Shown here in pieces: positions 1 to 64,000 of a DNA stretch of 64,000 nt. Below the pieces are notes generated by a model. The model was not told the origin of the DNA. It saw only the letters and a program-made list of their open reading frames with translations, and searched no databases. This DNA is from Styela clava (lineage: Eukaryota). Positions within the stretch are counted from its first letter, which is position 1; every line of letters begins with the position of its first letter. The DNA is taken from assembly GCF_964204865.1 (NCBI RefSeq), contig NC_135263.1, positions 496,001 to 560,000 of the forward strand, read 5' to 3'. A program made the translations under genes and the position numbers.

Positions 1-1531
1 TATGAGAGATTTTTCCATTCTGGACATTTGAGTGTATATGACGATATTTAAAATTTTAGGTTTAATAACCAAATCAAATGAGGTGATGCTCGCATCGGAG
101 ATTTCAAAACCAAAGCGTTGTATTGTTTTACATCGTTATGAGGGAAGGGCCATTTACTAAGATCTACCGCCATTGCGGGATTAAGACGATAAGAGGCCCT
201 AGGCTGTGCCATTTGGGAGATTTCTCCTGAACAATGACGTCATAAAGAATATATTATGACATCAAAAATAAATTGACTATTATCTACTTGCAAAATAAGA
301 CGCTAATCCCCCGAGTAGATTGAATAGTGGATTAAGAAACTCTGGCCGTGATAAAAGGTCATAGAATCAGAGTATAGTTTTACAAATTATACAATTTCAA
401 TATTTCAGTGTTTTTAATTTTTGAAACGGTAAATACTTGGGAGGAGAACTCATTTGATTATCAGCTTTATAAAATTTTAAACCGGTTTTATTCTAGAACA
501 ATCTTTTACGATTTAAAAACGGCTTAAAAATGACTGAAAACAGTTTAAAATTAAATGCCGGGGCCCCTAAGATTGAGGCACCTAGGCTTCAGCTTACTTT
601 GCCTGGTAAATCAAACCTTGTTTACGGTACAGAAACTCATCCAATACTTGGCAAAATAAATGAGGTATTCAGAGAATAAGATATCGGATAAAAAAAAAAA
701 TCATATTTAAATGTCGGTTCAACCTCTATCGAGAGACCGAGGTTTGCCATACTATTACACCGTCATACCGACATCCCCTACGCCGGAATAAATAAATATT
801 CCTTCTGATACAAATATACCGGGCGCAACCCGAGAAAACAGCTTCAAAATTCGCCAAAAGAATTGTTTCGATTCACAATTAAGTTGTGTTGCCTTTAGTA
901 GCTAAAACGTTTATTTACGAATATAATTATGAGATATATGGTAAAATTTGTTAACTTGGACAAATAATTTTTTTTCATCTTCTTTTGTACAATTTTTTTT
1001 TGATGTGGTTCAGAAAAAATATTGAAATTTATAAAATAACGTCATCAATACACTAAGGACGAAAATTATTAGATTTCTGAATTCTATACTTATAAAAGGT
1101 TCATGCTGTTTAAATATCGATGGCCTGATATTTTTAGGGGCTTTATATAATTTTTGAATAACCAATTTATTGCCACTAATTTTCATATATGAATATCGCT
1201 GGTGAGGTTTTAAAATATATATATATATTTTTTTTTGTAAAATAAGCCGATATTACTAGCCGATTGAAAAAACAGCGCTAACAGTATAGAATTTTGGCCC
1301 AAAAATTTATTCAATGTTCAGCTTCCATAAGAATAGCTCAAATATCCTGCCTGATTGACTGGGGAAAACTTCTACTTGATGTCAGAATTACCTCACCAAC
1401 TGGGATCAAATAATCAAAGAAATTTAATTATAGTATGCTCCATCCCTCCATCATACCCCCAGCCCTTCTTCAAAAAATAAAAATAACAGGCAAACAAGCA
1501 AACCGAACAAAACATGCACGATTATACTAAC

Positions 1532-1601
1532 CTTTAATCAATAAACAAGCTTCCATCAACAGTATTAGTCCGATGAAACTGTGTCGAATCGGAATCTTCA
1601 T
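1532..1601 (-). CDS. First coding (signal-peptide) exon of a further secreted lectin paralog; gene continues off the left edge
   Basis: MKIPIRHSFIGLILLMEACLLIK(G) ends at a phase-1 donor AAAG|gttagt. The exon, its upstream region (about 1600-1870) and intron pieces (about 60-130, 715-830) match exon 1 and flanks of lectin gene A (about 14100-14850). Confidence 0.75.
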
Positions 1602-2224
1602 TTCGAATCCAAGAATTTCGTCAATTTCGCTTCGATGAAAATAAATTTTCGAACAGCAAAGTTTAGAATGAAGCTTCAGTCTATTCACATCGAAATATAT
1701 CCTATGCAAGCTGACTCACTACTCTGACGCGGGAAGAGAAATTGTTCTCTCTGTTTCAAATTTTAGGATACGTGTTGCGTCACAAAAAAAAGTCTGGGCT
1801 GCTCTTTCTATCTTTATGAAACGACGTCGTCGATACCACACCCGTGAGTAATATTCGGTGAATTTCAGATACATTTTCTGATGGATTTTGCTCTCCCAGT
1901 TTCGGTAGATAAAGATATACTAAATGAAAATTAAGAATAAGGAATGATTTGAATTTCCAGCGCAATCTGCATTCCTAGCTCTCACTCTTACTGGATAATT
2001 ATTATTTGTTGGGCGGTGGCGGATGAGTTTTTTTCTGTCAAGGGCTTTGTACAAAATATCCCGATTCATTAGAAAGAGTCGAATTAACAAAACTAAAATA
2101 TCCTTTCCAAGATAGTGGCGTTTGCTAGCCTTGCTTAAGTAACTGTAGGTGTCAAAATTCTGATGCTACTGGTCTTGAAAGTTCCACCCATTGCAGCTGG
2201 GATAACAGTTTTTAGCGGCCCACC

Positions 2225-2320
2225 AGTCGAATATAGTATTTTGGACGTCGAATATAAGTTTTCGGATGTAGAAGATAGGTGTTGTACGTCGAATATAGAT
2301 TTTTGGACGTCGAATACAAT
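2225..2320. repeat. 21-bp minisatellite (TTTTGGACGTCGAATATAGTA-like), short array, copy 1
   Basis: About 4-5 units; the preceding flank (gtggcgtttgctagc...tagcggcc) is shared with the arrays at 4262 and 5704. Confidence 0.8.
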
Positions 2321-2324
2321 AGTA

Positions 2325-2440
2325 CCTGAAGTAGTGCACCTGATGTGCACCAAGATAGCGCACAACCTTAACATAGTGTGTGTACCAAGTAAGGGTTATC
2401 AGGTTGTGCGCCATCTTGGTGCAGATACTACAGGAACGCC
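2325..2440. mobile_element. Short fold-back MITE (CACCAAGATGGCGCACAACC...GGTTGTGCGCCATCTTGGTG family)
   Basis: Long inverted arms; related copies at 26557-26665, about 27852-27960 and about 30038-30148. Confidence 0.7.
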
Positions 2441-2777
2441 CACAAATGTATGGATTAGTTAACGCTACTCTCAAAATCAGTATCAGTACGGCTAAGTCTT
2501 CTAACCCAGTGCGCCTTATGTATAGAAAAAGCCCTAGTCTCGCCTTGTCCTTATTCGGCGTTGCGTTGAATACATAGATGGGTGAGCGATACGAGTCGCT
2601 GTTCAGTTGATCACAACATTCCATGGCCGTGTGTTAGTGAGCTGAATTTATATTTGTGCCACAGTTAAACTTAGATAAATCAATTAGATTCGCTTCAAAA
2701 TGAATGTATAGAGCTTTGGTCCAGGCCTAGCACTAGATAACATTTATCAGATATGTCGATGTAAGTATAGTATAGCA

Positions 2778-3013
2778 CAGGGTGGTCCAAGATTGGCAGC
2801 TCCGCGGGCCACAAAATCACTTTTGCATTGTTCGCGGGCCACAATAGTGCCAAGAACTTCGCTCGTTTAACTTCGCTAGTTGCCTCAGCAAGCCACAACA
2901 CTAGTCAAATCAGTGACATTAGTGATGCAACAATATGTCGATATGTCAATATGCCACAGATAATGAAGCGGTGGGCCACATGTGGCCCGCGGCCCTGGGT
3001 TTGGACCACCCTG
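2778..3013. mobile_element. hAT-type (Charlie/Buster-like) MITE
   Basis: 13-bp TIR CAGGGTGGTCCAA/TTGGACCACCCTG; 8-bp TSD GTATAGCA (2770-2777)/GTATAGTA (3014-3021); the paralogous empty site is at 7074-7081. Confidence 0.9.
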
Positions 3014-4261
3014 GTATAGTATATAGCGCTGAGAACCACTCAATATTATCAAAAATTTCTGTGCAATACCCGCTATCGTTCGTCTAAATGCCCGCTGTAT
3101 CGTTCATGAGTAACACCATGATTTAAAAGTAACGCATTACCAAAACACTTTCGTGATTATACGAGATGGTTATCGTTTAAAAAATCGCGGAAGCTCACGT
3201 CAATCATTTTCTTTGTGTTCAAACAGCCCAACGCAAATTTAACGCTATCTGTATTCAAATATATCTGTAAGACATTCTGATTATAATTTTACTCGAATCC
3301 CTTACTATATTTTCCAAACACTGACCATACGTATAAATGCATTTAAATGCCGCGATTTATAAACATAAAAAAGTGGAGTTTTGCCATGGGGGTTGAATTT
3401 TATTTCAAATTCGCAAAGAGGTAAATTAGGGAATAGAGGTTGAAAACTTTTTCTCTATAAATTCCGATAACAGCAAACAAAGGCGAGATAGATGGCGGCT
3501 TTATTTGCATTGCATTTTCGTTGGCAATAAAAATCGGATGCAAGGGTTATGCTAGTTGAAAACGGCAAAAAATTTCAAACTTAGATTCCTCGAAACCAAT
3601 GGTGTATTGACGTAAATCGTGCAGTGATCGTTTGAATTTTTTGAATGAAATTAATTTGAAATGTTTTTATATCGGATACTCACTGTTGAATCGGGAATGA
3701 TCACACACTCGGGGGTTAGAAATGTCAGCGATTATGAGTTATGTCGAGTTTTGATGAAACGTGGTCTCCCCTGACCCTGTCCTCCAACCCCCCCCCCCCC
3801 CCCCCCCATAAATCCAACGTTTTCATTCCTCTTTAAATATTTTCCATGGGCCGGATATTTTTGGTACTATGATTTTAAATTTAATTAGCTTTGTGACGAA
3901 TCAAGCAGGAATGTCATATTGTTTCAGACAACATTTTTATAAAAAATCTACCTCGTGTAGGAAATGTCGCGCCACAATTCCCACTTTGACTGCAAATGGT
4001 TACATGCGACCTTTTCTTATAGCAGAGGTAAATTAAAGGGAGAATTGAAAGTCAAAATAATATAAAAACCCAACATAATTCGAATTAAATATATTTTGTT
4101 TTATGAATATCTTGCAAACCAAACATTGGGAAAATCTTTTCTCCTTTTAGTCAAAATCGTGGCGTTTGCTTGCTTTGCTTAAACAACTGACGGTGTCGAA
4201 AGTCTGAATCTTCTGGTCTTGGAATTCTATTCCTAAAAACTCGAACAGTTTAGCGGCCCTA

Positions 4262-4600
4262 GAGTCGATATACAAGATTTTGGACGTCGAATATAGTATT
4301 TTGGACGTCGAACACAGGATTTTAGACGTCCAATATAGGATTTCGGTTATTAGAACGTCGAATTTATGATTACAAACGTCGAATATAGGATTTCGGATTT
4401 CGAACTTCGAATTTTTAATTTCAAACGTCGAATATAGGATTTCGGTGTTTAGAATGTCGAATTTTTGAATTTCAAACGTCGAATATAGGATTTCGGTGTT
4501 TGGAACGTCGAATTTTTGATTTCAAGCGTCGAATATAGGATTTCGAACGTCAAATTTTTTGTTTCAAACGTCGAATATAAAATTTTGGACGTTGAATACT
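4262..4600. repeat. ACGTCGAA minisatellite, copy 2 (21-mers then 50-bp higher-order units)
   Basis: Alternating 29-bp (acgtcgaatataggatttcggtgtttaga) and 21-bp (acgtcgaatttttaatttcaa) subunits. Confidence 0.85.
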
Positions 4601-5703
4601 CGGTTTACTTGCTTCAGAAGCGCAGAACAAGAAATCGTCCTATATGAGCGCCACATAATGCATGACTGCCACAAGGTAAACTCATGCAGGTTGGGCAGCC
4701 TTGCTGTAAGACATTCTGATTATAATTTTACTCGAATACCTTACTATATTTTCCAAACACTGACATATCATACGTATAAATGTATTTAAATACCGCGATT
4801 TATGGACATAAACAAGTTGGGTTTTGCCATGGGGGGTTGAATTTTATTTTGAATTCGCATAGAGGTAAATTAAGGAATAAAGGCTGGGAACTTTTTTTTA
4901 TAAATTCCGATAACAGCAAACAAAGGCGAGATAGATGGCTGTTTTATTTGCATTGCTATTCCGTTGACAATGGGCAAAATGTGAAAAATCGGATACAAGG
5001 GTTATGCTAGTTCACAACCTCAAAATTTTTTAACTTTTGATTCCTCGAAACCAATGGTGTATTGACGTAAATCCTGCAGTGATCATTTGAATTTTTTGAT
5101 TGAAATTAATTTGAAATTTTTTTATGTGGGTTACTCAATGTTGAATCAGGCAATGATCACACACTCGGGAGTTAGAAATTTCAGCGATTTTGAGTTATGT
5201 CGAGTTATGATGAAACGGGGTCTTTCCTTGACCCTGTCCGCCCGCCAACGTTTCCATTCTTCTTTAAATATTTACCATAAGCCGAAAAGTTGTCGTACAT
5301 TTTTGTTACTATAATTTTAAGTTTAATTAGCTTTGTGACGAATCAAGCAGGAATGTCATATTGTTTCAGACAACATTTTTATAAAAAATCTACCTCGTGT
5401 AGGAATTGTCGCGTCACAATTCCCACTTTGACTGGAAATGGTTATATGCGACCTTTTCTTATAGCAGAGGTGAATTAAAGGGAGAATTGAAAGTCAAAAT
5501 ACTATAAAAACCCAACATAATTCGGATAGAATTATATTTTGTTTTATGAATATCTCGCAAACCAAACATTGGGAAAATCTTTTCTCGTTTTAGCCATGAT
5601 CGTGGCGTTTGCTAGCTTTGCTTAAATAACTGTCGGTGTCGAAAGTCTGATGCTTCTGGACTTGGAATTAAATTCCTAGAAACTCGAACAGTTTAGCGGC
5701 CCT

Positions 5704-6152
5704 ACAGTCGATATACAAGATTTCGGACGTCGAATATAGTATTTTGGACGTCGAACACAGCATTTTAGACGTCCAATATAGTATTTCAGTGTTTAGAACG
5801 TCGAATTTTTTATTTCAAACGTCGAATATAGGATTTCGGTATTTCGAACTTCGAATTTTTAATTTCATACGTCGAATATAGGATTTCGGTGTTTCGAACT
5901 TCGAATTTTTAATTTCATACGTCGAATATAGGATTTCGGTGTTTAGAACGTCGAATTTTTAATTTCAAACGTCGAATATAAGATTTCGGTATTTCGAACT
6001 TCGAATTTTTGATTTCATACGTCGAATATAGGATTTCGGTGTTTAGAACGTCGAATTTTTTATTTCAAACGTCGAATACAGGATTTCGGTATTTCGAACG
6101 TCGAATTTTTTGTTTCAAACGTCGAATATAAGATTTCGGACGTTGAATACTC
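5704..6152. repeat. ACGTCGAA minisatellite, copy 3 (longest)
   Basis: Same 29+21 bp structure, about 7 higher-order units. Confidence 0.85.
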
Positions 6153-7130
6153 GGTTTTCCTTGCTTCAGAAGCGCAGAACAAGAAATCGTCCTATTTGAG
6201 CGCCACATAATGCATGAATGCCACAAGGTAAACTCATGTTGTTAATAAATGAAGCACAACCGGTGTTGGCAAAAAGATGTATAGAAACTCGAAACGTCGG
6301 CAAATTAGATTCGTTATAGACAAGACACATGAAGTAACTTTTATCGTGATTTTGTACCAAGTCAAAAGCTTGTAAAAGGAGAAAACGACTCTCTTTTGTA
6401 CATAGTTATTATTATATTTTATTTATCCATCCGCGCAATTTTTGAGCCAACTTCTGGCTGATTCGAGCAAGTCAGTATGCCGTATTTTATGTACCACAAG
6501 GCGCACTCTGAATCCTTTATATGTTATAAAATGGATTGTGCGCCTTATAGGCCAATTACACAAATGCATGGATAACGTAACGCTACACTCAACACCAGTA
6601 CGGGCTACGCCTTCTAGTCCGGTGCGTCCTATGTAAGCATAAAGCCCCAGCCACCGCATTTAATGACAGTGAGACATATGCGTGTGCTAGATAGTGCTTT
6701 ATGTTCGCCCTGTTCACCTTATGCATTTACAAACCCCCTAGGTCTAAGCAATTCATTGACGCTGCACCCTATGGTCCGTAAAATACGGTAATTTTGGGAT
6801 TCCATATGCGTATATCAATGTAGAGTAGCAGATGTCCCGTGGCCTTATTTGGCGATACGTGCGTTGATTTCATTTATGGGCGAGCGATATTAGTCGCATA
6901 TGTCTGTTCTGTTTAACATAACATTCCACGGTCGTGTGTTGCTGCGCTGAATTTATGTTTGTGTCACAGTCAAACTAGGATTAATAAATAAGGTTGGCTC
7001 CGTAAAGAATGTATAGAGCTTTGGTTCAGACTGGCACTAGATCAAAGTTATCGAATATGCCAATATAGGCATAGTATAGCATATGGCGCTGAGAACCACT
7101 CAATATTATCAAAAAATTCTATAAGTATAC

Positions 7131-7660
7131 GTCAATCATTTACTTTCTGTTCAAACCAGACATTATTATCCAAACTTCCTATGCAATTCCCGCTGTATCG
7201 TTCATGAGTAACTCCATGATTTCAAAGTAACGCATTTCCAACATACGTTCGTGATTTTACGAGATCACTATCGTTTAAAAAAATCGCGAGAGCTCACGTC
7301 AATCATTTTCTTTCTGTTCAAACCAGACAATATTATCCAAACTTCCTGTGCAATTCCCGCTGTATCATTCATGAGTAACTCCATGTTTTCAAAGTAACGC
7401 ATTTCCAGCATACATTCGTGATTATACGTGATCATTATCGTTTAAAAAAATCGCGAGAGCTCACGTCAATCATTTACTTTCTGTTCAAACCAGACAATAT
7501 TATCCAAACTTCCTGTGCCATTCCCGCTGTATCGTTCATGAGTAACTCCATGATTTCAAAGCAACGCATTTCCAATACACATTCGTGATTATACAAGATC
7601 ATTATTGTTTGAAAAAATCGCGGAAGTATACGTCAATCATTTACTTTCTGTTCAAACAGC
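7131..7660. repeat. 167-bp tandem repeat, about 3.2 units
   Basis: gtcaatcatt unit starts at 7131, 7298, 7465 and 7632; single-copy counterpart at about 3060-3225. Confidence 0.9.
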
Positions 7661-10600
7661 GCAACGTAAATTTAAAACTAAATATATCTGTAAGTTAATC
7701 AAAGTCCTCACTATATTCCTAAAAACTGACCTATCACACGTAGAAATGCATAAAATACCGCGATGCATGGACATAAATCACGTTGGATTTTGCTCCTTCG
7801 AATATTTGCGCTGAAGGTTTATCATGTGATTTGTAGCTCAAAGAGCCGGAATCTCAGACTTTAAAAAGCGATAAAATATCTCAAAACTTCTTACTAAATC
7901 TCAAAAATTTTAATTTTACCGTCTGTTTACTAGTTTTATATATAGGACACTTATGCACGCCGTTCGCTCTGGTATTTGTCTGGCGCTTTCCTAGACCGCC
8001 CAAAAATTTTTCATGGTCAGTAGAAGAATTAGGACGAGTTTGAATTTTTCTTATCAGAATATACATTGCAGATAATACTTTAAATAACAAATGCACAAAT
8101 TAATTTTGTATAAAATATGGTGCGAAAATGAATTAAATTCACAAAGCGTACTTGACAGTCTAAAGAAGGATTGCTAGGCCAAATTTTCGTAAGCAAACCT
8201 TAATTTTGATTTTCATAGCGGAGACCAAATAATTTTAAATTTGGAGTCGAATTATATTTTAATCGAGTTCCCTATCTCTGAGTTGATTAAGTCGCAGTTT
8301 TGTAATACTAACTTCGAATCCGCAGTGTTTCAAAATATGACTCTCCAGCTCTGGAAAAACATGTTAAACTCGGACTCCTGGCACCAAAGTCTTGAATCTA
8401 CTATATGTAGTGTTTGATAATTTAAAGAGAGAACTCTTATAGCATTGGTTTTCATTCTGGGTTCAATCGAACCCTGGGGTTCGGTGTAGCTGTTTCTGGG
8501 ATTCGACGAAGGTCTTCTGAAACAGCTGTAAACATGAAGTTTTTTTATTACCCAGGCTTTAAATCTTGTAATAAGTACTGTAGTTCACCACAGATATCTT
8601 GACTTATTCAAATAAACATTTTATAAAATAAGAAATCTGTGGTTAGTTCCGTTCAGAGACAACTTTAATGGACCATTAATATTGGTCGCACTGTATATCC
8701 CAGCACACTTCACCGAAAAATCGATGTATCGTCGCAATGATTGCATTTTTAGATGCTTTCTGTCTACGGCTTCGAAATATTTTGGATTGTTTTGAGGGGT
8801 GAAAATTGGAAGTGAAATCGCATGAATGAAAAAGAAATCAGTGCACTGAATGGTGAAATTTTCATCAAAGAATCTTATGTTTGCTCAAAAATAGTATCAC
8901 CCGCCCTGTGATCAACTTCATTATGGCGCTGAGTAATATTGTATCGTATCTTTATTTCTTCTATAAAACAATGTTATTTTCGATTGATTTTTTTGTGAGT
9001 TCGAGTAATAATCCGATTCTCCGATTAGGCTAATTTCTCTGTTTTGCTGGTAAATAAATTTAGTCTCTATTATGTTCAAAACACATCGATAACGTTTTGC
9101 AAGACAAATTTATTACCACAAAGTAAAATTACTATTTTTGCACTGACAGTTCAAATTATGTTTCATAAATTTCATTTGTTAAGATTAGTTAGTGAAATAA
9201 TAATTTGTTCTGACAAAATATTTGCCGAAAATGATAAGATTCAAAAACACATCTAAAAAATTTGCATATCACACTAGTTTACAAACATAAAAAATGGAAA
9301 GCAATCTCTTTTTTTCACTTCATAACGAAACTTTAATTTAATAAAAATCAAAAAAAAAATTCGAATCTACATATACATAAAAGTCAATTGAAAACTCGGA
9401 CCCAAAAGTTGGGAAAATCAACATTATATTTGTAAAAAGATTTTTCAGCAAAAAATCTGTAGGTATTTTATCTGGGAGAAATATATGGACCTAGTAATTG
9501 GTATAAAAAGCTAAAAGGGCTTAACAGCATCGACAATATGAGCTCTTGGATCTATCGGAAATTAGTGTTAAAACTATGTGCGAAATATTTTAGAAAAATT
9601 AACAACACTTACATGGCTTTTGCTTGAAAAGGTATTCGTCGGGAAAAAAATTTAAAAAACAAAAACAAAAGAAATTCTGAAAAATGATAAGGAAAAGTAA
9701 TGAATAATCCATTCCGATCAATTATGTTTATATCAAAACTATTCTGTATTCTTGTTGGACACGTAGTGGACATAACGATCGTTTCAATATTATGTTGTTG
9801 TTGTTGTTTTCCGTCAACATCATAATTAACAAATCGCTTTTCTCTTCGAATACTGGACCAATTGCTTTGAAATTTTCAGTGGTTAAAGATAGAATTTTTC
9901 TTCAGAAGGCTATCATTTTTTTCGCTATGGTGCCATCAAAATTATGTGACTCTACGTGTCCATATATTTGAGCATAGCTCTATTGTTTTATGGTAATCTG
10001 GATTTCGAGTTTTCTAAATGAATCGAATTTGCATAAAACGATTCATCGCAAAATGACAAACTTTACGAAATACAGAGTCTGGGGAGTGGTTTAGCAAGTT
10101 AGAGCAGAATCTGAATTTGTCGGAACTGTAGATTTTCAATGTTTTCAAAAAAATCAAAACTTCACCATAAATTTAAAAGGGATTATTTTACTGAGCGTTC
10201 GAAATGTCTTAAAAAAAAGTTTGCATTTTCCAAAAAATTTGTTATCAAAGATATGTGTTTTCAGCATTGATTGTTAATATTCTACAATTTCACAACCTTA
10301 TCGAAATAAGGTCCAGTGACAAATATTTGAAGACGATCTTTTAAAAAATTTTGAAACCTGTAGTTTTTTTTAGATATTTAGAGAGTACAGATATGATGTC
10401 GTTATCTAGAAAGTATTAAACAGTTTTGTAATTCACAGAACTTTTCTGAACATGAAATATATATTTGAATAACAAATAGCATGAGAACAAATAACCTTCC
10501 AACATATCTATGTATCACAGTTTGAATGGATCCAAATCAAACAATTCTTAGTTTTCCAAATATAATTGACTTCCTGTGCAGTGCCTTGTTTAGAGTGAGG

Positions 10601-10977
10601 ATTTGAAACACCTCAGCCTTTTACGAAAACTCTATCATCGTGACATTTTAAAAATAGAAATTCAACAAATAAAAGTATCGGTGAATTATACAGGTGATAA
10701 GTAGTTACCATACATCCCTACTGTATCCCATAGGAGGGTTATATAATGCATGTAGGATCTATGGACTTGTTCAACTGTGGGCCGTGGAAATAGTAAGCTG
10801 GGGTGTAGATTAGGCCGCATTTGTAGCTAACGAATTTTCGGAAATTCAATAGTATATGCCTGTTTCACTGTGGAAATAGTAATTTAAAGTTGTAATTAAG
10901 CTACGAAAGAGAATAACAATTACTTAAACTCAAGTAATTCAACAGTTATTTGTTTTTCGATCATTCAATAGACAAAG

Positions 10978-13900
10978 TTATAATTCATTTTCACAGATGG
11001 CTCCGTAATATACATTGGTGGGGGAAACATTAGAAATTCCTTGATTGCTGTCTTCCGGGTATCGATCGACACGAACAACAACAGTTGTGCGCGGTACATC
11101 GGAACGCGGAAAATTTGGAAGCCAAACCTCAGTTGGCAGAGACACAGCTTGGCCCGTCGATGAATGCAGCTGAACGTTATGCTGAAATAAAAAATATATG
11201 TTTTAGGAAATATAAAAAAAATGGCAGTTTGAGAATATAGTTGAGTATGGTTGAACCAGTAATCCCTGTCATATTATGTGACAGAAAAGAAGAATCTTAT
11301 TTAATTTATGTATGTATGTATGTGAGTGTGTGTGTGTGTGTGTATGTGTGTGTGTGTGTGTGTGTGCGTGCGTGCCGTGCCGTGCGTGCTTGCGTGCACG
11401 CGTGCGTGCGTGATAAGTAAGTAAGTGTATGTATGTGTGTGCTNNNNNNNNNNNNNNNNNNNNNNNNNNNNNNNNNNNNNNNNNNNNNNNNNNNNNNNNN
11501 NNNNNNNNNNNNNNNNNNNNNNNNNNNNNNNNNNNNNNNNNNNNNNNNNNNNNNNNNNNNNNNNNNNNNNNNNNNCGTAAAGGCAAAAATACAGGAATTA
11601 ATAAATATCAACATTAAAGACGGGATGTATACACAAGATCATACTGGCCTAAAACACATGAAAGTGCGGCATACACGCCTCCAGTTAATCTCCAGTAAGA
11701 AACTGACTGAAGCGTGACAATACAACGTGATTATTCTGCTCAGTCACCTTACAGTGATTACCGTTGGTGGATAAGAATTGTATGTTGTATGGAATAGACA
11801 CATAAATCATATTAGTTTGGATTAGTACCAGAGCTGTGTAGTTGAAGTTTTCCATTGGTGTTGGAGTCAATTTTTGAATTACCTGGAAACATCACATGGA
11901 GACGAAAGTTTTTGGTTGAACTTTTTGATAGAAACTGGAAAACGCTGACAAAATTTTTTTAAATCCGGTAGGAATATCTAATTTGATGCCAGCCTAGAGT
12001 AGTTAGTGGTATAAATGGCTCGATTTGAACTACTGTCTTACGCTGAAGATATGTGGGTTTAACCTCAAGATAATTTAAAATTTGTTACAACATGGTAATG
12101 CGGTAACAACATCGGCCATATTTCATAATGATTTCATGTATGGCCGAATAAGAAACATGATTCAGACTCGATCTATCTACCTTGTAAGTCATTCCGGTAC
12201 GAACGTCCATGTATGACTTTTCATCACGAATTATTGGTCGTAAATATTCTCGAAGCAGATTGTAGTGTGTGATGTCATATATGTTAGCAAGTTTGTTCTC
12301 GCAAAGAGTTTCAGCGAAGCTGAATGTGACGTTCTTCACGTCATAAACGATCGCTCGAAAACATTTCGAATTATAGATAACGCCGCATTCTAAAAGAAAA
12401 ATATCAGTCAAAATAAATAGATAGTCAGATATTTATGGAACAATTATTAAGGAGAATACTTATTAGTTTTGTAGGTAGTTTCTTGAGGTAATTTTGCTCT
12501 GCCCTATATTAAGGCGTCTTGCGGGGATGAAGAAGTTAGTTTTTCAAAAATAATCTTAGGCGAACACGTTGATGTCTTATAACCAAGCAAACAATTTAGT
12601 GATTTCTTGATTCGTTTTCACATCTCAGTTCAAACAAGGCGCAAGACAAAACAATTGCTTCTACATAAGTATCTAGCATTCTCGAGAGCATTGCAATTTT
12701 TCTATTTTGGGCCTTAGTGCTGGGGAATTCCTTTAACAAAAAAATGTCGCGTGGTAAAATGCATTTAAGAGGGAAATATTTTCCGCGTAAACGACGAGGA
12801 AAGAGAAGGCCAAACAAACCTGCACTCTGTTCGGCTTTTGTAGTTTGTGGGTGCACAGTAGAGAGAAAGGATTCCTTAGTTGACCACGGGAATATAGCAG
12901 GGTCGGTTGAAGTACGGGCCGACGAAGTTTTATTGTTTCTGAATTCTGTGTGAAAGAGTGAACTTATATTACAAGTTTATAGCAAGATTTATAGTTTCAC
13001 GTACTTACGGTAAGAATGATATACTAAACGACAATGTGGATACATTACAGATTACTGTGACTGACAGGCCCATTTTCTAATATTTATTCTACTGGATGCG
13101 ATACCGAAAGACATAGATTTTCATACCCTGGGGAGTGGTCGTTTCTCTGACACCTACAACAAAGGGCGTGGTCGTCTCTGTTACACCTGCAACAGATGGC
13201 GGCACTGAGTTCGTCTCTGATTCTTCAATCGACTTTTTTAATTGATAAAGCATACTTTCCACTCCGTCAAATCGTTCCGTTAAAGCTGCAAAACACAAAT
13301 GTAAACAGAATTCGAATTAAGTCAGTTTCACAACCCGTATTCATTGAATTTTTTATCAGACGATTTGAACCTCTCTTTTTCAGGTTAAAAAGGGGATTTG
13401 AGATAGGTATTGTTAAACTACACGTCTTGCTATGATAGTTAAGAATTATGTTAAAAAAATGAAATTTTACTAATAAAACGATTGTTTGGGGGCATGTTTG
13501 CTATCATACCGTTTGACAAATTAAAAAAAATAACAAACGTATTTCGGAGGAAATTATATTGTGGACACGAACCTTCCAAAGCCTTCTGTTCGTCTTTTGT
13601 GCACTGTCCATTCTGAAATAGAACAAGAGAGAAATGTTTAAATATATGGACATTAAGGCTGCAAATACATGCAGAAAGGCCTCAGCTTAGCAAGTGTTCC
13701 CATACGCTGTAAAAAAGTGTTTCTATGGATTGAAGTAAAAACGTAAAATCTGAAATGAGGTCACGAAAAAAGTAAGTTTCAAACCTTCAGTACTCGTAGA
13801 TAGAGGAAATTTCAAGAAAAGCTAAAAAAAATTTGTTTTTAGATTGTAAACAAAACAGTTTTATTTCTGCAAATAATACCAACAATATGAAACTATTGCT

Positions 13901-14584
13901 AAAGCTCTTACCGTATTAACGTCTCCCCAAGTAGGTTTCCCGTCGCAAACCATAGGTGTCCAGCATTTCTCACCTGTTAAGAAAAAAATAAAATTATAAA
14001 TCGTGCAAATTGTTAAATTTAAATAGCTTTTTAACAGATGAACATAAATTATGTCACTGAATTTTTTTCATAACATATTACAATATCAAAAATTTAGTTT
14101 CCACAATTAAAACATTCAAAATGTGGCGATCCTTTCGTTAGAGATTCCAAAACTAAAGCGCTGTGTCGCACATATATAATTCTATATTATAATGAGAGAA
14201 CGGCAAATTAGCACCATCCACGGTACGGCAGCGGCTACGCATTGAATATGAACAATCATCATTTATTTTTTGTACCAATGACGGTCTCCGTTTTCGGAGT
14301 GCAACGAAGAGCTAATCAGATTTATCCGAAGCTAATCCAACCCCTGACGAGAGATCGAGGTTTGACATATCATTACACCGTCATATTGGTCTTACTATGC
14401 CGGAATAAATGAATATTCTCCCTGATATAAATATGCAATCCGAGGAGCAAAAAACGAGTGTTTAATTTTGCGAAAAAACAACAATGTAAGCAAACCCAAC
14501 AGAGCATACATGGTTTTACTGACCTTTAATCAATAGAAATGCATCGATGAACATAAGAAGGATATATTGAATCGGAATCTTCAT
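10978..14584 (-). CDS. Secreted atypical C-type lectin-domain protein A (6 coding exons, 244 aa)
   Basis: Exons 14584-14524 (MKIPIQYILLMFIDAFLLIK, signal peptide), 13973-13912, 13612-13573, 13285-13127 (coiled coil plus ETTTP repeats), 12389-12181 (CGVIYNSKCF...AETLCENKLANI...VRTGM) and 11181-10978 (...EVW...GAICENEL*). All introns are GT-AG with consistent phases; 735 nt total. Confidence 0.85.
11308..11443. repeat. (TG)n/(TGCG)n/(TATG)n microsatellite abutting the assembly gap
   Basis: Visible directly; lies in the last intron of lectin A. Confidence 0.95.
11444..11575. other. Assembly gap (N run)
   Basis: Run of n characters. Confidence 1.
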
Positions 14585-14839
14585 TTCGAATCCAAGAATT
14601 TTGTCAGCTTTGCTTTATTGAAAGTCGATTCCCGAACAACGTAGGTTAGAATGAAGCTTCAGTCTATTCGCATCGAAATATATCCTATGCAAGCTCACTC
14701 ACTACTCTAGAGCGGAAAGGGAAGTTGTTTTCTCTTTTTTTAATTTTAGGACACGTGTTGCGTCACAAACAGGAGAGTTTGGAGAATGCTGCTCTTTTTA
14801 TCTTTATGAAACGATGTCGACGACGTCACCACCACGCCT

Positions 14840-17090
14840 GTGTAGAGAATTATTTGGTTGAATTTGTTGGCAAGGGTTGATTAGAATGAGCAAAATTTGA
14901 TACCAGGGTTATGCTAGTTTAAAACGGCAAAGGTTTCAAGCGTTCATTTCCTGAATTCGAACAGGTCGAAAAAGGTTAAAACACGTTTTACAGTTTAATA
15001 TATTATTTAAATCGAATTATCACAGTTAAATCAGAAATATCAAAAATTGTTATGCTTATGCAAGGTAGCAATACCCTGCTCATGTCCAATAGTTGATACG
15101 GTTTTCTGCATATCTATGTTGTTTGCAGTTTATATAACATGATGTTAAGCAAATTTAACACTGAATATATCAGTCAATGAAGCACTATCTAGATTTCTCT
15201 CAAAACTGAGACAATACACATGATACGCAACGACATTTAGAGACTTTGACATGAGTTTTAAAGTTAAAAAAAAAATATGGAAATCACTGTCTCTAGCATG
15301 CACAATTGATGTTAGCTTTTGCCGACGTTTCTAACAAAGTTTATTTGTCATTACAATAAAACATGCTCAACTGATAGAAAGCAAACAATACAATTCAGTC
15401 AATGTCTTAGATGTCAATGTCAGTGGTTTTTAACTTTTTCAGTGGAGCGGTAATATGTAGAGAGTAATATTTGGTTGGAATTGATGGCAGGGTTATGCTA
15501 GTTTAAAACGGCAAAGGTTTTAAACGTTCGTTTCCTGAAATCAAACAGGTCAAAACAGTTGAAAACAAGTTGAACAGGTTAAATTATTTTTTATTTTAAT
15601 TACTCACAGTTAAAGTAGAAATATCGGTGAATATTTTTTGTTTTTTGCAACGTGGCCCTTCCCTGCTCATTTTCAATCGATGAGACTGTTATTCGCAAAG
15701 TTACCGTATTTTGTTTGCCGTATTACATTATACAATGTCAAATGTAACACTGAATATATCAGCTAACGACCTGATTATTGTAATAACCAAAACACTCTCC
15801 GCATTTCACTGAAAACTGAACCAAAACTTGTGATAATGTAAAAAAATACCTTGATTCATGGTCATGTAACACTTTAAGACCTGGCTCTGGTGTCAGTTTT
15901 TAGTACTTTCTACAGTTTTCTTAAAACTGAGATAATAAACATACATGCCCATGAAATTAAGTGATTAGCGAAAAAGGAGCCCGCTGGATTTTATCAGTTC
16001 ATTCAAAATTATTTTTGTACTTTTTGGTTATAGAATATAAATTAATATAGAATCAAAATATAGAATATAATCAATTTCGATTTGATTTGTATATTTGATT
16101 TATTAGGGACGCCTGAACTAGTTGGCAGATATGAAGCAGCCAGGCAGGAATGATACCTGAAAGAAGCACTTTTCAGTCTTGGCTGAAATCCCCGAACCTC
16201 GAGTCCAAGTCGAGTCAATCACTGTGTTGAGACTCATCGGTGGTTAGAGTTATTACTTATCGATCTTTATCGTTAAGTATGTTGATTGGTATTTGTCTGT
16301 TTGTCAGCCTGTTTGTCTGTTAGATGCACGCGATTTATCACGAAAGCGCGGTTGAATCTGTTCCAAATTTTACATGTGCATTCATCATATCTCGTACCAG
16401 AAGCCTTTCGATTTTGCATGAATTATGTCGTATAACTAGCGAGTTTTCAATTAATTAGTGATGGGACACACTAAGCGCTGTTTTTTGGATCCCCTAACTT
16501 TCAATCGATAAGTCTTCGGTCTCCGACCGATATTTTTGTTTTATTCAGTTACTCGATCGAGTTGACATAAGATTTGGTGTTAAAATAAATTTCACGGGAT
16601 AGGGTTATTCACTACTTATGGAGGGGGTGTACGGAACTCACGGTTCCCAATGATATTTGTACGATTGATGTTAGCTTTAGCCGACGTTTCAAACAAATTT
16701 TATTTTCTATTATAATGAAGCATGTTCATCAGGTATGAAGCAAACAATACAATTCAGTCAATGTCTTTAATGTCAATAACAGTAATTTTAAGTCTTTCGG
16801 TGGAGCGGTAATATGTAGAGAGTAATATTTGGTTGAAATTGTTGGCAATGGTTAGAATGTGCAAAATATGATGCCGGGGTTATACTGGTTTAAAACGGCA
16901 AAAGTTTCAAATGGTCTCTTCCTGAAATCAAACAGGTCAAAAAAGTTGGAAACAAGTTGAACAGGTTATATTATTTACCTATCGATTACTCGCAATTAAA
17001 TCAAAAATATCAGTGAATGTTGTTGTGATATGCAACTTGGCCTTCTGCTGCTTATGTACAATCGCTGAGACCCCATGACTATTTTGTTTG
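14840..17090. repeat. Degenerate triplicated block upstream of lectin A
   Basis: tagaga..aatatttggttg...ggttatgctagtttaaaacggcaaa recurs at about 14843, 15458 and 16816, with shared flanks. Confidence 0.7.
16253..16540 (+). mobile_element. DINE-1/HINE-like non-autonomous Helentron-type element
   Basis: Subterminal inverted repeat ACTTATCGAT (16255-16264)/ATCGATAAGT (16504-16513), GTCT/GTTT microsatellite, 3' hairpin TCGGT-ctccg-ACCGA, T-rich end; second copy at 40785-41117. Confidence 0.65.
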
Positions 17091-19135
17091 CCGTTCATAC
17101 AGGGCGTCTCAAAAGTAAGTATACACTTTTAATTTTTATTTTATTTTCAAGTACCATAGAGCGTTCATTCTTTGAGAAGCATAGTATGCATAAGTAGTAA
17201 AATTTAGGTATTGTTTGCATTTTTCATCAACCCACAGAATGACAAGGAGATTAACCCCTAAAATATAGTGAAAATTGGTTACCGGTCTTTGTAGAGTATA
17301 AGATTAGTTAACCAGTTCGACGAGGATAGGATTTACCGAGCCCGAGACAAATTCCAATATTTGATACTTTGAACTCTTTATTCCTCTTTCACTATGCAAA
17401 TGGAACCCTTTCCGTTGTTTTTTCAATCTTTAAACCCCTTTATCTCCTATGGTCCGGATCCAATTTTGGACTCCTCATAGAAAATGTCATAACTTTATTT
17501 TCAAACATGCTACAATCTTCCCTCAACTACCGCCGAAAAGCTGATTTTCAGCGCCATATGCGTGCGTTCGCGCTGTTATTGCAGCTGTTATACGCGTCAC
17601 GCCAGTCAGCAAAACGAGACATTTTTGAAATTTTTTTGAAAAAATATTGCTCACGATTTGCTCTAGTAGGAAAAGTAAGATAGATAAAAGAAATAAGAAA
17701 ATATTTCTAAAATGAGCATGATTATATCTCTCATTTGAGAGATCACTGGAGTGAAGCTTGAAAGCGGAATGAATAACGTTTTATTACAGAGAATAATAGC
17801 GCAACCTACTTTCGCATATCGCGCGAATTGTCTGGCTTCTTTTTTTGTTTATTATATGCCAAAGAAATGTTTGCGCGTTGGTTTCGTATGCTTTTGCTAT
17901 CAACAACACTCCAATTCTTTATATGTATCAAAGATTTGACCCATTTATACCCATATAATTCACAATCTACCAAAATAGACAATATATGAAAATAACATGA
18001 TGCGTTTGCCAAGATTGCGAACACTTGTATCATGCGTGGATCATGCTTGGGTGATCAAAACGATTCTATTTTAATGCCGGAATACGTTGACCACATCATA
18101 ACCCCGAAAATAACTATTACTGTCATGTTATGGCCAAGTAAGAGGGGGTACGAATATATTTATCATCAGGAAAAGAACGGTAATAGGTGCTCAAAGTTCC
18201 CACTCTAGCTTTTGCGAGGTTTGAATACTGGTTCAGTACGATAGCAAAGATAACTCACAAATGATCGAGTCAATGTTTATTATCATGTTTGGTTATATAC
18301 AGAAATCACATGGTGACAGCTATGAATTTATTTACTGAGCAAAAAGGGTCGACCAGTTCAAATCATGGGTTATACGATTAATAATAGTAAAGGAAAAATA
18401 TAAGTAAGTCATAATAAGTAGAAGCAAGATTTCTCTGTTAAAACAAATGTGTGGCATTTTATTTGGTCTAATTATAATATCAGGCCGACATCAGGCGACC
18501 AATTCAATAAAATATACGGTTAATAATAGTAAAGTAATAATATATAATTAAGCAGTTGGGAAATCCGAGGGTTTTCGCAAATTCTTTTTAGCATGGTTCT
18601 CTGAAATGGCGGAACCCGTTTTTAGCGAGTTCGATTCAAAAGAGAACCTGTTTTTAAATTTTTAATTCGGCACTGAACGTAAGTAACAATAAGTAGAAGC
18701 AAGTTTCATTTATTAAGACAAACATACATGTGTGGCCTTTGTCTAATCACAGGCGATATCAGGATGGAATGACAAATGCACAAATTAAAATATTAGTAAT
18801 TTAACTTTCATAAACACGTAATTCAGTCTCCTCTTATAAATAAAATCAGGTTTCGATGCTTGAAAAACAGACTTTGTAAAATATGCGATATAATGAAATT
18901 GAAGAGTAATTCAAAATTGGATCATTTATGGGCCACTTATGAATTTTGCATAATCAGACATGGGCCTCTGATAACTATAACATTTAAGAACTGATATTTT
19001 ATAAAATCAACGGCCATAGAAAAGCAAACAAAAACTTTAGTAAAATCTATATAGATAACAACAAGTTATTCAACTGTTTTTGTCTTTTACTTTATTTAAC
19101 CCGTCAACGAAGTTCTGTCAGATTTTGATCTGGTT

Positions 19136-21444
19136 TTATATTTCACATATGACACCGTAGGTTGTGTAGGATGGTGGATCATTGAACATTCCCTGATATG
19201 CATCCCCTGGATCTTTATTGACAAGAACAACAACTTTTGTGCGCGATGCTTCGGATCTCGGATAAGTAGGATTCCACACTTCTGTTGCTATAGTGATTGG
19301 TCTTCCACTTGAAAGCAAAAGCTGATTGTTCTGTAACAATTGAACAAATAGTTATAAAATCTGTTGCTTGAAATATTAATGCGACTGACATATTGTGAAA
19401 AGATTTGATTGCAGTGATTCCATAATAAAAGTAGCCAGCATAGACGAAGTATGGTGAGTAATGTGTCACCCATGTGTTTTGAACTGCATGAAAATGGGCG
19501 AAAACCAGAAATCAATGAATTTCAAATTCAAAAATATTCGTAGGCTATGACGACACAATATATTGTAAATTGTATTTCTATATTTTAGGTTTTTCTAAGT
19601 ATCCAATCTTCTAATAAATCATAATGCATCGTTCGGCTGCCCATTATTTGGAAATTCTATCAAAAAAACGCTTTTGGCCAATTGTCGACCCGGTTAACTT
19701 AATAAAATCAGTCAACCTTTGCTGAGATTGTGATCCATCAACTGACCTTATACTCTATCCCAGTCCAGATCCAAATCCCTATCTCACCAGCAGGGATCAG
19801 TGTACGTAGATGAGGGATCAGCAGCTGGTAATGCTTGAGGTCGTAAATATTCGCGGGTTTTCCGTTGATTGATTTGCAGATTGATTTAGCTTTGTTGAAA
19901 TTGACGCTTCATGCACCATACACAACTGCTTGGTAGCATTTTTTCTTGTATGTGACGTCACACTTTTCTAAAAATATTATTGTGGCCATTGAATATTTTA
20001 TGTTAATAATGACAGCGCCTTCTGGAATAACGTCAAAAAATCTGGGAATAAAATTTGTAGGTTTGTTAGTTCAATGCGATTTCCTCCTGGATTCTATTGA
20101 TTCTAGGGAGAGAAAAGTCGATAAGACGAGCTAACAACGGCGGAAATATCCCGTTTCAGAGTGCAAGTTCAGATTATGGTGGTGAAAGGAGTCGTAACCG
20201 ACTAGTGGTGGAGTTAACCACGCAGCGACGACCAGGGGCGCAATAAATCTATTTTTAAACCTACGCGCCTGCTATTCCTAGCGATTTGACGGGTGTGGCA
20301 TATTTTATAGTTATATCATAAAACACAAATATAAATTACTTTCAGCCTTTATCTTCTCATCACGACTCTTCTTAATCAGTCTGACGATATCTGTAAGAAA
20401 ATTGATTTATTTGTGAGTAAGGAAAGACGTTTTGAATCAGTCTTGCCATGTTGTTTTTTCTCGTATGACATTAAATACCTTGACCTAACCATAATATGAC
20501 AACAGCATATAAAAGCGTTGATATTTTTTTTTCAGCAAAGTCCAGATCTATAATTTATCTATCCTGATATATAATATTAATCACAAAAATCGTTGTGAAT
20601 GAGTTTTGCCAAACTTTTTAGAAGATTGAAAATAACAGGCAATTGAAATGCAATGCCAGAAATTTTTTAGAAAGCGGCGTTTCACCAAATAAGAGTCTAA
20701 TTCGGAATTAAAAGTCTTAATTGAAAACTATTACTCTTTGACAGTTTATTTTGAACCCGTGCGTAAATATGAATCAAAGTCATATGTTTAGTGCAGGGTA
20801 ATTATTTGTGAACCCAAAACACATCATAAGGTAGGAAGAACTCACCGGATCCATCGTTTTTCTGTGAAATTAATAAAAAATGCGAATGATTGGTAAAGTA
20901 ATTATAACACGTAGGTTGTATTAGATTTTATTATTTGCGTGACATGCATGCAGAAGTCGGATTTAAAATTATTTACACGATTCAGAAAATAAAAGCTTCC
21001 AGTCAGTTGAAAAATTATTGTTCCTTGAACAGTGGTTCCCAAATCGTGGCTTAATTACTACCCGCGTAACAATTTAAAATGGCCCGCCGAACTTGAGTGA
21101 AATAGTTTAACAGTTTATGTTTTTTTCTTTTTGTGTTCTAGATACAGGTAATTGTTACATCACCATTACAGTTTAAGCACGTGCATATTCGTAACAATTC
21201 AGTTCGGTATCGTAACAGGTATCTACGGGCGCATCTCTATCCCGGACCAGGAATATCCTCCTGCTTCTAGTTTTTCCCGCTGTCAACCAACTTTACTGGA
21301 GAGATCATTGTCTGCCCGCCCTAAGCCTTGTTTGGAGTCAAAGTGTGAAAATGCCCGATTAAAAAAATAGCAATTGTGATTTTACCTCGCAATCCCCAAT
21401 TTGAACGAGTTTTCCATTCACGATCTTTGAAACGCAGGCTCCAG
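19136..21444 (-). pseudogene. CTLD lectin copy B: exons 2-6 only, with an in-frame TGA
   Basis: Exons 21444-21386, 20861-20846, 20390-20340, 19967-19747 and 19330-19136 with intact splice sites. TGA at 19911-19909 (YGA*SVNF versus YDVTNVNF in copy C). Homology to copy C stops at about 21520, so no signal exon is seen. Confidence 0.75.
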
Positions 21445-21902
21445 CTGTCAGAAAAAACGTAAAGTTAAATATAACGACATCTTGTGCCAATTGCGACAAC
21501 ACTGATAGAGAGTGATATTTTTTAAAATAACATGTAATACCTAATAGTCCTATCACAGGTTCGACGGATGCGTTGGATTGTGCTAAACTAAACATCAGAA
21601 CAGGATTCCAATTTTGGCCGGAATAGTACTACACGCCAAGAGCACTAGACAGCCCGAAAATTTAATAATCGTTACAGACGTATTCGGCAAACTTTATGTA
21701 GTACCGGACCAAAGATACATTTCCAGAAGCGTGTGCGCCACATTAATTTCTGTCTATTGACAATCGTTGCACTGAACTTCAAAATATGGTGAACCTGCAA
21801 TGAGGTGTGTTTGCGATCATAAAATAAATAAATGTGAAATATCGATTTGACCACGAATATCACAACACTTATAACAGTGTTTGTTAGCATATCGAAAGTA
21901 TA

Positions 21903-22012
21903 CAGGGTGTCCATAAAGTTCATTTCCATTTTTGTTATGAAGTTAGTTCTCAATATATCTTGACCCGGTTTGTTGGTTTTTTGAAAAATTTCAAAACTTT
22001 ACGGACACCCTA
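21903..22012. mobile_element. Small Tc1/mariner-type MITE
   Basis: TA|CAGGGTGTCCATAAAGT ... ACTTTACGGACACCCTA|TA. Confidence 0.65.
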
Positions 22013-23259
22013 TATATTCGAAGCTGTAGAAAAATGAAATCCGTTCTTATTGTTGGTTTTAGTTCAGAATGGTTCTGTTAAATGAGGGAACCCGTTGTTA
22101 GCGATTTCGATACAAAAGAGAACTCGTTTTGGAACTTTGAATTCTACCACTGAAAGTAAGTAATAATAAGCAAAAGCAAGTTTCATTTTTAGACAAGTCT
22201 TTAACCATGTTCAATTTTGATCACAGTCTAGATGGGCAAAATTTTTGGCCCCTAAAAAAACGAAAAAAGGCGAGTCAAATGCAAACCACGGCTTCTCGTC
22301 CGGTTACCAGTACCGTGTTGGGTCATATTAGACAGTAGGTTTGGGCAGAGAATCTCAATATATTGTTTCATGTGTAATCTGTGAACAAGGGTAGAAACAA
22401 CGCCTTTCCCAGCTCTCTGGTTTTCATCCGCTTCTCTGATAACTGACTCACTGGTTCAGAACAAGAACAAAGAAACCCACAAATGATCGAATCAATGTTT
22501 ATTATCATGTTTGGTTATATACAGAAATCACATGGAGACAGCTATGAATTTATTTACTGAGCAAAAAGGTTTCAATAGACAAGGCGACCAATTCAATGCA
22601 TGGGTTATACGGTTATTTATAAAATAATAGTAAAGGAACAATGTATAAGTAAGCAGTGGCAGGATTCAAGGGGCTCCCGCAAACCGTTTCTGTTTTTTTT
22701 TATGATTTAGTTCAGCATGTTTCTCCAAAATGAGAGAACCCGTTGTTGTTAAGTTCGATGCAAAAGAGAACCCGTTCTTAGATTTTTGAATTCTGCCACT
22801 GAAATTAAGTGATAATAAGTAAAAGCAAGTTTCATTTATTACGACGAGCATACTTGTGTGGCCTTTATCTAATTATAATCACAGACCGACTTCAGTGTGG
22901 AATAAAAATTCATAAGTAAAAATATCAGTAACTTAACTTTTATAAACACGTAATTTAGTCTCCTCTCATAAATAAAATCACGTTTTAAAGGTTTTAATGC
23001 TTGGAAAACAGTCTTTGTAAAAATATGCGATTTAGTAAAATTGAAGAGTAATTTAAGATCAGATCGTTCACGGGCAGCTTATAAATTTTGCATAATCAGA
23101 CATGGACCTATCATAATTTGAACATTTAGAACAACGGCCATAGAAAAGCAAACGAAAATTTTAATGAAAATCTATATAGATAACAACAGTCATTTAACTG
23201 TTTTTGTCTTTTCTATCATTGAATCCGTCAACAAAGTTCTGTCAGGTTTTGATCTGGTT

Positions 23260-26091
23260 TTATATTTCACAGATGACACCGTGGAATGAGGAGGATGGGT
23301 ATTTATTGATCATTCCCTGATATGCATTCTCTGGATCTTTATCGACATAAACACCAACATTTGTCCACGATGCTTCGGATCCCGGAGATTTAGGATACCA
23401 CACTTCTGTTGCTATAGTGATTGGTCTTCCATTGGACAACAAAAGCTGATTGTTCTGTCACAATTGAATAAACAGTTTTTAATATCTGTTGCTTGCAATG
23501 TTAATACAACTGACATATTAGATGAAGAATGAAAATATTTGCGTGTAGGAAAAGACTCCATAGTAAAGGTTGTCAGCATAGACGTATGGGGGGTAACGTT
23601 ACATAAAAATGGGTAAAAAGCAGAAATTAATGAATTAAAAATGCTAAAATATTTGAAAATTAAAAAAAACACGATCGGACGACTCGGATATGACGTCATA
23701 ATATCTTGGAAATCATGTTTAATATGTTTAATTTTTTTTAAACGCCCAAATTAACAATAAGGCATCGTTTACCTGCCCATCATTTGATACTTTTAATAAT
23801 AAACCGCTTTTGGAAAATTGTACCCAAGATGAAGTTTACAAGAAAGAGTCAAACTCTGCTGAGATTGTGATCCATCAACTGACCTTATACTCCATTCCAG
23901 TCCAGATGTCAATCAATCCCCAACCACCAGGAATCAGTGAACGTAGATAAGGGAGCATCAGCTGGTAATGCTTGAGGTCGTAAATATTCGCGGGTTTTCC
24001 GTTCATTGATTTGCAGATTGCTTTGGCATCGTTGAAGTTAACGTTGGTTACATCATACGCAACTGCTCGGTAGCATTTTTTCTTGTATGTGACGTCACAC
24101 TTATCTGAAAACATTATTGTTGACATTGAATATTTAATTTAATAAATGACACCTTCAGAAATGACGTCATAGAATCTGGGAATAAAAGTCGGTTTTTTAG
24201 TTCAATTCAACTTCCTCCTGAATCAATTCTAGGGAGAGAAAAGCCGATAAGACAAACTAAGAACGGCGGAACAGATTGTTCAGATGCATGGCGGTGGACG
24301 GAGTCGTAACCGACTAGTGGTGGGGTTAATCACGCAGCGACGACCCGGAGTCCAATGGACCTTTCCCCGAGCATCGACTTCCTTGTTTACTTCGTGACAT
24401 TGGCTAATCAGCAAGATGCAAAAAGTGACGTAACAATGCCCCCTTTTTGCATCCGCTCAGACACTTTTCTCACTCAGACAGATTTTCAAGCGTGATTGTA
24501 AACATTACCTCGTTTTCGCGTTTTTGAACTCTATTCGTTAGTTTTCAGTTGTGTTTTGGGAACTTGGATAAAAATCAGATAATTCAATGATCACTTAGTT
24601 TTTCTAGGAGTTTTAATTTAATTGCAGTAATAAAAGTTAGTGTAGAAATAGCTGTGATAGACTAGCCTGAAATTTTTTACCGGTACTTTTAAAAAACAGA
24701 TTGTTGTATGCGATGAAACATAAGGATGGTTTGAAACACATACCCCATTTTACAGGCGCCAACTCGCAAAAGCACTCTTAAAATAGCCCTGACAATTTTG
24801 CAATGGTGAAGTGTAGGGAGAATTTTCCGAGGGTCAAAGGTCGGGGAAAGGTCCATACTTGTAATATTAGGTAAGTTAAATCTATTTTTAAACCCACGCG
24901 ACATCCATTTCTAGCGCTTGGCGGTTGTGGCATCTTCTATAGTCAAATCGTAAAACACAAATATAAATTACTTTCAGCCTTTATCTTTTCATCACGACTC
25001 TTCTTAATCAGTCTGACGATATCTGTAAGAAAATTGATTTATTTGTGAGTAAGGAAAGGCGTTTTTAAATCAGTCTTGCCATGTTATTTTTTTTCGTATG
25101 ACATTAAATAACTTTAACTAACCATAATATGACAACATACGACATATAGAAGCGTTGTTGATATTTTTTTTTTAGCAAAGTCCAGATCTAGAATTTATCT
25201 ATCCTGATATATATTATTAGTCACAAAAATCGTTGTGAATGAGTTTTGCCAAACTTTTTTAGAAGATTGAAAATTACAGGCAATTGAAATGCAATGCCAG
25301 AAAAATGCATGTCATATGTTTAGTGCAAGGTAAATATTTTTTAACCCAAAATAATCATAGAGTAGGAAGAACTCACCGGATCCATCGTTTTTCTGTGAAA
25401 TAAATAAAAAATGCAAATGAATGGTAAAGTAATTATAACACGTAGGTTGTATCAGATATTATTAGTTGTGTGACATGCATGCAGAAGTCGGATTTAAAAT
25501 TGTTTACACGATTCAGAAAATAAAAGCTTCCAGTCAGTTAAAAAATTAGCGTTTCTTGAACAGTGGTTCCCAAATCGCGGCTGGCGGGCTAATTACTACC
25601 CGCGTAACAATTTAAAATGGCCCGCGTACTCGAGCGAAATAGTTTAACAGTTTATGTTTTTATTTTTGTGTTCTAGATGCCGCTAATTAGAGAGAGATCG
25701 TTGCCTGCTTGCCCAAAGTCTTGTTTGGAGTCAAAGTGTGAAAATGCCCGATTAAAATAATAGCAACTGTAATTTTACCTCGCAATCTCCAACTTGAACG
25801 AGTTTCCCATTCACGATCTTGGAAACGCAGGCTCCAGCTGTCAAAAATAAAACGTGAAGTTAAATATAACGACATCTTGCGCCAATTGCAACAATGATAG
25901 AGAATGATATTAATAAATGATTTAAGAATCTCCGGTATTGTGGCATTCTTGGCCTCAGAAGCCAGGCATGCAATTCAGTGTTACAAAATATAACAGTGAT
26001 TTTATCCAAAACAAATTTTACCGGGTAGTTTTTGCTTCGCATACAATCCATAGATGAGAGAGATGAACAAAATAATTTTGACGAAGTCCAT
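23260..26091 (-). CDS. Secreted atypical C-type lectin-domain protein C (6 coding exons, 203 aa)
   Basis: Exons 26091-26022 (MDFVKIILFISLIYGLYAKQKLP), 25837-25779, 25392-25377 (16-nt microexon), 25022-24972, 24104-23884 (KCDVTYKKKCY...AKAIC...IWTGM) and 23454-23260 (...EVW...GVICEI*). GT-AG introns, consistent phases, 612 nt, no internal stop. Confidence 0.88.
24357..24854. mobile_element. Non-autonomous DNA transposon with 14-bp perfect TIR, flanked by AT (ISL2EU/Harbinger-like)
   Basis: AT|GGACCTTTCCCCGA ... TCGGGGAAAGGTCC|AT; absent from the paralogous intron of copy B (about 20243). The superfamily call is tentative. Confidence 0.75.
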
Positions 26092-26229
26092 GTTTATTTC
26101 TAGAAAGGCTTGATGACACAACTAAAGGCTTAGTTATAAAGTGAATATCTGTAAAAATATTTTAAGGCTTTTATATGTTCGGTGCCGCCATAATTAGATG
26201 ACTAAATTGAGATTTGCTACTACTGCTAG

Positions 26230-29200
26230 TGCTCATACCTCAAGTCTTACAAATATTCCCTCACTGCTCATTTTATCACTATTTAATCCTCAACCCTTCT
26301 TCGCGTAGCAACCATTTACGTCATTTCCTCTGTCACATTGTAATTCATTTTGCTTGCGGCAAAAAGTGATAATGAGTCACCCATCTTGCCAAGAAAACCA
26401 ATTGTATTATTGTTTTGCATTTTATCGACATGCAGATAGGAATTTTATGCACGCTCTAACAACGTGACTGAAATCATATGTATTGTCTTGTTTTGCGTGA
26501 TTCCCAAAGCTACATCTCGTGTGAAACTCGTGAGGATTTTCAGAATGTCATGAGTTGGTGCTCCCGAGGTATATGTACCAAGATGGCGCACAACCTGAAC
26601 ATAGTATGTGTCCAAGTTACGGTTCAGGTTGTGCGTCATCTTGGTGCGAACACATCTGGAGCGCCCATTAGTTTAATATTGAAGCCCGCACTCGATCGAA
26701 ACAAGGAAATATTCTAGTCTTATGGCACAGGCACAGGCAATTTGAGTCTTTAAAAATGGCTGCTAATTAAATCCCCTAGATATGCCATAAAATCTCTACA
26801 AAATATAAAATTAAGATTTTCGATCTCATTTTGCATTTAGATCGGGCTTTCAGTGTCTGATTTCAAAGGACTTTGTTCTGGGTAAAGATGTGAAACTTCT
26901 CATGGAAACAATTTGGAAATCAAACAATTTACAGTGACGTTTGACCCGAGAAAATCTCTGATCATTTAATTATTGATTTACCAAATTTCCATGATTAACA
27001 ACTGAATATATGTTGTGTTGGAAATATTTAGAATTAAACGGGGAAAAGAAACCGATAGGACGGCATGCAATATTTTGAGTGCCAAGTTCGACAAGTCAGT
27101 GAAACGACCAATATGATATCGGTTAAAATGAACCTCGACTCAACCTATTTGGGAGCAGTTTCGTGGTTTTGCGTTTCGCTGACTTTGAAGTTTCTACGCC
27201 ACGCGTAAGTCGAAAGGTCTGCGTTGTTTTGAGTCATTTCCCATTGCTATATTTAACTGCAGAAAGGTAAAAGCAAGGACGTTCAATTCAGAAACTAAAA
27301 TTTGAATCATTCAATGTCTGAATATGTAGTTGGAAGCAATTTTTATGATCGTATTCGCTTTAAACAAGATTCGTGAAAAAAGACGCAATAACATTAATAA
27401 TATTTAAGGAGAGGCTTTACGATATTAGTCGGTGTTCCACCTAAATAATTTTAAGCCTACTGGAACTCAAATGTTTTTGATTTTGAATCACAACTACCAA
27501 ATTTACACATTCCTGTCCCTATTTCATTTATAATTGCTTGTCCTCATACCTCAAGCCTTACAAATAATCTCTTACTGCGCATTTTATCACTGTTTTATCC
27601 TGAACCCTTTTTCGCGTAGCAACCATTTACGTCATTTCCTCTGCCACATTGAAATTATTTTGTTTGGCTGAAAGAAGTGAAGATGAGTCACCCATCTTGC
27701 AAAGAAAACCAGTTGCATTATCGACATGTAAATAGGAATTTTATGCACACACTAGCAATGTGACTGAAATGATATGTATTGTCTTGTTTCGAGTGATTCC
27801 AAAGCTACATCTCGTGTGAAACTCGTGAGGATTTTCAGAATGTCATGAGTTGGTGCTCCCGAGGTAAATGTACCAAGATGGCGCACAACCTGAACATAGT
27901 ATGTGTCCAAGTTACGGTTTAGGTTGTGCGTCATCTCGGTGTGAAAACATCCGGGGCGCCCATTAGTTTAATATTGGAATATAAAATTAAGATTTTCGAT
28001 CTCATTTTGTATTTAGAACGGTCTTTCAGCGTCAGATTTCATGAATTTTTGTGGTAAAGATGTGTACTTCTCATGGAATCACTCCTAAAATCAATCAATT
28101 TTCAGTGACCTTTGACCCAGAAAAATCTTGTGGAATAAGACGCAGTAACAATAATAATATTTAAGGAGAGGCTTTACGATATTAGTTGGTTCGCCACCTA
28201 AATAATTTCAAGTCTACTGGAACTCAAACGTTTCTGATTTTAATTACGCTTCTCGTGAAGTTGCTTGAATTACGCATGATCCAACGAACTAACCTGAACG
28301 AACCACACATATCAATCATACACTGCGGACCTGACTACCACTCTGACGAACTTTTACTGGAACTTCTTCACATCACAACTACCAGATTTACATATTCATG
28401 TCTCTATTCAATTTATAACTGCTAGCCCTCATACCTCAAGTCTTACAAATAATATCTTCCTGCGCATTTTATCACTTTTGAATCCTGAACCCTTCTTAGC
28501 GTAGCAACCATTTACGTCATTTCCTCTGTCACACTGAAATTCATTTTGCTTGGCTGACAAAAACTGATATTGAGTCACCCACCATGCAAAGAAAACCATT
28601 TGCATTATTGTTTTGCATTATATCGACATGTAAATAGGAATTTTATGCACGCACTAACAACGTGACTGAAATGATATGTATTGTCTTGTTTTGCGTGATT
28701 CCCAAAGCTACAACTTGTGTGAAACTCGTGAGGATATCCATCATATCATGAGTTAAATATAGGAACCCGCACCCGATCAAAACAAAGAAATAATCTTGTC
28801 TTATGGTACAGGCACAGGCAATTTGAGTCTTTAAAAATGGCTGCCAATTAAACCCCTAGATATGTCATAAAACCTCTACAAAATATAAAATTAGGATTTT
28901 AGATTGCATTTCACATTTAGATCGGGCTTTCAGTGTCCTAGTTCAAGGAGCTTTGTTCTGGGTAAGGATGTGTAATTTCTATGGAAACAATCCGGATATC
29001 AAATAATTTCTAATGACCATTGACCCGGGAAAAATATCTGATCAGTCCATTACTGATTCACCAAATTTCCACGATTGACATCTGAATATCTATTGCGCTA
29101 GAAATATTTAGGTTTAAACGAAGAAAAGAGAGAGATAGGACGGCATACATTATTTCAAGTGCCAAGTTTGGATCGCAAAGGCAGTTGAACGCACAAAATA

Positions 29201-29420
29201 ATATCGGTAAAAATGAACCTCGACTCAACCTATTTGAGAGCAGTTTCGTGATTTCGCTGACTTTGAAGTTTCTGCGTCACGCGTAAGTCGAAAGGTCTGC
29301 GTTGCTTTGAGTCATTTCCCATTGCTATATTTAACTGTAAAGAGTTAAAAGCAAGGACGTTCAATTCAGAAACTAAAATTTGAATTTTTATGATCGTTTT
29401 GCATTTTCCCGCACTTTCCT
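26230..29420 (-). promoter_or_regulatory. Three tandem copies of a putative promoter plus non-coding leader exon of lectin C
   Basis: Each unit has the donor TTGAG|gtatgag (exon ends 26239, 27550, 28435) and an upstream AGAGGAAATGACGTAAATGG motif. The signal exon has its own acceptor tttctag| at 26100, 8 nt before the ATG. Confidence 0.55.
26557..26665. mobile_element. Fold-back MITE
   Basis: GGTGCTCCCGAGG...CCAAGATGGCGCACAACCTGAAC / GTTCAGGTTGTGCGTCATCTTGG...GGAGCGCC. Present in promoter units 1 and 2, absent in unit 3 (about 28750). Confidence 0.75.
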
Positions 29421-31299
29421 TTGCAACAACTAGCTAATAGGTAAATTAGGATAGGATTTACATATTTATCCCGGGGGAAAGGAAAACCGATAAGACGGTT
29501 TAAACACGTGACGAACCACGGGTCTAGTCCGGTAGTCAGTCCATGTTGGATGTGGTATTAGTTAGCCAGGTTTTGTTTTCATGGGCATGGAAGTCATTTC
29601 CTCTGCCACATCGAAATTCATTTTGCTCAGCTGACGAACACAAATTGTGTTTATTATGTCCATGCATGTTTGGTAGAAACATGTAGATTATTTGACTGAC
29701 ATTTGCAAAATATGGCCCGCGGGTCAAATTCGGCCCGTTGAGTAATTCATTCCGGCCCGCCTGATGCTGTCACAACCAACGGAGTCATAGTCAAATTTTA
29801 AGGTTTGAGCTAAAAAATAAATCAGGGAATTTGTTGAGATTGCGATTAAATTTATCTCTGAAACGAGGCTTATTGTTTTCCACTTTTGCTTTTGAAATCC
29901 TGTATATATTGTTCATAAAATGTAACTTTGTACGTAACACTTACATGGCCCGCCAGTCTAGTTGGACGAAAGTTTTGGCCCCTGATCCAAAAACCTTGCC
30001 CACCCATGTTATATGACATCGTTCCGTTGTCTGAAGGGTGCTCCCGAAGTATTCGTATCAAGTTGGATCACAACCTGAACATAGTATATGTACCAGGTTA
30101 GGGCTGGTAAGGTTGTGCGTCATCTTGGTACGAATACTCTCGGAGAGCCGTCTGAGAATACTTTTTTATAAGAGCTTCAAACAAATTTTAGATTAGAATT
30201 TTCATCTTTATCGTGGGAAGAGGAAAGCTGATGATACGGCTTGATTATATGAATACTGGTAATCTACTTATACGTAATCGTATTAGAGCTTATGAACACA
30301 TACAGGGTGAACATTGTTGCAATGTTGTTGTTGGGAACACGCATTATCAGGACTGGGTAGCTGTAGTCGAAGCCATGGAGCTGTGACATTTTGGTGAAGA
30401 AAAAGCTTGCCATGTTAGATGGAGCCAGAGCTACCAGAAATTTTAGTGGCTCCAGCTTCTAAGCATCACTCTCAGCTAATAATATTAATTTAAAACGAGG
30501 TAAAAAGACCGATATTACGGCATGCAATATTTTAAGTGCTAAGTTTGGATCGGAAAGTCAGTCGAACGCAAAAAATAATATCGGTAGTATGAACCTCGAC
30601 TCAACCTATTTGAGAGCAGTTTCGTAGTCTTGCATTTCGCTGATTTCGAAGTTTCTACGCCACCCGTAAGTTGAAAGGTCTGCGTTGCTTTGAGTCAATA
30701 CCCATTGCTATATTTAACTGCAGAAAGGTAAAAGCAAGGACGTTCAATTCAGAAACTATAATTTGAATATTCCAATGTCTGAATATGTAGTTGAAAGCAA
30801 TTTTTATGATCGTTTTGCATTTTCCCGCCATTTCCTCTGAAACATCTAATCTAACTAATAAAGGTAAATTAGGACAGGAGTTACATATTTATCCCCGGGG
30901 GAGAGGAAAGCCGATAGGACGGCTTAACAACGGCTCTCGACCCGTAATCAGTTCATGTTGAATGTGGTATTAGTTAGCCAGGATTTTATTTTCATGACAT
31001 GGACGTCATTTCCTCTGCCACATCGAAACTTATTTTGCTTAGCTGACGAAAAGAAATTGTTTTTATTATGCCCATGCATGTCTGATAGATACATGTAGAA
31101 TATATGACATTGTTCTGTTGTCTAAAGAACATTCTTTTTATAAGAGATTCAGTCAAATATAAGATTTTCATCTTTATAATAATGGGGGTTGCTAATGAGA
31201 CGGCGGCTGGACTATCTGGATTTTGGCAATCTACTTGAACAGTAGTTACCGAGTTACGTGAACCACCCTACGGCGGCGATGAGTCCAGCAATCTCTCAT

Positions 31300-31592
31300 A
31301 ATTATCCTGGAAGAAAGGCCGACAAAACGACCTAATCATATGGCTTACAATGGCCTTTCATCCGGTTGCCTGTCCATGTCGTGTATGGGATTAGTTAGCC
31401 ATGGACCTGATAGCAGATGAAGTCGTAGCCGACAAGTGGTTACGTGAACAACCCACCTTACGACGGCAAGGGTATTTCTTTTCAAGGACAGCAATCCTGT
31501 CACACACGGGGTGCTAACCTGCAGACCCGCGCAGGGTGATCACAAGTGCAATGGCGAGCAATTTTTTTTTAGCTAAGAGCCACACCGCCGAG
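31300..31592 (-). mobile_element. tRNA-derived SINE, degenerate
   Basis: The minus strand starts GGCGGTGTGGCTC.. (A-box-like) with GGTTAGCACCCC (B-box-like). The tail motif gggagaggaaagccgataagacggcttaa recurs at about 20105, 24231, 29475, 30898 and 32388. Confidence 0.5.
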
Positions 31593-32548
31593 TCTGATGG
31601 TTAAGGAAGTTGGTTTAGCCTTTACATGGGCAAAATGCGGCCCGTTATGTAATTCAATCTGGCCCGCCTGATGCTGCCGAACTAAACTTTGGTGCTTTAT
31701 CAAGAAAAAAATTCTTGGAGATGTAATTAAATTTAGTTTTGCCACGAAGCTTACTGCTTTCCACTTTTGCAACACTGTAAATATTGTGCATGAAATATAA
31801 TTGTTTATGTAACACTCACATGGCCCGCCAGTCTGGGTGGGCACAATCTGTGGCCACTGGTCCAAACACCTTGCCCGCCATTGGTTCAAGCCTGATGGCC
31901 GGCTCCAACCTTGCTAAAATTATTCCAAATCTTGCAACATCTCTACGAAAAAGATTATAAAAACGGCCAGTTTGCAATCTTTAAAATTTTATTTTGGCAA
32001 TAACACTTATAACCATTATAAGATTGAGCAGTCAGTGTGAGAACAAATAAAGCTTCTGCTGTAAAGTGGAATTCGCATGATTGGTGGACAAAATGTACTT
32101 TCGCAAAGATAGCAGAAATGATGAAATGTAGCCACGGGGGCAGTAAATGATTAGGTGGCAAGACACGGGACGGAAATACAAAAAAGTTGCCAAAATCTCG
32201 AAATATATTTAAACACGAGAAAGTATTATGCGAGCAGAATTGTTGAAGTCATTTTGAGACAAGAATTAATAATATCTCAACTTCCATGCACACCCTGGGT
32301 GTATCAAATTAAGTAAGAAGTGCCGAATCGCACAGTCCAGTCCTTTCAAAAATAATAAATCATGGAATAGATATACATATTTATTCCGGGGAGAGGAAAG
32401 TCAATAAGATGGCTTAAACCCCTCACGAGTCAGGGCCTGCTTGTATAAGGCCGTGTCTAGAGCAGAACTTCCCCCTGTGTTATATATAAGATTTTGTAGT
32501 GTTCCCATTCCCAATATTCAAAGCAGTGTTCCCATTGGAGAGAATGCT

Positions 32549-35500
32549 TCACGCTCCACTCTTCAAATGCCAAAGTCCGTCGTTCAAGTAATGAATATTC
32601 TCGACCCCTATATTCTTGTTGATCTTGATTCTAGAAAAATTAGTAAATATAGTTTGTGAAACCGAACATTTGACTATTTCGAATACATTCTAAAAAAATA
32701 TTTTTGAATCTATAATTTCAAATGCATTCTAAAATCCACTTAATTTTATTCGTTTTCTTAAAACCCAGTGACATAGGAATTAAGCTCAATAATATTATTA
32801 ATGTAAAGCAGCTATGAATACTTTGACATGTGCGACAAGATTGAAATTAGTGGATTACTTGTGGTGTATTTCGGCAAACACAGAAAATAGAGCTACTGTG
32901 CATGCTTTCTCTAACATGGCTAATTTTTGTTGTAAATCCGACTGTTTATCGTCAGCGTGAGTGTTACCTAGTCCAGGGGTTTTGCGATCCAGTGTGAAGG
33001 GTCGCGACCCTGTATTTGCGGACCCGTGATTTAGTCCATCGATATCGAACAAATAAAAATGGGCCCTTGAATAAATTTTATGTGTCAGGTTATGGTTAGG
33101 CCATAATTATATTCTGATTTTTCTTATTTCAGTTCTATTACGAAGTCGGGAACTTTCTGTGTTAGCGAAGTGAATATACACCCCCTGCCCATAGGTTTCA
33201 GTCCATTTATACAACTATCAACTAAAGGCAGTTTAAAAAACTAAATATATGATAGTTCCATCTACGGCTGTCCAACATCGAATAATTTTTTGATTCGAAT
33301 CGAATATTTTTGCCGAATCGAACAGAATAATCGAATATTATTGCGCAATCCTAAATCTGTCTCTATCATACAATAAACGCATGCCCTTCGTTGTTGTGGT
33401 AACGTATGCGCAGTTACATCTTATTTACTGCTGGTATTTTGCAATAAATACAATGTTTTCAGATTTATGGAAGAAGATCACACGCTTGCATGAACTGTTA
33501 AAAAAAATTGAGGAACTCCAAAATTTGGGTCTCGAAAACTGTTGAGTGTTAAGAATAAAAATTGCACAATTCAAAAATTGCAATCTCAATTCTAATGAAT
33601 TCAGTTTTAATAGGACATGTAAAGCCTGTATATGCTATTTTAATCCTATTCACTAGTCTTATGTTTTTTTGTGTAATTTTCAGCAAAATAATAACAACAA
33701 TTAATATAGATAAAACTGTTGCTCAAATTCAAAATTGCATATAACAAATTCGAAGCTAGTTTGATGACAATATTATTTGATGACTATAATATTGTTAGTG
33801 TACAACAGCCATCAAAATGCAAGAGTGCAATTATTTGTCTTGGTAAATAGATGGATAATACAGTATTGCCATCATAAGAAATTACAAATTCCATTGAAGG
33901 AAGGTGTTGCCATCATAAGGATCCCAAAACACCTGTTTCAGCCTTGAGTTGCCTGTACCATGTTCCTATGATAACTAACTCAACAGCTTCAAATCAATTC
34001 TATTTACAGAACTATGTTTTCTAAATTGCCCTTTTCTCCTTGTTCTCTCTCAAAAACGTCACTACCGATAACTTTTAAGTTATGATGACCATGCATGAAA
34101 TGGCTAATCACGTGCCACCGGGCATTAGGAATGACATGTTTATCACAAAATGAAGGTGAAAGGAATATGGGGAAACAAATTAAGCCGAGAGCGAGAGCGG
34201 TCTAAGCTCGCGCCGCCGCTTGCCGATGAAAAACGTCCTGCAAAGGTGGTTTCCGCTTTATGTGCCTAATCTTAAAAATTTGAAAATTACAGAAAAGCGA
34301 TTCGAATAATTTGCGATTCGATTTCGATAATTGGTTCGCTTGGACAGCCCTAGTTTCATCCCATCAATACTTACATATCCTCTGTCGACATCTTCATTAA
34401 ACCGATAGCAAGAGGATGCTCCTTTCCTTCTGCCATTACTGCCTGTATTGTATAGGTTGAGGAAAAAATTTCTTATTGATTAGTCAATGATTCAGAATTA
34501 TTTCAGGCTTCGTATGGTATCAATCTCAGAAATATTGGGGTGATGTGTTACCAAAATTGTTGATGCTATCGAAAACAAATACCTAACCAATCCCATGCCT
34601 GACCTGGACGAGAGGCCGTGGTTCACCGAAGGATTAGACGGTTTTATTGTTCCCCTGGATAAATATATATATCCTATAAGCAATACAGGGAGTCCTCGAC
34701 TTACGACATTGTTCCGTTCTCGAGACGTGGTGTAACCCGAATTTCAGTGTAAGTCGGAACATTAAACTGTACAGTTCATATATTACTCTATACATATCGT
34801 ACTGTATTGTAAAGTATGGTACTGCAATAAAATGTACAAATAATGCAAAAAAGTACTTTATTAAAAAAAAAACAGAAAGCAACTACCGTACATATCACAT
34901 GAATAAAAGCAAATACTGTACAGTACAGTATTATCTTTTATATTTTTTATGGAGTGCGTTCGTAACTTCAAAACAGCATTATGGAGTGCGCGTTCGTAAC
35001 CTTGAAACAGCGTAAGTCGCGACCGTCGTAACCCGAGGACTGCCTGTATTGACAAAATAGTAAATTCGTTTGACGAGTATTGTCTTAAAGGATACAACCA
35101 CAGATTCTGCTTCAATTCCTGGAGATAGTTTTGCACCAGGAGATGTGAGACCAGGACACATTATATTGGCTCCACTGAGAACAAACTTTATGGCTCCTCT
35201 GTCTACTTGCTGATGTGGCAGAATAAATGGATCTGAAAAGCATGGAAAAAATTCTGTCTGTCAGTTTTTTTTTGTTTGGTGTTCTTTTTGGATTGCAAAA
35301 GAAATTTATCAATACCATATACAGGGTGTCCAAAAAGTTCCGCCCGATTTTATAGCAATACCAATTGCAAATTTGAATAAATTTGGCTGTATGATAAATG
35401 GGGACTGTAACATCCAATTAGAAACAGGTTGACTATAAATCTTTTTTGAAATTAAAAAAAAATAACATTTGATTATAAAGACTTTATAATCGAGCGAAAC

Positions 35501-36908
35501 TTTTTGGACACCCTGTATAGTGTGGATAGTAAGAAGTGACCTAGGGTTGAATAATAGTGTAGCTGTTAAATACAGAGGCTATACTATAATAATTAAACAG
35601 TAACACGGAGATGGGATACATACAACTTACTGGCCTAAGACACAGATGTGCGATTAATAAATATAACTACAGTTTAAGACTGCTGCGTTATAGTAGGACA
35701 ATAGATGAAATATACAAATAAAACTTGTGTGTGTTGTGGCCGAAACAGGGGCCACATAAACCCCGAATGATGAAAAAGGGCCATGTAGCCATCTCTCTAA
35801 CACAGGTGTGGGCAAAGTTTTTGACCCGCGGGACATAGTTTGCCCATTTCTGCTTCGGGAGCATTAATCACACCCAGTACTTACATTTATGTAATAATCT
35901 CAGTACTGGAAACCATGGTCCATCTCTTTGCTTGAAGAACAGACATTTATCTTGAACTGTCAATATCTCAATATGTTCGTGGCATTTCATTATTTTTGCA
36001 TTTTCTTTCTTCGGCCAGATGTCCTGGTTGAATAAAATAAAGAGATAGAATTGCTACAGTGAATTGCATTAGAAGTGCAACTTTGTTGTCAGATCAAAAT
36101 AAGGCTGGTTACATAGATCGAAGATTTCTTTGGCCAGAAGTTTAGGTTCCCGAAGTACGTGAACCAAGATTGTGGACCCTGGAACGTAATAAGTGTACCA
36201 GGTTGGGGTTAGGCCATAATTTCAGGTACAAATACTACGGGAGTCACTTGGCTAGTCCCCGAACTCGTAATAGAACAAAATAAGGAAAATTGCAATAAAA
36301 TCATGGCTTAACCCTAACCTGGTACAAATACTACGTTCCGCCATCTTGGTTCACATAATTCGGGAGTGCCGAAGTTTATGATTTAATGATGTTAGTATGG
36401 CCTAAGATGAGAATGCAATAGCAAACTTAATTGGCAGAGAAAGGATTTCAGGTAGGTTATTGGGAGAGAACCATTTACCAGCAGACCTCAAAGACAGAAT
36501 TATGAATTTTGACTTTTTTTTTTAATTTGAGAGCGCCCATGGCAAAGTTGAAAAACGCTGACAATGAAACTGACAATGTTTAATACCTGCATATATTCCT
36601 CTAGTAACGGCATCTGTCTGATGATATCAGCTCGAATCTGTCGTTGAACTGAACTTTTCAGTTGACTTGTGGACGACACATTCTCTTTCTCTTCAAACCT
36701 GGGAACAAAAGTTTTGTTTTAAAAACTTATATTTTTATCAACATTTAAACACCTTTACTTCAAACAAGGTTCCGTGCAAGTAGGTCCGTGTCATACATAG
36801 CAAGTTTTTGTAGCTTGAAAAGGTCGGATTCCAAAATCAGACTTTGAGGAAGCAAATACTTCAGTTTGGACTCCAATATCAACAAAAAAGAACTTACTTT
36901 CGAAACAT
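32549..36908 (-). CDS. MCTS1: Malignant T-cell-amplified sequence 1 (MCT-1, PUA-domain translation re-initiation factor), 6 exons, 182 aa
   Basis: Exons 36908-36898 (MFRK), 36698-36587, 36023-35885 ([11 protein letters not shown]...LRLLHK), 35232-35096 ([34 protein letters not shown]), 34442-34375 ([17 protein letters not shown]) and 32630-32549 ([13 protein letters not shown]). Colinear with the MCTS1 sequence I know; phases are consistent. Confidence 0.95.
33263..34352. mobile_element. About 1.09-kb non-autonomous hAT element, copy 1 (MCTS1 intron 5)
   Basis: TIR TACGGCTGTCCAA/TTGGACAGCCCTA, TSD GTTCCATC/GTTTCATC, subterminal TCGAAT repeats. Confidence 0.85.
34443..35095 (-). other. U12-type (minor spliceosome) GT-AG intron, MCTS1 intron 4
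   Basis: 5' splice site GTATCCTTT; branch site TTTTCCTCAAC about 14 nt upstream of the TACAG acceptor; no polypyrimidine tract. Confidence 0.85.
34686..35046. mobile_element. Tigger/pogo-like MITE inside the U12 intron
   Basis: TA|CAGGGAGTCCTCGACTTACG ... CGTAACCCGAGGACTGCCTG|TA. Confidence 0.8.
35322..35515. mobile_element. Tc1/mariner-type MITE (MCTS1 intron 3)
   Basis: TA|CAGGGTGTCCAAAAAGTT ... AACTTTTTGGACACCCTG|TA; perfect 18-bp TIR. Confidence 0.85.
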
Positions 36909-37914
36909 CGTGATAAATTCTGACTTTAAATCTCTGTCAGTGAGTACTCAAATGTATCGGGATACAATTCCGCAGAAAAACTTCTAGAGAGACTTCTTCT
37001 TCAATGTTTAATTTCCAGATTTAAGAATATACTTTTTATAATTACTTATACTAAATATCTAAACATACAAAACATAAATTACATGAAGCAAACACTCATA
37101 AAACAGTAGTACTAGATAAGTTGAAATGTATGTAAAGTTGGGGGCTAAAGTTGGATGCAATCGGGGAAACCCCAAATTTACAGGGGATTTATCATGGTAT
37201 CAGCGAAGCGATTATACCTGGATTATAAGGAAAAGCAAAATCTCACACCATGCTAAAAATCTAAAAATGAAAAGGTAAATTAGTGGGCTAAAAAAGGGGT
37301 TTAATGGTAATGGGGAATCCCAGAATTTACAAGGGCTACGGAAAATGTGAAAATTTGGTGCAACATTTTGTAGACGGTTGGAAATCTACCCCTTGAATGA
37401 TGAAGAGTCAGGAACAATCTTTGATGAGCTATGAGCTCTATTCTATCATCATTGTAGCTGACACGCCATTCATACAGCGCTTCAAAAAACAACAAAATCT
37501 CACATCATGCTTGAAATAAAAATGCAACAATTCCATTACTATAAGCATAGTAGAAAGATATGTCAAAAGGAATAGACAATGCCAAAGCAAGAAATTTTCA
37601 CAAAATGAAATGAACACTGAGGAAAGGAGAAATTCCTGCAATTAAAATTTGGATTAGAATAATTCCAAGCTATTATTTGAACAGTGTCTTTAGTGGAAAA
37701 AATACATCGTTTGAATATTCAAAATGAATAATTATTTAACCAAGAGTATGGTGTATAAGTTTGTTGAAAAGGGAGGGGAGATTCCCCACATTGATTCTGT
37801 GTACAGTGTCTCTAGTGGAAACCAAACACAATGTTCAGTGCAGCTAAGAATATAATTTAAATTGAATGCTCATATAACGAGGTACAAGTTTTTTACAGAG
37901 GGAGGGGAATTTCC

Positions 37915-40900
37915 CTATTCAAAGTCAGAATCATCGCTGTCATCATCTCCTCCCCGAATTGTTTTCTTCTGTTTTCCGAGAAACGTTATCGGCTTTTTTG
38001 ACCCAGTTTTTGTCGAATCGGGGGGGTTCATGAGGTCCCCAGAATAGTTGATGACTTGTCCGCATCCGAGTCGCCATTCTAACATATCTGTCGAGAAATC
38101 GTCGCAGTTTCCGAGATCGGTGAAGCCGACAATGTAGTCCTGGAAGAAATTTAAAAACAGTTTCATAAGTTGCTGTTAAATGCTGAACAGCGTGTCAATA
38201 ATGACCCCAAACCTGCGTCTGGGGTGAAAAAACAGAACCTGGGCCATTTTGAACATATTCTACGACAGCGGTTCTAAAATCGGGCAATATCGCCCCTGGG
38301 CCGAAAGACAGTGATTATGACAGTTGCCGAAATCAGTGAAGCCAATGACACATTCCCGGAAAAAAGTAGTATTTTGCCATGAGACACTTTGTTAAAATTT
38401 TTGCTCAGAATGTCTACCCATGCAAATTGCTGATATGTGGAAGCCCACCCAAGTGGACAATGTAACATTTAGGATTTTTTACAGGTTCTGAACGATGTTC
38501 TCTCTACGCAAGACTCGGAGGGGTTACCAATCCAGAAAATAATGGAATCCTGTCAGTTATCACCCAATTTATTGCAACAGGACAGGAGCTAATAAAACCG
38601 TATTGACTTGTTTTATTAAATTTTATTAGCGACTAGGGACCCCCATCCCATACCCCCCTCCAAAAATGGCAAATCCTAGTCTCACAACTAGGGCTGTCCA
38701 AAATCGAATAATTTTTTGATTCGAATCGAATCGAATATTTTCGCCGAATCGAACCGAATAATCGAATATTATTGCGCAATAGTAAATCTGTCTCTATTAT
38801 TCAATAAACGCCTGCCCTTCGATGTTGTGGTAACGTATGTGCAGTTACATCAAAAGAGATCACACGCTTGTATGAACTGGTCAAAAAAATTGGAGAACTC
38901 CAAAATTTGGGTCTCGAAAACTGTTGAGTGTTAAGAGTAAAAATTGCACTATTCAAAAATTGCAATCTCAATTTTGATGGATTCAGTTTTAGTAGGACAT
39001 ATAAAGCCTGTAGATGCTATTTTAATCCTATTCACTAGTCTTTATGTTTTTTTGTGTAATTTTCAGCAAAATAATAACAACCATCAATATAGATAAAACT
39101 GTTGCTCAAGTTCAAAATTGCTTTTAAAATTCCAAGCTAGTTTGATGACAATATTATTTGAGGACTATAATATTGTTAGTGTACAACAGCCATCAAAATG
39201 CAAGAGTGCAATTGTTTGTCTTGGTATATAGATGGATAATACAGTAATGCCATCATGAGAAATTACAAATTCCATTTAAAGAAGGTATTGCCATCATAAG
39301 GATCCCAAAACACCTGTTTCAGCTTTGAGTTGCCTGTACCATGTTCCTATAATAACTAACTCAACAGCTTCAAATCGATTCTATTTATAGAACTATCGTT
39401 TTCTAAATTGTCTCCTTTTTCTCCTTGTTCTCTCTCAAAAACGTCACGATCGACTATACCTTGTTATGATGACCACGCATGAAATGGCTAATCACGTGCC
39501 ACCGGGCGGGCATTAGTAATGACATGTTTATCACAAAATGAAGGCGAGAGAAATATCGGGAAACCAATTAAGCAAGCCGGGAGCGAGAGTGGTCTGAGCT
39601 CGGAGCGCCGCCGCTTGCCCGATGAAAAACATCCCGTAAAGGTGGTTTCCGCTTTATGTACCGGTACCTAATTTTAGCGATTCGAAAATTAGCCGAAAAA
39701 CGATTCGAATAATTTGCGATTCGATTCGATTTCGAATATTTGGTTCGCTTGGACAGCCCTACTCACAACAGTAAGTTGCTAGTGAGGGCGCTTCAGAAGT
39801 ATGTGTACCAATATGGAGGTAACTAATTTTGTTCGCCTACTTCACATCAAGTTGTGTAAACTGACTGAAACTTATGGGTAGGGGGTATATTCACTTGGCT
39901 AACACAGACATTCACTGAGCTGGTAATAAAACCATAATAAGGGAAAATCGGAATAAAATTATGACCTAACGCTAACCTGGTGAAAATACTACGGGATTAC
40001 CCTAACTCAGATAAATATTCCAAACACAAACCTTAGTTTTTCCATCAATAACCAGCGCTAACGTTGGAATAACTTTTATTCTGAGTCGTTGCGTCAGGAA
40101 CGGAGCTTTCTCAACGTCCAGTTTGATAAACTTTGTCTCAAGATGTTTCCTTGAAAGAGTTTCAAGATGGCTGTCTAGGATTTTACATCTGAACAAATAA
40201 ATGGAAGTCAGTATAAAGCAGTGGTTACCAACCATATATGGCCTGTGGCCTCTTCCTGGAGGCTTTTAGCACTCATGCCCGAAATTAGGGCCAAAATTTA
40301 GAAGTGGAAGGATATTTACGGACCGGGAGAGAAGGAAGTGCCCGCAATTCCGAAAGGGGCCGATACCGGTATGATTAACTAAAATATCGGTATAATTGAA
40401 TTGTGGCGAATATGCACATGCTTTAACTGTGATAATGACGTAACAATTGGTGATAACTCGAACACAAAAAAGTACAAACATAAAGTGTCAAACTGTCTCA
40501 CGCAAGATCGGCGGGCTATATTGGATCATTACGGGCTGTGGTTGGAGAACCACTGCTCTCACCTGATAGTTAAATGACAGCCTATTAGCAATCTACAGAG
40601 GAGGCCACTCAAATGTGGATCGGGCCATAGGATGTTGACTTACCTGAATGTTGTATTCTTATAGAAATGACAGACAACCAATTTATTTTCTTTGCATTCA
40701 TCGAAGAAATCTTTCTCAGAAGGAATTTCACCCAGGACACCATGACCCTTCGCCATCCATTCCTGACAAAAATAAAACATTTCATTACTTATCGATCTTG
40801 ATCAGTAAGTATGTTGATAGGTATTTGTTTGTTTGTCTGTCTGTTTGTTTGTCTGTTAGACACTTTTGTATCTTACGCGATATCTCACGAAAGCGAGGTT

Positions 40901-42070
40901 GAATCTGCTCCAAATTTTGCATGTGCATTCATCATATCTCGAACTAGAAGCCTATTGATTTTGGATGAATTATGCCGTATAATTAGCGAGTTATTAATTA
41001 ATTAGTGATTGACACACGGTGCCGCTGTGGAGTAAGAGCGGATGATTCGAAACCGCAGTTTCTGTTTTGGGGGATCCCCTAACTTTCGATCGATTTCTCT
41101 GACCGATATTCTCGTTTCTGTGTCAGGGAGTTATTTGTAGTCATGGTTTCAACCGGCAGAGTTAATGACAGTTCGATCTTTAACCATGGCTGGAGAAGTT
41201 TTCAAGTGTGCAAACTACCATGAAATATCTGCCTAAATGCAGCTTAGTAGTTTATCAAAATTAAAGTTTCAAATATAAAATTCAACATGAAACTTTTAAA
41301 TTATTATTATGAATTAAAATTTTTTTAAATTTATGAGCTGAAAAGGATAGATTTTATCATTTTAAAAATGATTAGATGGTTCGGGGCTGGAGCCACTAAA
41401 ATGGTAAGCTAAGCTCAGCTACACCAAAATGTGACAGCTCCGTGGTTACAGACTCCGAGCTCAGATTTCCCAGTACTGCTCTTAACAGTGTTAATCGAAG
41501 TCCAAAATACTTTATACCAGTGTTCACTCGAAGGAAATTATGAGAGCAAAGGTGCCCAGCGGTTGAAAAACTTCTCTTTAGAAACAAAAATATGGCGATT
41601 TCACAATCTCTAAAAAACTGCGAAAGTGAAAAAGTGCGCTTATAGTGAACACTGCTCTACACAGAAATTGAAAAATTCAAGTTAACCGAGTGCTATTACT
41701 AGTCTTAACAATATTTTTTGAGCTTTATTAAGCGGCACGGTTTGACAGAGTGGAAAACATGGATAAACAAAGAAATAAATCCTTTATTCTTAAAAAAGTA
41801 GCAAGAAAAAAAATGAATAATTAATATAATAAATTTAGCACAATTGTTTTATTATTACAACCTAAATCCTTTTTTTTTTCAAAAACACAAAAAAATAAGA
41901 AGTCTCACTTGTCTCTGTGCCTGTGATTTCTTCATAGCCTGCATTCTCCTCTCTCTCAATTTCTCCAGATCATCGTCGTCCATTTTATCGAGACGATTAA
42001 TCTCGGCATCGAGCTGCTCTTCGACAGCTTTTGCAGCTTGTAATACTTGATTTTCGATTATTCCTTCCAT
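37915..42070 (-). CDS. TXNDC9: Thioredoxin domain-containing protein 9 (phosducin-like, PhLP3/APACD), 4 exons, 220 aa
   Basis: Exons 42070-41909 ([26 protein letters not shown]), 40762-40644 (GHG...VVCHFY), 40188-40032 (CKILDSHL...[17 protein letters not shown]...IKVIPTL) and 38139-37915 ([24 protein letters not shown]...[10 protein letters not shown]); phases are consistent. Confidence 0.95.
38689..39761. mobile_element. About 1.07-kb non-autonomous hAT element, copy 2 (TXNDC9 intron 3)
   Basis: Perfect TIR TAGGGCTGTCCAA/TTGGACAGCCCTA and perfect TSD CTCACAAC (38681-38688, 39762-39769). Confidence 0.92.
40785..41117 (+). mobile_element. DINE-1/HINE-like element, second copy (TXNDC9 intron 1)
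   Basis: High similarity to 16253-16540, including the GTTT/GTCT microsatellite. Confidence 0.65.
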
Positions 42071-43638
42071 TTTGTTAGAAAATTCGACTCAAAAAGGTTT
42101 AATTAGCGTAAAATGTTTCTATAACATACAAAACAAACATTTTAATAAAACTCTAACATCTCTAAGACAAAAATAATTGCTTATTCAAGAAGTACCAAAA
42201 ATGTTTACATTAAATACTTCATTATATTAGAATTTTGGCACCAAAATGTCAAATTTAAAAGTTACAAAACACAGCAAATTGGATTCTAGAAACTATTACA
42301 GAATAAATTAGTATTAATTCTAGAATATACAGTAAATTAGGAAAAATTACGGAAACTGAATTGAAGTTGAAAAGTTAAAATAAGATTGAACATGTTTTTA
42401 TAATTTAAAAAATAAATGTTTTAATAAAACTCTAAACTTAAAACAAAAAATGAAATGTAGGAAGTACCATACATTTCAGATTTAAATTAAAATCCATGCC
42501 AGAATAATAAGTAAAATAATGGATATTTATAAGAAAATATATTCTAAAGCATCTGATATATTTGTTTGTATGAAACATAGACCAATAACTGTTTTTGTCA
42601 AAACCAAGTTAAATCAAGCTGACTAGCAATGTTGCTAATAATGTTCCTTAAATTAAATAATACTAAAAAATTTTGATACTAAATCTGACAAAGTAAATGA
42701 TATCTAAAAAGTACAGACACAATTTTTAAAAATATATTCAGCACATTGAATGATCACAGGAATACTGTTCTGCTTTGTATTTCAAAACTGACTAAACAAA
42801 GTTGGTTTATGTTAAAAGAATTAGATATTTCGCTAAAATTACCACCGATCTGAAACTAATACAGTGAAATTAAATAAAAAGTCATGGACCAACAAAACAG
42901 TGGGATTTTAAACAGTGGAACAAAATAACAAAACAGGAAATATATATTCTGTATATATAGTCATTTCAAATCGAATAGTAAATTGTTCAAATCGATTCAG
43001 AAGAAAATTTCAGATAGCCACCATCTTGTTTTTATTGTTCGCCAAAGGTCAGGGTAAATTAGTCAAATTTTTTTTTTACAACGTAAAAAAGTAAAAACAT
43101 AAGGTGTTAAGCTATTCCACTCAAGTTGGACAGGCGATAATTGACCTGCCATGGTTTGGGAACCACTGCACTAGAACATACACAACAGTCAAACATGGGT
43201 AGGCAATGCTGAAACAGAAAGATTCCAGTCCTTCTAAAACTTTTAGTACATCATGATAAATTCATTATGCGTTTTTTGGTCTCTATTTTTTGTAAAGTTT
43301 TAACTTTACTCTAAGCGCAATTTATAAATTTCTTTCGTGCATTAGCGAATAAATATGTGATTAAGATATTGAATACTATTCATGTTATAATCCGTCCCAC
43401 CGAGGACTTCATTTTGCCACATTCGGCCCGTCAATTAGAGAAGTTCCCCACCCCTGTTCTAAACTATAGTATCCACTTGCGTATCAATAGCCAATTATAC
43501 AGAGCCTAGTTTAAAGTGGACAAATATGAAGAGGCCCTATAAAAGAAGTCAGTATTGAAGATTGGATATTAGAAGATATTAGAAATGCTGGGAGAAAGTA
43601 CAATGAGTAAGCCTGCCGACAATCACTAAAGTATATAG

Positions 43639-43971
43639 CAGAGAGGGGTGTGCAACATTTTTTGTCAGTAGGCCATATAACCAACTACAGGAATTTAGTT
43701 TTTCCATGAACACAACAAATTGAAAATTCTCACAATGGAAAGTCTATCACTTACAGTGGTAAAGGCACCGGGCAATACGGCAAAAGATTAACACAGCGAC
43801 AAGAGCAAAAAATAACACTATATATTTATTTCTATGTGAGCGCCTTTTCAAACCTAACTTTTATATTGGGATTTTATGCTTAATGATGAAATTACTGAGT
43901 AATGACAAGGGCCACCACAGCAAAAGGCTTGGCAGGTTCAGTTGTGGGCCACAAGCCGCTACACGCCCTTG
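43639..43971. mobile_element. Degenerate hAT MITE
   Basis: Flanked by GTATATAG/GTATAGAG; decayed CAG..GGGGTGTGCA/ACACGCCCTTG ends. Confidence 0.45.
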
Positions 43972-44104
43972 GTATAGAGTATTTACACATAGTTTTGGGC
44001 GTTTCTTCTTATGCACTATGAATATCTGAGACGTAGAAAAGCAAATCTATTCTGTCCAGGAAGAAATTGGCACAATCGGGCAGTCAAATCATGTTATGGA
44101 ATGT

Positions 44105-44755
44105 TTATTCTCCCCCTTCTGCTTCTTCCTGTTCGTCCAACGCTTTTTCTAACAGTTCAGTTCGGTGCTTATCTATGACTTCCATCTCTCTGATAAGCTG
44201 GGATATCTGGGTATTGATAACAGATCTGTGCTGCTTTCCTTGTCCGAGTTTTTCCATTTCGTTTAAAAATTGACGACGTTCGACAATTTCTTCCTGAATT
44301 TCCTCAAAGCGATCTTTCTGGGGGGGAGGTTCGATTTTTCGTACAATTTTCCTTTTCGGAATTTTTTCAATGTCTTCCCCGTATGCCATCATATTTGCAA
44401 GTCTTTGCTTTTCTTTGTCGAGCGATCGAATCGGCTTTGGAACAAACTGTGGGCGCTCGTACGCACCTGTTTGCTCGATTTTATCTAAAGTTCGCATGTT
44501 ACTTGATACAGTAATTCGATGAGGCTTCATTTTTGGGGGTGATCGCTTTTTCACGTCGCTCGAAGTTGGTGCGACACGGGTAGGAAGACTTTTACCCCCT
44601 TTCATTGACTCGCTTAATTGTCGTCGCTGAAAGTTAGTCAACCGTGACTCTTCCATCATGACTTTTAACAGATCTTGAGTCTCTTTGCTGTACGCAGGTC
44701 GTTCCGCTTGGCCAAACAGCCCGCCTTTCGCTACAGGCCAGCTGTTAGATGCCAT
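44105..44755 (-). CDS. C22orf23: UPF0193 protein EVG1 homolog, single-exon CDS, 216 aa
   Basis: YSKETQDLLKVMMEESRLTNFQRR...LP...PTSS; EKQRLANMMAYG; DRFEEIQEEIVERRQFLNEMEKLGQGK...EISQ-type UPF0193 motifs. Confidence 0.88.
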   Translation of the reverse strand: MASNSWPVAKGGLFGQAERPAYSKETQDLLKVMMEESRLTNFQRRQLSESMKGGKSLPTRVAPTSSDVKKRSPPKMKPHRITVSSNMRTLDKIEQTGAYERPQFVPKPIRSLDKEKQRLANMMAYGEDIEKIPKRKIVRKIEPPPQKDRFEEIQEEIVERRQFLNEMEKLGQGKQHRSVINTQISQLIREMEVIDKHRTELLEKALDEQEEAEGGE

Positions 44756-45859
44756 TTTGTTTTCAAAATTATTCAGACAGACAATAGTAATGCCTAAACT
44801 AAATTAAATCTAAATCAAACAAAAAGATGTTAAAATCAATGAACATCACTGTGCGATGAAAGTCGAATATGTTCATATTAAAGTTCAGGCCGGAATCTTA
44901 TTACCAGGGGTCAGAATTTCTGACCACTAACAGTGGTGGCAATAGAGAGCATTGGGCAGACTTGAGATTCTTAACAGGGGATTAAAGAGGGCCAAAGTTT
45001 TAAGTTTCTGTATGTTGTATTTTGGAAATGGAGTCCGAGTCGAGTTTTTAGGTTTCCTGGGTTAGAATTTCTTCCGGTGTTTAAAACCAAAATTTGGGAC
45101 TTACCATATAGAGAAGTCATGAGTTTTACTCCTAGTTTGAGAAAATAAAAGCAATCATAAAAATATCCGAAATGGACAGAGGACAAAGCACACATCACGC
45201 CAATCACAAGTGTACTGAATGAAAAAATAATGATACAATATCTCTAGAGGCTACTATGTTATTTCACAATGATTTTAAAAATTCGAAGCAGTATTGTGGG
45301 TTGGTTCAATTGCTTCGAGTCGTCGTTTTTTAACTCCTGGCATAGTGAAACACACACTATTTTTTTGTATACAAGTCTGCTCAAAGCAAGATTTCATGCC
45401 AACAACTATAAGGGAAAACAGTACTGATAAAATAATTGGAAGCTGCCCGATACTGCAACAGCTTTACATAGGATTATTTTGACAAAGATGTCAGATATTA
45501 TATTTAATCTACATTATCAGCAATAAACCCCCAAAAACCCGACCCAAACCCTGAAAAAAACTTTTGTACTAAGAGTTCCACTAATATAATAGAAAGACTT
45601 GGGAAGACCGTGGGCCAAATCCAGTCTGTTGGGCAAACTAATCTGGCCCGCCTGGGAGTTTGTTGAGATTGCGATCAAATTTAGTTTTGGTGCAAGACTT
45701 ACAGTTTCCGCTTTTGCTATTGTAACACTGTAAATATCGTTCCTAACATGTAACTTTTTATGTCACACTCACATGGCCCTTCAGTCTAGGTGGGCATAAT
45801 TTTTGGCCCCTGGTTCAAAAACTTTGACCGCCCCTGGTCTTTATTATTCTGGAAAAAAT

Positions 45860-46897
45860 TCAAAAATCCAGATCATCATCCGGATCTTCTTCATCAAAGT
45901 CATCGGCATCATCAGGTTCATAATAAATGAAACCAGATGCTGACACTCCTCTTGTTGTTTCTGAAGATGATGCGGGCTCTCCTCTTGTTGTTTCTGAAGA
46001 TAGTGCAGGCTCTCCTCTTGTTTCATCGTCCATTTTTACTTCGAGGTGCGGAGTTTTCTTGATATATGGCATCACCAGTTTACTTCTAGCTTCTTTTTCG
46101 TCTTTGCTCAAAGATAAATTAAAAGTTGATGAAACTATATTATCATCCTCCTTTGAAATGGGACTTTCCCCTCCCTGTGAAAGATCCACATCTTTGATAC
46201 GCTTCTCCGTTACCCAAGGTTTAGAGCTGATTAGTAGTCCATTTGCTATCGAGAATATTTCAATGAATTCAGTTACTTTGCCATGTTTCTTTTTGTGTAA
46301 AATTTTGCACAAATTTGATGATTTTGGAACACTGGTTTTGTCGTTTGTAGAGATGCTAGAAATTTCTTTTTCTGTGACCAAGTCAACAATATTATTCGCT
46401 AAATATTCAAAACAGTTTATCGTAGCAGAGTCGCACAAATCGCGATGTAAAAGTCCAAAAATCGAAGTTTTTCCACCTTCTTTTGAAAAATTTTGTTGAA
46501 AATGTTGAAACATAAAAGTTATTTGTTGAACATTGCAATGCCATAGGAGATTCGTAAAGGAGTCAATAACAAGAGCAACATTTTTCGACCCCGGGGAATC
46601 CCCTATTGTTTTCACAAAATCAAAATTGGCGGTTACTTTACTGGGGCTATTGAGGTCGTTCCATCCCAATGGGTCGCTCGCAAAGTCATGAATAATGATT
46701 TTATCTCTCGTTCCAGTAAAAACTTGGTCGACGAACTCAAATTGCAACTTTTCAAATAAAAATACATGGATTACATCAAATTTTTTGGCAAAATTATTCA
46801 TGAAAACATAAAATAAATCCCGACCTTGAACAGATACTTGATCAGTTAGCAATGTAAAGTCCGAAGACTCATGGCCTGATATGATTTCTGATAGCAT
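45860..46897 (-). CDS. ELP5: Elongator complex protein 5, single-exon CDS, 345 aa
   Basis: N-terminal LLTD..SVQGR, HDFASDPLGW, VIDS, LLHRDL, STFNLSLSKDEKEARSKLVMPY, and C-terminal IYYEPDDADDFDEEDPDDDLDF. Confidence 0.92.
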   Translation of the reverse strand: MLSEIISGHESSDFTLLTDQVSVQGRDLFYVFMNNFAKKFDVIHVFLFEKLQFEFVDQVFTGTRDKIIIHDFASDPLGWNDLNSPSKVTANFDFVKTIGDSPGSKNVALVIDSFTNLLWHCNVQQITFMFQHFQQNFSKEGGKTSIFGLLHRDLCDSATINCFEYLANNIVDLVTEKEISSISTNDKTSVPKSSNLCKILHKKKHGKVTEFIEIFSIANGLLISSKPWVTEKRIKDVDLSQGGESPISKEDDNIVSSTFNLSLSKDEKEARSKLVMPYIKKTPHLEVKMDDETRGEPALSSETTRGEPASSSETTRGVSASGFIYYEPDDADDFDEEDPDDDLDF

Positions 46898-47245
46898 GAT
46901 TAGAATAAAAAAAAATAAAATAAAAAACGAGATGATCAGGCAAAGTGAAGAATAAATAATCCAGTTACAACTTTAAACTTTTATTTAAATTTGTACCAAA
47001 TTATTTGAGTGATTTTATGAAGCAACTTACGATGATAAAATTGGCAGCGAATATTGGGGTATGATTACTTCTGGTTTAAATAATTTTGGTTTCAAATTTG
47101 CGATTAAAAATATAACAGTAAAATGGCATGTAATAATTGATGAATAATTATGGTCACTTTAAAATAAAATATTAATATGAAGTATAAAGCGGGCAAAGAA
47201 ATTCGAGAATTTCCTTATCACACACCAAATCTGGCAACTAAAGTT

Positions 47246-47494
47246 TTATGAATTCCTAGATCCTTCTGGTTCGTTCGTGTCTTCTGCGCTTTCTTGTAAA
47301 AATTCTTTAATCCGATCCGTTAAAGTCGACGCTTGTTGGTCTAACGTGTCGACGCACTCTTCTAGACGATTCAAAATTGAGTTCAAATTTTCTATTTCTT
47401 CTTCTGCAGCTGTATCGTTGCCGTTAGTTACGATGGTTTCGTTCGGTGCCAACTTATTGTCCCCAATGTTCTTTCCGTCACCGTCAGCTGCCAT
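47246..47494 (-). CDS. BBLN: Bublin coiled-coil protein (UPF0184/C9orf16), 82 aa
   Basis: EEEIENLNSILNRLEECVDTLDQQASTLTDRIKEFLQES resembles the UPF0184 core; first ATG at 47494. Confidence 0.75.
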   Translation of the reverse strand: MAADGDGKNIGDNKLAPNETIVTNGNDTAAEEEIENLNSILNRLEECVDTLDQQASTLTDRIKEFLQESAEDTNEPEGSRNS

Positions 47495-47756
47495 CGGCAA
47501 AAAATGAAACGTCAGACTTCGGAAACAAATTTCAATTTTTTCAAATTATTTTTAAGGCTTTTCAATGGGAGATTATCATGCTATAATTTCTAATTATTAA
47601 AAAATTAAAAACAGAATAATTAGGATTATACAGTGATGCATTAAATTAACACGTAAAAATATATTAGAAATAGCAAAAATTATAACTGTATAAAGAATTG
47701 GTGGCATAGGATTGAAGAATACAGAGGAGATAGGGCTATGCCAACTTTAGCACAGT

Positions 47757-47830
47757 TTGAGCTGGCGTAGTGGTTAGGGTGTCAGACTATTATGACATGT
47801 GAAAGATCTTGGGTTAAATTGTCAAGAATT
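47757..47830 (+). mobile_element. Degenerate tRNA-like sequence (SINE head or tRNA pseudogene)
   Basis: A-box-like TGGCGTAGTGGTT and B-box-like GGGTTAAAT; no clean cloverleaf. Confidence 0.35.
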
Positions 47831-48442
47831 ACTAAGGGTGTAAAAAATTGTGTAAGCCAGCGGTTTCTAAAGAGGGTGATTTGCTAAGTCGGCACCGAAA
47901 ATTGAACTCAAGTCAAGTTGGCAAGTTTAATTTTTCCAGTCAGTAAATAAATAAAAAATAAATGAATACGAAATATATAAAAAAAATTAAAATTACACAG
48001 TTTTGCTGGGGAAGGGAAGTCGTGAGGAACCAAAGCTGGTTATCGAGTAGCGACACCCTGCTCAACCAAGTTCCAGAGTATGAGTATAAGTTTATTTCGA
48101 CTCCATAATCAGCAATAGCCGATAAAATAATGGATGAAAACAAAAGTAACTGATTATAGAATCGGGGAAGCGAACAAAACCTCGAGTAAGGTTTGAAACG
48201 TACAGATTTTAGATGGAAAGGTATTGATAAAAGATGTAGTTCGTGTTCACTCACCCAAAAGTAAAAAAAATAGTTAAGGCACGCACGCACACACACACAC
48301 AATCATCGAGACATGATACTGCTGTACTGTCGGAAGTTTAGCAAACATGAGTGATTTTTTCAGTATTAGTGAAACCTTGCTTCACTTGACTATAAAAGTT
48401 ATTGAAATCTGACAGTGGAGATGAATCAAACAGTTACACAAT

Positions 48443-48793
48443 TTAACAATCAAGAAAATTCGCTGCCATTAAAAGTTCCAACGCAATTTCAGGGGCAATC
48501 GGGAACTCCGGCATTTCCATTGAAGTATTGCTGAAACGATATTTATAAGCAAAGTATTGACAAACTTTCGCTAAGACGTGAGAAGGAATTTCTTTAAAAC
48601 AAATCTCATTCGTCTCGTTCTCGGCGAATCTACCGGGCCCGCTCAGCATGGCTTTGATCGTCCCCGACGTCATCGCGTAGTCTCGGTTCACAATAAATTT
48701 GTGTCCATCAGATGAAACGATTCGAATATACGCAGAGTCTGGGCCTTCACAGCCTCCAAATAAATTTCCCTTGTCATATTTTTCATCCCCCAT
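48443..48793 (-). CDS. ELOC: Elongin C, single-exon CDS, 116 aa
   Basis: GGCEGPD..Y...SSDGHKF...[37 protein letters not shown]...[22 protein letters not shown]. Confidence 0.97.
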
Positions 48794-49751
48794 ATCTCAA
48801 AATAGTCCACAAAATCCAAAAATATGTCGAAAAACGTTAATTCAAACTGAGAAAAACCAAATTTCAAGATTTTGTCAACCGTCAAAAAATTTATCATGGT
48901 TACGACGGGGGTTCCCCAGAGATTTGACTCATGACACGCGGTAAATATATCTTCCACGTGATTTTCCATTTCAACTGTATACATTTCCATATCCGAGGAT
49001 TTTCATAACTATTTAAATAATGAAGTAATGAGCATACTTAACCGCATGGAGCACCGCGGCCTTACATCCGGTTACCAGTCTATGTCCAATGTGGGATTAG
49101 TCAACTAACTCAGCGGTTCCCACAATTTTTGTTCGTGCCGCGCCAAATTATCAGGGAAATAAAGCACCGCACGCTCAAACCGTAAATATATACTACTACG
49201 ATTAAACGAAAAAAAAACTGCAGTTTGCGGAATTGATACGTAGCAATAGAGACAGATCCTACGTAAGGGAAGGCAAATGGCATGAAAAGGTAAAATGAAT
49301 TTATCGATTTATATTCACAGCATTTAGAATAAGCAACAATTAAGGAGGAGTTCAGCATTCCTTTCGCGCATAATTAATCCTTCGACTGTTAGACTATCTG
49401 TCCAGCCGAAGCAAACAGCAGGCGGGGAAAAACAGCGGTCATCTTGATTAGATGAACGAGGAGGTAACGATAAACCAATCGCCGAGACCAGACATCTGTT
49501 AAACTATCTTCCCAAACCAGAACAAGCGGGGAAAAACAGGCCGGATTAGACAGTAGAAAATAAAATCAGTCGGTCAAAAAATCAGCAAGTACAACAGAAT
49601 GGGAAGAGATAGGAGAAATAACAAAAAGCGGTCCTGATAAGGCAGAAAAAAAACGATGATACGATGATGATGGCGGTATGAAAAATGCGTGGGGGATACA
49701 CAGACATACCAAGTAGCGAAGTAGGGGCACAGAGGAAAGAATAACCGGGAC

Positions 49752-52700
49752 CAGTGTTCCCTTTAAGGTGTGCGCGTGTGCGCGCGCACACAGCTTTCAG
49801 AGGCCGCGCACACGCATAGATTTACTGCGCACAGACGTATTTCGATGTAATCTATCAATGTTCTCGGTTGGCAGGTTGAAAAAGTTTGTTATTGGATTTG
49901 CTAAAAGGATGCATTTCTTTGAAAGTTAAGATGGCATCATGTGCGAAGAAGGTACCAGCAGTAACTGTAGCGGCCATGATCATAAGCATTGACCGCTGTT
50001 ATAGTAACTTAACTGGCAACGATATCATGGGGTCATTGAACCTTGACCATTTTGGCATTGGCGGGATCTCTTTCGGCGTGAGTCGCTTGGAGGTAGGACG
50101 TATAAATTTGTATCCTATTCAATCGGAGGGGTTTTAGCATTATTAATTAGGCGTCGTTGAAATTTACATCATATAATTCTGTTTTTCCTATTTTGTATAG
50201 GTATTATTGGTCCCTCCTGTGTAATAGCACTGTATTTTACCGGATTTTTGTTTGACAACCATTTCATCATTATTTGACTCATATTTCACCAACTTTTAAC
50301 CCAGCAATAAACGTATTTGGACAATCATTTCGAGACTTTGAAAGAAACTCAGACAGAACCGCGTCATCAAAAATAAAGTGCCTGTACAACTATTTATTCC
50401 AGTCGCCCTAACGAGCACGTCGCCATCGTATGGTTCTGAGCCGTTATAGTAACATAATCAATAGCTGCCATAACCTAGCTGCTGTATCTATTGCATGTTT
50501 GTCCACTTATGCTGTAGTTGAAATAAGCTTAAGATAGCCTACTAACAGAACTGCTACTACTAATTGTATTGTAAGTAGCCTGAGGTTGTAGGCTACATTG
50601 TAATCCGTTAATTTGTCCGTTACTCATTGAGCCATTTTTCAACCAGGTTAGTTTTATTAGGCTGTTAGTTACCGTGAACCCTGCAACAGAATAGGCTAGA
50701 AAAAACCAGCTTACGTTTGAAAGAGGCTAAGTAAACAGTTCTGAGCCTCGCTTATGCTTTTTGGGAACTGATGCGATTGTGCTGTACTCTGCACATTGCA
50801 TTACTTTAAGCAAAATGTCAACTTTGATTAAAAAAACCTGTGAGATGTTTTTCTATTCATTCAATTGAATACTTAGATCAACGAAGCCAATAAAAAACTG
50901 TCATATCTGAATCATTTTCACAGAATATTACTTTTTGTTTCATGGCTCAACATACTGATAAAGTATTATCCTGTAGCTGTAAAGACTAACTTTTCTGCTC
51001 TGTATGTCAGCCGAACCAAAACGTAAAAGGACTGCTAACTCGTTCAAAAAAGATTGGTTGGATGAAGCAGTGATAACGGCAACTCCCACGGCTCATGATG
51101 ATCAACGTGTATATTTACGTGATGTATTTGTATATGATGAAAATGAAGGCATTATTACATGTCTTTATTGTCATGATGCCATGGTTTCTGGTGAATTTTC
51201 AAATGGCAAAAAGTGGTACAATAATGTATGGAAGCTTGACTTTTTAAAACGGCATTTAAAAAGTAAGACCCACCTATATGGTGTACAAAAGCTCAGAAAC
51301 AAGAACCCTTTATTACCAGCCCATGGAATATTAAAAATGCTAAGTGAAACCCCAGAGGAACGTAATCGGAAGCGTGCATGTAAGGAAGAGATTGTAATTC
51401 TTATTGACAACATTCTATTGGCAGTAAAGATGAACAGTTCTTTACTTTCTGTACAAGATATCAACGACCACATGGCTAAGTATGTTCGAATACCTGAAAG
51501 TTGGCCAAGCAAAAATTACGCTTTTGAATTTTTGGAATCTATTGATGTAGTTATTAGCCAGGAAATAATGGAAGAAATAGCTTCTGCCGATTTTCACACT
51601 CTAACTGTAGATGAAAGTACAGATATATCCGAAAGCGAATGTTTGATTCTATATGTTAAATACAGAGTCTCTTTTGAATATAAAACTAGATTTGGTGGAA
51701 TCATACAACTAAAGTCGTGTGATGCTTCATCTATTGTCACTGCAATTGAAGAGTTTTACAAAAAATATAGACTGGAGCTGGATAAAATGGTTATGTTTAC
51801 ATCCGATGGTGCAGCAGTAATGCTAGGTAGAAGAAATGGTGTGGCGGCGAAGCTCAAAGAGCGTATACCACATTTAGTACAACAACACTGCGTTGCACAT
51901 CGGGAAGATTTGGGCATAGCTGATACATGGAAAGAAGTGAAGCTATTGCAAGATATCGAAACGTTAATGCGAACTATTTATTCCATGTTTTCTCGTTCTA
52001 CAATCAACCGCTGTAAATTTCAAGATATTGCTGCAGCTTGTGAAAACGAAGCGATTGCTTTTAAACCACTTAATGAAGTTCGATGGTTGTCACTTTGCTC
52101 TGCAGGCCATCATTAAAAACTATGATAGCTTGATTGCATATTTTGAAGAGATGAAATCTAATGACCCAATTTCTAAATATTGTTTTAAAAAATTAAAAAA
52201 TAATGGAGTTCGTATAGCTTTGGAAGTTTTAAATGCGGTTTTTGAGCAACTAGCTGCTTTGTGTAAAATTTTCCAAAGACAAGGATTGACACCGATTGAT
52301 GCACAGAATTTTGCACATGCAAAAATATATAAACTACGGCAGAAGTATCTTGGTGACACAACATTTTGGGGTGAAAGAGTGGATAATTTGTTAGCTAGAA
52401 TATCGGAAGAAGAAATTGCCACTTTTGACTCTGAAGGACTGCTGGATTTTATAAGGCTTTTATGTGATCATCTGATAGAAAGATTCCCAGAAGGAGAGGT
52501 ACAAGACTGGGTAGCTTTTGATTGTGCTGCATTGAAATCCCCTTGCTATACTTTTGGTATCACCGAAATTAAAGCTCTGTGTTCTAAATATGAGTTTGTT
52601 TTGCCAGAACGAAGTATAATTATTGATCAATACACAGATTTTAAATACGCAATAGCTGAAAAAATTAAGGCTGGAGTTGTTAGCACTTTTGCTGATTTGA

Positions 52701-53310
52701 TAAACTTTATGTTTCAGCATGAACAGTTTAGAGAATTGGCAAAGCTTGTAGATATCGGTGGGACTTTTCTTGCATCCAGCGTTGAATGTGAGCGCGGGTT
52801 TAGTTTGATGAATTCCATCAAAACCAAGCTAAGGAACAGACTGGGAGAAAGGCATTTGGACATGATAATGAGGATCAAGTCTTATCAGCGAGATGGATGT
52901 GTTATAGACAAGGTGAAGGTTTATGAAGAATGGGTCAGCAATAAGGATAGACGTGAGAAAGTTGGTCAATGAAAGTAAAGAAATACTGTAAAACATAGGT
53001 CCTCGACTCTTTATAGCATATTGTCCCCTGACACGAGAATTGTTTCGTTTTCTTTTGTTCTTTTTTCACTCTTTATTTGAATTCAAATAAAACCATCTTT
53101 TACAATCAATTTCATTTGTTATTTTCCATGTATGATAACATATAGCCTTCACTAAAGCATTTACAATCTATAGAAAAACTTATTAAGCCTAATAAGCCCA
53201 CTTATTACCCGGTTAAAGCGCCAAAATTTCTTCATTGTTTTTTTGCACAAATATTAGTCATTTCCAAAAAAGTGCGCACACACCAAAATTTCTGCATAGA
53301 GGGAACATTG
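49752..53310 (+). mobile_element. Full-length hAT DNA transposon (3559 bp)
   Basis: 14-bp TIR CAGTGTTCCCTTTA/TAGAGGGAACATTG (2 mismatches); perfect 8-bp TSD ACCGGGAC (49744-49751, 53311-53318); subterminal GTGCGC(G/A)CAC motifs; internal transposase. Confidence 0.95.
51004..52972 (+). pseudogene. hAT transposase (ZNF862-like) with a single frameshift at about 52090
   Basis: N-terminal C..C/H zinc finger, TVDESTD, TSDGAAVM, HCVAHR, EVRWLS, then a frame change to HFALQAII...SSVECERGFSLMNSIKTKLRNRL (hATC dimerisation domain). Confidence 0.9.
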
Positions 53311-53324
53311 ACCGGGACCCATGA

Positions 53325-54964
53325 TTTTTTTTTTTTTTTTTTTTTTTTAAATGGATCCACAATGTGGATTATTCAATATGTAAATAATAAATAAATGCAA
53401 TATAAATAAAGATATATTGTGTACCGTAAGTGAACAAACATATATACCAGTAATATCAAGATAATTCCATCAGATATAATATTCCATATAATCCAGGGAG
53501 TTCCAATAATTCATTTGTTGATTTCGTAATACAAATTACATAGTTTATTTTTAATTATTTAGCATGAAAAAACATAATTTTATAATTATTCACAAGTTAT
53601 TACAAATCATGGCAAGTTCTTTTATATAACAAAATTCCTTTCTCACTTTTTCTATATTTCTTCTCATTAGAAGTGAGTTCCTAATTTTCATAATAACATT
53701 ATTTATGCTTGGGTTATGATTTTGAAATATTACAGCGTTACGCTCCAACCAAATTTTATATCTTGCTGTACAAAATAACAATATAATAGCATTACGTTGT
53801 ATAATGGATAAATTTATATAACATTGGTCATTTAAGTCCAATAAAATGCAAGTTTTATAATTATTTTTTATCACACAGTTACTCATTTTTAATGCCACAG
53901 AAAAGATATAATCATAGACATTCTGAGTAAAAACACAATTCCAAAACAAATGAGACACAAATTCAGAATCTTGTTTACATAACACACAAATATCATCCCC
54001 AGAAATATGTTTTATTCTTGGCTTAACCTTGATTGATAAAATGTCCCACATTAATTTATAATTGAAAGTCCTTACATTATTGGCCAAAATTTTAGAATGT
54101 ATATTTGAACAAGCCCCTATTAAATTACCATCTCTCAAAAAAACAATTCTATCCCCACCCTTCGAATTATTTACAATTTTATTATATAAATGTCTATGCT
54201 TTCCTTGAATTAAATCAGTTTCAGTGATGTTGTACTGTCTCAGAAAGCTGATTATAGTTCCATAGTATTTCTGAGGGAAAAAAACATGGGATACACTATT
54301 ATTAGTAGGCAATTTGAAAAATAAACTAAGCTGTTGACCTATGTTGTATTCAACAAAATTGAAAACAGATTGTCTGCATTGATCAATAGCAATATTAGTT
54401 CTTTTACAATAATACTCAAATGCTGTCATGACATACATGCTCATAGTAAAAATAGGAATGTTAATCATATCATATCCAGCCAATGATTTGCATTTGCACA
54501 AAGTTTCTATTTTTAAAACACTTCTTCCATTGAATATGAAAAACTCCACATCTTTATTGATTTGTTTACCGATATGCAGGGGAATAGGAAACACTTTCGC
54601 ACAATATAAAAACAAGGGTAATATTTTCAGTTTAATTAGAAGACATTTTCCATCCAAAGATAGAGGAATATCCATCAATTCGTCTATTACAGTTCTGGCA
54701 TTATTTAAACAATTAATCCAAGTATATTTATAAATTATATAAAGTATATATATAAATTAAAATTATTCCAAGTATATTTAAAGTCTGAACGATAGACAAC
54801 TTAGAAAATAAACTGGGATTATTCCATGTTCCTACTTTCAAAAGTTTCGTCTTTTCCATATTTAACCTCATTCCCGTTGCTAGTTGAAATTTGTTTATCA
54901 AATCCAGTGCTGAATATATTGATGTCTTGTTTCGAATTGTCAAGGTAATATCATCCGCATAGCT
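53325..54964 (-). mobile_element. 5'-truncated L1/Tx1-clade non-LTR retrotransposon
   Basis: YADDIT...F..ATGMRLNMEKT (end of RT), frameshift near 54730-54770, LSLDGK, CVLC...EFVSHLFWNC zinc knuckle, IWLERN. 24-nt poly(A) at 53325-53348; TSD GGGACCCATGA(TT) at 53314-53326 and 54965-54977. Confidence 0.9.
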
Positions 54965-55553
54965 GGGACCCATGATTGGTCATTTATTGAAAAAAGACAC
55001 TCGACACCTTCAATGACAGTAGCATCAGACACAACTGAAAAGTGGTCGACTTCCAGCCCAAGAAGGGTAAGGGAAACCGATTTTCCCAAGTGTGGTTGAT
55101 GATCAGAGTCTAATAATACAAATTCAGATTTTAAAACAATAATCAGACTAGGCGAAGCATGGAATAAAAGGGTTATTAAAACAGTATAAAAACATAAAAT
55201 ATTGTTACAGATAAGTTTTGACTAAATTCTGGCGTGCTCGCCATTGTCACAGATAGGATTTTGCTAGACCCGTGTTGAATGAATCATGAGAATCAAAATT
55301 CCGGATTTAATGATAACTCAACATTTAAAACAGCAAAAATAACAGCAAACACAACTTACAAAATTGCAAAGCTGTCGGAATCTCTTAATACAAATTCGGA
55401 TGTTCATACAGCATCGAAAAAAAATTCAACATATAAACGTGAAAATATATACACAATAAAGGAGAAAAATGCTCAAATACGTGGACACGGTCGGACAAAC
55501 AAAATGTTTTATTACCAATTCCACGAAAATCACACATGCTAACTTAACATTAC

Positions 55554-55727
55554 CTGTATTGGTGTGTGACGGTAAGGGACTGCAATAGTTTTCCCAGGTC
55601 TTGTGACCTGTTCTTTTTGATAAATATGAAAATTCATATTCCCAGTGTGATGGGCAAACCGAGTACCTAATATTGCCATACCAACCCCTATGGCGAGGGC
55701 CGTGACCTGTATGGTATAAAACCACAT
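55554..55727 (-). CDS. Putative NDUFA1 (MWFE)-like small membrane protein, first exon
   Basis: Starts MWF, followed by a hydrophobic helix (VTALAIGVGMAILGT) and RFAHH. Ends at a phase-0 CAG|gtaatg donor, or runs to a stop at 55539. The second exon is uncertain. Confidence 0.45.
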
Positions 55728-56411
55728 TATTACTTCTATTACATTATCGCACTATTTTGAAATAATATCAACATTAAAATAAAAATATAATTTTAATTTC
55801 TATTCAAAATTTGCCCCCGGATTTCATGCCTGTTAATCAAATCTGAGGGCAACTTATCACACGATAATGACGTCATTTGTCCAAAGTTTTGTAATTCCGC
55901 ATTTGTTCCGGCTGTCGAGGCCTTGTCGTTTTTTTGTTATATTGTTTGTGTGTCTGCCTGTCGCAAGGTTTGGGATTGCGATTCAGAATAATCGAATCGT
56001 TAGAGATCATACAATGACCATACAAGATTGAAGTCTGAACGTGGCAACTGTATTTTTGAATTATATAAACTCCAAGTAAGACAGCGAGCAGCTCCTTTAG
56101 CACGATTCAGCGATTGCCGGTATCGGATCGTCAGCGATCGTTTATTGGAGAAATCGGGAACTGCGGTTTAAAGTTATAAGTTTACTTTCCAAGATTTAAA
56201 AGAAAAAAAGCATTGCAGGACTGCAATTTCAGACTCTCAAAGCTGCAAACTTTTCAGCTTTGTTTTGAGGTGATACCGGTACGTTGAGTCCAATTTAAGA
56301 AACTGGTTTTAGACTCAAGTATTTACCATTCAACTATTTCACCATTAGAAATCATTCAAGCGTAACAGGTCAGAATACTCTCACATTGAAATAATCCCAA
56401 AACATAGCAAT
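55728..56411. promoter_or_regulatory. Candidate bidirectional promoter
   Basis: 684 bp between divergent ATGs; perfect palindrome AATGACGTCATT (55866-55877, CRE core) and an imperfect 17-bp inverted repeat at about 55808-55856. Confidence 0.45.
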
Positions 56412-58283
56412 ATGGGGAAGTCACATTTTGACCACTGGTTTATCAAAGAAGAATTGAAATGGAGAAGTGTTGCCAGTGCTTTTTGGACTTTCATGATGAC
56501 ATTTCCTGTACTTGCCGCAGCAGTTTTTGTGTTCACAATCCACCCAGGGAGACATATTTTCATGTTTTTTGACTTTATCAGCATTGCATCGACGATAAAA
56601 ACATGGGTTATATTTCTTTTCATTGCATTTTTTGCAAGTATGCTTGTTTGCTTGCATTTTAAATGTTTCAAAGTTTCACCGATTTTTCCAGTTCATCGGT
56701 TCGGAATTTTCACAAAAGTTTTGAAACCAAACAATCTAATCCACATCTTTATTAGTGGAGGATTTTCGTCGTTAGTTGCCCATCTTTTCACAAAAATCGT
56801 TCCTGGAAGATATTCAGGCATATACAACCAATGCTCAGATGAAAACGAGAATCTCAAACTCTGTATAAATGAGTTTTGGTTCATCTTTGTATTCTTCGGT
56901 TTCGTTGTCGGCGTCACAAACAGCATAATCTTGATTTCTTGTCAAAAGAACACGTTAACTTTTTTACACGTCCAGGAAGCAAGATTCTTGTTCATAAAAT
57001 GCAAATTACCGTGCATCATCACCATGTCTGCGGCTAAAAGTTGGGAATATTTTCGTCACTTCGTTGTTGGATATTACCTTGTGGGATTCGTTGCTAGAGA
57101 CCTTGTTGCAGTATTTCTCGGACTTGTAGCAAATAAAGAATATCTTCTCAGCGTTTGGACAATTTATCAAATAATTCCTGTAGCTTGGAACCTTTGGCTT
57201 TTGGGAACGTTTTTACTCTTGATTTGGGAGTTGTCATGGCAACTGTTTAATATCTATAACACCCAAGATTACCCTTTTATGTTCGACTCTGTTTTTCCGG
57301 AAGATCAAAACAAACTTCTTCTTGATAATTTGAACGAATCTAATCCCCCAGCTGTTCAAAATCTCGCTTTCCAAAGCTTAAGCATTGCTGTCAAACGAAA
57401 CGCATCAAAGCGTCAGCAAATATTTCAGCTGAGTCATAAAACGGAGAATGGACGGCCAATTTGGTGGAATAAAGTTGTAGAAAATTGTCTTCCACGAATT
57501 CAGCATCTCACAGAAAGCATTATTGAATACCAAACGTCTCAAGATCAATGGCAAAGTAATAGAAAAGTCTCTTCAACTTCATCTGAACATAGCAACGAAA
57601 GCGGGATAACCAGCCCTGCGAGTGTTTCAGTTTTCAAGCGAAGAGACTTCAATGTCTCGTCTTACCAAGCTGATACAACTAATATATCCTACTTTAATGT
57701 ATCTTCGTTAAATGATACTCACTCTACGTCACGAATTCAGAATGTCTCAACTCTCGCTGTCCCAACTCCAAGATTATGGACATCGCCAACTAAAGTTGGG
57801 AAAGATGACACTCTCACTCAAACAAGTTTTGTTCCAGCTCCGTTTCAAGTCGGAGTGTTTCAAAAGCGCTGGGGATATTTCATGCAGAATTTGAAAACTT
57901 TATCTATAGTGCAGTATTTTTTCAAACCAATTCCTACAAGGCAATTACGGAATTTATACCGAGAACATTTCATATATAAATGTGCGATGCAAATTCTATC
58001 GTATCTTTGCGCTGCTTCGGTTTTAGAGGACAAATTTGGTATCGTTCAAGGTCATTTGCATGAAATAATTTCATCGCTAATCGAACTGTTAGTTGCTTCT
58101 GAAAAGCTCGGAAAAGTGTCGCCATCTTCTACCTATGTGTATAAACTTCATGTTGGATTACGAAACGAGATTAAAGCATCGTTGCATCGAATCACAGACG
58201 CGTATGGCGAAAGTTTAAAGTCTGTGAATCTGTCACAGGAACATAGAAGAAGACTGGAAGGATTTTGCTCATATGCTGAGTAG
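56412..58283 (+). CDS. NDC1: Nucleoporin NDC1 (TMEM48), single-exon CDS, 623 aa
   Basis: N-terminal WR..AS, about 6 transmembrane segments, CINE, LAFQ.L...RQQIF.LS...PIWW, and C-terminal ASVLEDKFGIVQ...SLHRITDAYG. Confidence 0.92.
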   Translation: MGKSHFDHWFIKEELKWRSVASAFWTFMMTFPVLAAAVFVFTIHPGRHIFMFFDFISIASTIKTWVIFLFIAFFASMLVCLHFKCFKVSPIFPVHRFGIFTKVLKPNNLIHIFISGGFSSLVAHLFTKIVPGRYSGIYNQCSDENENLKLCINEFWFIFVFFGFVVGVTNSIILISCQKNTLTFLHVQEARFLFIKCKLPCIITMSAAKSWEYFRHFVVGYYLVGFVARDLVAVFLGLVANKEYLLSVWTIYQIIPVAWNLWLLGTFLLLIWELSWQLFNIYNTQDYPFMFDSVFPEDQNKLLLDNLNESNPPAVQNLAFQSLSIAVKRNASKRQQIFQLSHKTENGRPIWWNKVVENCLPRIQHLTESIIEYQTSQDQWQSNRKVSSTSSEHSNESGITSPASVSVFKRRDFNVSSYQADTTNISYFNVSSLNDTHSTSRIQNVSTLAVPTPRLWTSPTKVGKDDTLTQTSFVPAPFQVGVFQKRWGYFMQNLKTLSIVQYFFKPIPTRQLRNLYREHFIYKCAMQILSYLCAASVLEDKFGIVQGHLHEIISSLIELLVASEKLGKVSPSSTYVYKLHVGLRNEIKASLHRITDAYGESLKSVNLSQEHRRRLEGFCSYAE

Positions 58284-60335
58284 TAAATCTAAACTTTTTC
58301 CAGCGTGTCTTTTGGACTGTAAAACGAAGAATTAATGAACTATGACAGGGTTGGTGCCAGATTGGAATTTGAAATACACTTTTGTGCAAGGTTTAGGAGA
58401 AAATTAGTGGCATAAACTAACCCTGTTTAAAGCATATTACTTCTGCCAGTATCAAAAATAGGTGTGGTGCTTTTTAACACAAGAAAAGCCACTGTCAACA
58501 CATATATCTTGTGACCAGCTGAAGTTGATGGGAAAATACCTTGAATTTTTCCAGTTGTATAGGTTCGATTACTCCAGCACTGCCATCATACAGCTATATC
58601 ATGACTCTTGCATGATGTGAATTTATTTAAAAGTGAAATACGATATGGGAGATGGATATTCTGTTTAGTTAGTTCGTTTTGTTCAATTTATGAGTTCTCA
58701 AAATTTTTACTGCTATGTCGTTATACGTATTTCCCAAACGCTGTTTTTACTCCAAACAATGCTCTGTACATGTATTCACTGATATATAAAGATATGCTTT
58801 TTTCAGGACTGGAATCTTTCCAATACAGCATCCTTACCCAATTTATCACAACCTGATGAGCAAGGAACTTAAACTTGCGATGTTCATAATTTCAACTACT
58901 AGAGCCTTTCACGCTCATTTACTTGAGTATTTTCAATGTTTCCACTGCCATGTTTCTTTTAATGCTTTGTTGCCAATAGCAGAGCAAATTAGCCACTATT
59001 TTATTATCAACTTGCTTAATTATTATGAAAAAGTCATCGCTTTACCAGTTTTTTAACTTTGCTGGCCATGCATAAGCGAAGGAGATTCATGTTTGAGCAA
59101 AGTTAAGTAAGACCATTGCTTTTCTCTGGCATAGCTAAATTATTCCAAAAATTTGTAATGTTAAGAACTCAACTGTTATATCTCAAGCCTCTCGCTAATT
59201 TGGGATTGTATGTAATAAGTTTGGTTGTATTGTTTAAAATTTTTTCTTTAATATACCGGTAGTCATTTGGCCTGGAAAAAAATGGAATTGGGCATAGATT
59301 GGATAAACTGGATTCAATCAGATTTTTAGGGACCTATTATGTCTGCTGTATTTCAAGGTCCTTCGCAAGTTTGATAATCTCTCTACCAGACTTTGAGTTC
59401 AAATTTGTTATCCCAAATAGTATTTCAAATTATATTCTGTTTTTCCAGCGCTTTCATTTTTTTACCTATTTCATTTAAATTTGGCTTGCAGCGGTTCATT
59501 TTTTTCCTCTTCCAACTCAGATTGTTGCTAAAATGATCATTTGAATAATATCTGAAAAAAATTACTGAAATTGGAAAAGTGACACGCTCAAGCCGGCCAA
59601 AAAGAGGTCAAAAAACTGGAGCAGATTTGATTTGGTTATCCTTGGCACAATCTGACTCTGTTACTAAAAGGAAATATTGAGGCATGTGATGTCACTCTCA
59701 TGTTAAGGTCCTGCATGTGCACGCTTTTCATTTCTCATTTTCATACTTTTGTTGTCCAGGCAGTGTCTCTTCACATTATTGTTGCCAATTTGCTGTCCTG
59801 TTATTGATATTGCCTCGCCATCTCAGAAGTAAATAGTTCATTTTATAAGGGATTCAGAAAAGCCTCATTTATAAATTTTGTTCAGACATAAATGTATATT
59901 GTAATGTAAAAAATCAGTCAAAGCTTTCAATTTACTTACAAATATGTTATGATTTCTGAAAAATTTCTCTGGGTAACATTAACAAGACTCATTTCACGGG
60001 GCATTTGGTTTTCACGCTTGAAAATATTAATTTAGAAGTGCTATTCCATCCTTGTTCATTTGTTTGCTTTGATTCTATTTATCTTAGGTTAGGTCGGGGG
60101 TGTGCATTGTGGCCCTTCTGTATTGAAGGTTGCACACCCGTGGCCTGGGTTAGGTTATTGCCACACCTAACTTACCCTAAGATTTGGCAATATCAAGATA
60201 GTATCGAGCTATGTTTGTACATGTTTATTGAAATTGACCAAATTTGCCTTTCAAGAATCAAACTTTATTTTTTTTGTGCCAAGAAACAGGAATAATGTAC
60301 TTTATTACATAATAATATTAATTTAATTCACCATT

Positions 60336-61856
60336 ATGACGGATCAATCGCAAGTATTGAAAGTTGTCCTCATAGGAGATGGAGGTGTCGGCAAAAGTTC
60401 GTTAATGAATCGATACATAACTGGAAAATATGATGGACAGTCTTATCACACTATAGGTGAGTTCAACTTCCATTTGTTTTTGGACGCCAAGTAGGATAGG
60501 AATTTACCTATTTATCTTTGGGGAAAGGAAAGATTTCACTGCTGAATACATACAGGGTTACCATAAAGTCCCTTCACAATTTCAATTTTGTTATAAAGTC
60601 AGTTCTCAATATATCTTAATTAACCAGGTTTGTTGTTTATTAATCAGTAATTAGTATTTTTACTTCATTTAATACATCTGTGAAGGCAAGAACAATATAT
60701 GGTATCGATAAATTTTCTTTGCAATTTAAAAAAAATTTAAGACTTATTGTACAACCATACAATATTATTGGAATCGAGTTATGAAATAAAATGCGGATAA
60801 TTATTACCTAATACTTAGATGGACATCATGACATATAAGAGTATGTTATCATAATTTCCTGTCAATTCATACCAGGAAATCCCTTAGCAACACAGAACTA
60901 ACGGAAGTAGTCAATTAATTTCTTTGAAATAAAACTTATGTGTTAATAAATCATGGTTCAGCTGATATAATATTATGATGCCCTAGTGCAGTGGTTCCAA
61001 ACCTTTTTTCAACACAATCCCCCCCCTTGTGGAGTATTTTTAAGCTCTCAATTCACCCTCCTTTTTACATCGCTTCAAATGTCAAAAACTACTCAAATAA
61101 CCCCTCTCTCCGCTATACGAAATAAAAAGCCTCCAGGTTGGGAAATGTTGCCCTAGTCGTGCCGGCATCGCAGATTGAATTCCCCTTGATCAAGATCTAC
61201 CATAGATTTCTTATCATTTAGAATGATTCAACAAAAATGTTCCAATTGGTTATGAAAGGATCCTGCCCAATCAATAAAAATGATGCATAAAACAATATAT
61301 TCCCTTCTTCCATCTAATTAAATAAATTATATTTCTTATTTAAGGTGTGGAGTTCTTGAACAAAAACATCACATTAGAGAACAAAAAATATACGTTGCAG
61401 ATCTGGGACACTGCAGGCCAGGAACGATTCAAAAGTTTGCGGACACCGTTCTATCGAGGAGCTGACTGCTGCCTCCTGGTGTATGCAGTCGACGACGAAC
61501 AAAGTTTTCATAACCTGGACCTCTGGAAAAAAGAATTCTTATTTTATTCAAATATTGAAGACAGGTCTTTTCCGTTCATCGTGTTAGCGAACAAGTGCGA
61601 CGTGGATCCCGCAGATCGCCAAGTCTCGGAGGACCAGGCTAATCTATGGTGCCAGCAGAACGGGGGGTATCCCCACATTTCAACGAGTGCAAAAGACTCC
61701 ACAAACGTAGACACATGCTTTGAGACCGCTGTACGAAAGACCGCTGTCTCACAGCTTCATACCGGGGAAGCCAGTATCAGTAATTTAACCTCTGGCACTC
61801 CTAGTGTCAACTTGAAAACAATGGCAGCAACAAATCGATCTAGCGGTTGTTGCTAG
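60336..61856 (+). CDS. RAB9: Ras-related protein Rab-9, 2 exons, 210 aa
   Basis: Exons 60336-60456 (KVVLIGDGGVGKSSLMNRY...HTIG) and 61345-61856 (VEFLNK...WDTAGQERFKSLRTPFYRGADCC...NKCD...SAK...GCC prenylation motif). Confidence 0.95.
60989..61150. mobile_element. Degenerate hAT MITE in the RAB9 intron
   Basis: CAGTGGTTCCAAACC...GGTTGGGAAATGTTG with TSD CCCTAGTG/CCCTAGTC. Confidence 0.65.
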
Positions 61857-64000
61857 GCGGGCTAAAACCGTTTCTAAGCAGCTGAATCGTTGCTATGCGA
61901 CAATTGATTGTGCTCAATGACTGTGTGCATTGCTAAGCAATCAGAACAAATTATAACAAAAATCGTAGTGGTACGATTGGAAGTTCCGCACTCCAAGTTT
62001 GGGATCGGACGAGTAATTTGTCAGATCAATGAAAGACAAGTCAAATATTCCAATCTTTTATGTCAAAGCGCAAAAAATGTGTTCCCCGAATGCTTGGTCG
62101 CAATATGCCCTCATCAACGCAAAGTTCTGTTTTCATGCGAAACTTTGACGTTGACAGCTTTTTATCTGAAATTTGAGATGGAAGCAAACAATGTAGGAAT
62201 TAATTTACGAAAGGTAATAAGGTAATTGAATAAGGTAAGAATAAAGCTGTCTCTATCTTGAGCCCAAAAACGCATGAATTCAATGAGACTGGTGCCCCAC
62301 CCCAACTTCAAGGCGACTGTGAAAGCTTCCCTATCCAAATCTGAGCTGGCCATTACTCTGAATTTCCAACCAACCAACACCCGGGTTTTCATGTTCATGC
62401 AAGTGTCCACAGATATTAATCTTTTATAAATGCGACATTTTTACCATGTAGGTATACCGCTTAATGTCTCAGTGGTGGCAACTCTCCTATTGCCGTTTAT
62501 CTACACATTTAAGATGACCCCCTTAAAACGGCGCATTTATATAAATTCGCAAATAAGTCGATCCTACAAATCGTGCGCTCTTATCGTGAGAACCTAAACT
62601 GGTTAGAGTTAGCTGTTGGAATTAAGTAAGCACAATTTCGTTTAGTGCGTTCAGAGTTACGAGTGTATAATCCGACCCCGTAGAAGTTTGGCAACTTTTA
62701 ACTTTTTTTGAGTTTCGGACTTGGCTTAATATATGCGAGAATATACAGTTATATTTTTACCCACTTCAGTTGAGCACTGGTAGTCTGCAGACTTTTAACT
62801 AAACATATTTCCAAGTCTTTCTCAAAGATAAGAGTCGCTGCTGATTCTTTATAACATCTCTGACATATTAAAAAAAAATATAATTTTTATGAATATTATT
62901 TTAGAAAATTTTGATTGTTGCAGTATACTGTTTTTTATTATTAAATTATATTTTGATTTGTAAAAAATGCTCGAGGTCTAACTATATTTTTGTCAGCAAC
63001 CTATTGGTCCACGAACAAGCCTCTGTACAATTAGTTTTTACTCTGGACTGTAGGGATGGAATTATTCTCAATTCGTTCAAAATTATGTTTTCTTATTTAC
63101 CGACATAGGTTTCCCTACTTTACATCAAGTTGTGTAAAGGGTGTGAAACCTATGGACAGGGGAGTATATTCACTTGGCTGACACAGATAGTCTCGAACTC
63201 GTAATAGAACTAAAATAATGAAAATCGGAATAAAATTAATCTTAACCTGGTACGCACACTATGGAAGTACCTATTGCTGATGGTATTTGTGGCACTAGAG
63301 AAGCCACTGTTCAAAGAACCCTTGCAGTTTCAAGATAATTTTGGTTTTGAGAATTTCCTTTCATATCCCAAAACTTGTTTCTTTGCAAGCAGGGCTGGCC
63401 AAAATTGAATTTACAAATTCATATCAGAAAAATATCCTAGTATGGAAAATATTTTAAATTAGGTCGTGTTTAGATTGGACATTATATATTTATTGAAATA
63501 GTTAAGTTTTTTCGCATAATAGTTAAATAATTTATTGAAGACTGTTTGCTAAGATTAGTGGTCCTTCCTCATTTGTGAGGTCTTGTGCAATATTATGATT
63601 GGCTGATTAACTTCAAATGTATTTTTATACTATTATGATGTAACAAAGATGATTAATATGATATAATAATTATTAATAAACACTGATAACGTAATGTTGT
63701 TTGCTTCAGACATGTACATGTGAATTTTTTTTATGTTTAACATGGAGAGAGAAAAGCTCAATCAGTTGCGGACCACAGCAAAGGGGCCATAGGTGAATGA
63801 GGGTGAGAGCCAGATTTATCCTAAGAGAGAAGAAAGTTAGTAAGAAAATTGTTCAGTTGGCAGCCAGTGTCCGAGAAATTCGTCACGGGAGCGGGAGATT
63901 TCCTACGACGAATTTTCCGACAACCTCTGGCAGCCCATGTTCACTTTGAAATTTAGGTGGATGAAAGAACAAGATGGCATCGATTCAAAATTCTTATCAG

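Follow-up and report, generated by a model that had tools for sequence, protein, structure and literature searches.

Recurrent diversifying selection at putative ligand-loop codons in a germline family of C-type lectin-like proteins of Styela clava

We analyzed a 64,000-nt stretch of the Styela clava genome (contig NC_135263.1, positions 496,001 to 560,000; hereafter the window), in which two neighboring gene copies, B and C, encode related C-type lectin-like domains (CTLDs). A preliminary description of the window reported that the amino-acid differences between these copies are concentrated in the CTLD. This pattern raises the question of whether the domain is diversified by selection, as expected of a recognition protein, or whether one copy is simply decaying.

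Copy C is a working, transcribed and spliced gene, whose mRNA agrees with the germline sequence (Table 1). RNA contigs cover the exons and the 3′ UTR, the intron lacks coverage, and the splice junction was observed. Contig ends fall exactly at 24104, at the edge of the penultimate exon, and a loose contig end at 23456 indicates the junction with that exon. In the last exon, a contig spanning 23256-23427 equals the genome sequence with no differences. Exon 2 has the same amino-acid sequence in five other paralogs. Copy B is a pseudogene: it carries an in-frame TGA, is almost silent and lacks exon 1, no counterpart of which was found upstream.

Table 1. Features of copies A, B and C in the window (positions count from the first nucleotide of the window)
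Feature	Positions	Strand	Evidence or remark
Copy C exon 1: ATG and hydrophobic signal peptide, phase-1 donor	26022..26091	-	Sequence reading
Copy C exon 2, 59 nt: two-Cys small beta-hairpin	25779..25837	-	AG/GT sites and frame
Copy C exon 3, 16 nt	25377..25392	-	
Copy C exon 4, 51 nt: charged neck helix	24972..25022	-	P0111 (paralog) model shows a helix here
Copy C penultimate exon: first half of CTLD (beta0, beta1, alpha1, alpha2, WTGM strand)	23884..24104	-	
Selected codon, isolated, copy C beta1-alpha1 loop	24046..24048	-	
Hypervariable codons, copy C alpha2-beta2 loop	23908..23922	-	4 sites with posterior >0.95
Copy C last exon: second half of CTLD and TAA stop	23260..23454	-	
Hypervariable codons, copy C long loop, beta3, beta4 and adjoining loops	23284..23397	-	14 sites with posterior >0.95
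Copy C 3′ UTR	22775..23259	-	RNA contigs in X1, X2, X3
Copy B exon 2	21386..21444	-	
Copy B exon 3	20846..20861	-	
Copy B exon 4	20340..20390	-	
Copy B penultimate exon, disrupted	19747..19967	-	RNA depth zero
Copy B in-frame TGA	19909..19911	-	At a codon hypervariable in the family
Copy B last exon and stop	19136..19330	-	Single 87-nt RNA contig, X3 only
Copy A penultimate exon	12178..12390	-	Divergent subfamily (47% identity to C)
N run	11444-11575		
Copy A last exon	10990..11181	-	

We recounted the differences between B and C. For the 64 codons of the last exon, the 19 amino-acid changes and three purely synonymous changes claimed earlier were matched exactly, as were the one nonsynonymous and four synonymous changes in exons 2-4. 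The 73 codons of the penultimate exon yielded the claimed five synonymous changes and, against a claim of about 20, 19 amino-acid changes including the stop. The changed strings that had been singled out (AGEIGIW/GGWGLID, DPPSYTTY/KYPSSSFH and the alternating R/W-T-K/N-V-V/G-V-L/Y-V-N/D) were all recovered from the exon translations. The claim that an excess of amino-acid changes is confined to the CTLD holds as a contrast with the N-terminal exons (Fisher p = 0.0068), but the excess over neutrality is not significant in this pair: by the Nei-Gojobori method, the CTLD has a dN of 0.172 and a dS of 0.122, giving an omega of 1.41 (binomial p = 0.23). Similarly, the introns described as near-identical are so only in the 5′ part (~90% identity), whereas the intron between the two CTLD exons (d = 0.27) has diverged beyond the exons.

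Because B is a pseudogene, the B/C pair by itself is weak evidence. One explanation of the contrast is that B decays neutrally and that recent gene conversion homogenized the 5′ part, without positive selection. This account fits the stop and missing exon of B, the nonsignificant omega, the diverged CTLD intron next to a conserved 5′ part and an omega of ~0.8 outside the 19 codons for which intact paralogs show selection (see below). However, dS in the N-terminal exons (0.17) is not below that of the CTLD (0.12), and 26 of the 49 B/C replacements fall on those 19 codons. Moreover, the contrast recurs in pairs of paralogs that are intact and expressed, where omega reaches 3.2 over the whole domain and the N-terminal exons of the same gene pairs have a dN of 0-0.01 at a dS of 0.04-0.27. 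Conversion plus decay therefore fails as a full explanation, and we regard it as very improbable. B is a dying member, and it diverged under the same selective regime as the rest of the family, as more than half of its replacements relative to C lie on the selected codons.

B and C lie in tandem and belong to a large multigene family of Styela clava. We searched with the exons of C one at a time; exons were joined only in the codon analysis, which also included per-exon runs. The genome contains at least 150 paralogs, represented by 150 scored matches among 576 first-look candidates, all with E <= 4e-13; only six matches in the genome search contained stops. The GTCAGT donor, CAG acceptor and TAA stop are conserved, and 28 of the 30 copies examined are intact. 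Two loci encode P0107 and P0120 exactly. In the databases searched, every named protein match came from Styela clava, and family members are annotated only as "uncharacterized protein." These proteins, of ~200 amino acids, begin with a signal peptide and a short hairpin with two Cys, followed by a charged neck helix and then a divergent CTLD, and the cleavable type of the N-terminal signal peptide predicts that they are secreted. A literature search turned up no account of a hypervariable CTLD family in any tunicate, Styela included; the Styela clava genome paper describes expansions of collectins, MBL and ficolins and does not mention hypervariability (PMC7540406).

For the selection analysis, we used 28 of the at least 150 paralogs, drawn from 30 loci, and our own GY94/F3x4 implementation of the site models, which reproduced the IQ-TREE M0 likelihood and gave an overall omega of 0.99; branch lengths were kept constant apart from a single scale factor. 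The M7/M8 comparison, which the preliminary description had proposed as a check, gave a 2dlnL of 346, and 16-22% of codons had an omega of ~5-6. The M1a/M2a and M8a/M8 tests gave 2dlnL values of 326 and 305, respectively. Diversifying selection acts strongly and recurrently on approximately 19 codons, and purifying selection acts on the scaffold and on the exons for the neck and signal peptide. At the selected codons, pN was 0.45 versus a pS of 0.16, and Trp, Tyr, Phe, Arg and Ser were enriched. Exon divergence exceeded intron divergence in all 13 of the intact pairs with the least diverged introns; for the pair L002/L007, divergence was 0.087 and 0.113 in the exons, 0.028 in the intron and 0.043 in the UTR.

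Paralogs swap segments through gene conversion or recombination, partly exon by exon. The gene-conversion test suggested earlier detected recombination (PHI p = 0.003), and the relationships of flanks and exons are mosaic. Since recombination can inflate site-model tests, the omega values above 1 could be an artifact of such exchange, of misalignment in the indel-prone loop or of multi-nucleotide mutation. Four sequences carry indels in the alpha2-beta2 loop, and half of the selected codons that differ do so by two or more nucleotides. Nevertheless, the signal persisted with per-exon trees (2dlnL 118-144), which were concordant. Two disjoint clades had 11 sites in common out of the 13 and 18 picked (Fisher p = 1.6e-10), and omega at the sites chosen in the other clade was 6.05 (p = 1e-7) and 3.95 (p = 2e-4). 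In addition, the last exon, which is gap-free in most sequences, contains 14 of the 19 sites. Together with the excess of pN over pS and the exon-over-intron divergence of close pairs, these results make an artifact highly unlikely.

For the fold of the domain, we turned to paralog P0111, which stands in for copy C and is 75% and 72% identical to it in the two exons. Its AF2 model had a pLDDT >93 over the CTLD. In Foldseek, tetranectin, CL-K1, CD23, mincle and mannose-receptor CRD4 all matched it at probability 1.0 (target TM-scores 0.62-0.73), and the ESM Atlas neighbors were Lectin_C clusters without exception. As modeled, the domain adopts a C-type lectin-like fold (beta1-alpha1-alpha2-beta2-long loop-beta3-beta4-beta5) that is closest to tetranectin and collectins, and a helix of ~14 residues (pLDDT 54-64) directly precedes it. 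Across 32 family proteins, the WTGM motif, which corresponds to the WIGL-type core, and the Cys pair C93/C198 (C1-C4, alpha1 to beta5) are invariant or nearly so. The region of the C2-C3 disulfide, which would join beta3 to the loop following beta4, contains no Cys in any of 29 aligned paralogs. EPN/QPD in the long loop and WND in beta4 are absent from the consensus and from every paralog, and the position equivalent to EPN is hypervariable.

Profile searches gave a mixed picture. Single exons did not match Pfam Lectin_C, full-length members reached only E ~0.02-0.03 against it (PF00059), below threshold for most, and three paralogs carry a precomputed PF00059 match. The exon matches the five canonical CTLDs of P0001 (E = 1e-30). 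A sequence profile search of the PDB returned nothing at E < 0.01, its sole match being lithostathine (E = 0.79). Neither the gene model nor the annotated paralogs (~200 amino acids) contain a collagen-like Gly-X-Y region, and the type II membrane topology of NK receptors (group V), with its cytoplasmic N-terminus, was not found: the signal peptide is N-terminal and the protein ends at the CTLD.

The variable sites, which had been expected to share one surface, are not scattered over the elements of the fold. The 19 sites were assigned to the canonical binding loops, namely the alpha2-beta2 loop, the long-loop region where EPN canonically lies, strands beta3 and beta4, and the beta3-beta4 and beta4-beta5 loops. 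In other CTLDs, these elements make up the ligand site. The original proposal of a diversifying ligand-recognition system on a CTLD scaffold is supported by the family-wide class of selected sites and by their predicted positions in these loops.

Could the variability be made within an individual, by somatic hypermutation or cassette conversion? Pseudogene B, beside C, could in principle be a donor cassette; this possibility has no direct support. Copy C is near-identical in RNA contigs of two studies and in a DNA run of a third. Its hypervariable codons showed no reported variants, an exact RNA match being given only for the last exon, where the contig equals the germline reference. That the same C allele recurs in RNA and DNA of other samples speaks against variation arising somatically and against hyperpolymorphism at the C locus. 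It also suggests that the diversity we see lies between paralogs rather than alleles, although this argument is weak because contigs lose rare variants and the comparison covers alleles of at least 95% identity. Diversity is germline-encoded and spread over at least 150 paralogs, which account for it. As the RNA contig over the last exon is identical to the genome, we rejected somatic diversification and give it almost no credence.

The best explanation as a whole, which we consider probable, is that a large family with selected ligand-loop codons forms a germline recognition repertoire. The proteins would be soluble binders, each with its own specificity. Since the EPN and WND motifs are absent, their ligands are probably not bound in the calcium- and sugar-dependent way. 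Their most likely role would be that of an immune recognition repertoire acting in humoral non-self recognition, for instance by pattern recognition or opsonization.

Alternatively, the family could provide self/non-self determinants, either histocompatibility markers or receptors or components of sperm-egg self-incompatibility, rather than anti-microbial recognition. Among genes for sperm and egg proteins, exons commonly outpace introns in their evolution. Allograft rejection with memory occurs in Styela species, according to references cited in another paper (PMC2248247), and known allorecognition genes reside in linked multigene families (PMC12582321). The lack of a transmembrane anchor and, weakly, the indication that diversity lies between paralogs argue against such determinants, which we consider unlikely.

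The proteins could also be secreted effectors with anti-predator, anti-fouling or antimicrobial functions that diversify in an arms race, like the snake-venom C-type lectin-like proteins (snaclecs), which belong to the fast-evolving venom proteins. Faster divergence of exons than introns in small secreted CTLDs without sugar-binding motifs would fit, and the habu genome paper describes accelerated evolution of venom protein genes (PMC6062510). However, at least 150 copies is far above typical toxin families, and the neck-plus-CTLD architecture resembles that of humoral recognition proteins. As we also know of no venom or delivery apparatus in ascidians, effectors seem distinctly unlikely.

A germline recognition repertoire would be of interest in tunicates, the nearest relatives of vertebrates alive today, which are not known to have antibodies, T-cell receptors or MHC. 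Specific recognition occurs in them nonetheless: solitary Styela species, for example, show memory in rejecting allografts. In a more far-reaching version, which we consider rather unlikely, the neck-plus-CTLD binders, soluble and numbering in the hundreds, would constitute an antibody-like humoral repertoire, with a paratope-like Tyr/Trp/Arg/Ser surface diversified by selection and exon-level conversion, that underlies specific non-self recognition in solitary styelids and possibly allograft rejection with memory. The family is unnamed, and its signature of diversifying selection is among the clearest obtainable from a single genome. Because it is large, expressed and strongly diversified, it offers concrete candidates and 19 defined positions to work on in studies of binding, expression and populations, as well as a natural scaffold of compact size whose CTLD surface tolerates extreme variation.

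Several known systems resemble this family in part. Tetranectin and collectins (PDB 1HTN, 4YLI, 1HUP), the best structural matches, are secreted and soluble, as predicted for the Styela proteins, and likewise have an alpha-helical neck directly before the CTLD. The Styela family differs in lacking the collagen region, the EPN/QPD or WND calcium/sugar motif and the C2-C3 disulfide; at the place of the trimerizing coiled-coil neck of the tetranectin group, the model shows the short, low-pLDDT helix. It is also hugely expanded and hypervariable, whereas tetranectin and collectins are conserved single genes. Snaclecs are likewise small secreted CTLDs without sugar motifs, and their exons evolve faster than their introns. 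However, they are loop-swapped heterodimers of the venom gland, a context without parallel in Styela, and share no sequence-level similarity with the family. The Mytilus acrosomal lysins M7/M6/M3, also small and secreted, are CTLD proteins for which positive selection has been reported. These are a handful of genes with a known role in sperm, whereas the RNA data used here do not link the Styela family to gametes. Rodent Ly49/KLR NK receptors are also germline multigene CTLD families in tandem arrays. They too undergo birth-and-death evolution and gene conversion, are positively selected on the face that meets the ligand and show sugar-independent binding, the last of which is a prediction for Styela. 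Unlike the secreted Styela proteins, with their N-terminal signal peptide, Ly49/KLR are type II membrane receptors with signaling tails, and the Styela copy number is an order of magnitude higher.

The interval under study comprises the 3′ halves of two tandem minus-strand genes, copies B and C. Copy C is a complete gene of six exons in which every junction is AG/GT; its last two exons encode a C-type lectin-like domain (CTLD). Copy B retains exons 2-4, the N-terminal part, besides both CTLD exons. As we found no counterpart in copy B of the first exon and promoter of copy C, and its reading frame contains an in-frame TGA, copy B is a pseudogene. A third and more divergent copy, A, may be degenerate or may belong to a structurally different subfamily.

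Coordinates of copies A, B, and C in the window
Feature	Position	Strand	Remark
Copy C exon 1	26091-26022	minus	ATG and signal peptide
Copy C exon 2	25837-25779	minus	two-Cys hairpin
Copy C exon 3	25392-25377	minus	
Copy C exon 4	25022-24972	minus	charged helix
Copy C penultimate exon	24104-23884	minus	CTLD
Copy C last exon	23454-23263	minus	CTLD; followed by TAA stop
Copy B penultimate exon	19967-19747	minus	
Copy B last exon	19330-19139	minus	
Copy B in-frame TGA	19911-19909	minus	at one of the 19 selected sites
Copy A	10990-12390	minus	third, more divergent copy

Exon translation and codon counting reproduced the peptide strings and counts of the preliminary description, which held that an excess of amino-acid changes between copies B and C is confined to the CTLD. 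The last exons differ by 19 amino-acid changes and three synonymous codons, the penultimate exons by 19 and five (previously about 20 and five), and exons 2-4 by one nonsynonymous and four synonymous changes (CTLD versus N-terminal exons, Fisher p = 0.0068). The introns of the N-terminal exons had also been described as close to identical. These 5′ introns share ~90% identity; the intron between the CTLD exons has diverged more than the exons (d = 0.27). For the CTLD of this pair alone, ω was 1.41 (dN 0.172, dS 0.122), a value that does not exceed 1 significantly (p = 0.23). Since one partner is a pseudogene, the B/C comparison by itself cannot demonstrate positive selection.

Our analysis of selection covered 30 loci of at least 150 paralogs in the genome. 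Site models were fitted with our own GY94/F3x4 likelihood code rather than codeml, with the IQ-TREE topology and relative branch lengths fixed; under M0, the code and IQ-TREE gave likelihoods of -5118.66 and -5118.65. The M0 ω for the family CTLD was 0.99. The M7 versus M8 comparison, suggested in the preliminary description, gave 2ΔlnL = 346, with 326 for M1a/M2a and 305 for M8a/M8, and ω was about 5-6 at 16-22% of CTLD codons. With separate trees for each exon, the tests still yielded 2ΔlnL of 118-144. Nineteen codons had posterior probabilities >0.95. At these codons pN was 0.45 and pS 0.16, compared to 0.061 and 0.100 at the others, and Trp, Tyr, Phe, Arg, and Ser were enriched. The same 19 codons account for 26 of the 49 replacements between copies B and C.

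As the paralogs recombine (PHI test p = 0.003, with mosaic flank relationships), we used tests that are independent of any single tree. Fitted separately, the disjoint clades L001-L010 and L012-L030 picked 13 and 18 sites, 11 of them common to both (Fisher p = 1.6e-10). At sites chosen by the other clade, ω was 6.05 (p = 1e-7 versus ω = 1) and 3.95 (p = 2e-4); at the remaining codons it was 0.94 and 0.68. We also used non-coding DNA as a yardstick for exon divergence. In all 13 intact pairs chosen for their least diverged introns, the exons had diverged beyond the introns. For L002 and L007, divergence was 0.038 in the upstream intron, 0.087 in the penultimate exon, 0.028 in the intervening intron, 0.113 in the last exon, and 0.043 in the UTR. 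The N-terminal exons of the same gene pairs had dN of only 0-0.01 despite dS of 0.04-0.27, with CTLD dN of 0.11-0.16; thus, a more recent origin of the 5′ half does not account for the contrast. A rival explanation, in which the entire pattern reflects pseudogene decay plus conversion of the 5′ part, fails, as it is contradicted by the data from these intact pairs. Conversion does shuffle segments among the paralogs. In the C5 tandem array, the penultimate exons of L026 (C5:1794744) and L027 (C5:1694490) are 0.5% apart and their last exons 11%, indicating that exchange occurs at the level of single exons.

We modelled the annotated S. clava paralog P0111 in place of copy C, using a 32-member family alignment (mean pLDDT 83; >93 over the CTLD). 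Because the best Foldseek matches of the model, all with probability 1.0, were tetranectin (1HTN), the CL-K1 trimer, CD23, mincle, mannose-receptor CRD4, langerin, and MBP, the protein is predicted to have a CTLD preceded by a helical neck. The domain is a divergent CTLD. Pfam Lectin_C scores fall under threshold in most members, and a sequence profile search of the PDB returned lithostathine as its sole match (E = 0.79). In the family alignments, we found neither the C2-C3 disulfide nor the EPN/QPD and WND calcium/sugar motifs. One selected site lies in the β1-α1 loop, four in the α2-β2 loop, four in the long-loop region where the EPN motif canonically lies, one in β3, and three each in the β3-β4 loop, β4, and the β4-β5 loop. 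These loops and strands make up the ligand-binding region of other CTLDs. The scaffold is under purifying selection and defined binding-loop positions are under strong diversifying selection.

With the 76-aa exon of copy C as query, at least 150 scored matches, all with E ≤ 4e-13, emerged from 576 first-look candidates, and stops were present in only six. The matches form tandem arrays on C18 (the contig of the window, which spans C18:496001-560000), C5, C10, C14, C16, and further contigs. Both CTLD exons were extracted intact from 28 of the 30 loci, in which the GTCAGT donors, CAG acceptors, and TAA stops are conserved. The exact coding sequences of the S. clava proteins P0107 and P0120 occur at two loci. 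Searching 1.84 billion representative proteins gave just 86 matches; among the 18 looked up by name, those with names were "uncharacterized" S. clava proteins. In a second protein search, all 35 matches were from S. clava. Some members carry a different N terminus on the same CTLD exons, so the CTLD cassette has been reused with other heads. In L007, which encodes P0120 (C18:463560), a 311-aa Ser/Thr-rich mucin-like N terminus replaces the hairpin and neck; its upstream intron is common to L002 and L003.

The lectin cluster recurs nearly exactly (1/477 differences in the intron, 0/400 upstream) in a block of contig C18 that lies ~113 kb away, pairing L002 (C18:492626) with L003 (C18:379176) and copy A (12178-12390) with C18:395045-395257. 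The few differences include three penultimate-exon replacements, one at a hypervariable codon. Either the block was duplicated segmentally very recently or it is a haplotype that has been retained.

Contigs from three probable RNA runs (X1, X2, and X3, from three studies) cover the 3′ UTR of copy C. Those from X1 and X3 also span both CTLD exons, and intron depth is no more than trace in any run. One RNA contig ends precisely at the exon boundary at 24104, and a loose contig end at 23456 runs on into the final part of the penultimate exon, confirming splicing of copy C. A 172-nt RNA contig spanning the majority of its hypervariable last-exon codons is identical to the genome, and a DNA run, taken from yet another (fourth) study, contained no variant at the hypervariable codons of copy C. 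Therefore, as far as the contigs can show, the RNA match being that over the last exon, the diversity is germline and lies between paralogs. The sole exonic difference in the DNA run was T>G at 23958 (Met to Leu), where the reference has the minority form. For copy B, RNA depth over the penultimate exon was zero, and a single 87-nt RNA contig touched the last exon. An X1 contig over the penultimate exon of copy C (23923-24023) ends at the edge of the hypervariable α2-β2 loop codons, and RNA depth is zero in the bin 23700-23899. This pattern may arise where allelic or paralogous variation in the loop causes the graph to branch.

These genes constitute a secreted neck-plus-CTLD multigene family whose members are born and die, copy B being a dying one. 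Its proteins would act as soluble binders that differ in specificity, forming a repertoire whose ligands are probably not sugars bound in the classical manner. Humoral non-self recognition is the most likely role, which we put forward tentatively, as at best an even call. A role in allorecognition or gamete recognition appears unlikely, and one as a secreted effector more unlikely still. We found no paper on a hypervariable CTLD family in Styela or other tunicates in a literature search, and the S. clava genome paper reported expansion only for collectin, MBL, and ficolin (PMC7540406). The family is unusual in its copy number, in having lost one disulfide as well as the sugar site, and in how strong and sharp the selection signal is.

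Other features of the window were also apparent. In copy A (12178-12390), the Trp that is almost always present in the WTGM core motif is replaced by Arg, and a run of Ns (11444-11575) lies inside the intron. Two repeats, a very high-copy one within an intron of copy C (24353-24860; summed DNA contig depth ~2 million) and another between copies B and C (21900-22500; ~100,000), are probably transposable elements; both also occur in the RNA runs, and numerous contigs break at 24353-24355. Beyond the lectin cluster are housekeeping genes at 44105-44755, 45860-46897, 56412-58283, and 61347-61856 (UPF0193, Elongator Iki1/ELP5, nucleoporin Ndc1, and a Ras-family GTPase), several of which appear as long uninterrupted ORFs (623 aa for Ndc1). 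Domains of transposon type (DUF4371, zf-RVT) are encoded by ORFs at 51004-54678.
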